DNA of 60,421 nt from Candidatus Sigynarchaeum calidifontis (GTDB lineage Archaea; Asgardarchaeota; Lokiarchaeia; Sigyniarchaeales; Sigyniarchaeaceae), in contig JAUQYZ020000072.1 of the NCBI GenBank assembly GCA_030587475.2, positions 1-60,421 of the forward strand. The letters are read 5' to 3'. Within the stretch, counting starts at the first letter, position 1; every line of letters starts with the position of its first letter. Positions 1 through 60,421 of this stretch are shown one piece after another. A program made the position numbers and the translations under genes. The notes below the pieces were generated by a model. That model searched no databases. It had not been told where the DNA came from and saw only the letters and a program-made list of their open reading frames with translations.

Positions 1-2484
1 CCGTCGTTGGAATCGCTCGTGCGGCAGCGAATGGCAGGCCAGCGCTTCTACCTGGAGGAATTCGGGTTCGTGTCCGAGATCGCCTGGGCCGATGACGTGT
101 TCGGCTTTCCCCACTGTTACCCCCAGATCCTTGCAAAATCCGGGGCCAAGTACTTCTACACGAACAAGTTTTGCTATAACGAGGTCAACAAGTTCCCTTA
201 CCACGCGATGCTGTGGAGATCGCCCGATGGCTCCCAGGTCTTGATGTACTGGATGCAGCACAAGAATGGTTGGGCGAAATGGCTGAAAACATTCAAGGAA
301 TTGTCGGTGTTGCTAAAGCCCGGGAAATCTGTCCAGTTGGACTACATGGCCGACCTTGATCAAGCACGCTCGTCATTTGCAGACGAGGTGCTGCCCGTCA
401 TCGGCAACATGTATGGCCATGGTGATGGGGGCAATGGGCCGAAACCGGCAGAGATCATCGAACAGCTCTGCTGGCACCGGCAGGGACATGCCAAGCTCGG
501 CACCACGGCCGAGCTGTTCTCGATGCTCGAGGCATTTCGGGACAGGTTGCCCGCCTGGAACGATGAGCTCTACCTGGAATGCCATCAAGGAACGCTGACC
601 TCCATCCACATGATCAAGGAGAACAACCGCACGGCCGAGGTGCTGCTCCGGGCTATAGAGTTCATGAACGTGCTTGGCGTGCTCGCGGGTTGCAAGGATC
701 ACCAGCCCGAGTTGCGGGAACTATGGAAAGTCTGCTTGTTCAACCAGTTCCACGACGTGCTGCCGGGCAGCTCGATACCGGAAGTCTACCGGGATGCCGC
801 GCGGGAATACCAGGGATTGTTCAAGAGGCTATACGAGATCCGCGAGGAAATCGCACGCGCGCTCGGCAGGGAACCAGACGGCACGAAATCCGCGACGCTT
901 ACCATCATAAACGACTTGTCGTGGACACGCGGCGGGGTCGTGACGGTTGGTATCGACTCGCTGCCCGGCGTGGATAAAGTAAAAGTCGGGCACCTCGCGT
1001 TCTCGGTCAAGGATAAGGAAGGCCGAGAGTACCCGTGCCAGACCGTGCCGTTTCCACACCACGCCGCGAACCGGGAGTTTTCCTCGGGACTTGGGAAGGT
1101 AACGGGTACGGATTACCAAAAGATCCTGGACGGGAAGGCGGATCTCGAAGCGTACGTTCACCCAACCGGCAATGCCTACTTGTGGATCCTTGTCCCGAAG
1201 GAAATGGAGATACCCGGCTTCAGCCAGCGCGAAATAGAAATATCCTGGAAGGAGCGCAACGATGGGGCGGAGATGGATGCTAATGCATCAACAAGGGAAG
1301 AGACCATCGACGATGAACCGATCCGGCTTGCGAACGACGCGATTTCGATCCGGATTGACAAGCGGGATGCAAGCATCGCCGTGGCATCGGCGATCGACAA
1401 AACGACCATCGTGAAGGGGGCGGGACTCGCGCTCTACGACGATCCTCGTTCCCGGTTCGACGCGTGGAACATCGATTCAACGTACTATGACCGTCCCGTG
1501 GCCCTCCCGCGCATCGAGTCCGCCGTCGTGGACATCGACGGCCCAGTGCTCAAGTCAGCCTTGCTGAAAGCACGCCCCTCTCCAGCAGGGACCACGTTAT
1601 ACCACCGTGTCTATATCATCGCCGGCCAACCGGTCATGTACCATGATATCCTCGTGGATTGGCAGGAGGATCACAAGTTGCTCAAGTACAAGGTCGATCC
1701 AGCATTCAACGCAGATGAAGTACGCTGTGGAACCCAAGTTGGTTCGATCCGGCGGGCGACCGTCCCGAAAAACCGTTTTACCGCCTACAAGGCGAGATAC
1801 GAGTATCCGATCCAGCAATGGTCTGCCGTCGAAGGTCAGATCGATGGCAAGGATGCAAGCGTTGTTCTTCTCAACCGCAACAAGTACGGCTTGTTCTGCC
1901 GGGGTGCCACGATGGAACTCTCCTTGTTGAAAGCTGCTGAGTTCGAGAAACACACGAGCGCCGCGACGCTCGACGCGGACGACCCCCGGCCACGCCTCAT
2001 CGACCGGGGCTTCTGGCGGCTCTCGGTCGCAATCTGGATCGGGCACGAACACGTGGACCGAGACGCTAGCTGGCGTGCGGGTGACGAGTTCAACACCCCC
2101 TTCTCAAGCCTCTGCGGCTCCACGCACGGCTCGATACCCTTTGGCATTGCCGGGAACGATGGATCCGTCAGCATCACCGCCGTGAAGGTGCTGGACGACG
2201 CGCCAGGCGGCGTCAATCCGCACCCGGAATGGTTCTTGCAAGCCCCAGATGGCAAGCCATGGATCGTCTTCCGGCTCGCGGAGCAAGAAGGATGTGAAGG
2301 CCGCGTGAAGATCACCTTCGATCCATCAATCGAAGTGGCGGGATGTGCCGATATAGACTTGCTCGAGCGCGTCCAAGGGGAAAATAATGGTTTCGAGCCA
2401 GGGAAATCGGAAAACGAATTGGTGATTGCCGTGAAACCGCACGAGGTGAAGACGGTCGCGGTACGGGTGAAGAAAAGGAGCTAA
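1..2484 (+). CDS. Alpha-mannosidase, glycoside hydrolase family 38 (5'-truncated by window edge)
   Basis: Frame open from base 1; GH38 motifs W-x-x-D-x-FG, YGHGDGGNGP, ELYLECHQGT, NQFHDVLPGSSI. Confidence 0.9.
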   Translation, partial: PSLESLVRQRMAGQRFYLEEFGFVSEIAWADDVFGFPHCYPQILAKSGAKYFYTNKFCYNEVNKFPYHAMLWRSPDGSQVLMYWMQHKNGWAKWLKTFKELSVLLKPGKSVQLDYMADLDQARSSFADEVLPVIGNMYGHGDGGNGPKPAEIIEQLCWHRQGHAKLGTTAELFSMLEAFRDRLPAWNDELYLECHQGTLTSIHMIKENNRTAEVLLRAIEFMNVLGVLAGCKDHQPELRELWKVCLFNQFHDVLPGSSIPEVYRDAAREYQGLFKRLYEIREEIARALGREPDGTKSATLTIINDLSWTRGGVVTVGIDSLPGVDKVKVGHLAFSVKDKEGREYPCQTVPFPHHAANREFSSGLGKVTGTDYQKILDGKADLEAYVHPTGNAYLWILVPKEMEIPGFSQREIEISWKERNDGAEMDANASTREETIDDEPIRLANDAISIRIDKRDASIAVASAIDKTTIVKGAGLALYDDPRSRFDAWNIDSTYYDRPVALPRIESAVVDIDGPVLKSALLKARPSPAGTTLYHRVYIIAGQPVMYHDILVDWQEDHKLLKYKVDPAFNADEVRCGTQVGSIRRATVPKNRFTAYKARYEYPIQQWSAVEGQIDGKDASVVLLNRNKYGLFCRGATMELSLLKAAEFEKHTSAATLDADDPRPRLIDRGFWRLSVAIWIGHEHVDRDASWRAGDEFNTPFSSLCGSTHGSIPFGIAGNDGSVSITAVKVLDDAPGGVNPHPEWFLQAPDGKPWIVFRLAEQEGCEGRVKITFDPSIEVAGCADIDLLERVQGENNGFEPGKSENELVIAVKPHEVKTVAVRVKKRS

Positions 2485-2501
2485 AGGCCATCTAGGCTCT
2501 T

Positions 2502-3812
2502 TTATTCCGATGATAGCAGCATTCCTTGAGATTTTCTTGAAAAGGTCTCCTTGACACGGAAAAACAACGGAAACGAACCCAACGCCCATATCCCCGCGGG
2601 GAGGAAGACCCACGCGATGCCGAACGTCTCGTAGATCGACGCACCGATTAGCACCCCCGGCACCTGGCATGCGCTGAAAACAAGGTTCAAAATGCCGAGG
2701 AAAGACGTCCGCTTGTCCTCGGGCAAGAGATCGTTGCTCCATGCGTTGGTGGTCGTCGTGTAGCCTTGCCACGTGAAAAGGGCAGGTACCATGAATCCGA
2801 CGATCCACCCGATGCCGAGATGGAATCCCGCGGCAAATGCTGCCCCGACGAACGTGAACCCGTTGATGACGACAAGGATGATGGTAATGCGCTTGCGGCC
2901 GAATAAATCGCAACATTTTCCAAACACCACGTTTCCGGCGATCATGGCGGCCACGTAGGAGAGCAGAAAGATGATGATCTCGCCCAGCGAGAACCCGAAG
3001 GTTGCGATGAACGTCACGATGTATGGAGCGATGATCCGAACCGAAACGCCAAGAACGAAATATGCCGTGAAGAACCGGGAGAATTTGCCATTTTCGCGCA
3101 ATGCTTGAATGTTCAACGTTCCTCGCAATGCCTGCCGGAATCTCGCCGGCTGGTAGCTCGCGGGTTGTTCCTTCACCGTGATGGCATAAACCATGGCAGA
3201 TGCAAGGATGACAAAGGCACTCACGACAGCGATCCAGAATTGCACCCATTCCGGCAGGAATTCGATCCTTGCAAAGAGATCACCGCCTGAACCGCTCACG
3301 TCGAGGAGCAAGAACGCGACCATGAGGATCGCGAAAAGGACGAAGCCAAGCCCGAAGAACGCGTTGGCAATGCCGTTGACCTTTCCGCGCTCGCCAATGG
3401 GCACGTTCTCGGCGATGATCACCCGCTGCCCCGTGTAAAACGCGTTTGACGCAAAGGCGATGACGAAGCCATCGATGATATAGCATGCCCAGAAGTTTTT
3501 TGTTGCGATGAACAAGATCATGAACACGGAGCAACCGATGCCACCCCATAGAATGAACGGTTTCCGCCGGTTGGCCTGGTTCTTCCAGTTATCGCTGAGC
3601 ACGCCGAAGAGGATCGACGTGATCGATCCCATGACCGCCGATGTCGACACCATGAGCGTCAGGTGCCATGCTGATGCACCAAGCACCTGCAGCACATGCT
3701 GGTTGAACACCTGGCTTTCCACCGCGCCGAACATGCTCGCAGCTAGAAACATGGATGCCGCGTTGAGAAGGATGACTTTACCACGGTTGATGGTCAAGAA
3801 TGGTTCACGCAT
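2502..3812 (-). CDS. MFS transporter (sugar/glycoside-type)
   Basis: About 12 hydrophobic segments; G-x-LSD...RRKPF and G-x-x-x-D-x-FGRK loop motifs. Confidence 0.85.
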   Translation of the reverse strand: MREPFLTINRGKVILLNAASMFLAASMFGAVESQVFNQHVLQVLGASAWHLTLMVSTSAVMGSITSILFGVLSDNWKNQANRRKPFILWGGIGCSVFMILFIATKNFWACYIIDGFVIAFASNAFYTGQRVIIAENVPIGERGKVNGIANAFFGLGFVLFAILMVAFLLLDVSGSGGDLFARIEFLPEWVQFWIAVVSAFVILASAMVYAITVKEQPASYQPARFRQALRGTLNIQALRENGKFSRFFTAYFVLGVSVRIIAPYIVTFIATFGFSLGEIIIFLLSYVAAMIAGNVVFGKCCDLFGRKRITIILVVINGFTFVGAAFAAGFHLGIGWIVGFMVPALFTWQGYTTTTNAWSNDLLPEDKRTSFLGILNLVFSACQVPGVLIGASIYETFGIAWVFLPAGIWALGSFPLFFRVKETFSRKSQGMLLSSE

Positions 3813-3857
3813 ATTTTTTTAATAAGAAGAATAACGGGGTGTAAAAGGGTAATGAAT

Positions 3858-4628
3858 TCACGACGGCGATTTCTTGGCAACTCGTCGCTCGCGCTTGTTA
3901 GCGATGCTGTTCGAGATGAACAAGACTGCGGCGAGCACGCCCAGGATTAAGACCCCAAAGATCCAACCGAACGATTCGTTCATCGCGACGAAGTCCGGGT
4001 TTTTCGGATTCGTGAGGAAAGGGTACTGGTTCCGTTCTAAATAGGTGCTCTTGTTCATGAGAGTTCCTGGTTCCCAGATGCTCCTTCCAATGATAGCGAG
4101 CGCCTCGTCGTCGAAATACAGCTCCGGCGACTCGGCGACCATGGAGAACATGTTATCGATCCGGTGGATCCCAAAATGGAACATGTAAAACGTCCCGACA
4201 TCGTGGGCATGGCCCACCACGGCCCCGCGCTTGACCAAGGCGCCCACGACAACGCTTGGCGGGATGGTGATCACCTCGTCATAGGAGATCAATATAAACG
4301 GGTAACCCACGGGAACGGTGGTCACGATCTTGGTACTTGCGTGGGAAGGATTGTCCATGATCGATAGCACGACCGCATCCACGGCAGCAAGAACTGGCCC
4401 GCTGAAATTCCACGAGAAATCGATGCCCGGATGGCCTTCCGGGTGCCCTCCACCCTGAACCGCGAACGGCCAGATCAGGTAGGACGTGCCCGAGTAGTCC
4501 AAGTCGGACGGGTTGACGGGTAGGCCGATGCTCGGCCGCGGCCATTCTATCACGATGATGTTACCGACGAGGAGAAAAAACGCCCAGAACAGGATATAAT
4601 TCCTGAAGAGTTTCGTTCTTATTCGCAT
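3858..4628 (-). CDS. Membrane-anchored M23 peptidase-like protein
   Basis: HPGID (HxxxD) followed by PVLAAVDAVV, VGALVKRGAVVG and MFHFGI; N- and C-terminal transmembrane helices. Confidence 0.6.
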   Translation of the reverse strand: MRIRTKLFRNYILFWAFFLLVGNIIVIEWPRPSIGLPVNPSDLDYSGTSYLIWPFAVQGGGHPEGHPGIDFSWNFSGPVLAAVDAVVLSIMDNPSHASTKIVTTVPVGYPFILISYDEVITIPPSVVVGALVKRGAVVGHAHDVGTFYMFHFGIHRIDNMFSMVAESPELYFDDEALAIIGRSIWEPGTLMNKSTYLERNQYPFLTNPKNPDFVAMNESFGWIFGVLILGVLAAVLFISNSIANKRERRVAKKSPS

Positions 4629-4890
4629 ATGTTGAGCCCCGTGAACACGACATTAAAGCTTGATGACTTACCCGTGATCTCCACTATGCTCCCTCAATTC
4701 GATACCGTTTTTCCTGGCATAATACCATCGAATGCCGCGGGACATTCCATTATTGGCGGGAGGGAGGTTTCCTCGTTCAGGATCGCCTCTTGATCTAGCT
4801 AGCGAGAACTGCATTCCGTATCGACTAGATCCATTTTCAAGATGCCACGTAATAAAGGTATAGAGGGCCGTATCCAGGAGGCACCATTTC

Positions 4891-5310
4891 TCAGAGGCTT
4901 TTCGCGAACGCCTTAACACGTCTTTCGATCTCGTCGCGCACCTTGCGGATGAAATCGATGTCCTTCCCTTTCGTGTCCTCGAATCCCCAGTCTTCGACGA
5001 TCAATCCCTTCGCGAGCGGGAACGGGCAAGAATCGAGCACGCCGCAACCCATCGAGATGAAATGCGTCGCGCCCGCGAGCATCTTGGTCGTGAGCAGTTT
5101 TGGCTTCTGGCCGGAGATGTCGATGCCAATCTCCGCCATGGCGGCGACCGTGGTGGGATCAATCTTGGCCGCTGGCTTCGTACCGGCTGAAACGATTGGC
5201 GTGCCATGTGGAAAGTACTTCCTGGCAAAGGCCTCGGCCATCTGGCTCCGGCTCGAGTTCCCGACGCACGCGAAAATGATCGATGGTTGTTTCTTGGTCA
5301 AGATCATCAC
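4891..5310 (-). CDS. arsC: Arsenate reductase, LMW-PTP fold (thioredoxin-coupled type)
   Basis: P-loop CVGNSSRSQMAE and redox cysteine pair GCGVLDSCP; lies directly downstream of acr3. Confidence 0.9.
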   Translation of the reverse strand: MMILTKKQPSIIFACVGNSSRSQMAEAFARKYFPHGTPIVSAGTKPAAKIDPTTVAAMAEIGIDISGQKPKLLTTKMLAGATHFISMGCGVLDSCPFPLAKGLIVEDWGFEDTKGKDIDFIRKVRDEIERRVKAFAKSL

Positions 5311-5328
5311 CCGGGAAATACTGCAGTG

Positions 5329-6444
5329 CTATCTAGGAGTGTCATCGCTCGGGAGCCAGAACTGCTTTTTGCCGAGCCATTTTCCAAGATACACGAGGGA
5401 TAGCATCACCGGGACTTCCCAGAAGAGCCCCATGGTCGTGCCGAGCGCGGCAACGGATCCGACACCATAGAGTGTAACAGCAGAGGCGATGGCGATCTCG
5501 AAATGGCTCGACGAGCCGATGATGACCGTGATGATGGCTTCCCGGTACTTGAATTTCAAGAGTCGAGTGACGAGCATGTTGAGCCCGACGACGATGACGA
5601 AGCTGAGCAATAAGGGCCCCGATACATATAACAAGTATACGGGATTGTTTAAAAGCATGTCACCGTTCATCGCGAAGAGAACGACAAGGGTACCGAGTAA
5701 TGCCAGCATAGCGATTTTCCCGACCTTTTCCTTGTACACGTCATTGAACCAGGTCTCTCCCTTTCGCTCGATGATGTATTTCTTGCTGAAATATCCGACG
5801 ATGATAGGTAACCCGATGAAAACACCGGCGCTGACAAGCAGCGAGACCCAGTCTATCACGATGACATTGGGGAAGACGATGTTCTGGAGCCCGGTGAGCA
5901 AGACCACGACGGGCGCGTACAAGAAGATGATGGTCACCGTGTTGATGCTAGTATTCACCACGTTCTGTTCTTGATTCCCTCCAGCGAGATATCCCCACAC
6001 GAGAACCATCGCGGTGCAAGGGCTGGCATGGAGCAAGATGACTGCCACGATGAGTTCACGAGCATCCTCCGCCGGGGTGATGCCGCTCAGCAGCGCGCCG
6101 GCCAGGAACGTGCCAACCAATGGGGCCAGGATCCAGTTCGACATGAGAGTGACGATGATCGGCGCGGGATTCTTGCGTAATTTCCTCAATTCCGATGCCT
6201 TGAGGTTCATCACGGCGGGGTACATCATCAAGAACAAGCAGATGCCGATCGGGATCGATACTTGTCCAATTTTCAGCGAGTCGATCACTGCACCGATCCC
6301 GGGAAGTATTTGTGAAATGGCGAGACCAAGGACTATGCAAAGGCCAATCCAGAGGACGAGGAATTTCTCGAACTTGCTCAAGCCTTTATTTTTTTCTGGC
6401 AGGCTGGTTGTTTCTTTACTTTCTTGGTTCAATGGTATGTTCAC
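5329..6444 (-). CDS. acr3: ACR3 family arsenite efflux transporter
   Basis: MMYP, NW-x-x-x-P, PCTAMVLVW, SSHFEIAIA and EVPVML motifs; about 10 TM helices. Confidence 0.93.
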   Translation of the reverse strand: MNIPLNQESKETTSLPEKNKGLSKFEKFLVLWIGLCIVLGLAISQILPGIGAVIDSLKIGQVSIPIGICLFLMMYPAVMNLKASELRKLRKNPAPIIVTLMSNWILAPLVGTFLAGALLSGITPAEDARELIVAVILLHASPCTAMVLVWGYLAGGNQEQNVVNTSINTVTIIFLYAPVVVLLTGLQNIVFPNVIVIDWVSLLVSAGVFIGLPIIVGYFSKKYIIERKGETWFNDVYKEKVGKIAMLALLGTLVVLFAMNGDMLLNNPVYLLYVSGPLLLSFVIVVGLNMLVTRLLKFKYREAIITVIIGSSSHFEIAIASAVTLYGVGSVAALGTTMGLFWEVPVMLSLVYLGKWLGKKQFWLPSDDTPR

Positions 6445-6473
6445 CTAGAATGATATCGACACAAATCACGATG

Positions 6474-6491
6474 TATTGAATATTTTCGATA
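6474..6491. promoter_or_regulatory. Candidate ArsR operator (imperfect palindrome TATTGAA-TATT-TTCGATA)
   Basis: 7-bp arms with 1 mismatch in the AT-rich gap between divergent acr3 and arsR. Confidence 0.45.
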
Positions 6492-6548
6492 TGTAAATAT
6501 TTATCTCCTTATTTTGATATCTCATTAAAGCTGAACCGCGATGTGGCC

Positions 6549-6968
6549 ATGGAGAACCCGAACCGAAAAGCGCGCATCATCGAAACCCTCTCCAAGTGCG
6601 AAGGTTTCGGCGATCCAGAATCGTATTACGTCACTTTATTGGAATTGCGGAATTCATTTATCAAGGACGAGAACAAGCAGTTTTTCTGCCAGGTGCTCGA
6701 AGCCCTCGGCAGCGATGATAGGCTCCTGATCCTGGACTCTCTCAAGCAAAAGGATCGCTGCGTTTGCGAGCTCGAGGCCATTTTAGACAAGGCACAGCCT
6801 TCCGTGTCGCACCACATCAAGGTGCTCGAGGACGCGGGCTTGATCAAGGGCTGGAAAAAGGGAAAATTCACCCACTACTCGCTCGTGAAGCGCACGTTCG
6901 ACCGCCTCGCGACCTTCCTGGGTCAATGGCTCGGGGAAGTCGATAACTGGTTCGGGAACAAGGAATAA
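6549..6968 (+). CDS. arsR: ArsR/SmtB family transcriptional repressor
   Basis: CVCEL metalloid-binding motif, SHHIKVLEDAGLI winged helix; divergent from acr3-arsC. Alternative GTG start at 6543. Confidence 0.9.
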   Translation: MENPNRKARIIETLSKCEGFGDPESYYVTLLELRNSFIKDENKQFFCQVLEALGSDDRLLILDSLKQKDRCVCELEAILDKAQPSVSHHIKVLEDAGLIKGWKKGKFTHYSLVKRTFDRLATFLGQWLGEVDNWFGNKE

Positions 6969-7047
6969 CGCCTTTTTTCTCATCAACCGCAAGGATAATA
7001 TCCACAATAAAAAATGACTACCTAATGAATGAAAAAACCGATTTGAA

Positions 7048-7473
7048 ATGTTAACGCGATTGGCAGTCATCGATGCACAGCGCTGCGTTGGTTGTGCTTT
7101 ATGCGAGATGGCGTGCTCCCGCCGCCAAAACGTCGTGGGTTTAGAAAGCTCTTGCATCGGCGTTCAATCAGCCGGGGGGATGGAACACGGCTTCACCGTG
7201 ATCGTGTGCAGGGCTTGCGATGACCCGCCATGCGCCAAGACTTGCCCCGTCGATGCACTGGTTGTGAGGAAAGGAGGTGGTGTTATCCTCAAGAAAGAGA
7301 AATGCATCGGTTGCAAGACATGCGTGGCGAATTGCATTCTCAAGGCTATATTCTGGGATGATGACCAGCAGAAACCCCTCATCTGCATACATTGCGGGCT
7401 CTGTGCTAAATCTTGCCCCCATGGCGTGCTCGCGCTCGAGCAGAAGAAAGAAGAGGCGACGAAAGATGCTTAA
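7048..7473 (+). CDS. Polyferredoxin (four 4Fe-4S motifs), probable small subunit of the AOR
   Basis: CxxCxxCxxxC-type motifs (CVGCALCEMAC, CRACDDPPCAKTCP, CIGCKTCVANC, CIHCGLCAKSCP); overlaps the AOR start. Confidence 0.9.
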   Translation: MLTRLAVIDAQRCVGCALCEMACSRRQNVVGLESSCIGVQSAGGMEHGFTVIVCRACDDPPCAKTCPVDALVVRKGGGVILKKEKCIGCKTCVANCILKAIFWDDDQQKPLICIHCGLCAKSCPHGVLALEQKKEEATKDA

Positions 7474-9223
7474 AGATGATCCTATCGCCAATGTCTTGCG
7501 TGTAGATCTCGAGCATAAGAGTTACAGGATCGAGCGCCAGGACGACTTGTTCGACAAGTACATCGGCGGCACCGGGGTTGCGACGCGGTTGCTCCTAGAC
7601 GAGTGCCCCAAGGGTTGCGACCCGCTCGCCCCCGGGAATCCCATCATTTTCACCATAGGCCCATTGACTGGCGCATACCCGCTGGCGTCCAAGACGGTCG
7701 CGATGTTCAAATCACCCCTCACGGGCGACCTGGGCGAAAGCCACGCCGGCGGTCGCAGCGCCGTGGCCATCCGGAACGCGGGGTATGGTGCCATCGTCAT
7801 CACGGGCAAGTCCGAGATCCCGGTCTACCTGTCCATTCAAGGCCACAAGGTCTACTTTCGCAATGCCACGACGATTTGGGGCATGAGCACCTCGTCCACG
7901 GTCGGTAAGATCATCAGGGCGGCGGAACCCGGCTCGGGGTCGCGCACGATCATGCGCATCGGGCAGGCTGGCGAGCGACTCGTGCGATACGCGTCGGTGA
8001 CCACGGAAACCTATCGCCATTTCGGACGCCTTGGATTGGGGGCCGTGTTCGGTAGTAAAAATCTCAAGGCTGTCGTGATCTCTGGCAAGGGAAAGTATCC
8101 AGTCACTAATTTCAAGGAATACCGCAAGCTCTACGATGAATTATACCAGGCTGCCACGAAATCCGCCCTCATGAAAAAATACCATGACCTCGGTACCTCC
8201 ATTAACGTGAACGTGCTGAACGGGATCGGCGCGCTGCCGACACGTAATATCGCGGCGGGAAAATTCGAGCATGCAAAGACGCTCTCGGGAGAATATCTCG
8301 CGGAAAACTATCTCGGCCGGCGTCTCGCTTGTACGGGATGCCCGGTGGCGTGCATCCACATCGCGAATCTCCGTGAACCGTATGAAGAGGAACCCTATTT
8401 TTTCAAGACAACGGCAGTCTCTTACGACCACGAGCTCATCTTCGCGGCCGGGTCGATGCTCGGCATCGGGAACACCGAGCAATTCCTCAAGCTATGCGAT
8501 GCAATTGACAAAGTTGGCCTCGACGTGATATCAACGGGCGTGACCATGGCCTGGGCAACCGAGGCGTTCAAGAAGGGCTTGATCACGGAGACACAGACCG
8601 CGGGCATCAAGCCAGAGTGGGGAGACCATGTCGCGTACATCATGATGGCGAGGAACATCGTCGACCAACCAAACGAGTTTTACCAGGACCTCAGCAGGGG
8701 TGTTTACTTCGCATCGAGGAAGTACGGGGGGAAGGAGTTCGCCATGTCTTTCGGTAAAAACGAGATGGCAGGGTACCACACGGGACCTGCCGCCTACATC
8801 GGGTTTGCGATCGGCGCCCGTCACAGCCACCTCGACAACGCCGGGTACAACGTCGACCAGAAAACGCTGATGGAGAAAGAAGTCCCGCCGGAGACCGTCG
8901 TCGACCAGCTTGTCAAGGAGGAGCAATGGCGACAAATATTATCAAGCCTCACTATCTGTTTCTTCGCCAGGGCAATGTACACGCCGGAGATCGTCGTGCG
9001 TGCCTTAAAACTGAGTGGCATCGATTTTAACGAGACAGATCTCGACCGTGTTGGCGATGAGATATACCGGAACAAGTTCGCATATAAATTTCGCGAAGGG
9101 TTTAGTATCGACCCCTCGGAACTGCCAAAACGCATCTACGAGACGCCGAGTCCCGTCGCATATCTTTCAGAGGAGTACGTCAAGAAGGCGCTCGATTACT
9201 TCACGCGTACTATCAAGAAATAA
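7466..9223 (+). CDS. Tungsten-containing aldehyde:ferredoxin oxidoreductase family protein
   Basis: KSPLTG...ESHAGG, GRLGLGAVFGSKNLKAV, CTGCPVAC, DKVGLD. ATG at 7466 chosen over the ORF-track start at 7277. Confidence 0.9.
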   Translation: MLKDDPIANVLRVDLEHKSYRIERQDDLFDKYIGGTGVATRLLLDECPKGCDPLAPGNPIIFTIGPLTGAYPLASKTVAMFKSPLTGDLGESHAGGRSAVAIRNAGYGAIVITGKSEIPVYLSIQGHKVYFRNATTIWGMSTSSTVGKIIRAAEPGSGSRTIMRIGQAGERLVRYASVTTETYRHFGRLGLGAVFGSKNLKAVVISGKGKYPVTNFKEYRKLYDELYQAATKSALMKKYHDLGTSINVNVLNGIGALPTRNIAAGKFEHAKTLSGEYLAENYLGRRLACTGCPVACIHIANLREPYEEEPYFFKTTAVSYDHELIFAAGSMLGIGNTEQFLKLCDAIDKVGLDVISTGVTMAWATEAFKKGLITETQTAGIKPEWGDHVAYIMMARNIVDQPNEFYQDLSRGVYFASRKYGGKEFAMSFGKNEMAGYHTGPAAYIGFAIGARHSHLDNAGYNVDQKTLMEKEVPPETVVDQLVKEEQWRQILSSLTICFFARAMYTPEIVVRALKLSGIDFNETDLDRVGDEIYRNKFAYKFREGFSIDPSELPKRIYETPSPVAYLSEEYVKKALDYFTRTIKK

Positions 9224-9237
9224 AAAACACCATCTTT

Positions 9238-9969
9238 TCACGGGTTCTTCCTGGGCAATGATCGACGGACGATCTTGACCAACTCTGCTGTCTTCATTAC
9301 GTCGCAGTAGAGCAGCTCGAGGGAACGCAAGGACGCCGCGTGCACGGCTGGGGACCACGCAGCGCAAGCATCGTCGACGACCACGACGCGGAAGCCGAGA
9401 TCAGCTGCGATACGTGCCGCGCTCTCCACGCACATGTTCGTAACAACTCCGCAAATAACGAGAGTGGATACGTGTAAATTCCGCAACAAGTGATCGAGAT
9501 CGGTCGAAGTGAAGGCGCAGCTCGTCGTCTTAAGGAGGACAATCTCCCCATCTTCTATCCGGGGCGCCAGCTCGGGAAGGATCTCGGACGTCGGGTTGAA
9601 CATGGAGGGAAACAAGGCCTCGCCAGTCGTTTTTTCTGCCAGGCTGTTGAACATCTGGATGTTCGGCGGGTAGTCCTTGAGGTCGGGCCGGTTGGAGGCA
9701 TACCGCGTGAACAATACGGGCAGACGGGCCTCGCGGAACACGCCGAGCAGCGCCGCGATTGATGGAACGACGACGTCCTTCACGCGCTGTGCAAAATAAT
9801 CGAGCACGCCGGGCGCGAACGTCCCGAAAAATTTGGCAATGGCCCCGTCGCCGCTCACCTGGTACCCTTGCATGTCGATCACGAGCAACGCGCTGTGGGT
9901 TATGTCGAGCGGCGCGCGTATCCCGCGCTTGGCAGAGAGAAACGCATCTATCTTTGCTTCTGGCTCCAT
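9238..9969 (-). CDS. Isochorismatase-family cysteine hydrolase
   Basis: ALLVIDMQ, K-x-x-x-x-AF, GVVTNMCVESAAR: D-K-C catalytic triad. Confidence 0.9.
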   Translation of the reverse strand: MEPEAKIDAFLSAKRGIRAPLDITHSALLVIDMQGYQVSGDGAIAKFFGTFAPGVLDYFAQRVKDVVVPSIAALLGVFREARLPVLFTRYASNRPDLKDYPPNIQMFNSLAEKTTGEALFPSMFNPTSEILPELAPRIEDGEIVLLKTTSCAFTSTDLDHLLRNLHVSTLVICGVVTNMCVESAARIAADLGFRVVVVDDACAAWSPAVHAASLRSLELLYCDVMKTAELVKIVRRSLPRKNP

Positions 9970-10006
9970 GAATCGATCCTTGGTCGACTATCTATTTTAA
10001 TGCACG

Positions 10007-11521
10007 TTAGAAGAACACTTGATCCTTGTCAAATCGGTCGTACATCTGCCGGATCTGGTGGGTAAAGCCCTCCCGCAGCGTGAGCGGTAACCGGGGCTGC
10101 GGGTCTGTCGTCCCGTGCTTCTTGCACAAGGCACCTATCCAGGCTTCCATTGCATCATTGAGGGGCTTCGTGATGTTGGGAGCCTCGTCTGCGATGTTCC
10201 GTGCTTCCCCCGGATCGAACATCAGGTCGTACAGTTGCTCCGCCGGCATCGACGTGTATCCGTCGATCTTTTTGATGTATTTCCAGCGGCTCGTGCGGAT
10301 GGCTCGCTGTTTCTGGTACGTGCTCTCGATGACGAGCACCGCCTTCCGCTCTGCCCCGCTAGGGTTCTTGGTTGGATCCGCTGGGGCCGTCCCGAGTTCA
10401 CATGCCGACGGGGGGATGCCGTCGCGTTCCCCGAGGATGTTCGGGAGCAGGCTGACCCCGTCGAACGCATACGGGGGCCGATAATCGACACGTAGCAGAT
10501 CGAGCAGCGTTGGCACCATGTCGACTTGCGATGTGAAACCCTCGATTCGTTTCCCGCCAGCGATGCCCGGCGCCTTGATGATGAAAGGTATGGAGCAATT
10601 GGGATCCGTGAGCCCGACGTGGCTGAACATGGCACGCTGCCCGCAGATCAAGTTATTGGTCTCGGCCATGGTCTCCCCGTGGTCGCTCGTGAGCACCACG
10701 GCGGTTTGGTCGGTCAAGCCAAGTTCATCGAGCTTGTCGAGCACGACACCGACGTGATGGTCTGCATAAGCGATGCCGCCGTCGTAGAGCGACACGACAT
10801 AGTTCGGGTCGGTGACATCCTTGTACCGGCTATCTAGCTTCCGTGCCCAGTCCTTCAGCCAGCCGCCGATATTGCAACCGTAGAGCTGGTCGAGAGCGTG
10901 GTTCTGCGGATCCCGGGGGTCTCTACCGGCCGGGTAAAACTTGCAGAATGGATCGGGGGGCACGTAAGGCGTGTGCGGATCCCAGAAATGCACGAACAAG
11001 AAGAATGGCCGGCTCTTGCCGCTCTTCACGATCTCGTCGAGCAAGTCCGTGGCTTGCGCGCTGATCCGCGGGGCCGGGACCACGTGGCCGCCTTGCAGCT
11101 GCTCGAAACTCGCCACGCTTGTTTTATATTTGCCATCCAGTTCCTTGAACGCGTGGCGGTCGAACGCCCGGTTTAGATGCGAGCAGAATTTTTGTGGAAA
11201 GTCAGCCAGGGTGGTGACTTGCGCGTTGAAGTAGCCAGCCTTCTTGAGCAGCTCGGCAAGCATTACGACCCCCTGGCGCACAGGCCACTTGTTGCCGTGG
11301 GCGACGATGTCATGCGACGTGGGGTAGAGACCGGTGAACAGGCTCGTGTAGCCGGGCAGCGTGCAGTTCGAAACGGAGAAACATTGCTCGAACAGCGTGC
11401 CGTGTCGGGCGATACGCTCGTCGATGCAGGGTGTCGTCTTCTTTTCGTACCCGTAGCAGCTCACGTGGTCGCGGCGGGTCGTGTCTAACGCGAAAAAGAC
11501 CAGGTTTAGCTTTGGATCCAT
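10007..11521 (-). CDS. Sulfatase-like hydrolase (alkaline phosphatase superfamily)
   Basis: DTTRRDH, TLPGYTSLFTG, HFWDPHTPY, TSDHGE, WKYI, LYDLMFDPGE motifs. Confidence 0.88.
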   Translation of the reverse strand: MDPKLNLVFFALDTTRRDHVSCYGYEKKTTPCIDERIARHGTLFEQCFSVSNCTLPGYTSLFTGLYPTSHDIVAHGNKWPVRQGVVMLAELLKKAGYFNAQVTTLADFPQKFCSHLNRAFDRHAFKELDGKYKTSVASFEQLQGGHVVPAPRISAQATDLLDEIVKSGKSRPFFLFVHFWDPHTPYVPPDPFCKFYPAGRDPRDPQNHALDQLYGCNIGGWLKDWARKLDSRYKDVTDPNYVVSLYDGGIAYADHHVGVVLDKLDELGLTDQTAVVLTSDHGETMAETNNLICGQRAMFSHVGLTDPNCSIPFIIKAPGIAGGKRIEGFTSQVDMVPTLLDLLRVDYRPPYAFDGVSLLPNILGERDGIPPSACELGTAPADPTKNPSGAERKAVLVIESTYQKQRAIRTSRWKYIKKIDGYTSMPAEQLYDLMFDPGEARNIADEAPNITKPLNDAMEAWIGALCKKHGTTDPQPRLPLTLREGFTHQIRQMYDRFDKDQVFF

Positions 11522-11735
11522 AGAGAGTTGATTGATGCGAGAGCTATAAAATGGCTCTCGATTAATCAGAGACCGTGGGATACACGATCAAGCATGATTC
11601 ACCCTTCGCGTACGATTCCGCTAGATACTCGAGGCCAAGGTACTTGAATGAAACGACCTGGAAGTTCGTTCATCGACCTAATTATCGCAATCGCGTGAAT
11701 CACGTGTCTATCTCGTCAAGATAAATGATTCGATA

Positions 11736-14675
11736 ATGTTCACGTTCGACAAGAAGGATCTCTTGAACCATCCCCGCATCGCGCTGATCTACGCCGATGG
11801 CGAGTACGCTAGCTGGAAAGAACCTATCAAGAAATCGTTCGAGATCCCCCCCACGATGTTCGCCGATGTCCACGCCACGCGGGTGAAAGAGGCATTCCTC
11901 GACAAGCGGGGCCAGTTCTTGCTCTGTATCATTTGTCCCATGGCATCTTCCCAGCCAGGCATCGATCTTGGAGAATACGCTGGCTTATGGCTCGATTATT
12001 TAAACCAGGGCGGGTTCTTGATGGTTTTCGATGCCAACGCGACCTGGCTGGACAAACTGGGGCAGCGCTTTTCAGTGACGCCCGCCGTTATGGACCCGGC
12101 GAGCACGGCGACGATCAAGCCGCGGGCGATCCGGCTCGAGAACAGAATGCTCGCGAACCAGGGTTACGCCGAGGGGGCCGACAACCTCGGCCCGTGGATG
12201 GGAGAATACGCGGGATGGGATCCGTGCTGGGACGTGTTGATAGAATCGGATCACGGGGGCGCGCTCGGGCTCGCGCAGTCTTTCGGGATGTCGAAGATCA
12301 TCTTGTTCACCGGCTTGCTCGCCAAGGACAACTTGATAAAGATCATCCCCGTCCGCATGCTCATCGCGAGTGCTCTCGAGACATGGTTCCGCGAGGCATC
12401 GACGTCCATGTACGACGTGCAAGCCGGATTTCATTGTTCCATCTCGCTGAATCGAAAGATCCACGTGGATTTCCTTCCCTTTACATGCTCGATCAACGTT
12501 GGAAGCATCGGAGGCCGTTCCATTGCTGGATATCTCGACATTGAGATCCAGATCAAGAAAGGAATTGATATCCGCTTCAAGCAACAATTGAAAAACAAAA
12601 AGCTTGATGGAAACAGCAAAGCCGTGGAAGAATTCACGATCGACTTGTCGAACATAAAAAATCCGCCCATCGAAGACGGGGATTATGCATTAAAAGGCAT
12701 TATTGTCATTACTGATGCAAGCGGGAGGCGCATTGAATTAACAGACGAGGTAGAGTTTTCTGTCGATACCCGAGAGATCTCCGAGACCTGGGGGAATCTC
12801 CATCGCATGAAGCACGTAGTAACAAGTGAAATACGGCAACAAGAGAAGCGCCTAGGCGATCGACCCGTTGTTGGTATCACGGGCTCGGATGTGGCGACAT
12901 TCGCAAGTGCTATGAGAGGAATGAGCCTCGTGTACTTGCAAAGCCGCATCGGGATCTGTTTCGAGATCCTCGAGAACGTTCTCGGGATGACGGTGGATCC
13001 GGACACGCCCTTGAAGGTAAAGGGCAAGATCACGAAGGCCATTCACGTGAACGTGGGTACGATGGAAGAATTAAGGCGGATTTACCAGGAATGCTGTGCC
13101 AGGATGTCGATCATCCCGATATTCAACATCCCTCCTGTCAAGAATGCACGGTACCAGTTGCTTCAAGCCATGGTATCGGACCCTGGTGCCGGCTGCGTGT
13201 GGGAATGCAAGCCCGTGAGCGGCGCGAGTGCCATCATCCAGGGCTTCGGGAACAAGACCCCGCAAGAATCGATGGGAATATTCCACCACGGCTTCTGCGT
13301 TGCCAGTGCGACGTGTATCGTCGAGGAAAAGAAGGACAAGTTGCAGAAGCACGTGGAGGCATTCAAAAAACAGCACCCCGAGCACGAGCAGGTTGACGCG
13401 CTCGGCCTCGTGATCGCGGCAACCTTCGATTATCGGAACATAGTATGGCACGGTATCATTATCAAGGATGGCTTTGCGCTTCGCGCGATTTCTTTTTCCC
13501 GCAAGGGAATAATAACCATCGCGAAACACGCGAGGGACGGCACTCCCATCAAGCGGGATGAGGTCGCTGCTATAGCGGCGGACATGTGGGGGATCATGAA
13601 GCTGGATGGCAACATCGATTGGAAATCGATGCTCTCTCACTTCAAGGATTCGATATTGATCCTTCCAGAAGCCACGAAGGGGCAAGACGGGGAATTGAAC
13701 GCCATGGCAAAGGCGCTCGGGTTCGAGGACGTCTGTGTTGATCGAGAAAAAAACGAATCCGCTTCGACACGCATCACGATCTTGTGCATCGACGAGGGAC
13801 GGGAATGCCGTGCCGAATTCAAGGACGTGGGGGATCGGCGGGAGCTTCTTTTGCATTTCGGCAAGGAAATCGGGATAAACGTGCACGAAGCCATCAAGTT
13901 CTTGTGGTTGCTCGATAAGTACGTTTCTGGCAAAATGACCCATTTTGTCGGGGATCTGCACTCGCATTCCACGTTATCCGATGGCATGTTCAACCCGGAG
14001 GACGTGTGCATCGCGGCATTCACTTGCTTCATGGATTTCTTTGGCCTGACAGATCACCACACTATCGCTGGTTCCAATTACTTGCATCACGTCGCGAAGG
14101 AGCGCGGGTGGGACGTGATGATCGTGCCGGGCTGCCAGGAAGTGACGCAAGTGAACGCACACCACATCGCCGTGTGCGCGCGGCAATCGATATTCGAACT
14201 TGTCGAGCCGGAAAAAATATTCGCGGAATACGACAAGTCTGGTGCGATGCTCAAGATATTTGCGCACGCGAGGCAACCGCACGAGTGGAACGAGAAGGTC
14301 ATGCGGCTCGGGAACAAGAGCGGTTTCGACTCGTTCGTCTGCCGCGACGAACATCTCGTGTATCAAGAACAATACTTGAAGGATGATTCCGAGCCAGCCT
14401 GGACAAACTCCACGGACGCCGATGATGCGTGTTTTGGATCCTTGCATCGAACCGTGCTCTTCGTAGATGATTCAACAGCCCGGTCCAAGAGTATTTGCGA
14501 GATCGTGTGCAACGCGGTGAAGCAGAAGGAATGTGTCGGTATCTCGGGGCTTGGCTATTTCGGGACGCCCGCGGTCGTGCTGCTCGCGAGGATGCTCCCG
14601 ATGTTATCTGCTGCGCGTGAAGCATTCACCGAGCGGTTCACGAGGCGCGTGCGCGCTTTCATGCGAGGCCGGTGA
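11736..14675 (+). CDS. Large protein with C-terminal PHP-family metal-dependent phosphoesterase domain
   Basis: GDLHSHSTLSDG, LTDHH, QEV, AH and STD motifs in the last ~250 aa; N-terminal ~720 aa not recognised. Confidence 0.65.
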   Translation: MFTFDKKDLLNHPRIALIYADGEYASWKEPIKKSFEIPPTMFADVHATRVKEAFLDKRGQFLLCIICPMASSQPGIDLGEYAGLWLDYLNQGGFLMVFDANATWLDKLGQRFSVTPAVMDPASTATIKPRAIRLENRMLANQGYAEGADNLGPWMGEYAGWDPCWDVLIESDHGGALGLAQSFGMSKIILFTGLLAKDNLIKIIPVRMLIASALETWFREASTSMYDVQAGFHCSISLNRKIHVDFLPFTCSINVGSIGGRSIAGYLDIEIQIKKGIDIRFKQQLKNKKLDGNSKAVEEFTIDLSNIKNPPIEDGDYALKGIIVITDASGRRIELTDEVEFSVDTREISETWGNLHRMKHVVTSEIRQQEKRLGDRPVVGITGSDVATFASAMRGMSLVYLQSRIGICFEILENVLGMTVDPDTPLKVKGKITKAIHVNVGTMEELRRIYQECCARMSIIPIFNIPPVKNARYQLLQAMVSDPGAGCVWECKPVSGASAIIQGFGNKTPQESMGIFHHGFCVASATCIVEEKKDKLQKHVEAFKKQHPEHEQVDALGLVIAATFDYRNIVWHGIIIKDGFALRAISFSRKGIITIAKHARDGTPIKRDEVAAIAADMWGIMKLDGNIDWKSMLSHFKDSILILPEATKGQDGELNAMAKALGFEDVCVDREKNESASTRITILCIDEGRECRAEFKDVGDRRELLLHFGKEIGINVHEAIKFLWLLDKYVSGKMTHFVGDLHSHSTLSDGMFNPEDVCIAAFTCFMDFFGLTDHHTIAGSNYLHHVAKERGWDVMIVPGCQEVTQVNAHHIAVCARQSIFELVEPEKIFAEYDKSGAMLKIFAHARQPHEWNEKVMRLGNKSGFDSFVCRDEHLVYQEQYLKDDSEPAWTNSTDADDACFGSLHRTVLFVDDSTARSKSICEIVCNAVKQKECVGISGLGYFGTPAVVLLARMLPMLSAAREAFTERFTRRVRAFMRGR

Positions 14676-14793
14676 AAACCGGATATCACGGATCCAGGAG
14701 GCATGGGGGGCTCGATGGTCGGTACACGAGAAAAACCTTAAGATGTGATATGCCGATGTTTGACACCTATTCTCGCGCGTTTCACAGTCCAAG

Positions 14794-16347
14794 TTGATAC
14801 GTTCCTTGCACGCTCGCAAAAGAAAGGGTTCCAGGCTGGCGCTTTCGAGGCCTGCTTCGCTGGTCCTCTTGCTCGCCATGGCATTCTGCGGATTCTTCGT
14901 CCCCTACGCGTCTTTCTTCATCTACGCAATGAACGATTACAATAGCATCTCTTACCTGGCCCCGGCACCCGACCCGTCATCGTTCATCGGTGCCAACGCG
15001 AGCAGGCTCTATGCGATGGCAAACTGGTACGAGGAAAACATCGCAAGGTATCACATGCCCCACGACATGATCGTGAACACCTGGTTCGACTCGTCGACGA
15101 GCGTCGGGAACCCGGAATTCTATGGCGTGACCTACGACTCGGCCGAATGGACAGGGCATTACTTGATGGGCGAGGCTTTCCGCTACGCTGTTTGCATGTC
15201 TATTGGAAATATCACCGATGCAGCCCGTGCCCTCGCGAACATCACGAGGGCGTTGCGAGGCTACGACAAGATCTTGCACGTGGCGCCGAACGGGGGCATG
15301 GCGCGATATGCTTGGCCGATCGATGAATATGATGGTTCGATCGACGATAATAGATATCTCGGATCCTGGAACGGCGAGTATTACATCTACGAGGATGATA
15401 CCAGCCGGGACATGCATAACGGCGTCATCATGGGCCTCGGTTTCACGTACCTGCTCGTCGACGATGCAACGACACGGGCCACTGCCGCCCGGCTGGTCGA
15501 GGATCTGCTGGATTACTTGATCGACCGTGGCTGGTTGTATGTAAATCCAGACGGCGATCCCAATGGAACCGATCTTGACGACGGGTTCTGGTTTGGTGGA
15601 ACTGATAGCCTTTGGACGCTTGCATACTTGAAGGTGGGCGAGCTCGTGAATCCGTCGAAATATGGCCCGCTCTATCACGAGTATGCCATCGATCGCGATT
15701 ATGCCCACCGCTCGAATTTCGTCACTTTCGCAACTATGAATACGGTGCAGTCATACTACGGTCTCCTCCTCGATTGGGAGCTCATGTTCACGCTCGCGAC
15801 CCTCGAGGCTGACCCGGCTCTCACGGCCCTCTACCTCGATAATGTTTCCCAGATGTACGAGCTGACGATAAACGACCGGACGGCGATATTCAACGCGATG
15901 TGGCTCGCGCTGCAAGGTATCAACCGGTTAAACCAGCCGGAGGGGATGGTCGTCGTTCAAGACATCGAAGACTGCTTGATGCGCTATTATCTCGCGCCGC
16001 AGCGACTGCCGGGACGCGATTACCCCGTCGCTAACCCCGGCACTGAAAATCCCAAAGCCGTCTATTGGCGGGAGTTCTTCACGAACGGGATCGGCAGCAC
16101 GCTGTACCCGTTCTGGGAATTCTTGTTCAAGTTCGACATCGTCGCCGAAACGCCGCTCACGCCCGACCGGCGACCCCAAACTGACTTCCTCTGGTCGAGA
16201 TCGCCATATACTATCGGACAAGGGGGCACGGGTCATTACGAGGGCCCTGGTGTTGACTTCACCGTCGTCTACTGGCTGTGCCGCTACTACGGGATCATCG
16301 AACCACCGATTGATTATCAAGCAAAAATCGAGGTGCATTACGGATGA
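14794..16347 (+). CDS. Hypothetical membrane-anchored extracellular protein, probably helical enzyme fold
   Basis: Basic N-region plus hydrophobic helix, then Trp/Tyr/Asp-rich body (DSAEWTGHYL, DTSRDMHNG). Start uncertain. Confidence 0.65.
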   Translation: MIRSLHARKRKGSRLALSRPASLVLLLAMAFCGFFVPYASFFIYAMNDYNSISYLAPAPDPSSFIGANASRLYAMANWYEENIARYHMPHDMIVNTWFDSSTSVGNPEFYGVTYDSAEWTGHYLMGEAFRYAVCMSIGNITDAARALANITRALRGYDKILHVAPNGGMARYAWPIDEYDGSIDDNRYLGSWNGEYYIYEDDTSRDMHNGVIMGLGFTYLLVDDATTRATAARLVEDLLDYLIDRGWLYVNPDGDPNGTDLDDGFWFGGTDSLWTLAYLKVGELVNPSKYGPLYHEYAIDRDYAHRSNFVTFATMNTVQSYYGLLLDWELMFTLATLEADPALTALYLDNVSQMYELTINDRTAIFNAMWLALQGINRLNQPEGMVVVQDIEDCLMRYYLAPQRLPGRDYPVANPGTENPKAVYWREFFTNGIGSTLYPFWEFLFKFDIVAETPLTPDRRPQTDFLWSRSPYTIGQGGTGHYEGPGVDFTVVYWLCRYYGIIEPPIDYQAKIEVHYG

Positions 16348-17696
16348 CCGCTGCGGGAACAGAAACCCGGTCAAGCACCATCGCCTACTTCACGATGCAC
16401 TGGGGGCAGCTTGTCGCGGGTCTCTTGTTGTTACTCGTGGGGATCGCGGGCTTCATTGTCCACCCGGGCGGGTTGATCTACTTTATCCTCCCGCTGCCGT
16501 CGTACATCTGGGTGAGTCTGGTCCCGCTCGTGGCCGCGATCGTCTTGATCATCCGCGCCCTCGTGATGGCGGATCGTGTGACTCTCGCGTGGGAGGGTGA
16601 CGTGCTCCGGGTGGAAACGAGACGGCTGTGGGTCGTGCACACGAACATCCGGAAGGAGGACATTCGCTATATCGACATCCGGCACCTCGAATCGAAGGTA
16701 TTACGCTGGATCGCGGCTTTCATGCTGCTACTCACGTCTCACGAGATCCATTTCAAGAACGGCATCGACTTGCTCGGGCACGCGGACATCGCACCGTTCT
16801 TGCTCCTCTGCTTCGCCATCGTGTGCATCGCGCTGGTCGTCTACATCGCCACGCCGCGGCATTTCCTGGAGATCGGCACGGATCGCGACGCTTATTTCGT
16901 CCCGTTACCTGCGCGATGTAACGGGAATCGAGAACTCGTGGACATCGCGCGGCTCCTCGGGTTCCACGAGAACACGATCTCGAGTATTTCCAGCAGAGGA
17001 AATGCACGCGAGATATTCGAGAACAATGCCTTCCCCCTCATTGCAGGCCTCGCGTTCGTGGCGATCGGCGTAATTCTCGTGATAAATCGATCCTGGTTCT
17101 TTGGCGACTTTGCGGTGCCTGTTTTCATCTTGCTCGGGGCGAAGTGGCTGGCCGACGCGCTGCTTGGTGACAAGAAGCTTGGTGAAAGCGGATCCAATTT
17201 CGATTTCCGCGGCTACGCGGGAAGCTTCGTTGCCAAGCAAGTGCGGGGCGGTAACAATCGGACGGAACGGGTGCCGGGCATCACGCGCGTCCATCCGATC
17301 GAGATGGCTTGTTATTTCTACTTGATGGCACAAGCCGTGAAACAGGGGTTTCGCTTTGCCTTTTGGCCGTATCTTGGCTTCCACGCGCCCTATTTCTTGC
17401 TGGGCTTGATCGTACTCGCGGTCATATTTTTCAAGTGGTTCGGTCTTGTTGATGTACACGTCGTGGATTTCGGCACGTTCTCGATATCATTCCAGGTCAC
17501 GCGCGGGAAGGACACGAGCACACCATCGTGCCCGCGAGTGACATGGTACATCGTCCAGCACACGAGGATGATTACCGCCTCGTTCGCCATTCTCAAGGAT
17601 AACAAGAAACTAGCGTGGACATGGCTACTATTCATGCTATTCGTGCTCGCGCCGGTCTTGTATTACGGGATCGCCCATCCCCCATTCATCTTCTAG
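16344..17696 (+). CDS. Hypothetical polytopic membrane protein
   Basis: About 9 hydrophobic segments; ATGA overlap with the upstream gene. Confidence 0.7.
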   Translation: MTAAGTETRSSTIAYFTMHWGQLVAGLLLLLVGIAGFIVHPGGLIYFILPLPSYIWVSLVPLVAAIVLIIRALVMADRVTLAWEGDVLRVETRRLWVVHTNIRKEDIRYIDIRHLESKVLRWIAAFMLLLTSHEIHFKNGIDLLGHADIAPFLLLCFAIVCIALVVYIATPRHFLEIGTDRDAYFVPLPARCNGNRELVDIARLLGFHENTISSISSRGNAREIFENNAFPLIAGLAFVAIGVILVINRSWFFGDFAVPVFILLGAKWLADALLGDKKLGESGSNFDFRGYAGSFVAKQVRGGNNRTERVPGITRVHPIEMACYFYLMAQAVKQGFRFAFWPYLGFHAPYFLLGLIVLAVIFFKWFGLVDVHVVDFGTFSISFQVTRGKDTSTPSCPRVTWYIVQHTRMITASFAILKDNKKLAWTWLLFMLFVLAPVLYYGIAHPPFIF

Positions 17697-17989
17697 CGGA
17701 TCCGGGTCGCTCGGGAAAGTTCATCGATTTTTTTATCAAGAAATTCACCGATCTTGCGCACATCCGGGTCGCCCTTTTCGTCCACGGCCATGACGAAAAG
17801 ACCGCTCCAGTTATCCCACGACACGACGATCTTAACATCCCCGCGTGCCATTTCAACCACGGGACCCGTGAGCGAGAAGCCGGGGAACTTTAACACTTCG
17901 TACCCGAATTCCTTCTCTATGGCAGACACGACGGGAAACACGAGATCAGCCTCCGCCTCTTCGATATCGTAAGTCAAGTGGCCGGCCAT
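17693..17989 (-). CDS. Small hypothetical protein (98 aa)
   Basis: Globular alpha/beta-like composition (VVSWDNWSGLFVMA); ATG at 17989 follows an AT-rich promoter-like tract. Confidence 0.6.
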   Translation of the reverse strand: MAGHLTYDIEEAEADLVFPVVSAIEKEFGYEVLKFPGFSLTGPVVEMARGDVKIVVSWDNWSGLFVMAVDEKGDPDVRKIGEFLDKKIDELSRATRIR

Positions 17990-18376
17990 GGTCTTGCTAA
18001 TTATTCCCTTCACAATGGAACATTGCCACGCTGAAAAATAAAACAATCATGGAACATGTTCAGTGACGATATATCTCGTGTATTTTCCGCGCTGCAAGGT
18101 TTAGCCTTGGTTTGCTCATTATTTTGAAATCGTAACCATGATGGGGACTCCATGCTTTAACGTACAATTAAGTAGCACGGCAAGAGTCCGCCAAGCCAAT
18201 TATCTTGCATCTCCCAGGTGAAAATCTTTGTTGCAAGGAGAGTGGAAGAGATAGGAAAGGAATATCAGTACTATCGTGGAATGGTCATTATTTTTTTCAA
18301 AATGCAACGAATTTATAGGAGGCCGCGACCGATTTTCTTGCAAGCTGAAAAAAAAATTTCCGAAGGTATTGCAGCG

Positions 18377-18949
18377 ATGAACCCCATTTCAGGCCCATTC
18401 CCTTTTTTTGACGCGATATCGAAGCAATTTTTCGAATTGCTCCTCTTAAACACGATCAAGAAGCGAACCAGCCAAGCAGGAGGGATGCCCTACGCGGAAC
18501 TCCAGAAGATCGAGAACTTGCCCCACATCAAGGTGTATCGCACGTTGAAGCGCATGGAGGAAAATCACTTGCTCGAGAAAAAGGAGGAGCGAATCGAGCT
18601 CGGCCGCCCCAGGCAGCTGTACAGGTTAAGCAGCATGGGAGAACAGCAGCTCGAACAATTGAAGACACACATGCTCTCGTTTTTCGATATCATCCGCCGG
18701 AGCTTCCCGGACAAGTTATACGAGAGTTTTGACGCGCCGAAGTTTGTCGAAGAAGGCACGTTCGACACGTTCTGCTTCCCACCACCCCCGTCTCGTCTCA
18801 TGGACGACGAGGGGATGTCCGACGAGGAACGGCTCGAGATGCTCTCGGAGATCAAGGCGCACATGGAAAAAAGGTTACAACACGTTTCGAAGGAGATTTC
18901 AGAATTACAAGCAAAAGTCATGCAAAAAAAACACGCGAGAGTCGAGTAA
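18377..18949 (+). CDS. Winged-helix transcriptional regulator (PadR-like)
   Basis: VYRTLKRMEENHLL...GRPRQLYRLSSMG; C-terminal coiled coil; first gene of the ABC operon. Start uncertain. Confidence 0.8.
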   Translation: MNPISGPFPFFDAISKQFFELLLLNTIKKRTSQAGGMPYAELQKIENLPHIKVYRTLKRMEENHLLEKKEERIELGRPRQLYRLSSMGEQQLEQLKTHMLSFFDIIRRSFPDKLYESFDAPKFVEEGTFDTFCFPPPPSRLMDDEGMSDEERLEMLSEIKAHMEKRLQHVSKEISELQAKVMQKKHARVE

Positions 18950-18959
18950 ATTGAATTCC

Positions 18960-20735
18960 ATGCAAATGGTCGTCAAGTATTGGATGAAAACGAAGTGGAA
19001 ATTCATCGGCGGCATCGTGCTCGTCATCGGGTCGACAGCGTTCAGCTTGCTCGCGCCGATGCTCGTCGGGCGTGCGGTCAACCTTGCTAGCGAGGCCGCG
19101 ATCGGCGATACGAGTGCCATCGGTGGTTTCGCGACGTGGATGCTTGCCGCGATCGCGTCGGGCTTTATCGCCTTCTTGTTGAACCGGTGGTCTCGCATAC
19201 TCAACGCGGAGGTCGCGTCGAAGGCGCTATACTACCTCCGGAAAGATATCTACGATGCAATATATCAGCAATCGTTTTCCTTTTTTGATAAACAAGAGAC
19301 GGGTCAACTCGTTGCAAAAGCTACCTCCGATGTGGAGAGCACAGAACCAGTTTTCGGAATGGTCCTTAACATGGGTTTTCAAGGATTCATGACATTAGGC
19401 GGTGTATTGGTGGCACTTCTCTTGCTCGGGAACCCGATCGGATACATCTTTTTGCTCGTCATCCCCACGTCGCTGATCGCCTCGGTCGTGATCACGCTGA
19501 AGCTGCGCCCTATTTTCATCGAAACAAGGGAAGCATTCGGTGAGCTCACGAATACACTCAGGGAAAACATAGTTGGATCGCAAGTCGTGCGCATTTTTTC
19601 GACACAAGACAAGGAAAAGGCAAAGTTCAATCGCAATAATACTCGATTCCGTGATGCATCGATTCGCACGACCAAGCTATCCTTCATCTTTATGCCGATG
19701 AATATGATTCTCATCAGCATAATGTTCGTTTCGGTGATCTATTTTGGCGGGATGATGATCGTCAACGACGTGCCGGGCATGGATATCGGCATTTTAATCA
19801 CGTTGCAAGCTTTTGGCGGCCAGATCATCTTCCCCTTGATAATCATGGGTCAAATCCTCACCTTGTTCGTCCAATCCGACGCGGCATTGATCCGCATCCG
19901 CGAGGTCATAGAATCTGTCCCCGACATCAAGGAGGCCGCCAACCCGCTACCAGCCGGTAACATCAAGGGCGAGGTCGAGTTCCGCGACGTGAGTTTCGGG
20001 TACACCCCGAGCAATCTCGTCCTCAAGAACCTCGATTTCACGGTGCCGGCGGGAAAGAAAATCGCCATCATCGGCACGACAGGCTCGGGCAAGTCGACGA
20101 TCATCAACTTGCTACCGCGGTTCTACGACGTTTCGGCAGGCGAGATCCGCATCGATGGCGTGAATATCAAGGACTACAAGCTGAACGAGCTCCGCAAGCA
20201 AATAGGCATCGTGTCACAAGATGTCTTTCTTTTTAACAAGTCGATTCTTGACAACATCCGGTTCGGCAAGGACGAAGCAACGCTCGATGAAGTCATCGAA
20301 GCAGCAAAGATTGCCGACATCCACGACTTCATCGATTCCCTCCCGGAGAAATACAACACCATGGTCGGGGAGCGCGGCATGCGTCTCTCGGGGGGACAAA
20401 AACAGCGGCTGTCGATTGCCCGGGCACTCCTCATCAAGCCCCGGATCCTCGTCTTCGACGACAGCACGTCCAGCGTCGATGTCGAGACCGAATACCGCAT
20501 CCAGCAAGCCTTGGAGCTCTTCGAGCACGCGACGACATTCATCATCACGCAGCGTATAAGCACGATCCGCAACGCCGATCTCATTCTCGTGCTCGACAAG
20601 GGCCGCGTCGTGGGTTTCGGCACGCACGACGAGTTGATCGACAAGAACCCGCTCTACACGCAGATCTACCAGACATTATACCAGAAGCAGAAAAGCTTGT
20701 CGATCAAGGTCAAGGAGGAGGCGATCACAAGATGA
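18960..20735 (+). CDS. ABC exporter, fused TMD-NBD subunit 1 (degenerate Walker B/switch)
   Basis: GTTGSGKST, LSGGQKQR, FDDSTS, ITQR; 6 TM helices. Alternative TTG start at 18951. Confidence 0.92.
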   Translation: MQMVVKYWMKTKWKFIGGIVLVIGSTAFSLLAPMLVGRAVNLASEAAIGDTSAIGGFATWMLAAIASGFIAFLLNRWSRILNAEVASKALYYLRKDIYDAIYQQSFSFFDKQETGQLVAKATSDVESTEPVFGMVLNMGFQGFMTLGGVLVALLLLGNPIGYIFLLVIPTSLIASVVITLKLRPIFIETREAFGELTNTLRENIVGSQVVRIFSTQDKEKAKFNRNNTRFRDASIRTTKLSFIFMPMNMILISIMFVSVIYFGGMMIVNDVPGMDIGILITLQAFGGQIIFPLIIMGQILTLFVQSDAALIRIREVIESVPDIKEAANPLPAGNIKGEVEFRDVSFGYTPSNLVLKNLDFTVPAGKKIAIIGTTGSGKSTIINLLPRFYDVSAGEIRIDGVNIKDYKLNELRKQIGIVSQDVFLFNKSILDNIRFGKDEATLDEVIEAAKIADIHDFIDSLPEKYNTMVGERGMRLSGGQKQRLSIARALLIKPRILVFDDSTSSVDVETEYRIQQALELFEHATTFIITQRISTIRNADLILVLDKGRVVGFGTHDELIDKNPLYTQIYQTLYQKQKSLSIKVKEEAITR

Positions 20736-23326
20736 GAAGGCGACCCAAGCCACAACCAGAGAACGAGGAGGAAGAAGAGCGAACAGAGGCGGAAAACCGG
20801 GTGCAAGGCCCGAGCTTGATGCACGGGCCTGGCGGCCGCCCGGGCCCGCCTGGTTTCGGTACGGGCAAGGCAAAACTCGAACACCCGCGAAACGTGCTCT
20901 GGCGCTGGATTTTCTCCTACATCGGCAAGCACAAGGCTCAATGGATCTTCTTTGCCATCTTGATCATCACGGGGACGTTCGCTATGACCTTCACGTCGCT
21001 CATCTCGCGGCAGATCATCGACGAGGGCATCGGGGAGAAGAACGTGCGGTTGATCGAGATGCTTGCCTTGGTATACATCACGATCGCGGTGTCCATGGCC
21101 ATCGTCAACTACATCGGCATGTATGGCATGGGCAAGATCGGGCAGCACATCATCTACAACGTGCGCAGCGACTTGATCGGGAAGTTACAAAGCATGTCAA
21201 TGGCATATTTCGACAAGAAACTATCAGGCGACATCATCAGCATCACGACGAACGATGTCGACCAGCTCAACAACCTGGTCGGTGGGCAACTTGTCCAAAT
21301 CATCCGCGGCCTCATCTCCATTGTCTTGATCTTCGTCGTCATGTTCATCATGAACCCCCTGCTCGCGCTGGTGAGCACCATCGTGTTTCCCGTGTATCTC
21401 GTCGCAATGACTATTTTCAAGCGGGTGACGGCCGGTGTTTTCAAGGACATGCGCAAGAAGATGAGCGCGGTCACCTCGTCTATCCAGGAGAACGTCGCTG
21501 GCGCGAGGGTCGTCCAGGCATTCGGCCAGGAAAAGAAAGCCGCGAGCGAGTTTGACCGGGTGAACCAGGAAAACTACGAGGCCGGATTTCGGATGCGCAA
21601 GATCATCTCGACATTCTTCCCTCTCATCGGTTTCATGTCCCAGTTCCTTGTTGCCATCGTCTTGTTCACGGGCGGAGTTGCACGCATCAACAACATCATG
21701 CTATTCGGCGTGCCCGTCACGGCAGGCGCGTTGACCGTGTTCATAGGTCTCTTGTCGCAATTTTTCGAGCCGTTCATGACCCTCATGACCTTCCAGCAAA
21801 TTATCGAAGCTGCCATGGCGGCGTCCGACAGGATTTACGGCTTGCTCGACGAGGAGGCCGAACTCCCCGATCCGGCAAACCCGAAACCGCTACCCGCATC
21901 GACAGACATCGTCTTCTCGGGCGTGTCGTTCGGCTACCGATTCAACGATAACGGCAAGAAAGGGAGAAAAAATGGCAAGCCAAGCGGCACTGTTTCGGTA
22001 CCGCCCTCGGCCGATGCAAAAAATATGGGAAAGAGCATCCCGCCGATCATGATGGAACGCATCCGCGAGTACATGAACAAGCTGCCCGAGCCGTACAAGA
22101 CCCTCTTGAAGGAGCACATGGGAAGCATCCCCCCGGCCATCCGTCGCGACTTGATACCCGCTCTCGTCGGGCGGCCGCCGGAGCAAGCGGCGAGCACGAT
22201 CGATGACGTGTTCGCGCGCCATGGATTTGCCGTGGCGGGCACGAAACACGCGGCCGAGCACCCCGAGCTCAAGACGACTTTCGACGGCGCTCCAGCCGCG
22301 CCCCCGCAAGATATCGCGGGGATGGAATCGATGGCCATGCCGCGGGAGGTGGTCATCCAGATGGCCAAGAATTTGGCCAAGCTGATGGAGCCGAAGGCGG
22401 GGGTGGCATCGAGCCAGGGCATGGGCGGGGAGGGCGGCGGCATGGGCGGGGGCATGGGCGCAGGCATGCGCGGCGCGGGCGGTAGCCCGAAGGAACTGCT
22501 CAAGATGCTCGCGAGCATGCAGATCCCGCAAGACGTGCTGGACGAGCTGCCCGACGCGGTCAAGAACGCCATCGTGGAGGAGAAGGTCATGCAAGAGCGC
22601 GAGGCCAACGTGGGCTTCGTGCTTAAGGGCGTTGATGCCAATATCCCCGCCGGAAACACCGTGGCCATCGTGGGCGAGACAGGCGCGGGCAAGACGACGT
22701 TCATCAAGCTCGTGAGCAGGTTTTATGACGTGATCGAGGGCAGCGTTCGCATCGGTGGCATCGATGTCCGCGAGCTCAAGAAAGACGAGCTCCGGCGCGC
22801 GATCGGCATGGTGCCGCAAGACAGTTACTTGTTCGCGGGCACGATCCGCGAGAACATTTTATATGGTATCAAGGACATCACGCCCGATACTGAACAGCGC
22901 ATGATCGAAATTACCAAATTCCTCGGGTTGCACAATTTCATCGAAAAACTGCCCGAAGGCTATGAGACCGTTCTCAAGGAAAACGCGTCGAACATCAGCA
23001 TCGGCCAGCGCCAGCTCATCGCGTTCGCCCGCGCGCTCATGACCAACCCGCCCATCCTCATCCTCGACGAGGCCACGAGCTCGGTCGACCCCTACACGGA
23101 GTCCTTGATCCAGGACGCGCTGGACAAGGCGCGCGAGGGCCGCACGACCATCATCATCGCGCATCGCTTGTCCACGATCAAGAACGCGGACTGGATCTTC
23201 GTGCTCGACAAGGACAAGAAAGGTATCATCGAGCAAGGCACGCACGACGACTTGATCAAGCTCGGCGGGAAGTACAAGAAGCTGCTCGACATGCAACAGA
23301 AGGAGATCGCCCCATCTGTTGCTTGA
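20732..23326 (+). CDS. ABC exporter, fused TMD-NBD subunit 2 with ~220-aa insertion in the NBD
   Basis: GETGAGKTT, ISIGQRQ, LDEATS, IAHR; ATGA overlap with subunit 1. Confidence 0.92.
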   Translation: MRRRPKPQPENEEEEERTEAENRVQGPSLMHGPGGRPGPPGFGTGKAKLEHPRNVLWRWIFSYIGKHKAQWIFFAILIITGTFAMTFTSLISRQIIDEGIGEKNVRLIEMLALVYITIAVSMAIVNYIGMYGMGKIGQHIIYNVRSDLIGKLQSMSMAYFDKKLSGDIISITTNDVDQLNNLVGGQLVQIIRGLISIVLIFVVMFIMNPLLALVSTIVFPVYLVAMTIFKRVTAGVFKDMRKKMSAVTSSIQENVAGARVVQAFGQEKKAASEFDRVNQENYEAGFRMRKIISTFFPLIGFMSQFLVAIVLFTGGVARINNIMLFGVPVTAGALTVFIGLLSQFFEPFMTLMTFQQIIEAAMAASDRIYGLLDEEAELPDPANPKPLPASTDIVFSGVSFGYRFNDNGKKGRKNGKPSGTVSVPPSADAKNMGKSIPPIMMERIREYMNKLPEPYKTLLKEHMGSIPPAIRRDLIPALVGRPPEQAASTIDDVFARHGFAVAGTKHAAEHPELKTTFDGAPAAPPQDIAGMESMAMPREVVIQMAKNLAKLMEPKAGVASSQGMGGEGGGMGGGMGAGMRGAGGSPKELLKMLASMQIPQDVLDELPDAVKNAIVEEKVMQEREANVGFVLKGVDANIPAGNTVAIVGETGAGKTTFIKLVSRFYDVIEGSVRIGGIDVRELKKDELRRAIGMVPQDSYLFAGTIRENILYGIKDITPDTEQRMIEITKFLGLHNFIEKLPEGYETVLKENASNISIGQRQLIAFARALMTNPPILILDEATSSVDPYTESLIQDALDKAREGRTTIIIAHRLSTIKNADWIFVLDKDKKGIIEQGTHDDLIKLGGKYKKLLDMQQKEIAPSVA

Positions 23327-23398
23327 GACCGTGCATCAATATTTCTTTTCTCTTTCTTTAGCAGAAAAGCAATCTTAAATAAAAAAAGGTAGTGGAAC

Positions 23399-24634
23399 CT
23401 ACGAAGCTTGAACCGTTTGCGGCATTTCCTCGCGCTTGCGGACTTCACGTGCCATCCTGAGGCTGTTATACAACCCGAATATGAATATCGTACTGAGGAT
23501 GTTTGCGACGAATTCTGGAACGACCAGCGTCCGCACGAGCGAGATGGACAGGTACAGCGTGAGAAGGCAAACCGTGATCAATATCGCTTGCTTCTTGAGG
23601 TCACCTGACGTGATGCGGGCGACCTTGATGTACGTGGCCAGCACGTTGATAGAGGCGAGGAGTAAGGTACCTAACCACACGTAAAACACGTAGAGCAAGA
23701 TGGCAGGCACGAAGATGCAAGCGATCACGAGTGCCTCCATGGCGAATAATATGTACGTGAAGAGAGGAACCTTCCGGTTCTGGACGATCTTTTCAACGGT
23801 GTTCGACATGAAGATGACGGAAAAACCGAGCGACGCGAACGACACGAACGACAATATATTCGCACTAAATATGGGAAAGTCAGGCATTTGCGAGAAGCTG
23901 AGCGGCTGCAACCAGCTCTCGCTTGGTTCGAGCCTCGCGTACCAATGATACACTTCCCACACCGCGGTGGTCAATGTACCGAATAAAAAGGAAATGCCAT
24001 AGTTATTATAGATGTGTCTCTTTGATGGCTGGTTTTCCTTCAAGGCTTGCCTTGCATCGCCAAATAGCTTGATTCCAAAGTAAAGGAAGATGAAAGAAAC
24101 GACGATGCGGAAGAAATCCTCCAGAAACGTCATGAACTGGTTCCTATAGCAAACCCGCAAGCTGAAATAGTTGGTGCTGTTCACCTCGTTGCGCACGACG
24201 AAGTACATCGCGGCGAACCACGTTGGCTTCCCGCCCGTCTTGTTGAACAAGTACGTTTCGACCTTGTATTCCTCGGTCAACGTCTTGTAATGCAAGATCT
24301 CCTGATAACTCGTGATGTTCGGCCACGACTGCTTCGCGTCGAGTGTTCCGTTCTCGACGAATGCAAGCATTTGCGTCTTGTTCATAATGAATAAGGAACA
24401 TTTCTTTTCCGACGTGAACGATATCATGTCGATGTCCTTGTAGACTACCAGATGCGTTTGCGCGCGCCTTTCTGCATCTGCCTCGGTCCTGTTCGAATAT
24501 TCGAAATATTCGATATGGTACTGGCCGGGCATCAATTCCCGCTTGGTATCGATGGCAGACACTGGACTGCATAGCATGACGAGCAAAAGAACACCAGAAA
24601 AAGCCATAGCGAGCAAAGTGATCTTTCTATTCAT
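23399..24634 (-). CDS. Hypothetical membrane protein: signal peptide, extracellular domain, about 7 TM helices
   Basis: Signal peptide ending VSA, ~140-aa polar domain with several N-x-S/T sequons, then seven hydrophobic segments. Confidence 0.7.
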   Translation of the reverse strand: MNRKITLLAMAFSGVLLLVMLCSPVSAIDTKRELMPGQYHIEYFEYSNRTEADAERRAQTHLVVYKDIDMISFTSEKKCSLFIMNKTQMLAFVENGTLDAKQSWPNITSYQEILHYKTLTEEYKVETYLFNKTGGKPTWFAAMYFVVRNEVNSTNYFSLRVCYRNQFMTFLEDFFRIVVSFIFLYFGIKLFGDARQALKENQPSKRHIYNNYGISFLFGTLTTAVWEVYHWYARLEPSESWLQPLSFSQMPDFPIFSANILSFVSFASLGFSVIFMSNTVEKIVQNRKVPLFTYILFAMEALVIACIFVPAILLYVFYVWLGTLLLASINVLATYIKVARITSGDLKKQAILITVCLLTLYLSISLVRTLVVPEFVANILSTIFIFGLYNSLRMAREVRKREEMPQTVQAS

Positions 24635-24878
24635 AGCAAATCATTTTGGTTCGAGGATAATATTTTTCCCATTGTACCATCCCCAGAAGGAATATAAGAA
24701 ATTTCCTCTGCGTGATCGGATGAAAGTCATTTTTTAACCATAATCCGTAAACAATGCGATAAAATCTTGATCAAGAATAGACGGGAAGCATTCCTTCACG
24801 ATCTTCACACCTTCGTCGAAATCACGTTCCTGATTGGAGTTTGCAGCAATTATCGCCTCCCCGTTCTCGCACCAGCAC

Positions 24879-25694
24879 TCATTCGTCGAAAAAAGACTCT
24901 CCGATCAACAAGTCCGGCTTGCACTCGTAGTGCGCCATGCACGCGATGGCAAGATCGATGCGCCCGATGGCTTCCAGGCGGTGCGCGTCGGAGCCGAGGG
25001 ACACGAGGGGGCGGTGCGCCTTCAACGAGGCCGACAGGTGCTGCCAAAACACGTCCAGCCAGCCAGCGTTCTTCGAACCGGCTCTCGGCACCGAATCGAT
25101 GTTCACCTCGTAGGCGACGTGGTTGTCGGCACAGAGCTTGCAGAGCCAGTCCACCGCGTCGAGCAACTCGGGAAATGGGGCGTGGTTGCACGCGAGGAAA
25201 TTGAACGGGTGGCCGACGATCTTGGGTATCCGGGAGAGGTGCGAGTTTGCTATGGCGCCCTTGTAGTACGCTTTCGCCGTTTCCACGAGTTTCGTGGCAT
25301 TGCGGGGGACTTGCAAGATACTCTCGATGGTCTCCCGTCCCAGGCGGCCGCCGATGGACATCCAGTGGATTGCCAGGATGATGTAATCGAGCACGTCCCG
25401 CCCGCTCCCGCGGATGCCGATCTGCCCCTTGTTGCCCAGTATCGTCTGCTCGACACCGAGGTATACCCGCGGATCCGCGTACTTGGCCGCGTCGATGTGC
25501 GCCCGCTGCGCCCGGACGTACCGCGTGGCCTGCCAGACGTAGTGGTAGTGATCCGAGATGCCCATGAACTCCAATCGGTTCGCCTTGCCATGCTCGTAAT
25601 AGGGCGCGAGCCGGGCATCGCCTTTCATGTAAGGTGCCGTGGCTTCCGTGTGGACGTGGAGGTCGAACCGGGCCATGAGAGGATTCGCCATCAT
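24879..25694 (-). CDS. PHP-family phosphoesterase (YcdX/HisPP-like)
   Basis: DLHVHT, ISDH, GVE, AIH, GHP, YEVN, GSDAH metal-ligand motifs. Confidence 0.88.
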   Translation of the reverse strand: MMANPLMARFDLHVHTEATAPYMKGDARLAPYYEHGKANRLEFMGISDHYHYVWQATRYVRAQRAHIDAAKYADPRVYLGVEQTILGNKGQIGIRGSGRDVLDYIILAIHWMSIGGRLGRETIESILQVPRNATKLVETAKAYYKGAIANSHLSRIPKIVGHPFNFLACNHAPFPELLDAVDWLCKLCADNHVAYEVNIDSVPRAGSKNAGWLDVFWQHLSASLKAHRPLVSLGSDAHRLEAIGRIDLAIACMAHYECKPDLLIGESFFDE

Positions 25695-25787
25695 GCGCGT
25701 TTCTTTTACTTGAACATGGATATGGCCTTCCTATCAATTGACATCAACATCCTTTTTTACCCTTTTGCAAAGGTCTATACGATCACC

Positions 25788-27500
25788 ATGAAGCGATATG
25801 CAAGTATCGATTTCTTGAGAGGATTGGCAATATTCTTGATGATATTCCTTCATGTCATCAGTGACTCGTTCGACATCAACGGTATCACTTCGAACATCAA
25901 CAACGTTCCCGTGATCAATGTCATCGCACTCGTGGTGATCTCGTTTCTTGGAGGCTTAGCAGGCCTTTTTCTAGCAGTGAGCGCCATCGGAAACATGATT
26001 AGCATGATGAAATTCGTGCAATCGGGCAAGCCGGTAAAGGACCTGATCGTCAAGCAAGTGGCGGGCGGGGCGATATTGTTGGCCTTCGCGGTGTTGAGCG
26101 AGGGCGTGATCGGGTATCACGGGGCATTTGGCGAGATTTTCAACAACTTGAATGATCTATCGAGTTATACGGGAGAAGTATTCTTCTCCGGAGGGTTTAG
26201 GTTTGAAACCATCCATACCATCGCATGGTGCATCATCATCAATGGCATCGTGCAAGGGATCCTTGTAAAAATGCATGGCATCGAGCATCCCGGCAAGATC
26301 ATAAAGTCGTATATCATCCTGGCCATCTCTGTCCTGGTAGCCACGCCTTTCGTGTGGGAATGGCTCTTGCAAGCATTAGGTCCCGGGTTTCCATATGGCA
26401 CGGCTCCTTTCGCACGAACCGAACCGGATCTCAGGAACGCCACCTTGGTTGAAGTGATTACGGTTTTCTTCGCGAACGTCCTTGCGGGAAAGCCCGAACC
26501 GTGCTTCCCCTACTTGGCAACATCCTTCTTCGGCAGCATCATCGGCATCGTGCTGTCATTGCCGCGGGAGAAAATACCGAGGGTTTTTCCCAAAAGAGTC
26601 TTGCAGATCGCCTTCGTGATGTTTATCGTCGGCATCTCGGGGATTGTAATGAACATCGTCATGATGATGGAACATGACTCGAATGCCGCCTTGAACCTCT
26701 ATTCATTTATGTGGGACCACCGGCTGTGGGTCAACAATGCCATGAATGTCAAGGACGCCATGATGTTCAGCGCTATTCCCACGTATTTGCCTGTCCTAGG
26801 GTGGCTGTTCCAGTTCCTTGCACTAAATGGCGTGTCCCTGGCTGCCATCATGCTCATCGTGCGAGTTGTAGAATTCAGGGGAAACGAAAAAGAATTTGCG
26901 GCAAAGACTACCTTCATCCGGCGTTTCGGATTCGTTGCATTCACGATCTATAACATACAATGGATTTATTTCATCGCGCGGTTCATTGTCACCACCGTGT
27001 TTTATGGCAGCCCCTACGTCAAGATGGACTGGGGCGGCACGTTCGTGACCCTGGTTCTGTCCCTCGCGGCGTTCCACCTCATCATGATCGCGTGGGAACG
27101 GGTGAAGTACATCGGGTCGATCGAGTGGATGATCGGAACCATCGCGGCGTACGTTATCCCGTCACGAAAGATCGAGACGCCCTGGTATCGAAAAGGAGAA
27201 TTGGACGTGAAAAACGCGTTTTACAACGCGGAATGGTTGAACATCGTCGAAAAGGAGGAGATCCAGCACGACAAGCTGGAAGAGTCGAGACTCGCCTATA
27301 AATTAAGCGGGTGGGGATTCTTGTTCCCGCCATTGTCGATCATCTGCCTGGCATTGTCAAGAAATGCAGAAAAACAAGAAAAAGCCAATCGATTCAACAA
27401 ACGCGCCAAGATCACGGCCATCATCGCCATCGTTTTCTTGATAGCGTGGGTAACCGTGACATCGATCTTCTCCTTGAGCGCCATGGGAATAACACTCTAA
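25788..27500 (+). CDS. HGSNAT/DUF1624-like membrane acyltransferase
   Basis: N-terminal [20 protein letters not shown] motif; more than 10 TM helices. Confidence 0.75.
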
Positions 27501-27829
27501 AGGGATCCGTGTTTCATTCTCTCGTATATCTATTTTTTCTTGCACGTGTCACGCGCATGCCCACGCGGGAAAATCACGATCGCAATTCGACCGCGATGGA
27601 GCATCCCTTTGATTCGTGTCGAGTTTCATTGCGATTCAACCAAACGCGCCCGCGGGTCTTGGTCCCTTCGATGTACCGGGGGATGGATCGCAAGAAAGAG
27701 GATGCATGCCTTTGGTTTTTCGTGGAAATGATTATAAATCCACCACGAAAGCAATTCATGGAACGCGGTCAATTCACGAGAAAATGCAAGCAAAGAAAAC
27801 AAGATCGGTATCTTGGTGATGATCGAAGC

Positions 27830-30130
27830 ATGAATCGGCGAGATTTCTTGAAATCAAAAAAATTCCTCCCGCTGGTCTTGATAATAGCAGCCGGCGCGTG
27901 CGTGGTCGTTCTCGTCGTGGTATTATCTCCGCCGGCAAGCAGAATCGATGATACTGCCCCGGTCGTGACGATCAACAGCCCCGCGAACACGACGTATCTC
28001 GGTGCCACGCAATCGCTATCGATAACGGCGACGGACGACACGGGGGTCAACGCCATCTGGTACAACTGGAACGGCACGAACGTGACATACACCGCCCCGC
28101 GTCTCATAACCTTCAGTACCGGGCCGCACACGCTGCACGCGTGGGCACGCGATGCAGCGGGCAATGTCGGGAAAAGATCGGTAAGTTTCACGATCGGCGC
28201 TCCCGCCTTCAGATCGACATGGGACACCACGAAAACGAGCACGGGTTCGAGTGCCAACAATCAAGTGAAATTACCCTTGGAATCGGCCGGGACATACGAT
28301 TTCACTGTCGATTGGGGGGACGGGACGAGCCATCATGTCACCAGCTGGAACCAACCTGAAACGACGCACGCGTACGCGTCGCCGGGCATTTATAACGTGG
28401 CAATCGCGGGGATGCTCGTCGGCTGGCGGTTCGACGATGCCGGGGACAAGTTGAAATTGCTCGAGATCGAGGAATGGGGCAATCTTCGCCTGGGCAATTC
28501 CGGGCGCTATTTCTACGGGTGCTCCAATCTCAACATCACGGCGACTGACGCCTTGAACATTACAGGAATCACGAATTTTTCATACATGTTCGGTGCCTGC
28601 GCGAAAATAAGAAGCGTGCCGGGCATGGATACATGGGACACCTCGCAAGTCTCGAACATGGCATTCATGTTTTATAGAGCCACCATTTTCAACCAATCGA
28701 TCGGCTCGTGGAATGTATCGAAGGTAACGACGATGCAAGGCATGTTTGCCGAAGCATCCGCTTTCAACCAGCCCATCGGCTCGTGGACCACATCAAGCCT
28801 GACGCTTACGATCAACATGTTCAACTATGCATCCAATTTTAACCAGCCAATTGGATCGTGGGACATGTCAAAGGTGACGAACATGGGAAGCATGTTCTTA
28901 AACGCAGCGAAGTTCAACCAGCCGATCGGTGCCTGGAACACGTCCAAGGCTTCGTTCATGAACTTCATGTTCTACGGCGCCACGTCTTTCAACCAGCCCA
29001 TCGGCACGTGGAACACGTCTAGTGCCACGCGCATGGAATACATGTTCTACGACGCCACGTCTTTCAACCAGCCCATCGGTACGTGGAACACGTCTTGTGT
29101 CACGCGCATGGATTACATGTTCAGGAGAGCCTCCGCGTTTAACCAGAACATCGGGGAATGGCACACGTCGAAGGTAACGAACATGCAAGGCATGTTCTAC
29201 GGGGCCTCTTCCTTCAACATGCCGATAGAGAATTGGGACACCTCGCAGGTGACGAACATGCAAGGCATGTTCTACGGGGCGTCCGCGTTCAACCAAGACA
29301 TCAGCACGTGGAACACGTCGAAGGTTGGCCACATGGGAGGCATGTTCTACGGGGCGTCCGCGTTCAACCAGTCGATCGGCAGCTGGAACACGTCGAAGGT
29401 GGACAACATGGCAAGCATGTTCAATGGTGCCACCGCCTTCAACAAGGACCTCAGCGCGTGGAACACGTCTATGGTGAGAGACATGAGTTACATGTTCTAC
29501 AGGGCATCCGCGTTCAACCAAGACATCAGCAAGTGGAACACGTCGAGCGTGGTGACCATGAGTGGCATGTTCGCAAGCGCCTCCGCGTTCAACCAGCCGA
29601 TCGGTTCCTGGGACACGTCGAATGTACATTACATGAACGCAATGTTCCAGGATGCAGTGTCCTTTGACGTAGATCTTAGCGACTGGGACACGTCGAACGT
29701 GGTTGACATGTCATATATGTTTGAAAATGCTGTCAAATTTAATGGCGACATAGGCAACTGGGACACGCACAACGTCATGGATATGAGTTACATGTTCAAT
29801 GGCGCCAGTGCCTTCATACAAGACATCTGCTCGTGGGACGTGTCCCACGTCGAGTTCATGAATGCCATGTTTGCGGGCGCTGCCTCGTTCGACCGGGATC
29901 TCGGGTTTTGGAACGTCACGAGCGTTGCCTCCATGAGTAACATGTTTCTCGGCGTTACCTTGTCGACGGAAAGCTACGACAGCATCTTGATCAAGTGGGC
30001 CGCCCTCCCCTTGAAAACGGGGGTCAATTTTCACGCGGGCGGTTCTCGGTATTCCGCGGGCGCCGCCGCTGCCAGGCAGTATATCATATCCACGTATGGT
30101 TGGATCATCACGGATGGCGGACCAGCTTGA
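27830..30130 (+). CDS. DUF285/BspA-type repeat surface protein with Ig-like and PKD-like domains
   Basis: N-terminal RRDFLK plus TM helix, Ig-like domain ([11 protein letters not shown]...ARDAAGN), VDWGDG PKD-like motif, 25-aa repeats, ITDGG C-terminal cap. Confidence 0.9.
28634..29953 (+). repeat. Coding tandem repeat: 17 full and 1 partial 75-bp (25-aa) DUF285 units
   Basis: Consensus W(D/N)TSxVxxMxxMFxxAxxFNQxIxx; Trp codons at 28634 and 29909 are exactly 17 x 75 bp apart. Confidence 0.93.
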
Positions 30131-30311
30131 CACGGCAAGTGGTTGGAAGAAAACGACATTCTGATCATTAATACATCTTTATTTTTTGCTCTTTTCAAGG
30201 GATTCATTCAACGATTAATTCGGTTTGATTAGATTGAACCGAGTAAAGCAGTCCCCTGGCTAAAAAAAAACGGACATGAAGGTCAAACAGGTTCATCATC
30301 ATTTTCATCAG

Positions 30312-31130
30312 CTACTTCTTTATCTTTTTTGCATACATCATGTGCACGCCGACATGGGAGAACCTCGAATGTAGATCGACCACGACAGCGAATCCCTTCG
30401 ATCCGAGCAAGCCGGTTAATTCCGCGACCAAGTTTTGCCCGCCCGGGATGTTGGTGTGGACTTCAATCGACAGCTGCTGGATTTTTTCCCAGTCCTCGTC
30501 GGCAATACCCGCCAGGACTTCCCGTTCCGCGTTTTCCGCGTCGATCTTGACAAGGTCGATGCGGCCGAGTTGCAAATCGGCAATGACTTGACTGAACGTC
30601 TTCATCTTGCACGTCACGGGGACGGGCGAGTAGAAGAACCGCAGCATCTTCGCGGCGACCCAGGCGCGTGCCCTCGCGGGAATGACCCGGCCGATGCCCG
30701 TGCCATGTTTTGCGGCGAATGCCTTGACCTGGAAATCGAAATCGAAAGGCGTCGCTGTCGAATCCGACGGCACGCGCGGATAGAACTGGAGCTCGGCCGT
30801 CTTTTCTTTCTCGGCCAACCCGATGTTCAGCAGCGTCACGGTCGCTTGAGGGGGTTGGAACTTCTGGAGGTTTGCTTGCAACGCCTCGAATATCAAGGGA
30901 ACGGGTTCGATGGCAACCAGGCGGATTCGCGGCACTTTCTCGAGGATGAACATGGAAAAAAGGCCGACATTGCCCCCGATATCGACAACGACGTTGCCTG
31001 GCTCGACGTCCAAGCCCGCCCGGAGATACACGTTCTCTTCATAAATCTCCTTGTAGATGTCGGCGGGAGTCATCTTATCAACAACGAACATGCCTCGATG
31101 GTTTGGTAAATTCATCGTTTTCAGTTTCAT
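30312..31130 (-). CDS. FkbM family SAM-dependent methyltransferase
   Basis: VVDIGGNVGLFS, AIEP, LVKIDAENAE motifs. Start placed at ATG 31130; the ORF is open to 31295. Confidence 0.85.
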   Translation of the reverse strand: MKLKTMNLPNHRGMFVVDKMTPADIYKEIYEENVYLRAGLDVEPGNVVVDIGGNVGLFSMFILEKVPRIRLVAIEPVPLIFEALQANLQKFQPPQATVTLLNIGLAEKEKTAELQFYPRVPSDSTATPFDFDFQVKAFAAKHGTGIGRVIPARARAWVAAKMLRFFYSPVPVTCKMKTFSQVIADLQLGRIDLVKIDAENAEREVLAGIADEDWEKIQQLSIEVHTNIPGGQNLVAELTGLLGSKGFAVVVDLHSRFSHVGVHMMYAKKIKK

Positions 31131-31339
31131 TTCGATTCGATAATCGCGCCCGCGAGTTTTATCCCCTTCGTTTTCTTTACGTGATTCTAAAAGGCTCAAT
31201 AGATCGCGTTCATCATGAAGAAACAACAAGTTCTGGTCGTCCATGGCCGTTGAGTATTTGTACAGATCGAACCAGGGCATGTTCTCGGTTTCCAATGAAA
31301 CGACAAAGAAATAAACGCCTGTTTATAAATGTATAGCGG

Positions 31340-31633
31340 ATGTCCATGGATCTCGAAACCGTGAAGGCAATATTAGTGAAGCATAAACCTCATCTCAAGG
31401 AGCGTTTCAATGTCAGGGAGATAGGTATTTTCGGCTCATTCGCTCGAGGTGAACAAAAGAAGAAAAGTGATATTGACATCCTGGTTACGTTTTACCAACC
31501 AATTGGCCTCGACTTCATCGATCTTATCGATTATTTGGAGGAAATCCTGGGAAAGAAGGTGGATTTGGTGACACCGGGGGGTTTGCGCCAGGAATTGAAA
31601 CCGACTATTATGCACGATGTGGTTTACGCGTGA
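31340..31633 (+). CDS. mntA: Minimal nucleotidyltransferase (MNT) antitoxin
   Basis: FGSFARGE...SDIDILV and KVDLV motifs; 97 aa. Confidence 0.9.
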   Translation: MSMDLETVKAILVKHKPHLKERFNVREIGIFGSFARGEQKKKSDIDILVTFYQPIGLDFIDLIDYLEEILGKKVDLVTPGGLRQELKPTIMHDVVYA

Positions 31634-31989
31634 CCAAGCGAAACGTCGATTTTTTTCTCGATGATATTCTCAAATCGATTGAAAAGATTGAAAACAAGAC
31701 CAAAAAGATGTCGATCGAGGAATTCAAATCTGATGAGTTTTTAATCGATGGTATTGTACGAAATCTTGAAATTATTGGCGAAGCGGCGAAAAACGTTTCT
31801 AAGGATATCCAAAATCAGTTCAAAGAGATCCCATGGAAAAAAATCATCGGTCTAAGAAACATCATAAGCCATCGATACTTCAAGATCGATCCTGAAATCG
31901 TGTGGGTTATCATTACGAAGGATTTACCCGATCTCAAGCCAAGAGTTCGAAAGCTTAAAGAAATTCTTCAGAACGGTTCAATATCCTAG
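31630..31989 (+). CDS. hepT: HEPN (DUF86) RNase toxin
   Basis: LEIIGEA, IPWKKIIGLRNIISHRY (R-x4-H-x-Y); GTGA overlap with MNT. Confidence 0.9.
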   Translation: MTKRNVDFFLDDILKSIEKIENKTKKMSIEEFKSDEFLIDGIVRNLEIIGEAAKNVSKDIQNQFKEIPWKKIIGLRNIISHRYFKIDPEIVWVIITKDLPDLKPRVRKLKEILQNGSIS

Positions 31990-32010
31990 CTTAGATAATA
32001 GTGAAATATA

Positions 32011-32580
32011 ATGGTTAAACAAAATGTTTTAATCGTTCTTGGCAGCCCGCGCAAGAACGGCAACAGCACGATCCTGGCGAACAAGTGTGCCGACGGTGCC
32101 AGGGAAGCCGGCGCGGACGTCGAGGTCGTTGCATTGCAAGGGCTCGACATCGCCCCGTGCAACGCGTGCGACGCGTGCATCAAGAAGCCCGGAGCGGGTT
32201 GCGTGATCAATGACGACATGATCCCGCTCTACAAGAAGATCGAGCAGGCCACGGCCATCGTGTTCGCCACGCCAACCTACTGGTTCAACATGTCGGCGCA
32301 GCTCAAGCTGTTTATTGACCGGGCTTACGCGCTTCGTCCTGGCAAGGAAAAATACGCGTTCAGCGACAAGAAGGTCGGCATCATCATGACCTATGCCGAC
32401 GTCGACCCGTTCGCTGCGGGGGCTGTGAACGCGTTGCGGTCGTTCCAGGACATCTGCAACTTCGTGGGTGCCACGATCGTCGGGATGGTTCACGGGAGCG
32501 CAGAGCAGCCCGGTGATATCAAAAAGAACGAGGCAATAATGAAATCAGCATTCGATCTCGGCAAAAAGCTGGCTTCTTGA
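32011..32580 (+). CDS. Iron-sulfur flavoprotein (flavodoxin-like, Isf family)
   Basis: GSPRKNGNS, CNACDAC...C cluster motif, TPTYW. Confidence 0.88.
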   Translation: MVKQNVLIVLGSPRKNGNSTILANKCADGAREAGADVEVVALQGLDIAPCNACDACIKKPGAGCVINDDMIPLYKKIEQATAIVFATPTYWFNMSAQLKLFIDRAYALRPGKEKYAFSDKKVGIIMTYADVDPFAAGAVNALRSFQDICNFVGATIVGMVHGSAEQPGDIKKNEAIMKSAFDLGKKLAS

Positions 32581-32601
32581 ATGGCTGGCTTTTCATTCCT
32601 T

Positions 32602-33498
32602 TTATTCCTTCAACTTCAAAGTCTTGACGAGAAATTTTTGGATTTCCTCGAATATCTCGTTCCGATCCGCTTCGTACAGTACGCCGTGGTAATCGTTTTC
32701 CCTGTGAAGCAAGGCACGGGTCGTACCTGGTGGCAAGCCATCGTGGAATTCCTTGACATGGGCGGGGTTCACCATATCGTCCTTGCCCGCGGAGACCAGG
32801 AAGAGCGGGACGCGCGCGTCCCAGCGCGCCTGGCCCCGGCCCTTGATCCCCGACTTGCGCATGGTCTTGTAGAAGCCGACGAGGTACCCGATCGACACCT
32901 TTTCCAGCATGTAGGGGTCGGGATCGGGCTGCGGGTGGAGGATGATGGAATCGGGGTCGTGGCTGGCGAGTTTCGTGTATTTTCTCAAGTTAACACGGGC
33001 GCGGGGCGCCAGCACGAACGCGATGGCCGCCAGCACCATCATGTACCAGGGCAGCGAGGGTACACCTATGCCAGGAACGAGGGCCACGACCGCGTCGACT
33101 TGCCGGGGAATGTCCACGCCCGTTTCCTCGCGACGAAGCACGTAGTCGATCGAGGCGAGGCCACCCAGGCTGCTGCCGAGGAGCACGACGGGCTTGTTCC
33201 CCGCGAGCTCGCGAGCCTTGCGGAGCAACGCTGCCGTCGCCGCCGGCACGAGCTTCCAGTGCTCGGGCATGCCCCGTGGCTCTGGCCAGTGGCCAAGCCC
33301 CGGCAAGTCGGGCGCGACCACGATCCAGCCGCGTTCCGCGAAGAACGGGCCGAGGTAATGGAAACAAAGCCGCGCGTGGACGCCAAAGCCATGCCACGCG
33401 GCGATCACGCCGATCACGTCTTTTTTCGGGTCGTCGGGCCGCCACGTGAACGTCACGAGCGGGTGCGGGGAGAACTCGATCTGGCCTTGCTCGATCAT
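32602..33498 (-). CDS. Alpha/beta hydrolase (lysophospholipase-like)
   Basis: HGFG, DLPGLG, GSSLGG nucleophile elbow, Asp (KDD) and His (YHG). Confidence 0.88.
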   Translation of the reverse strand: MIEQGQIEFSPHPLVTFTWRPDDPKKDVIGVIAAWHGFGVHARLCFHYLGPFFAERGWIVVAPDLPGLGHWPEPRGMPEHWKLVPAATAALLRKARELAGNKPVVLLGSSLGGLASIDYVLRREETGVDIPRQVDAVVALVPGIGVPSLPWYMMVLAAIAFVLAPRARVNLRKYTKLASHDPDSIILHPQPDPDPYMLEKVSIGYLVGFYKTMRKSGIKGRGQARWDARVPLFLVSAGKDDMVNPAHVKEFHDGLPPGTTRALLHRENDYHGVLYEADRNEIFEEIQKFLVKTLKLKE

Positions 33499-33609
33499 CG
33501 AATCACTTGGTGTTCACATAAAATTTCCTTCGCTGGCGATTTAAACGCGGTTACGGAAATCTCTTCTCGCCGCAACCTATTTTATACCACTCTTATCAAA
33601 TGACAATGC

Positions 33610-36183
33610 ATGGAATCGAAGCGAACCGTGAAACCAAAAAATCTTCTTGATCGGCCCCGGATCGAGATGATCCCCGCGATCCTCAACATTCCCCTCGTGG
33701 CGATCATCTTGGTTCTGATATTTGGATACCCGGCCTATTGGAACAATATCAACGAAGAAGCAAATCGGTTATTTGGCGCCAATGGCATCGATTTCGTTAT
33801 CGTGATCACTAGCATTTCGACATGCGCGGGGGTATACTGTATCGGGTATATCCTCCTCGTCCTCATGCGGCCGAGGGTTGCTCATGCGCCGCTTCTCAAC
33901 ATCATCCCGCTCCTCACGGGTATATCTCTTGAGGGATGTTGTATCATCGTGCTCTCTGGCAACGATTACTTGAGTTTTTACGAGATCCACTACCTTCTCG
34001 GGGATGTTCTCAGCCCGCTGCTCTACCTCGCCATCATTTTCATCATCGTCGCTCTCTGTCTCTTGCTCTTGCAAGGGATCCCGGCGCTCTGGAACTTGGC
34101 CGAAGAAAGGGGAACTGAAGCGAAAGAAGGAGCTGTAGGTACTCGCTGGAGATACAGGCCACGGTTCACGAGCATCACGACGATTGCCGGTTTCTGTGCT
34201 TGCGTGCCTCTGTTCTTCTTGTTCTTGATCGACAACCCCCGCATGATCTTTTGGAAGGCTTTGGTTTACCGGTTCTCTTGGTTAGAAGCACTTCCCATCA
34301 CGCACGTCATCGCATCGACAAGCTTCATTGTCGTGATCATCACCGCCGCTGCAATCACGGTATTAAGTCAACGAGCCCGGCGGGAGCCGGTGCCGCGCTG
34401 GTTCCACGTTGATTCAAAACTTATACGTGTTCTCCTCGTGGCCTCGCTCGTGGTTCAAGCGATTTCCTTGATGTTCATGGGCGTGACATCGGGTGATCGA
34501 GTGATGGCATTGCATCCGCTCACGACGATCACGATGGGAGAGGGGCTCATTCTCTTTGCCATTATCCTGAAAAAAGCACTCATTTCACGGCGTTCGAAGG
34601 GCACGTGGGCACGGCGGCATGAAACAGTGCTTCTTATTTTGATCGTGCTGATCCCGTTGTCGTGGGTCTTTTTCTGCCAACCGCTCGTCCAGGATCCCCC
34701 GTATCCTCGGCTTGCATCGGTTCCCGTGGTGGCAGTTAAAAACTCGTATGCCAACCTGACGGCGACGCAGAAAACCCTTTTTGATGAATACATGAATTAT
34801 GATTTCCCGCCAGGAACACAAGCAGCATCCATCCTCACCAGCAGTGCGAGCACCCGTGACAGGGTACGCCTCGCGAGTGCCTTTCTTTTCAGGAACGCGA
34901 CAGGGGACACGGGGAACGCGAGCGTGATCCTGGAGTGGCTCATGCCATTGCAGTACACGGACGTGTCGAGTAATTCCTATGGTGCCTGGAAGACCTCGCC
35001 AGGATCCAGCACTGTCGACGAGAACTGGCGGGAATTCATCGGCTGCGAGCTCATCTTGATTCTGGACCAGCATTCGGGCAAGCTAAGTCCTGATCTGGTC
35101 TCGAAGATCAAGCAATCGTTGATCCGTGCCGCGGAAGGGGCAAAAAATCGAAATGTGAGGCCGTCTTATACGAACATCGCGCTCATGAGCGCGTTTCTCA
35201 TGGAATACGTTGGTGCCAGCATGCACCGGCAAGACCTGGAAAACGCGGGAACGATGAAGTCCTGGGAATGTTATCTCTTGTTTCAAGAGCATGGTACCTT
35301 CACTGAATTCAATTCGCCCACGTACAGCGGGGTGGACATGCTTGCACTTGCATTGTGGCGGGACTTGGGAAAGACCCAGAGCATGCGCACCATGGGTGCC
35401 GAGATGGAAGCCGCGCTCTGGCGTCATGTCGCATCCTACTACCACGCAGGGCTGCGCAACCTTGCCGGGCCGTATTTCCGGGCATACGGCATGGACATGA
35501 CAAGATACAATGCCATCATCGGCATCTGGATCGCGCTCGCGACCGAGAACCTGGCAACAGCACCGCTCCCCCGGGCTGCCGGGGCGAGCTTCTTCGAGCT
35601 CAGCAATGTCTTTCCAGCGGTGCAAGTCGGGCACGCGGTTCCCGATGGCGTTTTGCAAGACTTGAACACGTTCACGGGATCCAGGTTCATGCAGAAAACG
35701 GTTCCGTGCGATCCGAGCTATTTCTCAGCAAGGTATCACGTGTCAACGCTGGTCGGCGAGGATTGGATCATGGGCGGAGTGACGGGGAGGCACTATGAAA
35801 AGAACCAGTTCAAGGCCGGAACGATCCAATGGAACGCGTCGAACCCGGGAAGCATCGCATCGCTCGTGGTGCTCGGGCTTGGCACGCAAGAAGTCGTAGT
35901 AACGGAAACGAGCATGACAATACAGCGGTTCGATTCAAAAAAGGGGATCGAGTTTTTGCGTGAATTGCAACGGCATCAACGCGGAGCGGTTCAATGGAAC
36001 GACGTGGGTCTTGCCCGGTATCGGGTTCACCATCACGGGCGACCCGGCAGCGATAACCGCCTCGGTCATGAGTTCAGCAGCGTACAAAAGCGAATATTCC
36101 ATTGCGGAAGGTGTCTACACGGTCGTGAAGGTGACGTGCAACTTGAATTCCATAACGCTCGTCCCGTTTCTCCCTTGACATAA
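33610..36183 (+). CDS. Membrane protein with large C-terminal extracellular enzyme-like domain; probable frameshift near 35955
   Basis: About 9 N-terminal TM helices, then YTNIALM, EFNSPTY, GPYFRAYG. The last ~75 aa look non-native, while the +1 frame (to 36178) looks protein-like. Confidence 0.7.
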   Translation: MESKRTVKPKNLLDRPRIEMIPAILNIPLVAIILVLIFGYPAYWNNINEEANRLFGANGIDFVIVITSISTCAGVYCIGYILLVLMRPRVAHAPLLNIIPLLTGISLEGCCIIVLSGNDYLSFYEIHYLLGDVLSPLLYLAIIFIIVALCLLLLQGIPALWNLAEERGTEAKEGAVGTRWRYRPRFTSITTIAGFCACVPLFFLFLIDNPRMIFWKALVYRFSWLEALPITHVIASTSFIVVIITAAAITVLSQRARREPVPRWFHVDSKLIRVLLVASLVVQAISLMFMGVTSGDRVMALHPLTTITMGEGLILFAIILKKALISRRSKGTWARRHETVLLILIVLIPLSWVFFCQPLVQDPPYPRLASVPVVAVKNSYANLTATQKTLFDEYMNYDFPPGTQAASILTSSASTRDRVRLASAFLFRNATGDTGNASVILEWLMPLQYTDVSSNSYGAWKTSPGSSTVDENWREFIGCELILILDQHSGKLSPDLVSKIKQSLIRAAEGAKNRNVRPSYTNIALMSAFLMEYVGASMHRQDLENAGTMKSWECYLLFQEHGTFTEFNSPTYSGVDMLALALWRDLGKTQSMRTMGAEMEAALWRHVASYYHAGLRNLAGPYFRAYGMDMTRYNAIIGIWIALATENLATAPLPRAAGASFFELSNVFPAVQVGHAVPDGVLQDLNTFTGSRFMQKTVPCDPSYFSARYHVSTLVGEDWIMGGVTGRHYEKNQFKAGTIQWNASNPGSIASLVVLGLGTQEVVVTETSMTIQRFDSKKGIEFLRELQRHQRGAVQWNDVGLARYRVHHHGRPGSDNRLGHEFSSVQKRIFHCGRCLHGREGDVQLEFHNARPVSPLT

Positions 36184-36283
36184 ACCGAACATTATTTCCC
36201 CAACCGGCGCCATGTACACGTCAAGAAAACTATTTCTTAACTTGCGTGCAATCTGCCTCCAAAGCGATCGCGCGTGAACATTC

Positions 36284-37333
36284 ATGGAAAAGTTAAAGGT
36301 AGGGATCATCGGGAGCGGTTTCATCGCCGAGCACCACGCCCTGGCCTATGCCCAGTTACAAAACGTGGACATCATCGGTGTATCGTCTGTCATCGAGGAC
36401 CAGGCCAAAGTATTGATGGCGAAATACAAGATCCCGGGCAAGCCCCTCAAGGATTACAAGGAATTGCTGAAGCTCGGGCCGGACGTCGTGTCCGTGTGCC
36501 TGCCAAATTACTTGCACAAGGACGTGACGGCGGACGTGCTCCAGGCGGGCGCACATGCCCTCGTGGAAAAGCCCCTGGCTCGCAACGTCGCCGAGGGAAA
36601 GGCCATGATCGATGCTGAAAAAAAATCGGGCAAGAAAATCTTCTATTGCGAGAACAACATGTATGCCCCGACCTTCGTCAAGGTAAAGGAGATCGTCGAC
36701 GAGGGCGCGCTCGGGAAGATCTACATGGGGCGTGGCAAGGAACAGCATAGCGGCCCGCACTCGCAATGGTTCTACAAAAAAGAGCCATCGGGTGGCGGCG
36801 CGCTCGTCGACCTCGGCATCCACGACATCGCTTGCCTCGTGTGGTACCTGGGCTGCGACGTGAAGAAGGTTTTCTGCCAGACGACGACCACGCAACCAAA
36901 CCGTGGCACGTTCGGGACGTGCGAGGTCGAAGACAACGCCGTCGGCATCCTTTACTTCGAAAACGGGGCGCAGGTCGTCATCGAAGAGTCGTGGTGCGCC
37001 CCGGGTGGTTATGACATGCGGTTCGAGCTGTTCGGCACCGATGGCCAGCTCAAGGTCGCGCCCACGTTCAGCAACCTGGTGAGCGTGTACTCGGAGAAGG
37101 GCTACGGCTATGCCGTGGAGAAGGCAAGCTCGACCAAGGGGTGGACGTTCCCCGTGCCCGCCGAGGCGTGGAACTTCGGGTACCCGCAAGAAGTGGCGCA
37201 TTTTGTCGATTGTGTCATTAACAAGAAGGAGCCGCTAACGGGCGCGGCGTATGGTCTCAAGATCCTTAACATCGTGGAGACCATGTACAAGAGCGCCGCG
37301 TCGGGAAGGATCGAGGCGGTGCCATCGATCTAG
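36284..37333 (+). CDS. Gfo/Idh/MocA family oxidoreductase
   Basis: GIIGSGFIA, EKP, GGGALVDLGIH. Confidence 0.92.
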   Translation: MEKLKVGIIGSGFIAEHHALAYAQLQNVDIIGVSSVIEDQAKVLMAKYKIPGKPLKDYKELLKLGPDVVSVCLPNYLHKDVTADVLQAGAHALVEKPLARNVAEGKAMIDAEKKSGKKIFYCENNMYAPTFVKVKEIVDEGALGKIYMGRGKEQHSGPHSQWFYKKEPSGGGALVDLGIHDIACLVWYLGCDVKKVFCQTTTTQPNRGTFGTCEVEDNAVGILYFENGAQVVIEESWCAPGGYDMRFELFGTDGQLKVAPTFSNLVSVYSEKGYGYAVEKASSTKGWTFPVPAEAWNFGYPQEVAHFVDCVINKKEPLTGAAYGLKILNIVETMYKSAASGRIEAVPSI

Positions 37334-37432
37334 GGCGATCAAACGCTCTTTTTCAGCAATGCCTTCCGACAGCTTGGTATATTCCAATTTACCTCGTATG
37401 CGTTTTTAATGCCCGGGGAACCAATCCAATCC

Positions 37433-38641
37433 ATGCAATACCGAAAAATGGGGAAGAAGATCCCCTGGGAGACGAGCGTGCTAGGTTTCGGCTGCATGCG
37501 GTTCCCCAGCAAGAAAATCCTTGGCTTCATCAAGAAGGTTGATGAGCCAGAAGCGATCCGGATCCTCCGATTCGCCATCGACAACGGCGTTAATTATATC
37601 GACACGGCCTATGGTTATCACATGGGCAAAAGCGAGGTCATCGTCGGGAAAGCATTACAAGACGGCTACCGGCAGAAAGTACACCTCGTGACGAAGCTGC
37701 CGATCTGGAAGGTCAAGGCAACCAGCGATGTCGAGAAATATTGCCGCGAGCAGCTCAAGAAATTGCAGACGGATTATCTCGACATCTACCTGTTTCACGG
37801 GCTCAACAAGGGACGATTCCAGCTGATTAAAAAACTCGGCCTCGTCGCAGAAATGCAAAAACTCAAGGAAAAAGGGCTGATCAAGCATTTCGGCTTCTCG
37901 TTCCACGACAATTTCCAGGTCTTCAAGGAAATCATCGATTACCACGACTGGGAAGCGTGCCAGATCCAGTGGAATTACGTCGACCAGGACTCGCAGGCGA
38001 CGACGAGAGGCTTGGAATACGCGGCGAGCAAGGGCGTGGCTGTCATCATCATGGAGCCCCTCAAGGGCGGCCGCCTCGCCAACCCGACGGCCGAAGTGAG
38101 AGCGATATTCGAGAAAGCGCCCGTGCAGCGCACGCCGGCCGACTGGGGCTTGCAATTCGTTTGGAACCGGCCCGAAGTGTCGGTCGTGCTGAGCGGCATG
38201 AGCTCGTTCGACCAGGTCAAGCAGAACATCGAATCCGCGGAAAAATCAGGAGCGGGCAAGTTAACGGCAACGGAACTGGACGTGCTCAAGCAAGTCGGGG
38301 ACGTTTTCAAGAAAGCCATCCTCATCCCGTGCACCGCGTGCGAGTATTGCATGCCGTGCCCGAATGGCGTGGCGATACCACGCAACTTCGCGATATTGAA
38401 CAGCCTTTCGGGCCACAAGAACTTGAAAAAGGCCAGGAAGGAATACGCGAAGCTCGCCGCGTCGAAAGGCGCGCTGAACGCTGCCAAGGACAACGGCATG
38501 GCCACGTTGTGCTCGAAATGCAAGCAATGCATCGAGAAATGCCCCCAGGCCATCGACATCCCGGCCGAGTTGGAAAAGGTGAACGCCGTGCTCACCGGCG
38601 CCAAGCCGATCGCGGAAGTTTTTCCGAAAAAGGAGGGATGA
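37433..38641 (+). CDS. Aldo/keto reductase with C-terminal 4Fe-4S domain
   Basis: LGFGCMR, IDTAYGY, TKLP, MEPLKGG, CTACEYCMPCP, CSKCKQCIEKCPQ. Confidence 0.92.
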   Translation: MQYRKMGKKIPWETSVLGFGCMRFPSKKILGFIKKVDEPEAIRILRFAIDNGVNYIDTAYGYHMGKSEVIVGKALQDGYRQKVHLVTKLPIWKVKATSDVEKYCREQLKKLQTDYLDIYLFHGLNKGRFQLIKKLGLVAEMQKLKEKGLIKHFGFSFHDNFQVFKEIIDYHDWEACQIQWNYVDQDSQATTRGLEYAASKGVAVIIMEPLKGGRLANPTAEVRAIFEKAPVQRTPADWGLQFVWNRPEVSVVLSGMSSFDQVKQNIESAEKSGAGKLTATELDVLKQVGDVFKKAILIPCTACEYCMPCPNGVAIPRNFAILNSLSGHKNLKKARKEYAKLAASKGALNAAKDNGMATLCSKCKQCIEKCPQAIDIPAELEKVNAVLTGAKPIAEVFPKKEG

Positions 38642-38650
38642 ATCCCCTTT

Positions 38651-39769
38651 TTATTTGAATTTTTGGAGGTTCGTGAGAGTTTCCTCGGCTTCCTTCATGA
38701 TCCGGTCGATCAATTCCTTGACCGTGGGAATATCGTGAATTCTTCCTGCCACCTGGCCGCCGAGGACTGGGGTGTCGTCGATCTTGCCCTTGAAGAGATT
38801 CTCGAGGCCAGAGATCTCGAGATCGATGATTTCTTGCGTCGAGCCGGTCGGGTTCCCCTTGTACAAGTCGGGCGCGCCGCGCACCGTGGCATCGACGAGT
38901 TCCACGGCACGCTTGTTGCGGACGAACCGCATGGGCCCGAAAAACCCGCGTGCCACGAGGGTATCCTCTTCCGTCGCCTTGACTAGCATCTCCTTCCATA
39001 ATTGCTCGAAATCGCTCTCCTTCGTCGCGATCATGCGCGTGCCCATCTGGATGCCGATGGCACCCATCGCGAGGGCCGCGACCAGCGATTTCCCGTCGCA
39101 AAAGCCACCCGCCGCGACGACGGGTTTCTTGACTGATTGTACGACCTCGGGAACGAGCACCATGGTCGACGTGTCGCGCCACGAGCAATGTGCCCCGCCT
39201 TCCCGCCCCGACGCGACGATGACGTCGACCCCGGCTTTCTCGCAACGCCGCGCGGCCCGCACGCTCGGGACCACGTGCGTCCACACGATGCCGGGCAGCT
39301 CCTTCTTGATCGGGATCGACGTGGGCAGCGTCTTGTCGCCGGGGTTGGTCGACCACGGGAGCGGGTCGCCCGCGGACGTGAAGATGGCGACGCATTTCGC
39401 CTTCGCGGCGGGATCGCTTTTCACGCGATCGACGACGTACTTGATGAGCCGCGACGCGTTCGGGATGAATTCCTCGGACACGGGGATGTTGACGCCGAAC
39501 TTGGCATCCGGGAAATCCGTGATCTCGCCGAGCACGAAGTTCATGGATTTCTCGAGCAATTGCTCGGGACCACCCTCGCCGAAGATCGCCGAGTACTTGA
39601 ACTCGCCGATGCCCGGCATCTTGAAAGTTCCCATGCCAACAGTCGATATAAGACCCAGACCACCAGCCTTTGCTACTGCCGCGGCGATCCTCGTTGTATC
39701 GTAAGGACCCATCCCCGCTTGGACGATCGGGTGCTTCGTCTTGTAGATGTCATTAAATGGTGTGTGCAT
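38651..39769 (-). CDS. Nitronate monooxygenase / FabK-like flavin oxidoreductase
   Basis: PIVQAGM, GGLG, GREGGAH, AAGGFCDG, QMGTR motifs. Confidence 0.88.
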   Translation of the reverse strand: MHTPFNDIYKTKHPIVQAGMGPYDTTRIAAAVAKAGGLGLISTVGMGTFKMPGIGEFKYSAIFGEGGPEQLLEKSMNFVLGEITDFPDAKFGVNIPVSEEFIPNASRLIKYVVDRVKSDPAAKAKCVAIFTSAGDPLPWSTNPGDKTLPTSIPIKKELPGIVWTHVVPSVRAARRCEKAGVDVIVASGREGGAHCSWRDTSTMVLVPEVVQSVKKPVVAAGGFCDGKSLVAALAMGAIGIQMGTRMIATKESDFEQLWKEMLVKATEEDTLVARGFFGPMRFVRNKRAVELVDATVRGAPDLYKGNPTGSTQEIIDLEISGLENLFKGKIDDTPVLGGQVAGRIHDIPTVKELIDRIMKEAEETLTNLQKFK

Positions 39770-39860
39770 GTGCAAGAGAGGGTAGGAATAAAAAAAAAGG
39801 TTCAGATAAAGGACATGGATCGGGGATCGAGAAGGTACAAAGGGTACTCGCCACGATGCC

Positions 39861-41033
39861 GTGATGACCATGCCGGCGAATAGCACGACCTCTCGTAGTG
39901 ATCAAGGTGCCGTTCAAGCAAGCCCGGCCCAGGAAATTGCGAACAAGCATCCGGTGGGCCTGAGCACGCGTCTTGCATCGATCGATGCCATCCGGGGCTT
40001 CGACATGTTCTGGATCACGGGCGGCACGGACTTGGTCATTTCATTCTGCGCTTTAGTTTTCCCGGCTACTGTGCCGTTCTTCCGGGTGCAGTTCTCCCAC
40101 CCCGCATGGTCGGGCTTCACGTTCTATGACTTGATCTTCCCCCTCTTCGTTTTCATATCGGGACTCAGTATCACGTTCTCCATCACGAGGCGCGTGGAAC
40201 GTGGCGAGGACAAGAAGAAAATGTACAAGCACGTGGCCGTCCGGACCTTGATCCTTTTCCTGCTCGGCCTCGCATACAATTGTGCCGACTTCGACCCGTT
40301 CGCGCTGCGGGTGGCCGGCGTGCTCCAGCGCATCGCGATCGCCTCGTGCATCGCGGCCATCATTGCCATGAACGCGAAGCCAAGAACGCAGCTTTACATC
40401 GTGATTGGCATCCTCCTTGGATACTGGGCGATCATGGCGCTGGTACCCGTCCCATGCTATGGCGCGGGCAACTACACGCAATACGGGAACCTCGCGGGCT
40501 ACGTGGACAGGCTTCTGCTCCCCTACCCGGAGAAATGGTGCTGTTACGAGTACGGCGACAGCGAGGGCATCTTGAGCACCTTACCGGCCGTGGCGAGCGC
40601 CATGCTCGGCACATTGGCCGGGCACGAGCTGCGGTCCGAGAGAAAACCGGCCGGCAAGATATCAATGCTATTGTTCGGGGGTACATCGAGCTTCACCATC
40701 GCACTCGCGTGGCATTTCGTGTTTCCCATCAACAAGTACATGTGGACGAGCTCGTTCGTGCTCTTCGCGGGTGGATGGAGCATGCTACTGCTGGCCGTGT
40801 TCTACTGGATCATCGACGTGAAGGGAATCGTAAAGTGGTCGTTCTTCTTCCGGGTCATCGGCTCGAACGCCATCTTGATATATCTGCTCGGTGGGCTCGT
40901 CGGGTTTGGTTTCCTGGAGGACCTCGTCGGAGCGAGCTCTGGGCTGGATTTCCTGGTCGCTTGCCTCGACGTGGGGGTGCGGTGGTTGTTCCTCTACATC
41001 CTCTACCGGAAGCGGTGGTTCGTGAAGTTCTGA
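39861..41033 (+). CDS. HGSNAT-like (DUF5009) membrane N-acetyltransferase
   Basis: RLASIDAIRGFDM, QFSHPAWSG, DLIFPLF, GVLQRIA, DSEGILST, PINKYMWTSS. Exact start uncertain. Confidence 0.88.
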   Translation: MMTMPANSTTSRSDQGAVQASPAQEIANKHPVGLSTRLASIDAIRGFDMFWITGGTDLVISFCALVFPATVPFFRVQFSHPAWSGFTFYDLIFPLFVFISGLSITFSITRRVERGEDKKKMYKHVAVRTLILFLLGLAYNCADFDPFALRVAGVLQRIAIASCIAAIIAMNAKPRTQLYIVIGILLGYWAIMALVPVPCYGAGNYTQYGNLAGYVDRLLLPYPEKWCCYEYGDSEGILSTLPAVASAMLGTLAGHELRSERKPAGKISMLLFGGTSSFTIALAWHFVFPINKYMWTSSFVLFAGGWSMLLLAVFYWIIDVKGIVKWSFFFRVIGSNAILIYLLGGLVGFGFLEDLVGASSGLDFLVACLDVGVRWLFLYILYRKRWFVKF

Positions 41034-41053
41034 AGGCCGTTCCCTCGAGTATT

Positions 41054-41992
41054 CTATCTTCGCTTCGCCATCCCTCCGGCAACGAGCAAGAGGAACTCGA
41101 GCGAGCCCGGATAGCTGTCCCACACGTCCCCCCAATCATCGACGTAGCCCCTACCCTCTTGCTCGCTCGCGCCGCTGCCGTATTGCTTGACGACGTGGTC
41201 GACGGGGCCATGATCGAAGCGCGGGTCTTCGAGCAGGTTGGCCAAGGCATGCGGGTTCGACTTGATAGCGTACTCGAGCATGGTCATGGCGCCCGGCAGA
41301 TCCCCGAGCACGAAAACAAGCAAGCCAAGCCCGTAAAGCAAGCCGAACAGCGTCCGGTTCGAGCCACCGGCAAACAGCGCCTGCAGCTCGTCCCGCCCGA
41401 TCTTGCTGGCCACCATCGAAGCATCATCGAACCGTTCCAGGCCGATGGCGAGGTGGAGGATGAAGTACCTGGCTCCTTTGGGGTCCGACGGGTCGACCTC
41501 GAGTAATTTCTTGAAGTAGCCGAGGGCGGCCTCGTCCTTCAGCTTGTACCAGGAATAAAGGCCAAGCTTGAACAAGCAACCGATGAAAGGCATGTTCTCC
41601 TTGTGACTATACGGGATGATGAGCCCATCACGTCGACCCGCGGTCGTCTCGAGAAATTTAAAGAACTTTTCGACGTGCTCGTCCAAAAACTTGATGGCTT
41701 GCTCGTGGGCATCCTCTGCGTCGAATAGCCGCGCTTGCGCTTCGATGATGTCGAAGTCGAGAGGATACAATTTGAGCAAGGTGGGCAGGACATGTCTTGC
41801 ATACGCGAGCCGCCCCCGGGTGATGTCATCGTGCGCCCGGTCGATACTCTCCGCGTCGCGAAGGACCAAGCGCGCTGGTAAGATCTTGACGATGTTCCCC
41901 TCCACCTTGATCCTAGGCATGGTGGACCGCAGCACCAATGCCGCGGGCTTGCGTGGCGGGTTACCAGGTGGAGGCGTTGCATCGTCGGGCAT
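41054..41992 (-). CDS. TPR-like helical repeat protein
   Basis: TPR-like segments (ALGYFKKLLEVDPSDPKGARY; AMTMLEYAIKSNPH). Confidence 0.7.
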   Translation of the reverse strand: MPDDATPPPGNPPRKPAALVLRSTMPRIKVEGNIVKILPARLVLRDAESIDRAHDDITRGRLAYARHVLPTLLKLYPLDFDIIEAQARLFDAEDAHEQAIKFLDEHVEKFFKFLETTAGRRDGLIIPYSHKENMPFIGCLFKLGLYSWYKLKDEAALGYFKKLLEVDPSDPKGARYFILHLAIGLERFDDASMVASKIGRDELQALFAGGSNRTLFGLLYGLGLLVFVLGDLPGAMTMLEYAIKSNPHALANLLEDPRFDHGPVDHVVKQYGSGASEQEGRGYVDDWGDVWDSYPGSLEFLLLVAGGMAKRR

Positions 41993-42047
41993 GGGGGAAC
42001 ACGGTATCTTGACACCAGCGGGATTTATGCGCTCTCATTAGGTGTGA

Positions 42048-42073
42048 TGTGCCTTTGTGCCTTTGTGCCTTTG
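42048..42073. repeat. Short tandem repeat (TGTGCCTT) x3
   Basis: Three perfect 8-bp units plus TG, intergenic. Confidence 0.8.
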
Positions 42074-42244
42074 CATTGTATCATGTGACCTTCGAGGTTC
42101 CCGTGAAAATTGACGGCGCGATCATTGCGTTTGTTGGCGTGGCCACCGAAAAAATCCTTTTTTTCACGCACGATGTCGGTGAACCCTTGATATCCGATAG
42201 GAACGATGTGCAAATATGAATGGATAAAAAAAAGGAACGCGGGG

Positions 42245-43282
42245 TCAGTACCATTTCTTGCGCTTGAAGATGAGAATGACGACGAGCGCGATGATGACCA
42301 TCGTGCTCACGACGATGTAGAACCCGAACGAGAAGAAGACATTGAAATTACCGCTCTCGGATGGGCCGAGCCAGTTCATGCCGAAAAGCCCCGCCAGGAA
42401 ATTCAACGGCAGGAAAATCGTCGAGATGATGGTGAGATTGTTGATGCGGACGTTCAGCTTGTTACCTTGACTCGACAAGTGAATGTCAAAGGTCGTGGAC
42501 AAGACATCGCGGAAAGTCTCGATCAAGTCGATGATCGTGATGATCTGCTCGTAAAGGTTCCTGAAATAGATGCGAAGGCCTTTTACCACGAACCATGATT
42601 CCATCGATTCCAACCGGTTCATGATCTCGCGCATGGGCCAGACCGATTTTCGGATGAAAATGAGCGAGTGCTTGAGGGCCTTCAAGCTCGATATGTTCTC
42701 GCGCGACGGGTTCTCGATGACCACGTCTTCGAGCTCGTCGATGCGAAGCTCGATGTCTTCGATGACCGAGAAATAATGATCCACGATGAAATCCAAAAGC
42801 ATGTACAACAAGTAACCGATGCCCATCTTGCCGATGAGATCCTTCTTGAGCTTGAAGCGGTCGCGTGCCCCCTTTAGCAAGTCAACCCCGCTGTCTTGCT
42901 GGAACGTGATGAGATGGGTCCGCGTGAGCACGACGCTGTATTGGAAGATGCGAACCTCGCTGGTCGTAGGCACGCGAACGAACGTGTTGAACTCGATGAA
43001 AACATAGTCATCTTGCGTCTCGAAGATCTTGGGCCGCTGCTCGACATCCAGGATATCTTCAAGGACAATGGGATGCAATTTAAAAGCCTCGCAAACGCGT
43101 TGAACGGTCACCTTGTCCTCGACGCCGTTCACGTCGATCCAGGTAATGCCCTTGAACGATGTATCGACAAGGGAGGGATCTGTAGCCTCGATTACACGTT
43201 CGGAGCACTCCTTGTCGTTGTATCGGGTCAAGGTAATGACGGCCTTGCCAACACGTTCGGGGGTCGTTACAGAATTGGCCAT
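42245..43282 (-). CDS. corA: CorA family Mg2+/Co2+ transporter
   Basis: LHPIVLEDIL, QRPK, C-terminal two TM helices with the GMN signature. Confidence 0.93.
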   Translation of the reverse strand: MANSVTTPERVGKAVITLTRYNDKECSERVIEATDPSLVDTSFKGITWIDVNGVEDKVTVQRVCEAFKLHPIVLEDILDVEQRPKIFETQDDYVFIEFNTFVRVPTTSEVRIFQYSVVLTRTHLITFQQDSGVDLLKGARDRFKLKKDLIGKMGIGYLLYMLLDFIVDHYFSVIEDIELRIDELEDVVIENPSRENISSLKALKHSLIFIRKSVWPMREIMNRLESMESWFVVKGLRIYFRNLYEQIITIIDLIETFRDVLSTTFDIHLSSQGNKLNVRINNLTIISTIFLPLNFLAGLFGMNWLGPSESGNFNVFFSFGFYIVVSTMVIIALVVILIFKRKKWY

Positions 43283-43441
43283 GGTATAGATAAGAGATCA
43301 TGCATTCTTAAATCGCTTTCCCGAGGAGGTTCGGCGCTCTCATCGTCGGTCACCTTTTCACCTTGGACACGATTGCTTTCGCGCGAATGGTCGTTTCGAG
43401 GTCACGTAACCTTTAATCGTATAGCGGGCGAGGCATCGATC

Positions 43442-44251
43442 ATGAATTCGATCCCGCGTCCCAAAGCGTACTTGCCTTCGCTCAAGAGTGGAATTGCACT
43501 GGCGATCGCCGTGCCTCTCTGCGCCTACGCGAGCCGGTTCTTTTCGGTGGGCTTCGATGTCCATGTTAACGTGTTCGAGCTTGGCCCTGGCGGCATGGAC
43601 TTGTCATTTCCCTACGATCTCAAGTATATCGTTAACTTTTTCGCCATATGCATCGGCTTGGGGCTGATCTTCTGGCTCGGATTGAAGGCCTTGTTGCGAG
43701 GCGTCGAAGGAAGGGAACGCGCCAAGGCCATCATCGAAGCCCTCGCCGTCGTCGCGATCATCACGAACGCGATGGGCGTGGTTTTCCATTGGGGTTTTGA
43801 CAAGGCGAATAGTTTCTATACGCACGAGCATGGTTATGACACGACCGACGTGTATTCATACTTGTATTTCAACGACGAATGGCTCGGGCACGGGCTCCAG
43901 CAGACGTCGATGCTCGCGTTCTTCGCGCTGCTCGTGGTGGCCGAGCAATTGGTGCCAAGGACGAGAAAAATCCACTGGGTCGAGTGGTTGTGGCTCCTTG
44001 GCATCGCGGGAGTCATTGCTGTCACCGACGGGTATGCCGCGCTGCAAAGCGAGTCGGCAATGCTCATGTGTATTGCCTCGATCGTGATGCTGGGCGGCGA
44101 GGTCGGCTATTGGCTGGGCAAGCGCCCGAAACTGCTCGAGTCGCCGCTCCTGCTGGGAACGATCGCGGCCAATGCCATCGTCATCGTGGAAAACATCGTG
44201 TTCATCGCGATGTACGGCTTGATGCCGTGGTACCCGTGGCTTCGCCCTTGA
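43442..44251 (+). CDS. Hypothetical polytopic membrane protein
   Basis: About 7-8 hydrophobic segments; intramembrane His/Asp/Glu (FHW, DEWLGH). ATG at 43442 avoids overlap with corA. Confidence 0.7.
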   Translation: MNSIPRPKAYLPSLKSGIALAIAVPLCAYASRFFSVGFDVHVNVFELGPGGMDLSFPYDLKYIVNFFAICIGLGLIFWLGLKALLRGVEGRERAKAIIEALAVVAIITNAMGVVFHWGFDKANSFYTHEHGYDTTDVYSYLYFNDEWLGHGLQQTSMLAFFALLVVAEQLVPRTRKIHWVEWLWLLGIAGVIAVTDGYAALQSESAMLMCIASIVMLGGEVGYWLGKRPKLLESPLLLGTIAANAIVIVENIVFIAMYGLMPWYPWLRP

Positions 44252-44340
44252 TATCAGGCCACTTGGGTGCATAGAATGTACTTATTTTCACTGAAAGATC
44301 GGCTAGAGACAATAAAAATAGCATTCTCCTCAATTATTGC

Positions 44341-44904
44341 TCAGAACGGGATTTTGTGTAACTTGCAGAGGTCAGCGCTTGAAATGGGTAATATGTTAGA
44401 AATAGCGTGTATCCCATTCGCCTCATTGAGTATCGAATCGTCGGTCGTCACGAGGTATTGTATGTTTATCCCTCGGTAATTCTTGATCTTCACCGCGGAC
44501 GCGACGTGCATCGTATCCAATGTCTTCAAGCGGAATTCAGGGCAAATCTTGAATGCCAGGTTGAAAGTGTTATCCACTGTGTAGCGCTCGCCGTTAAAAT
44601 CGAATGTTTCAAGTGCCATCTCGGGGATGATGCGCACGGGAACCTTCATGAAACAAAACTCGACTATCGCCTTGATTTGATAGGGAAGGGGAAGATTCTT
44701 AATTAGGTCTTCCACCTTCTTTTCGACCGATAGTTGCTTGCTAGCCCATAATCGACCGATGACTGCCTCGAACTCGATGAGAGTTATCAAACCCGTCACG
44801 AACGATATCGCTGACTGGCCGATCAGCGCTGCTGCAGGCTTGTGGAACAGGTCCTTATCGTGAAAAAAAGAAACCAAGATGTTCGTGTCGAGGTAGACAT
44901 CCAC
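44341..44904 (-). CDS. vapC: PIN-domain toxin (VapC)
   Basis: YLDTNIL, LIEF, TLDTMHVASA, VTTD: complete acidic PIN tetrad. Confidence 0.9.
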   Translation of the reverse strand: MDVYLDTNILVSFFHDKDLFHKPAAALIGQSAISFVTGLITLIEFEAVIGRLWASKQLSVEKKVEDLIKNLPLPYQIKAIVEFCFMKVPVRIIPEMALETFDFNGERYTVDNTFNLAFKICPEFRLKTLDTMHVASAVKIKNYRGINIQYLVTTDDSILNEANGIHAISNILPISSADLCKLHKIPF

Positions 44905-44935
44905 TTAAACCACCGTAATGAACATCAAATGGTTG

Positions 44936-45214
44936 CTATATCCGCTCTCGTTCCTCCTTAACGAGTTCGAGAGCCGTTTTTGTGGATTCGATCCGCACCG
45001 GCGATCGTGCCAGTTCTTTCAATTTTACCATGACCTCGTGATATCGCTTCTCGATTTCTGGATCCACGGGTTCGGGAAAGAGAGCCGCATCACCCAGCTT
45101 GTCTCGGATGAATGATCGGATCGCTTGGCTGCGGTTCTTGAATCGCCCTATCTTGACAAGGTGGTCTATCTTGCGGAGATCAACCTCGTCAATCTTGACG
45201 GGAATCGTGGTCAT
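44936..45214 (-). CDS. vapB: Ribbon-helix-helix (CopG) antitoxin
   Basis: TIPVKI...IDHLVKIGRFKNRSQAIR RHH pattern; directly upstream of vapC. Confidence 0.88.
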   Translation of the reverse strand: MTTIPVKIDEVDLRKIDHLVKIGRFKNRSQAIRSFIRDKLGDAALFPEPVDPEIEKRYHEVMVKLKELARSPVRIESTKTALELVKEERERI

Positions 45215-45230
45215 AAGATATGATACCGGC

Positions 45231-45244
45231 CTTATACGTATAAG
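45231..45244. promoter_or_regulatory. Perfect 14-bp palindrome CTTATACGTATAAG, candidate VapB operator overlapping a TATA-like box
   Basis: Begins 17 nt upstream of the antitoxin ATG. Confidence 0.6.
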
Positions 45245-45342
45245 ATTTTTTATACCTCCTTTAACATTCAAGATAACATGGAAAAATCTTGACGGGTAAT
45301 GTCCACCCGTGATATCGATGGTTGTTTTTTCTTTACATGATA

Positions 45343-45546
45343 TTAAAATGAATAGGTCTCTATCTTCAACCGTGGAAGGATTTTATGCAATTCTTTCTCC
45401 GTGGTATGAAATGGGATCTTGGAATTCAAAGCATGGGCAATGGCAACGCAATCCACGTTCGATAGTATTTTACGATGTTGGCATTTTAATTTGCCCGCCT
45501 TGAACGCGATGCTATTGTCGAAATCGTGAACGATCATGTTATAATT
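45343..45546 (-). pseudogene. 3' half of IS-interrupted PIN toxin gene
   Basis: Encodes (NYN)MIVHDFD...LSNVDCVAIAHA...FHTTEKEL; joins the 5' half in frame once the IS is removed. Confidence 0.88.
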
Positions 45547-47415
45547 GAGCCTTTAGTCACTCATTGGATTTTTCCCTATTTCTTCGACAAAAGAAAATGT
45601 TATCTCTAAGAAATGAAGGAACAACGTGAGCAGGCATGGTTCCATTGCATGCCAAGGTTTCCTTCGCACGAAGGGATGTCATGAAGAATTTCAAAATTGC
45701 GCGGCGAATCATCCTCTTGCCATGCCAGGAGTCGTCATTCCTTGCAGACCATCATTGGATCGACCATCCGGTTTTTGCAAGTAACCAAAATCGATAAATA
45801 TCGGGAAATCTATATACTAATTATCATCAACAAAAATATCCATGATCCAAAATGCTTCTCTTCGGCTGGATACTCAAATTCGACCGATTGCCGCAATTGG
45901 ACGATTTCTCCGGCGAGATCGTGTACAAGATCGTCGACATGACCACCGCTCAAGATCGCACCTGGCTCCATTCAACCAAAGCGTATTACCTCGTCGTGAA
46001 AAAACGCCGGACGAAAGAACAGAAATCGATGCCCTCGCCTTCAAGCACGTGTCGCCAGCTATCGTTGCTCGATTTCCGTCCCACCAAGGTGCCGAAGCGT
46101 TTCCAAATGCCACGCCATTTCAAGATCAACGTCGTAAGCAAGGACGCGTTCGTGAAGGATACGATCCCCGATCTTGAATACTTCTATTACAAGACGTTCA
46201 AGTCCTGCCGCGGCACCTTTCATTACTTGGTCTCCTTGAACGATTTTTCCGTGTTTGACAAGTTCCAGCTAGAAAATCCAGCAGTACAACGTGCTTGCGG
46301 GCGATTTTCGCTCGCCGACCTTGTCAAGATTCGCCTGTTCATGTACAAGCTTGGGTTCAAGAATTACGAGCACTTTTACCGCGCGGTCTCCTACATGCCG
46401 TTTTTGCCACGTGAACTGGATTTGGAAACTATTGAAAGGGTCAAGCACATGCCCCACGTGTCCACGCTCGAGCGCGCGTTGCATGTCGCCGGGTCAAGGC
46501 CGGTCATGCGGTTTTTTTACCAACTATTGCAAGAGAGCGTGACCTATCGGCTCGTCGATTTCAAGGTCTTGATGATCGATGGGACGTTTATCCACGCCAA
46601 TTGCAGTAACAGCGCGAATCAAGCCACGGGCAAGTATAGCGACCCTGATGCTGGCTATCGCCGCCACCGCGGGAAGAGATTCGGTGCCGGGTATCTTGCC
46701 GATTGCGTGAGCTCGCATCAAGGCACGTACGCGCTTCCGGTGCATTTTCGCGTGTATCCCGGGCACGTGAACGAGGCGGGCATATTTTCCGCGACATACA
46801 AAAGTATCCCTTCATGGATCAAGAGCCCGTGCAGGTTTTTCCTTGGTGACAAGGGTAAATACAGCATTACTAACTGCAAATTGGTGCACGATGATGGCAT
46901 CGTGCCAATCATAGACGCGCCGCCGAACATCGTGAAACACCATCTCGTGGACACGCCAAGAAAACACCGGTTCAATACGGACTATATCCCACCCGCGTGG
47001 ATTCCCGAGCTCGACCGGATATACGCGCTTCGCGGGTTGCATGAGGCGAGCTTTTCGCAAGATTCCTTGGTGTATCCGGGCAAACGACTGAACGGGTACA
47101 CGATCGATATCGCCACGCAGCACTTCGCATTTTTAAAATGCTTGGATCATCTCACGATGCTCACGGCATACAAAACGGGAAGGCCGGATCTGGCGTGGTC
47201 ATCGACAGCGTTCACGGCACCGGCGATCAATCTATCGATGGACTTTTTGGAACAAGAAGCGGAAGCATCCGGTTATTCTCTCCTCGATGATTATGCCAAG
47301 AAAAATGAAGAAGATACCTGATTGCTTGCTTGAAATCTAATTCCTTGCTCCATTTGCTCGAATAGATTTTAATGTCGAACGGTAGAAGGATTCTTTACGA
47401 AGTGACAATAGGCTC
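45547..47415 (+). mobile_element. Insertion sequence, 1,869 bp, IS4-superfamily (IS5/IS1182-like) DDE element
   Basis: Left TIR GAGCCTTTAGTCACT (45547-45561) vs reverse complement of right end GAGCCTATTGTCACT (47401-47415), 13/15 identical; AATT direct repeats at 45543-45546 and 47416-47419. Confidence 0.92.
45852..47321 (+). CDS. DDE transposase
   Basis: MIDGT (D), GDKGKYS (D), YALRGLHEASFS (Y-x2-R-x3-E). True start may be further downstream. Confidence 0.88.
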   Translation: MLLFGWILKFDRLPQLDDFSGEIVYKIVDMTTAQDRTWLHSTKAYYLVVKKRRTKEQKSMPSPSSTCRQLSLLDFRPTKVPKRFQMPRHFKINVVSKDAFVKDTIPDLEYFYYKTFKSCRGTFHYLVSLNDFSVFDKFQLENPAVQRACGRFSLADLVKIRLFMYKLGFKNYEHFYRAVSYMPFLPRELDLETIERVKHMPHVSTLERALHVAGSRPVMRFFYQLLQESVTYRLVDFKVLMIDGTFIHANCSNSANQATGKYSDPDAGYRRHRGKRFGAGYLADCVSSHQGTYALPVHFRVYPGHVNEAGIFSATYKSIPSWIKSPCRFFLGDKGKYSITNCKLVHDDGIVPIIDAPPNIVKHHLVDTPRKHRFNTDYIPPAWIPELDRIYALRGLHEASFSQDSLVYPGKRLNGYTIDIATQHFAFLKCLDHLTMLTAYKTGRPDLAWSSTAFTAPAINLSMDFLEQEAEASGYSLLDDYAKKNEEDT

Positions 47416-47635
47416 AATTCTTCAAGAACGAGGCCATGGTTGTTTCAGCAAGCGTGATACCACCGGGTTGCTTGCATGGCTGCGACAATGCTTCGACGAG
47501 AGTGGTCCGCATCAACAATCCTTGTATTTCCCCTGCCTTGATGCGCTCCATTAGCTTCATGAGCTTGTGGTCCTTGTGGTCACTGCAATAAAACAACGTG
47601 ATGATGCCCGTGTCAAGGAGTGCAGCCGAGCTCAC
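47416..47635 (-). pseudogene. 5' half of IS-interrupted PIN toxin gene
   Basis: Encodes MSSAALLDTGII...TLVEAL...SFLKN, then stops at a TGA created at the IS junction. Confidence 0.88.
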
Positions 47636-47745
47636 TTTTCTTCTAGCTCCAGTTCTTCGCCCTTGGATTCACGGTACATTCGCTCGACCTCAGATGCAGG
47701 AACCGAAAGCTTGCGGATCTCATCATCCGAGAGAATGGGAATTAT
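47632..47745 (-). pseudogene. Remnant C-terminal part of a probable antitoxin (AbrB/VapB-like)
   Basis: Reads IIPILSDDEIRKLSVPASEVERMYRESKGEELELEEK*; its TGA overlaps the PIN GTG; in-frame TAG immediately upstream. Confidence 0.55.
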
Positions 47746-47910
47746 CTATCTTTTCGAAATATGCACCAATTCTTTCCACACCCGTATCTACATGTCGGTT
47801 TTTTGTTTCAAGATCAACGAGCTCGGTAAAGAGGAGACTTGCAAATTGGCAAAAAAGGTGGCGTCTCGCTCATTTAAAGAAACCATGACAATAAAAAAGA
47901 AGGGGAAAGT

Positions 47911-49584
47911 TTACTGCGCCACGACGACCTTCTTGCCGAAGAGCACGGTCTTGGCGGTTTCGAAGGCAACGTCGTAGTTGAAGAGTTTCAAGCCCTTGGT
48001 GTCGGCAGCCGCCTTGAGCATGTTGGACTCCGTGATGTACTTGAGACCGCCGAGGGCGAGGGCACCCGTGCCGAAGATGCCCGGGTAGATCTCCTTGTCC
48101 TCGTACTTCGCCTTCATGCCATCGACGCCCGCCGGGGGCACCGCGTTGATGTCGACCACGAGCTTCGTGCCCTTGCCCGCGACCTTCTCCATGATCGCCT
48201 TGGACACGACCTGCACGCCGGCCGTCGCGACCGCCCAGATGATGTCGGCATCTTGCACGATCGGCAGTTTTTCCTCGTCGGTGACCGCGAATGCACCCTT
48301 GATCGGCACCGCGTCCTTGCCGGCCTCCGCGTTGAGCACGGCCGCGAGGGCCTCGATCGATTCCTTGGATGCCTTGTCCCACGTCTCCACGATCGTGACA
48401 TGGCATTTCTCCTTGGCCGCGATGATCGCGGCGATCTGGCCGACCGGGCCCGCGCCGAAGACCGCGACCTTCTTGACCGCGATGCCGTCCCAGCCGTGCT
48501 TGCCGGCCATCTCGACGGTCTTGGCGACCGTGGCGGACGCGGTCGTGTGCGACCCGCGGGGATCCGTGACGATGGGATGCTCGAAACCCGGGATGAGCGC
48601 CTTCTTTATTTGCTCGGCGACCTTGTCCGCTTCCTTGACGTTGGACCCGCCGACGAAGAAACAGGTGGGCGCGTCGGGCTTGCGGGAGAACATCGCGTCT
48701 TGTACCAGGCGCGTGACCTTGTCTGCCGTGACGCCCGAGAACGGGATCACGACGTTGAAGCCCGCGTCGTAGGCCATGTTGATGTCGAAGGGGGACGCGA
48801 ACGCGTCCGTGTCGAACATGTAGAGTATCTTTTCTTGCACGGATTTCGTCTTTACCTTTATCGGGCTAATTTCGAGAACGCTCTGCTTCAAAAAGTCCAC
48901 CACCGATGATGTTTCTGGCATAGACTTTACAGATTTCTTCATGTTGATCTTTGTCGTGGTAATTCCGAGCTGTTCGGCGAGCTCGCCAAATCCGTCGAAG
49001 TGGCTGGCATCGCAGAAGCACATTCCTGTCATGGAAGGGGCGTCGACCTTGCTCGCTTGCTCGAGGATGCCCATCATCATCCACGCCTCGCGGATCTTGC
49101 CGCGGATCGCGTCGACCTCCGCGTCGATCTCGGCCTTCAGGTACTCGGCGCGGACCATGATCTCTTGCCAGTTGGCTTTCTTGGTCTTGTCGCCGGATGC
49201 CTTGATCCTGGCCGCCTCGGCCATCAGGTCGGCGTGCATCGTCAAGGCCGGGTCGAGCACGGACACGAGGTATCCGAGCGCACTCTCGTCGATGTCCACC
49301 GCCTCGTGCGGGATCCCACGCTTCTTGAACACTTCAACGAGGGGATTGTCGAACAAGAATTCATCACGGGTTCGCATGCCGAGTTCTTCGACCGCGAACC
49401 GGGGCTTGTACTTGTCGATGAGCCCGATCGTGGCTTTGATGTATGCATCCGACACGATGCGCAAGTTCCAATCATCGTCAGCTGGTTTCGAGATGTCCCA
49501 CTTGACGGGGAACTCGGTCTCCACGAGCACGAGCTCGAGCTTCTTTTTCTTCAAGGGTTCGAGTTCAAGCGTCTTGATTGCCAT
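47911..49584 (-). CDS. mtdB: NAD(P)-dependent methylene-H4MPT dehydrogenase (MtdA/B/C family) fused to a ~245-aa N-terminal unknown domain
   Basis: ASPFDINMAYDAGF, VQDAMFSR, DPRGSHTTASA, GAGPVG, DINAVPPAGVDG, GALALGGLKY; GGAGG SD upstream. Confidence 0.85.
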   Translation of the reverse strand: MAIKTLELEPLKKKKLELVLVETEFPVKWDISKPADDDWNLRIVSDAYIKATIGLIDKYKPRFAVEELGMRTRDEFLFDNPLVEVFKKRGIPHEAVDIDESALGYLVSVLDPALTMHADLMAEAARIKASGDKTKKANWQEIMVRAEYLKAEIDAEVDAIRGKIREAWMMMGILEQASKVDAPSMTGMCFCDASHFDGFGELAEQLGITTTKINMKKSVKSMPETSSVVDFLKQSVLEISPIKVKTKSVQEKILYMFDTDAFASPFDINMAYDAGFNVVIPFSGVTADKVTRLVQDAMFSRKPDAPTCFFVGGSNVKEADKVAEQIKKALIPGFEHPIVTDPRGSHTTASATVAKTVEMAGKHGWDGIAVKKVAVFGAGPVGQIAAIIAAKEKCHVTIVETWDKASKESIEALAAVLNAEAGKDAVPIKGAFAVTDEEKLPIVQDADIIWAVATAGVQVVSKAIMEKVAGKGTKLVVDINAVPPAGVDGMKAKYEDKEIYPGIFGTGALALGGLKYITESNMLKAAADTKGLKLFNYDVAFETAKTVLFGKKVVVAQ

Positions 49585-49678
49585 TCGTGTTTGCCTCCTG
49601 CTTGTTTTCTTGTTTTGAGTTTTTTCGGTTTGGATTAATCTTGGATTGTCGTCCTGTGTTGGAATGTTGGAATAAAGT

Positions 49679-50293
49679 TCAGCTGAAGACGGCCTGGCTC
49701 ACGGTCTTTTGCTTCTTGCCGTCGAGCACCGCGACCTTGACATTGTCCACCGTGGCGAAGGCCGCCTTGAGCGCGGGCAAGTTCTTTTCCACGCCGAAGT
49801 GCAGCACGTAGACCTCGTCCTCGGCAAATTTCGCAGCGATGTCGAGAATCCGCTTGACCAGCCACTTGGGCTTGATCTCGGTCTCGAGCTTGGTTTCGAG
49901 CTCTTGTGCTTCCGACTTGAGCACGTCGATCCACGACGCCATGTTCTGCGCCATGGTGCTCGTCTTGTCGGCCAGCGCCTCGTACTCCTTCTCGAGGCTG
50001 GCGGCCTGCTCTTTCTTGTCGTCGATCTCCTGGCGCAAGTAGCCTGCAGCGAACTCGGGCACGTCGACGCCGTGGCTCTCGATCGGGCACTTGCCGATGA
50101 CCTTGACTAGGGACTTGGGGTTGAACTTCGACTCGCCTTCCATGTCGACCGTCACGAAGTCGAAGCTGTGTTCGTTCAAGACCTCCTCGCATAGATTGTA
50201 CCGTTGCTCGTTGAGCAAGGCATTGTTCTCTTTCTTCGTCAGGACCACGAAGATTGTCTTGTTTTCCGGGGTTTCGATGTTCAGGGTGTTCAT
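49679..50293 (-). CDS. Hypothetical protein, paralogue of the N-terminal domain of the Mtd fusion
   Basis: Collinear similarity with Mtd N-terminus (HGVDVPEFAAGYL vs EAVDIDESALGYL; IKPKWLVKRILDIAAK vs IREAWMMMGILEQASK). Confidence 0.75.
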   Translation of the reverse strand: MNTLNIETPENKTIFVVLTKKENNALLNEQRYNLCEEVLNEHSFDFVTVDMEGESKFNPKSLVKVIGKCPIESHGVDVPEFAAGYLRQEIDDKKEQAASLEKEYEALADKTSTMAQNMASWIDVLKSEAQELETKLETEIKPKWLVKRILDIAAKFAEDEVYVLHFGVEKNLPALKAAFATVDNVKVAVLDGKKQKTVSQAVFS

Positions 50294-50727
50294 GATCGTT
50301 CATTTGTTTTTTTGTTTTGTAGAGTTGGACTCTGCTTTAAACATGGTCGCACTAATTGATATGCACGTCGAAAATTCGTGTTTTACGTGTTGGACAATCC
50401 GGCTTGTCTTTTCGTGATCCTTGCTTTGGACTAAGTCTTGAGAGGTTATAATTGGATCTATGCTTGGTGGCTTTATCCGTGGTAACAAGAGCAATTGTCT
50501 ACCATAATATTCACGGCGCACGGGATTGATCTACTTTTTTTGGGGGACAAGCCGTTTTGTACATGGACATGATGCTCACTTTTCGAGAAACGGAGCCTTT
50601 CATGGTAATGGTTTCGAAGATGAACATGAGATGATGCATCCCGCGCTTTTTGTTTCGAAGACAAAAATATTTTTTACCGAGACAAGTAAAGTAGAGTACT
50701 GATAACGACACGCGACGAGGGATTCGA

Positions 50728-53220
50728 ATGGACATATACGAGGTGCTCTCCCACCCGATCCGACGTAGATTGCTCTTGCTGCTCGAACGCGATGGCTATT
50801 TGAAGCATTCCGAGCTCATGGACAAGCTCGCCATCGACAAGACCGGTATCCTCAATTTCCACCTCAAGCAGCTCGAAGAACTCGTCAGCAAGGAGCCAAA
50901 GACGAAAGCATATTACCTGTCCGAGATGGGCAAGGCCGTGATCCGCATCATCGACCTCAACGAGCGGCTACTCAAGGGGGAGGAATTACCCGCCGAGGCC
51001 ATCAAGAAGGGAGAAATCAGCCGTGTCGGCGTGATCACGTGTAACTGCACGGGGGAAGTGTCGGACTGCCTCGACATCAACGCCCTGGACGCGTATGCTC
51101 GCAAGATCCCTGGGGTCGTGTCGACTCGCGTGCTCGATAACCTGTGCCAGGAAAAATACCTCAAGGGGCTTCACCAGTGGTGCCGGGACAATTTCATCAA
51201 CAAGCTCGTCATCGCCGCTTGCTCGCCGAAAACGCACCAGCACGTGTTCGAGGTCATGTTCGACGGGGTCATCGACCGCCCGAATATCGAGATAGTGAAC
51301 ATCCGCGAGCAGTGCGCGTGGGTGCACCATGACGATGCGTACCGGGATCCAACGCTCAAGAAGGCCGAGGTTCTCATCGAGGCTGGCGTGGCACGTGTTA
51401 GCCTGCAAAAAATCATCAAGGTCAAGACGGTCCAGGTCGAGAAGAGCTGTGCCATCATTGGTGGTGGCATCGCGGGCATGACGCTCGCGCTCAACCTCGC
51501 CCGCGCTGGCTTGCAAGTGCACCTCATCGACAAGGCGCCGACTCTCGGGGGCATGGCAGCCAGGTGGAGCAAGATCCAGGGCATGGCAGATTGCTCGATC
51601 TGCTTCATTTCCGAGCTCATCGGCGAGCTCAAGAAGCAAAGAAACATCACGGTGCACACGAACACCAGGGTAGACAACATCAGCGGCGAGATCGGGAACT
51701 TCACGCTCGATCTCACCCGGGAACCGCGATTCGTGGATGTCGATCGATGCACGGGCTGTGGCCGGTGCACGCACATCTGCACGAAAGAGAAACCCGACCA
51801 GTACGAGCACGGCCTCGCCAAGCGCAAGCTCATCTACATCCCGTTCAGCCACGCGTATCCCTTCGCCGCGACCATCGACAAGGAGGACATCGATACTTGC
51901 AAGGATTGCCACATCTGCGAGCGTGCTTGCATCAACAAGGCAATAAACCTCGACCAGGAACCGGAAAAATTGCGGTTGAAGGTCGGCGCAAAGGTGATCG
52001 CGATCGGGGCCGAGCTCTACAAGGACTTGGCCGGTTTCCACCACGACCCGACCGATGATATCGTTACTGCGGCCGAGTTCGAGCGCATCTTGTCCTCGGA
52101 TGGCCCCACGGACGGCAAGCTCCTCCGGCTCTCGAACGATGAGCCACCCAAGACGGTCGCTTACATCCAGGGCATCGGCCCACGCTCCCTTGCCGGACAA
52201 GAAGGCGCGAACGACGTGCTGGACCAGCTGCTCGCCCGCAAGTACGAGGCCGCGGTCAAGGAACAAGTGCCGAAGGCATCATTCAAGGTGTACAATGCTC
52301 GGACCTCGAGGATCGAAAAAATGAACGGGGAAAAGCGTATCATCGACGCCAGCGGCAAGGCAAGCAAGGCAGACCTGATCATTCTCGGCACGGAGATCGT
52401 GCCCAACCCGGACGTGAAGGACTTGCGCAAGAAATTCGATTTCACGCTCGACGACTACGGGTTCATGAGCGAGGAGACGCTGTCATCCGGTATATTCGGT
52501 GTCGGGGCAGTCCTCGGGCCCCGATCTTACAAGGACGTGCTGTTCGGGGCAAACAAGGTCGCTCTTGATGTGATCGCGATGCTCTCCAAAGAAACCTTGG
52601 TCTCGGACTATACAGGCGCGGAAAACAACCAGGACAAGTGTGGCCTATGCGGCCTTTGCGCCCGGTCGTGTCCCTACAACGCGATCATGCTCACGAGTGA
52701 CCGGGTCATCATTGACAAGTTCAAGTGCAAATCTTGCGGCACGTGCACGAGCGTGTGCCCCACCGGCGCCATGGAATTGAACGTCGATTCGACGGACAAG
52801 ATCCTCAAGTCCATCGAGGTCATGGCAAAGTTCAAGGAATCGCCGAAGATCCTCGCGTTCTGCTGCAGGTCTTGCGGTTATGCCGCGGCGGACGATGCCG
52901 GCATCAAGCGTCTCTTGTACTCGCCCGGCGTGCTCATCATCCGCGTGCCATGCTCGGGCCGGGTCGATTCCAACTTCCTCATCACCGCGCTCGAGGCGGG
53001 TTTCGACGGGGTCATAGTCGTCGGGTGTAAAAAGGATGCTTGCCGGTACATAGATGGTTTCTACAAGGCCAAGCAGAAAGTCCAGCTCTTGCAGCAAGTG
53101 ATCGGCGAGGACGAGGCCGGGCGGATCTTGATCGAGTCCATGAGCGCCGTGGAAGGCAACAAGTTCGCGGAAGCAGTCAACGGCTTCTATAACAAGTTAA
53201 AGGGGGCGAGCGCCAATTAG
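50728..53220 (+). CDS. Fusion: ArsR-like winged helix + HdrA-like flavo-iron-sulfur protein + MvhD domain
   Basis: wHTH (LSHPIRRRLLLLL...LNFHLKQL...YYLSEMG); HdrA motifs (CNC, AACSP, NIREQCAWVH, GGGIAG, DCSIC, EFER, ferredoxin motifs); MvhD motifs (FCCRSCGYAAAD, RVPCSGRVD, GC-x4-C-x-Y). Confidence 0.9.
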   Translation: MDIYEVLSHPIRRRLLLLLERDGYLKHSELMDKLAIDKTGILNFHLKQLEELVSKEPKTKAYYLSEMGKAVIRIIDLNERLLKGEELPAEAIKKGEISRVGVITCNCTGEVSDCLDINALDAYARKIPGVVSTRVLDNLCQEKYLKGLHQWCRDNFINKLVIAACSPKTHQHVFEVMFDGVIDRPNIEIVNIREQCAWVHHDDAYRDPTLKKAEVLIEAGVARVSLQKIIKVKTVQVEKSCAIIGGGIAGMTLALNLARAGLQVHLIDKAPTLGGMAARWSKIQGMADCSICFISELIGELKKQRNITVHTNTRVDNISGEIGNFTLDLTREPRFVDVDRCTGCGRCTHICTKEKPDQYEHGLAKRKLIYIPFSHAYPFAATIDKEDIDTCKDCHICERACINKAINLDQEPEKLRLKVGAKVIAIGAELYKDLAGFHHDPTDDIVTAAEFERILSSDGPTDGKLLRLSNDEPPKTVAYIQGIGPRSLAGQEGANDVLDQLLARKYEAAVKEQVPKASFKVYNARTSRIEKMNGEKRIIDASGKASKADLIILGTEIVPNPDVKDLRKKFDFTLDDYGFMSEETLSSGIFGVGAVLGPRSYKDVLFGANKVALDVIAMLSKETLVSDYTGAENNQDKCGLCGLCARSCPYNAIMLTSDRVIIDKFKCKSCGTCTSVCPTGAMELNVDSTDKILKSIEVMAKFKESPKILAFCCRSCGYAAADDAGIKRLLYSPGVLIIRVPCSGRVDSNFLITALEAGFDGVIVVGCKKDACRYIDGFYKAKQKVQLLQQVIGEDEAGRILIESMSAVEGNKFAEAVNGFYNKLKGASAN

Positions 53221-53986
53221 ACCGAAGCTCATCCTCGCGTCGCTATCAGGCTGCTCCGGTTGCTTGTCCACCTTGTTTTCCATGGAGGTCTTGCGGGAGA
53301 TCCTCAACAAGTTCAACATCGTCCACGCGCCCTTCATCCTCGACCAGGTCTCTGTTCCAGAATCCGACATCGCGTTCGTCGAGGGCTGCGTTCTCGATGA
53401 CGAAAAGGCACAAGTCGAATACTTGAAGTCCATCCGAGAGAATGCAAAGAAAGTCATCGCTCTCGGGACGTGCGCCGCGTTCGGCGGGATCGCCAGCATG
53501 TCGCCGGGCAAGCGAGCAGACCCGATCGGCCGGTACATCGAAGTCGACGGCTTCATCCCCGGCTGCCCGCCACCGCCGGGCCTGTTGAACGATTCGGCCA
53601 TCAGGCTCATGGAAGGGAAGCGCATCGCGCTGTCCGACAGGAACCTTTGCTCGTCTTGCGAGCTTCGTGCAGAAAACATGACCGAATTCACGAAGCCTAT
53701 CGATTCGATACTCCCGGGCGTGACGACCCCGCTGGCAAAGCAAGGAACGTGCTTCCTCAAGGACGGAATCTTGTGCATGGGTCCCATGACCCGGGAAGGG
53801 TGCGAGGCGCGCTGCATCAAGAAGAACGTTCCTTGCGAGGGCTGCATGGGCCCGCCGTCGAAAGAATACACGGCGAACGTGGTGAATTTTTTCAGCATGC
53901 TGCCGCTGTCGCCCGACTTGAGGAATTACGAGGGGATCTTGTTTCGGTTCGGGAGGCCACGCATCAAGGGAGGCGCGAAGAAATGA
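53216..53986 (+). CDS. mvhG: [NiFe]-hydrogenase small subunit, group 3 (MvhG-like); no canonical start codon
   Basis: SGCSGC lies upstream of the ORF-track TTG at 53264; also EG, GTCAAFGG, PGCPP and C-terminal CMGP...C...C...PCEGCMGP. Start placed at ATT 53216. Confidence 0.85.
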   Translation: MRPKLILASLSGCSGCLSTLFSMEVLREILNKFNIVHAPFILDQVSVPESDIAFVEGCVLDDEKAQVEYLKSIRENAKKVIALGTCAAFGGIASMSPGKRADPIGRYIEVDGFIPGCPPPPGLLNDSAIRLMEGKRIALSDRNLCSSCELRAENMTEFTKPIDSILPGVTTPLAKQGTCFLKDGILCMGPMTREGCEARCIKKNVPCEGCMGPPSKEYTANVVNFFSMLPLSPDLRNYEGILFRFGRPRIKGGAKK

Positions 53987-55311
53987 GCGCGAACATCGAC
54001 ATCTGTACCCGTATCGAGGGCCATGCAACGATCGAGTACATCATATCGAAGAAGGAACTCACGGCGGTTAATTTTAAGACTGATGTCTTTCGAGGTTTCG
54101 AGGAAATCTTGAAAGGGAAGCACCGGCTCGATGCACCGCGAATCGCGAGCCGGATATGCGGGTTGTGCCATGCGTCGCAAGCCATCGCGAGTACCAGGGC
54201 AGTCGAGGCCATGCTAGGCCTCCAGCCAAGCCCATCCGCCAGGGTCATGCGTGCAGTGCTCATGTGCGGCGAGCTCGTGAAAAGCCACGCGCTCCATTTT
54301 TACTTCCAGGGCTTTCCAGACATCGCTGCCGTGTTCCATGGCAAGCAGCTCGGGCTTGAAAATCTCGTTCGAAACGATCCCGCGTTCACGCAATCCATGT
54401 TCGAGCTTGTCAAGCTTGGCAAGGACGTGTGCGAAGCTTTTGGAGGCCGTGAAATACATGCCATCTCGCCCGCCGTGGGTGGAAAATCGTTCACCATGTT
54501 CCCGAAGGAGATCACCCAAACCCGCAAAAACCTTGAAAAGATCCGCGAGATCTCCCGCCCGGTGCTCGATGATCTCCTGAACGATTACAAGGCCACCTCC
54601 CCCGTGGATGATTTCGCGTTCAAGAACGTGGCATACATGGCACTGACCAACAAGCCGGATGTCGACGGCATCTACCGCCAAGACGGCGAGCTCGCGGTCG
54701 AGCTTCCCAGCGGTTCCGTGAAGCGCGTGCCGCCTGACAAGTTCAAGGAGCTCATCTGGTCGGAGAAGGGATTGCGTGGGTACGAGACATCCATCGATGA
54801 AAGCATCGGCCTACTGGTCGGCCCGATGGCGCGCATGCGGCTCGGGGGGCTTGAAATTGACGATCCCGAGCTGAAAAAGTCATTCAACAGCGTTGCGGCG
54901 AAGTGGAAGGACAACATGTTCTTCAACTATGCCGTACAGATCCTCGACATCCACGAGAGCGCGTCGATGGCGCTGGGAATTCTTAGCGGCCTCTCGGGGG
55001 AAACGCCGGGACAGCAAGCCATTCCCGAAGTGCCGGCGAACGCCGAGGGCACCGGCATCGTCGAAGCACCACGCGGCACGCTCATCCACCACTATTCGTC
55101 GGGAACCGAGAACCGGCTCGGGGCGGTCGAACTCTACATCCCCACGAGGATGAACACGCCGCTCATCGACCGCATGCTCACGACCAGGTGCAAGGCACTG
55201 TCCGACAAGGGCTTCGCGATGGACGAGATCAAGCGCCGTGCGGCCATGATCGTGCGCACGTTCGATCCATGCATATCTTGCGCGACGCACGAGCTTCACG
55301 TGGTCGCTTGA
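53983..55311 (+). CDS. mvhA: [NiFe]-hydrogenase large subunit, group 3 (MvhA-like)
   Basis: TRIEGH, RGFE, L1 RICGLCHASQ, EAPRG, L2 DPCISCATH plus 6-aa tail; ATGA overlap and GGAGG SD. Confidence 0.92.
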   Translation: MSANIDICTRIEGHATIEYIISKKELTAVNFKTDVFRGFEEILKGKHRLDAPRIASRICGLCHASQAIASTRAVEAMLGLQPSPSARVMRAVLMCGELVKSHALHFYFQGFPDIAAVFHGKQLGLENLVRNDPAFTQSMFELVKLGKDVCEAFGGREIHAISPAVGGKSFTMFPKEITQTRKNLEKIREISRPVLDDLLNDYKATSPVDDFAFKNVAYMALTNKPDVDGIYRQDGELAVELPSGSVKRVPPDKFKELIWSEKGLRGYETSIDESIGLLVGPMARMRLGGLEIDDPELKKSFNSVAAKWKDNMFFNYAVQILDIHESASMALGILSGLSGETPGQQAIPEVPANAEGTGIVEAPRGTLIHHYSSGTENRLGAVELYIPTRMNTPLIDRMLTTRCKALSDKGFAMDEIKRRAAMIVRTFDPCISCATHELHVVA

Positions 55312-55371
55312 TCGACGTGATAGCTCCCTTCCACAATATCCCTTTTTATCCCAAGAAATAGAGGTTTCCTC

Positions 55372-55560
55372 ATGACATACATATCTGGAAAAATCGTCAT
55401 GGACCAGGACAAGAAGATTTGCATCAACATGCAGCTCACGCCGGCGAATCCAGAACTCGTGGACATACCCCTGGATGAGCTGCTCGAGGAATACATTGGA
55501 AAAAACGTGTTTATCGAGATCTTGCCAGTCGAGCAGCGCGTGAAAAAGGGAGGGACGTAA
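55372..55560 (+). CDS. Small hypothetical protein (62 aa)
   Basis: Fills the gap between mvhA and the next gene; GAGG upstream; protein-like composition. Confidence 0.55.
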   Translation: MTYISGKIVMDQDKKICINMQLTPANPELVDIPLDELLEEYIGKNVFIEILPVEQRVKKGGT

Positions 55561-55562
55561 TC

Positions 55563-56798
55563 GTGGGGAAAAAGAAGCAAGAACCAGCCATTACAAGGGG
55601 GAAGGGCTCGGGCGAGAAGGGCGCGATCCGCTTCGGCGTGATCGGCTGCGGGGGGCGTGCCGAGGGGCTCACCAGGACGCTGGTGAAGGACAAGCGGGGC
55701 GATCTCGTCGCGCTCTGCGACATCGACCAGGAACAATTGGACCATTACGAGAAACTTGCCAAGACAAACCTCGGCCATGGTACCAAGCAATACAAGGATT
55801 ACAAGGCATTGCTCGATAACCCCGACGTCGATGCGGTCATCATCGCCACGCCGGACCAGTGGCATCGCGACATCGCGGTCCATGCTTTTAATCAGAAAAA
55901 ACACGTGTTCCTGGAAAAGCCTGTCGGGATCAACCTTGACCAGACCATCGATATCTTGAAGGCAGCCAGGCGGTCGGGCAAGATATTGGAAGTGGGCTAC
56001 GTGCTCCGCTATGCGCCGTTTTATCAAGGCGTCCGATCGCTCGTGCACGACGGGGAAATCGGCACCCCCCTCACGGCAGACGCGCTCGAACAGTACTACG
56101 GCGCGTTCCATTTTTACCGGGGCTGGTGGAAATCGAAGAACAATAACGGTGGCATCATGGTCCAGAAAATCTGTCACGACATGGATCTCTGGTACTGGAT
56201 CTTCGGTAAACCGAAAAAGATCGTCGCGTTCGAGAGCCTCATGGATTTCAAGCCAGGCGGCTGGGATTCCAAGGCAAAAACTTGCAACGAGTGCAAGAAT
56301 CGCTGTCCCTACTACATCCCGCCAGAAGGCGTGCACGCGTCGAAGACCAAGTCCAACGAATGCGTGTACAACGACCCGCACGATATCACCGACAGTTGCA
56401 ACGTGCTCGTGCAGTTCGAGAGCGGCATGACCATGAGCCAGGGAATGAACTTCTTCTGTGCCCGGACGCGTTCTGATCGCTTCCTGCACGTTGTCGGCTC
56501 GAAGGCCGAGATCTCGGGCTGGCTCTCGCAAAACATGGTGCGGTACGACAAGCGTCACGGCAAGGACAGCGATGTCAAGTACTTGCAATTCAGCGCGCAT
56601 GGAGCAGGGGGTCACGGGGGCGGGGATGACGTCCAGATCATACAATTCCTGAACGGCCTGGTCGAGGGACACGAGGCACTCGCCGGCATGGAAAGCGCCT
56701 ACTGGAGCAGCATCATGATCATGGGCGCGCAGATGTCGGCGGACCAGGGACGCGTCATCGACGTGAAGGAGCTCGTGGCCAAGTATCCGTTCCCGTGA
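55563..56798 (+). CDS. Gfo/Idh/MocA family oxidoreductase
   Basis: GVIGCGGR, ATPD-x-x-H, EKP, KICHDMD, GHGGGD. Confidence 0.9.
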   Translation: MGKKKQEPAITRGKGSGEKGAIRFGVIGCGGRAEGLTRTLVKDKRGDLVALCDIDQEQLDHYEKLAKTNLGHGTKQYKDYKALLDNPDVDAVIIATPDQWHRDIAVHAFNQKKHVFLEKPVGINLDQTIDILKAARRSGKILEVGYVLRYAPFYQGVRSLVHDGEIGTPLTADALEQYYGAFHFYRGWWKSKNNNGGIMVQKICHDMDLWYWIFGKPKKIVAFESLMDFKPGGWDSKAKTCNECKNRCPYYIPPEGVHASKTKSNECVYNDPHDITDSCNVLVQFESGMTMSQGMNFFCARTRSDRFLHVVGSKAEISGWLSQNMVRYDKRHGKDSDVKYLQFSAHGAGGHGGGDDVQIIQFLNGLVEGHEALAGMESAYWSSIMIMGAQMSADQGRVIDVKELVAKYPFP

Positions 56799-56848
56799 AG
56801 GAGGAACGGGGCATTTCTACTACATTCATTTACGGGGGAGAAACGTCG

Positions 56849-58021
56849 ATGATGCCGCAAGACGCGTGCTTGCCGGATTATTCCGGGAACGGCATCGTGA
56901 ACGTGATGAGCGCGATCGAGGCATTATTCGGGGGGAACAATCCCTACCCGACCCACGCCAAGTTATCCAAGAATGAAATCAAGAAAACCAAGAACATTGT
57001 CTTGATTGCCGTCGATGGATTTGGGTTTAATTTTTTCGAACAGCATTTCAAGAATTCCGGCCTGAACAAGTACCTCGCTGGTGGTATCACGTCTGTCTTT
57101 CCGTCTACGACCGCCGCCGCGATGACCACGATCTACACGGGCATGGCCCCCTTGAACCATGCTATCCTCGCCTGGTTCACGTATTTCAAGGAACTGGGGG
57201 TGATCGGCATCATGCCCCCCATGCTCGTGCGCGGTGACAAGGGATTGCTCGTGAAAGGGGGCGTGGATCCCGCGAAGCTGCTTGGCATCGAGCCAATGTT
57301 CGACCGGATCCATGCTCGTTGCTTCATGCTCTCGCCGTCGGATTTCCTCAAGAAACCGTACAACATCATCGTGGCGGGCCGGGGCCAGCAAGTGGGTTTC
57401 GGGAAATTCGACGAAATGCTGGATCGCACGGCAAACGTTGTCAAGAACAACCCGGGAGAGAAGCTCGTGCTATCGTATTGGCCTACCTTCGACCAGATTG
57501 CCCACGAGGCGGGTACCACCTCACCCGCGGCGCTTGACCATGCGAAGTACCTCGTCGATTGCCTTGCCAGTTTCATCGAAAACTTCAAGCCGCAACATCC
57601 GGATACAACCATAATCATCACGGCGGATCACGGCATGATCGATGCCACGCCAGGCGATTTGATCCGCCTGGAATCACATCCGGGTCTCAAGGACACGCTT
57701 GCAATGCCCCTATGTGGCGAGCCGCGGGCTGCATTCTGTTACGTGCGCCCGTCGAAGGCCGGGCAGTTCGAGGAATACGTCGACCGGCACTTGTCCCATG
57801 CGTGCACCGCTGCGAAAATCCAGGACGTGCTGGCCGAGGGTATTTTCGGCAAGTTCGATCCCCATCCTTGCTTGTTCGACCGTGTCGGAGATTACATCTT
57901 GTTCATGAAGGATAGATACATCCTCAAGGATCTCTTGCTGGGCGAGACACGCACACCCCTGATCGGGCACCACGGCGGTGTTAGCAAGGACGAGATGCTC
58001 GTGCCCTTGTTCGTCGCTTGA
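56849..58021 (+). CDS. Alkaline phosphatase superfamily, type I phosphodiesterase/nucleotide pyrophosphatase
   Basis: VDGFG, FPSTT, DQIAH, TADHG, GHHGG. Alternative GTG start at 56795. Confidence 0.88.
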   Translation: MMPQDACLPDYSGNGIVNVMSAIEALFGGNNPYPTHAKLSKNEIKKTKNIVLIAVDGFGFNFFEQHFKNSGLNKYLAGGITSVFPSTTAAAMTTIYTGMAPLNHAILAWFTYFKELGVIGIMPPMLVRGDKGLLVKGGVDPAKLLGIEPMFDRIHARCFMLSPSDFLKKPYNIIVAGRGQQVGFGKFDEMLDRTANVVKNNPGEKLVLSYWPTFDQIAHEAGTTSPAALDHAKYLVDCLASFIENFKPQHPDTTIIITADHGMIDATPGDLIRLESHPGLKDTLAMPLCGEPRAAFCYVRPSKAGQFEEYVDRHLSHACTAAKIQDVLAEGIFGKFDPHPCLFDRVGDYILFMKDRYILKDLLLGETRTPLIGHHGGVSKDEMLVPLFVA

Positions 58022-58083
58022 GCTTCAACGATCGGAAGGGAAGGGGATCCTTCGTACGAGAAAAAAGTGGAGAAACAAACCGA

Positions 58084-58914
58084 TCAAAAGTAGGTCTTGA
58101 CCGCAGCGAACCCCGTCTTCATCGCCTTGCCGGGATCTTCTTTCCAGTAAGCCGGGTTGAATAATTCGAGGGACACGTAACCATCATACCCGATTTTCTT
58201 CATACTTTCGACGAAACCTTTCAAGTCAAAGAAACCCAGCCCGGGCCAGACCCTGTCAGCATCTTGTAACTTGTCCAGGGGTTTCTTGACGCAGTCGTTG
58301 AAGTGGACGAGCCACAGCCGGTCCTTCGGCACTTTGGCGAGTTCGGCGGCAGCGTGCTCGCCGACGAAGTAGTGGAACGTGTCGATCACGAGCCCGGACT
58401 TCGGGAGACCATCCGCCTCGGCTTTCTCGATGATCTGCAGGGCGTCATTTATCTTCCGAACCGAGTTTGTTGGGGGCCCGAGGGGCTCGAAGCCCATGCG
58501 GAACTTGTACTTGTATGCGAGTTTTCGCAAGACCTGGAACCGCTCGACCGTCTTGGAAACCGTTTGGTCTGCTGGAAACTTGGAATCGGGTAAAAAACTT
58601 GGCACTGCGATGATCAAGTCGCAACCGATCTGGTTGCCGAGTTTCATCAGTCGCTCGGTGTATTCCAGCATGTTCTTGAAGTCTTTCTCGGAACACAGCG
58701 AGAACAGCTCGATGGCATTCCACGACACGACCTTGAGATGCAACTTGTCCAAGCATTGCTTCAGCTCAGAAACCGAATGCGATTTAAGGTATTCGAACGT
58801 TTCGTCACGACGTAATTCCACGCCGGTGAATCCAGCAGCTGCACAACTTTCCAGAAAGGTTTCCATTGGTGTTTTCATCAACGTTGCCTGGTTGACAGCA
58901 AATTGGACGACCAT
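58084..58914 (-). CDS. Sugar phosphate isomerase/epimerase (IolI-like TIM barrel)
   Basis: GFEPLG, DTFH, VHFND, DRVWPG, SLELF metal-ligand motifs. Confidence 0.88.
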   Translation of the reverse strand: MVVQFAVNQATLMKTPMETFLESCAAAGFTGVELRRDETFEYLKSHSVSELKQCLDKLHLKVVSWNAIELFSLCSEKDFKNMLEYTERLMKLGNQIGCDLIIAVPSFLPDSKFPADQTVSKTVERFQVLRKLAYKYKFRMGFEPLGPPTNSVRKINDALQIIEKAEADGLPKSGLVIDTFHYFVGEHAAAELAKVPKDRLWLVHFNDCVKKPLDKLQDADRVWPGLGFFDLKGFVESMKKIGYDGYVSLELFNPAYWKEDPGKAMKTGFAAVKTYF

Positions 58915-59027
58915 GATGAGCGAATCTCCGTTGTTCAATGATTGAATCAGGTTCATCTAGAATGACGGCGGTAAATCCCTTTCGGAAATAGTGGAGAATT
59001 AGCACGAGGCCACGGCGAGGAGGATGC

Positions 59028-60419
59028 TTATTGAACCTCCGTCCACCATGCAAGGTCGATGTCGGGAAAAAGATTGTCCTCGGTTTCCAATCGAGCAAGA
59101 AATTCCCAGCTGCCTTGCGGTACAACACGCCCTTCACCGAATGCCTTGGCCATCTCGCAGAGCTTGATCACGTTCTCGTAGTGCAGCGCGACGCGGGCCT
59201 CGGCATAGTCCCGCGCGCTCCACGTGCTGATGAGAAACTGCCAGTCGCTCGCCTCGAGCAGCAGCTCCTCGCGGGCTAGCTGCTTGCAAATGCGCTTGAT
59301 CTCGGGCTTGTCGGAACGGCTATACTTGTCCGCGATCTCCTTGACCCGCCGCTGGCACTCGGCGATGCGCTCCCATGTCCATTGTGTCCACTCGTTGAGC
59401 CAGATCCAGTGGCCGCCGCCTTGCCCCCACGAGCCTTCCGGCAGGCTGATCTGCTGCACGGGCGGGTACAAGTCGAGAAACTTGCCGCACGTCGTGAGCT
59501 CGAGCTCGGGGTCGTCTTGTATCCATTTCAAGACCTTCCCGAGGAACCGGACGCCCTCGAACCACCAGTGGCCGAACAGTTCCGTGTCGTACATGGCGGA
59601 AATGATCCCGGGATGTCCAGACTTGTCGCGGTATTCCTGGAGCAATCCCTTTATCGTGTTCTTGTAGTGCGAAGCGTTTTCCTCGATCCGCGATGGAACG
59701 TCCGGGGGATAGTACTCTTGCTTTGCACCAAGGTCGATCTTGGTTCCGGTGACCTTCCAATACCGCAAACCACCCGGGTAGTGTTTCTTGTGGAAGTCGA
59801 GGTAATTGCCATCGCCTGGGTACCCGTGTTCCCCGCTCCAAACGAGAACCCCGGTCTTCTCGTCCCTCGTGAAAAAAGCGACGGGGGCGATGGGCTCCGG
59901 GCTGTAGATGAGGTAGGGCATGTAAGGCGTGCGGCCAGCGATCTCGCCGACGGGCTTGTAACTGGCCATAAATTGTTTCCAGAGATCCTTGAGCATCCCG
60001 AACCGGGCCGCGTAGACGCCTTGTGCAAGACCACCCATCGTGAGATGCGTGTCGACAAGGAAGTATTCGAGCCCATGCTTCGCCAGGAACCATTCAACGC
60101 CTTTCCTATTGACTACCTTGGCGTTCGGGTCGACGGGGTTTTTCCAAGGGTATGACGGACGGTAAGCACACTCGGGAAGCCAGATACCGCGCGGCTGGCG
60201 GCCGTAAATGCGCTTGTAAGACTCCACAGCTGTTTTTACCTGCGCGTCTATGGAAAAATCGTTGGGTAGAAGGGCGAAATAGCCGTGCGTGGCGGCGCAC
60301 GTGATGATCTCGATGATGCCCTTGTCTTGCAGCGCCTTGAAAGCCCCGGGAATATCCTCGTGGAACCGGTCCTCGAAGAGCCTCGCTATGTTCCCGTACC
60401 AGCTCTCCCAAAACTTGGC
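59028..60419 (-). CDS. GH57 1,4-alpha-glucan branching enzyme (5'-truncated by window edge)
   Basis: Frame open to the window end (ITCAATHGY); GIWLPECAY, YDTELFGHWWFEG, SWGQGG, EASDWQF. Confidence 0.92.
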   Translation of the reverse strand, partial: AKFWESWYGNIARLFEDRFHEDIPGAFKALQDKGIIEIITCAATHGYFALLPNDFSIDAQVKTAVESYKRIYGRQPRGIWLPECAYRPSYPWKNPVDPNAKVVNRKGVEWFLAKHGLEYFLVDTHLTMGGLAQGVYAARFGMLKDLWKQFMASYKPVGEIAGRTPYMPYLIYSPEPIAPVAFFTRDEKTGVLVWSGEHGYPGDGNYLDFHKKHYPGGLRYWKVTGTKIDLGAKQEYYPPDVPSRIEENASHYKNTIKGLLQEYRDKSGHPGIISAMYDTELFGHWWFEGVRFLGKVLKWIQDDPELELTTCGKFLDLYPPVQQISLPEGSWGQGGGHWIWLNEWTQWTWERIAECQRRVKEIADKYSRSDKPEIKRICKQLAREELLLEASDWQFLISTWSARDYAEARVALHYENVIKLCEMAKAFGEGRVVPQGSWEFLARLETEDNLFPDIDLAWWTEVQ

Positions 60420-60421
60420 CA

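Follow-up and report, generated by a model that had tools for sequence, protein, structure and literature searches.

A glutamine at the end of the L1 motif marks an Asgard-specific lineage of Mvh-like [NiFe]-hydrogenases

In typical [NiFe]-hydrogenases, the His that ends the L1 motif of the large subunit hydrogen-bonds the bridging Cys. Passages of a 2015 study of the bacterial regulatory hydrogenase (RH) present the H2 sensors of bacteria as the sole exception to the conservation of this His among [NiFe]-hydrogenases (PMC5665086). A three-gene cluster described from Helarchaeota encodes a HydB/Nqo4-like protein, a protein of the Oxidored_q6 family, and an FlpD-containing FeS disulfide reductase, and the passages devoted to it read it as an Mvh-Hdr-like energy-transferring complex, possibly membrane-associated (PMC6478937). 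Part of another report finds Hdr-associated group 3c enzymes of Asgard archaea to be expressed in situ and interprets them as bifurcating (PMC11291895).

The window analyzed here, a 60,421-nucleotide stretch of Candidatus Sigynarchaeum calidifontis DNA, encodes the same trio of genes as that cluster, with a large subunit whose L1 motif ends in Gln. The passages on the Helarchaeota cluster make no mention of an L1 Gln, of a Gln at the gas-channel gate, or of a winged helix-turn-helix (wHTH) domain (PMC6478937), and a Helarchaeota representative, P0062, falls inside the clade of Gln-bearing proteins described below (L1 RICGLCHVAQ, 11-aa tail). A search of mainly open-access literature likewise retrieved no paper on an L1 Gln in Asgard hydrogenases or on a wHTH attached to HdrA. 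We show that the Gln is real, being a fixed, clade-defining, second-sphere substitution across a large Asgard hydrogenase family. It marks a new enzyme lineage; it does not show that the enzyme in the window is a hydrogen sensor.

The hydrogenase gene unit in the window

Table 1. Coordinates in the window of the three genes and of the large-subunit residues discussed in the text.
Feature	Position	Strand	Basis or remark
wHTH-HdrA-ferredoxin-MvhD fusion, 830 aa	50728..53220	+	Pfam and NCBIfam profiles
Small subunit, MvhG/VhuG-like	53216..53986	+	Oxidored_q6 E 1.7e-20; VhuG E 1.3e-31, below cut-off
[NiFe]-hydrogenase large subunit (P0003), 442 aa	53983..55311	+	ATG 53983, stop 55309-55311
Cys8, 2 residues ahead of L0 motif	54004..54006	+	Clade-specific Cys
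L0 motif RIEGH (Arg10, proton-gate Glu12, His14)	54010..54024	+	Translation
L1 motif RICGLCHASQ, R57-Q66	54151..54180	+	Cys59 and Cys62 metal ligands; Leu61, His63, Gln66
Gln109, position of gas-channel gate residue	54307..54309	+	Alignment with HoxC F110, HoxG L125
Arg364, PRG motif above active site	55072..55074	+	Aligns with HoxG R530
L2 motif DPCISCATH (Cys430, Cys433, His436)	55264..55290	+	Translation
C-terminal tail ELHVVA, 6 residues	55291..55308	+	Translation

A Pfam profile search matched the large subunit to PF00374 (E 7.3e-28; 98.2 bits, above the curated threshold of 25.8). A sequence-only reading of this DNA had reported an L1 motif ending in Gln, an intact L2 motif, and a tail of only six residues, all of which the translation bears out (Table 1). 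The metal-ligand Cys C59, C62, C430, and C433, the L0 residues R10, E12, and H14, and the PRG Arg R364 are all present in the protein. The pattern C-x2-C-x3-H is not found, as L1 ends in Gln66 (codon CAA, 54178-54180). However, an L1-terminal His is a frequent and not a defining feature of [NiFe]-hydrogenase large subunits, with HoxC having Gln there and 13 of 150 group-3 representatives (the best of 2944 hits) having Tyr. With the four metal-binding Cys, the proton-gate Glu, and the active-site Arg all kept, and with the small subunit having the Cys for three clusters, the enzyme is predicted to be catalytically intact.

The fusion protein begins with an ArsR-type wHTH domain at its N-terminus, followed by an HdrA-like flavoprotein, a 2x[4Fe-4S] ferredoxin domain, and an MvhD (FlpD) domain. 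Pfam matches include DUF7347 (E 5e-8, residues 2-75), HTH_20, Fer4, and FlpD (E 2.8e-36, residues 708-825), and the NCBIfam profile HdrA2 matched residues 99-522 with E 3.8e-166, under its equivalog cut-off. The small subunit probably starts at a non-canonical ATT overlapping the HdrA stop codon. We placed the start there because the first TTG comes only after the SGCSGC cluster motif and because relatives have ATG, TTG, or GTG at the same site. The apparent ATT start in the family of the window's protein suggests low translation of the small subunit.

Of 20 retrieved loci, 16 share the order wHTH-HdrA-ferredoxin-MvhD, small subunit, large subunit (13 with Gln, 3 with His at the end of L1). 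The sequence-only reading had asked for a test of whether Gln co-occurs with wHTH-HdrA neighbors. It does, in that 13 of the 16 Gln-type loci have such a neighbor, with one more cut by a contig end, but the same wHTH-HdrA-MvhD unit also precedes all three His-type sister enzymes (L058, L060, and L061). The linkage is therefore older than the His-to-Gln change. Two relatives are exceptions: in G280 (L044) the small and large subunits persist but no more than 61 residues of the MvhD domain are left, and G123 (L050) has no HdrA nearby. The genome encodes at least six HdrA paralogues, and only the hydrogenase-linked one bears a wHTH. Redox-metabolic neighbors comprise an FrhB-like protein, a second HdrA, MvhD, ferredoxins, an Mpt_N protein, and a molybdopterin oxidoreductase; neither HdrB nor HdrC was found in the window neighborhood or in eight annotated relative loci.

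We also considered a histidine kinase as a conserved partner and rejected it, as just three of the 20 loci have a HATPase_c protein at a distance of up to 3 kb. This membrane protein is encoded directly 3' of the unit in L054 and about 3 kb off in L051 and L052, and its membrane part alone occurs in L045 and L046. The other loci lack it, and so does the window neighborhood, where no kinase was found.

Upstream of the fusion gene, the first 130 nt are about 93% identical to those of a same-genus relative, identity falling to about 60% further upstream, and this conserved stretch contains the palindrome TTTGTTTCGAAGACAAA. The footprinting covers this one same-genus pair. A k-mer enrichment found GACAAA in 7 of 14 upstream regions against 1.2 expected, a weak lead obtained with a mostly coding background.

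Distribution and ancestry of the L1 glutamine

Among the 120 nearest cluster representatives, L1 ends in Gln in 117 and in His in two (P0054 and P0087), while one (P0015) is a fragment without the region; every named Gln carrier in this set is Asgard archaeal. The sequence-only reading had held that its case would fail if Gln were common in ordinary metabolic group 3 enzymes. In 150 group-3 representatives from all life, the best of 2944 hits, L1 ends in His in 120, in Tyr in 13, and in Gln in only 9, with the motif not found in 8, and all nine Gln carriers among these 150 are kin of the Asgard Gln clade. At distinct genomic loci the Gln is encoded 28 times by CAA and four times by CAG, and the His at four His loci is CAC, such that Gln and His are one third-position base apart. 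The use of both Gln codons at one base from His indicates that Gln is held by selection, in proteins down to about 30% identity. A search of 400 Asgard species genomes returned about 100 matches at E<=3.5e-70, or roughly a quarter, and L1 ended in Gln in all 30 of the best of these loci. A same-genus orthologue, 79% identical, has an identical L1. The two His-bearing representatives were not found among the 400 Asgard genomes (best identity 57%). A related-locus search found no relative for P0087, and for P0054 only relatives of 45-60% identity, which include at least three Gln-type contigs of our locus set.

We built two trees, one with FastTree on 199 rows with SH-like support and a quick LG+C20 IQ-TREE on 57 rows with SH-aLRT only. 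The Gln types form one clade in both (SH-like 99 and SH-aLRT 100, respectively), within which the two His proteins nest as revertants and outside which the His-type sisters fall. HoxC and HoxG pair outside all group-3 rows with support 100. The deep branching of the Asgard lineage relative to canonical 3c and to 3b/3d is poorly supported in both trees. We conclude that the clade represents a lineage of Mvh-like [NiFe]-hydrogenases (group 3, 3c by context) restricted to Asgard archaea, and that the protein in the window is a divergent lineage member whose close relatives were found only in its own family.

Gln66 is accompanied in the clade by Cys8, Leu61, His or Tyr at position 63, and Gln109, and this set is new here. 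Cys8 is present in 99% of the 117 Gln-clade proteins, whereas 126 other group-3 representatives have L, I, or V; Gln109 is present in 96% of the clade, whereas the others have Leu in 81%. Leu61 aligns with HoxC I62 and HoxG V77, and Gln66 with HoxC Q67 and HoxG H82. The same 117 proteins keep Arg10 (117/117), Glu12 (116/117), His14 (109/117), Arg364 (117/117), and both C430 and C433 (117/117).

L1 and L2 were both identified in 119 representatives, and 103 of these proteins terminate with the L2 His. Tails in the subclade of the window's protein are 5-11 aa long and look like ordinary short group-3 tails; of 141 other group-3 representatives, 65 have tails of 1-12 aa and 15 have none. ELHVVA itself is unlike the LVTKRP/LVTHRP-type tails of its closest relatives. 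The genome encodes one HycI-family protease, on contig C230.

What the lineage may do

We think it probable that the Gln is a marker of lineage and not of sensing, and that it belongs to an Asgard Mvh-like, HdrA-coupled hydrogenase with a retuned active-site pocket. By analogy with the methanogen MvhADG-HdrA, H2 would be split or made at the NiFe site, with the clusters of the small subunit and the [2Fe-2S] cluster of MvhD carrying electrons on to the HdrA flavin, where flavin-based bifurcation or confurcation may direct them to ferredoxin and a second partner. Gln66, in place of the His that bonds the bridging Cys, would together with Leu61, His/Tyr63, Gln109, and Cys8 retune pocket redox properties and gas access, and the loss of the extension in most members would imply protease-independent maturation. 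Several observations count against the lineage-marker reading. Plain metabolism does not explain a wHTH on one HdrA paralogue only. A number of sensor-like traits occur together, namely the L1 Gln, the lack of an extension in most members, and non-standard residues at both gas-gate positions. HdrB and HdrC are not adjacent, the small subunit probably starts at ATT, the G280 and G123 loci depart from the pattern, and the deep branching is weak.

These are in part the observations that speak for a dedicated H2 sensor, in which a low-turnover RH-like hydrogenase would set the redox state of the HdrA flavin and FeS clusters, and this state would in turn control how the wHTH binds DNA and regulates genes of hydrogen or redox metabolism. 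We hold such a sensor to be rather unlikely, even though the L1 Gln and the ending at the L2 His in 103 of 119 relatives are as in real HoxC, L61 and Q109 are non-standard at both gas-gate positions, the wHTH is confined to the hydrogenase-linked member of at least six HdrA paralogues, and the conserved upstream palindrome and the probable ATT start fit as well. The sequence-only reading had taken the Gln as independent support for sensing, which does not hold, since the Gln is clade-wide, the linkage to wHTH-HdrA predates it and is common to the His-type sisters, and the RH Gln itself "seems not to be involved in H2 sensing" according to the passage on it (PMC5665086). The short tail that it had noted lends no independent support either, as 1-12 aa is the commonest group-3 state and part of a report on maturation of the Pyrococcus furiosus hydrogenase SHI describes cleavage of four residues only (PMC2865534). 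The other RH signature, the L0 His-to-Asp change (D15), is absent, with His in 109 of 117 clade members, and the gate pair is Leu/Gln and not the Ile/Phe of RH. Moreover, a full-length HdrA of 830 aa that carries FAD and multiple FeS domains is a heavy apparatus for sensing, the unit occurs in about one quarter of 400 Asgard genomes, often adjoining other Hdr/FrhB redox genes, and a kinase partner is not conserved (HATPase_c within 3 kb in 3/20 loci, its membrane part in two more). Extending this idea, the whole Asgard clade might be an H2-responsive gene switch, which we consider doubtful. An RH-like module, with the L1 Gln, the polar Gln109 at the gas gate, and no cleavable extension, would pass electrons taken from ambient H2 to the HdrA flavin, whose redox state would govern the binding of the fused ArsR-type wHTH to palindromic DNA ahead of the operon that encodes it.

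A working metabolic hydrogenase/HdrA complex could also have a second role, with the HdrA wHTH autoregulating the operon and Gln66 serving in catalytic tuning only. PutA, a flavoenzyme that is also a repressor, provides a model for such dual function. The evidence for an intact, HdrA-wired enzyme, the operon-specific wHTH, and the conserved palindrome and repeat upstream are all consistent with it, but the footprint comes from one same-genus pair and the GACAAA enrichment is weak against a mostly coding background, and we judge this dual function improbable. An artefact, be it an error in sequencing or assembly, a variant confined to one genome, or a pseudogene in decay, might be suspected with Gln and His one third-position base apart and ELHVVA differing from the tails of the closest relatives. 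This is refuted, and its probability is close to nil: 117 of 120 relatives have Gln, which is encoded by either of its two codons, the frame is open with the catalytic residues all kept, and the 79%-identical same-genus orthologue shares the L1 motif.

Next to the bacterial sensors, the clade is another natural group with an L1 Gln, independent of them and much larger, and to the Gln it adds coupled changes at the gas-channel gate and beside the bridging Cys and, in most members, loss of the extension. Metabolic reconstructions of Asgard archaea usually enter such enzymes as ordinary bifurcating Mvh-Hdr complexes, and these reconstructions feed models of eukaryogenesis that are based on hydrogen. 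Should the altered pocket shift bias, turnover, or O2/CO tolerance, or should the complex sense H2, the reconstructions need revision. Were the gene-switch reading true, it would provide the first archaeal H2 sensor, with an output principle unlike the bacterial HoxBC-HoxJ-HoxA cascade, in the lineage on whose hydrogen metabolism models of eukaryote origin center. The Gln types, the two nested His revertants, and the His-type sisters, which probably share one operon architecture, also form a natural test set for the His/Gln position.

Comparison with known hydrogenases

The likeness to the regulatory H2 sensor is real at single positions. HoxC of Cupriavidus necator H16 (pHG1, group 2b) has L1 RVCGICSVSQ and ends at DPCMVCTVH, which agrees with what the sequence-only reading had said of regulatory subunits, whereas the L1 of HoxG ends in TGCH and its tail is 15 aa long. 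HoxC thus shares the Gln with the protein in the window (Q67 = Q66), and it lacks a C-terminal extension as most clade members do, whereas the protein in the window has its 6-aa tail. Both keep the proton-gate Glu and the active-site Arg, and both have non-standard residues at the two gas-gate positions, although these are Ile and Phe (I62, F110) in HoxC and Leu and Gln (L61, Q109) here. The HoxC pair is said, in work attributed to Buhrke et al. in 2005, to narrow the gas channel. At L0, HoxC has Asp (D15) where the protein in the window has H14; a HoxC(D15H) variant is mentioned in a passage of PMC10073562. The partner of HoxC is a HoxJ-type histidine kinase, in contrast to the wHTH-HdrA-MvhD fusion here. 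The two large subunits are 20% identical, and the trees place HoxC far away, so the resemblance is convergent, as the sequence-only reading had suggested.

Group 3b enzymes provide the best NCBIfam match of the protein in the window (ShyA, E 1e-41), and SHI of Pyrococcus furiosus and the actinobacterial group 3b enzymes have short C-terminal tails in common with it. However, their L1 motif ends in His or Tyr (Tyr, for example, in Rhodococcus sp. DK17 pDK1) and never in Gln, their partner subunits are NAD(P)-linked instead of HdrA/MvhD, and they belong to a different clade.

The best solved relatives are the MvhA/VhuA subunits of group 3c from the MvhAGD-HdrABC complexes of methanogens (5odc_F, E 2e-45; 9sw2_F, E 5.6e-42), which align over the full length. 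The L0, L1 Cys, PRG, and L2 motifs are all shared; as in the Mvh system, an MvhD domain and HdrA are encoded alongside, and the small subunit is nearest VhuG. In contrast, the NCBIfam VhuA score of the large subunit is 110 bits against a cut-off of 800, MvhA has His at the end of L1 (CQVAH, CDVQH) where Gln is found here, and it has Leu at the Gln109 position. Tails are 20-34 aa in the canonical 3c clade and 0-11 aa in the Asgard clade. HdrA, ferredoxin, and MvhD are here fused with an extra N-terminal wHTH, with HdrBC not adjacent, and in both trees the Asgard lineage forms a clade separate from MvhA/VhuA, its deep placement being weakly supported.

The hydrogenase unit and its neighbourhood

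The sequence-only reading of this DNA reported an L1 motif ending in Gln in place of the conserved His, together with an intact L2 motif and a six-residue tail, and translation of the window confirms each of these, with L1 at exactly the position described. The small subunit gene, located by translation and profile search of the window, sits with the wHTH-HdrA-ferredoxin-MvhD fusion gene upstream of the large subunit, and the 12 Cys read off its translation are sufficient for three clusters.

Features of the large subunit and of the fusion gene upstream
Feature	Position	Strand	Details
[NiFe]-hydrogenase large subunit	ATG 53983 to stop 55309-55311	+	442 aa; Pfam PF00374, E 7.3e-28
L1 motif RICGLCHASQ, residues 57-66	54151-54180	+	Gln66 codon CAA at 54178-54180
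L2 motif DPCISCATH	55264-55290	+	tail ELHVVA directly after
Fusion, 830 aa	50728-53220	+	ArsR-type wHTH (DUF7347/HTH_20), HdrA, two-cluster ferredoxin domain, MvhD (FlpD, E 2.8e-36)

The small subunit lacks any ATG, GTG or TTG in the stretch from the upstream stop (53198-53200) to its SGCSGC cluster motif. A conserved ATT (53216-53218), with AGGGGG 9 nt upstream, overlaps the HdrA stop TAG and occupies the position of ATG/TTG/GTG AAA in relatives; ATT AGR CCN is common to the window and the relative genomes G281 and G280, and the relative locus L057 has ATC. This ATT probably serves as a non-canonical, translationally coupled start.

Upstream of the unit lies a divergent gene pair (47911-50303, minus strand) that is kept across distant Asgard families (L045:2664-5019; L060:1949-4343; L057:1995-4405). 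One product, of about 220 aa (222 in the window), has no Pfam match; the other, of about 560 aa (557), carries Mpt_N, the methylene-H4MPT dehydrogenase N-terminal domain, and its gene is called in two pieces in L057. These two proteins might supply the missing redox partner. L054 and L056 are flanked by FrhB-like genes and a second HdrA, and L054 also by MvhD and a ferredoxin; L061 has a molybdopterin oxidoreductase nearby. The second HdrA, which is divergent (about 31% identical) and belongs to family f4 (L054:14000-15829, plus strand; L056:1218-2636, minus strand), is split into two ORFs in L054 by an in-frame stop that is possibly selenocysteine; an MvhD copy on contig C47 of the window's genome also contains one TGA. 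A histidine-kinase-type HATPase_c membrane protein is encoded directly downstream of the large subunit in one f4 locus (L054:7559-8620, minus strand) and about 3 kb off in L051 and L052, with the membrane part only in L045 and L046; it is absent near the window's unit and is not conserved across the relative loci.

Besides this unit, the window's genome (89% complete) contains a single further PF00374 locus: a VhuA-like large subunit gene with RICGICPVPH (C117:3156-4550, minus strand), which shares a 5-kb contig with adjoining FdhA-like and FdhD-like genes. Its ORF ends before L2, and the sequence suggests a split VhuU-type C-terminal piece.

Distribution and ancestry of the L1 glutamine

Among the nearest 120 cluster representatives, query included, L1 ends in Gln in 117 and in His in two (P0054 and P0087), the last being a fragment without the region, and all those with a named source are Asgard (Loki-, Prometh-, Sigyn-, Hod-, Thor-, Heimdall-, Hel- or Odinarchaeota). 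Gln and His are one wobble change apart, yet Gln is still kept at only 30-38% identity to the window's protein; over distinct genomic loci, Gln is encoded by CAA 28 times and CAG four times, and His by CAC four times. With so wide a spread and both synonymous codons in use, the residue is not a single-genome variant or error. Nor is it common in ordinary group 3 enzymes: the best 150 representatives (50% identity) of an exhaustive all-life search have His in 120, Tyr in 13, Gln in nine and no motif found in eight, and the nine Gln types are all top matches or fragments of the same kind. The Tyr types (RICGICPVAY) include P0146, P0148, P0152 and L076:3459-4751; one example is a plasmid enzyme of Rhodococcus sp. 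DK17 with NAD(P)/FAD partner genes and a maturation protease adjoining.

Across 400 Asgard-phylum species genomes, 335 had some match at E<=1e-20, and about 100 matches reached E<=3.5e-70 in 99 genomes; L1 ends in Gln in 30/30 of the best loci. Close relatives, at 46% identity or more, are confined to the family of the window (G281 79%, G280 46%). Family f3 of the same order (14 genomes) has distant matches only, the best at 4e-41, so not all of the order carries the clade.

A FastTree phylogeny of 199 rows comprised 15 of the 16 proteins P0003-P0018 (fragment P0015 dropped), 40 of the 104 main-clade representatives P0019-P0122, all-life-search proteins of at least 380 aa, the large subunits HoxC and HoxG of Cupriavidus necator H16, and the genome's own Vhu-like gene. 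Gln types form one clade (57 rows, support 99), and a quick IQ-TREE run (LG+C20, 57 rows) recovers the same clade (SH-aLRT 100) with 26 Gln proteins and two His proteins nested beside a Gln protein. The sisters in both trees are His types, RICGLCSSAH (L058, L060, P0123) and then KICGFCSAAH (L061, P0126). Within the Gln clade, a long stem (0.8) leads to the window's nested subclade, and the lineage is separate from the long-tailed Mvh-like and the 3b/3d-like clades, with deep nodes weak. In the KICGFCSAAH branch (L061:7959-9308, minus strand; P0126; P0186), L1 opens with Lys, not Arg, and L2 lacks its final His (DPCISCSSV..., DPCIPCAAL); even so, a wHTH-HdrA-MvhD fusion precedes L061.

Twenty relative loci were fetched and searched with the window's own domains, several being close kin, so that the counts are not independent. 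Gln is found at 16, and the full fusion lies directly upstream of both subunits in 13 of these; L047 is cut by a contig end, L044 has the last 61 MvhD residues only and L050 has none. Of the four His-type loci, the three of Asgard lineage (L058, L060, L061) have the same fusion and the 3b-like L062 does not. Gln does co-occur with wHTH-HdrA, but the His-type sisters share the fusion. The fusion is therefore older than the change from His to Gln, and Gln gives no separate support to a role of the wHTH. L044 (G280:C1:447000-449600), from the family relative with 46% identity, has an MFS transporter gene before the MvhD remnant and intact subunit genes after it; it has apparently lost the HdrA fusion.

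In the region ahead of the fusion gene (window 50550-50727), the 130 nt that lead up to the wHTH-HdrA start are about 93% identical to same-genus G281, against about 60% further upstream. Candidate operator sites there are the palindrome TTTGTTTCGAAGACAAA (50649-50665) and the repeat GTTTCGAAGA (50611); GACAAA occurs in 7/14 orthologous upstream regions against 1.2 expected, with a weak control.

Active-site pocket, C-terminal tail and function

We compared 117 Gln-clade with 126 other group 3 proteins for positions present in at least 85% of the clade and at most 12% elsewhere. They include Cys8 (L/I/V elsewhere), Leu61 (Ile in 64% elsewhere), Gln66 (His 90%, Tyr 10%) and Gln109 (Leu 81%). 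Directly after the second L1 Cys, 115/117 Gln types have His (84) or Tyr (31), and 104/133 non-Gln representatives have Ser or Pro. Because Cys8, Leu61, residue 63 and Gln109 co-vary with the clade, and the two nested His revertants (P0054, P0087) keep Cys8 and Gln109, Gln66 is, as read from these alignments, one element of a remodelled pocket. From alignment to HoxG and HoxC, we equate positions 61 and 109 with Val74 and Leu122 of D. fructosovorans, a pair at which bulky substitutions narrow the gas channel (bioRxiv 10.1101/2025.11.19.689374). All four Cys, Arg10 and Arg364 are kept in 117/117 clade members and Glu12 in 116/117.

The short tail had also been taken as a sensor sign. Where both L1 and L2 were found (119 relatives), the protein ends at the L2 His in 103 and carries 5-11 aa more in 16, all from the subclade of the window or from a Helarchaeota-type branch. 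Among 141 other group 3 representatives, 15 have no tail, 65 have one of 1-12 aa, 46 one of 13-40 aa and two one of more than 40 aa; L2 was not found in 13. Since short tails are thus ordinary in group 3 and activation of P. furiosus SHI removes just four residues (PMC2865534), the six residues are uninformative on sensing or processing and do not support this part of the earlier claim. The window's genome has one HycI-family protease. In P0210 and P0252, a protease-like domain is fused to the C-terminus of the large subunit.

We favour, with moderate confidence, an HdrA-coupled metabolic hydrogenase, because the catalytic residues and the small-subunit Cys for three clusters are kept, the neighbours are redox genes, the same trio had already been seen in Helarchaeota and taken as an Mvh-Hdr-like complex (PMC6478937), and for Asgard group 3c and Hdr genes as a broad class expression in situ is reported (PMC11291895). 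No wHTH was found on the other HdrA paralogues of the window's genome, spread over six or more other contigs, and its confinement to the hydrogenase-linked HdrA remains unexplained by a purely metabolic reading. That confinement is what a dedicated sensor would account for; with the fusion older than the Gln, we nevertheless consider such a sensor unlikely. A dual-function enzyme-autoregulator, which would join the kept catalytic set to the wHTH, receives slightly less weight, and an artefact is exceedingly improbable given the spread of Gln. A better description of the finding is that Asgard Mvh-like hydrogenases have an active-site variant that runs through a whole clade, previously unremarked in the literature searched, a limited library in which no description of the Asgard L1 Gln variant was found.

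Comparison with HoxC and solved enzymes

HoxC (pHG1), the large subunit of the H2-sensing regulatory hydrogenase (RH), has L1 RVCGICSVSQ and ends at DPCMVCTVH; HoxG has RICGVCTGCH and a 15-aa tail.

Aligned residues of the window's protein, HoxC and HoxG
Window	HoxC	HoxG
Q66	Q67	H82
L61	I62	V77
Q109	F110	L125
E12	E13	E27
R364	R411	R530

The Gln is thus placed as in a real H2 sensor, but it lends the sensor interpretation no independent support, as the RH Gln "seems not to be involved in H2 sensing" (PMC5665086). The RH is also described as lacking a C-terminal extension (PMC8229454). The observation itself holds, and of its interpretation the convergence with a sensory-type L1 stands: HoxC shares 20% identity with the window's protein and joins HoxG outside group 3 in both trees, so the likeness in Gln is convergent. 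The window's protein does not have the RH-specific L0 change of His to Asp: its residue there is His14, and His is found in 109/117 Gln-clade members. The solved MvhA chains have His at the position of Gln66.
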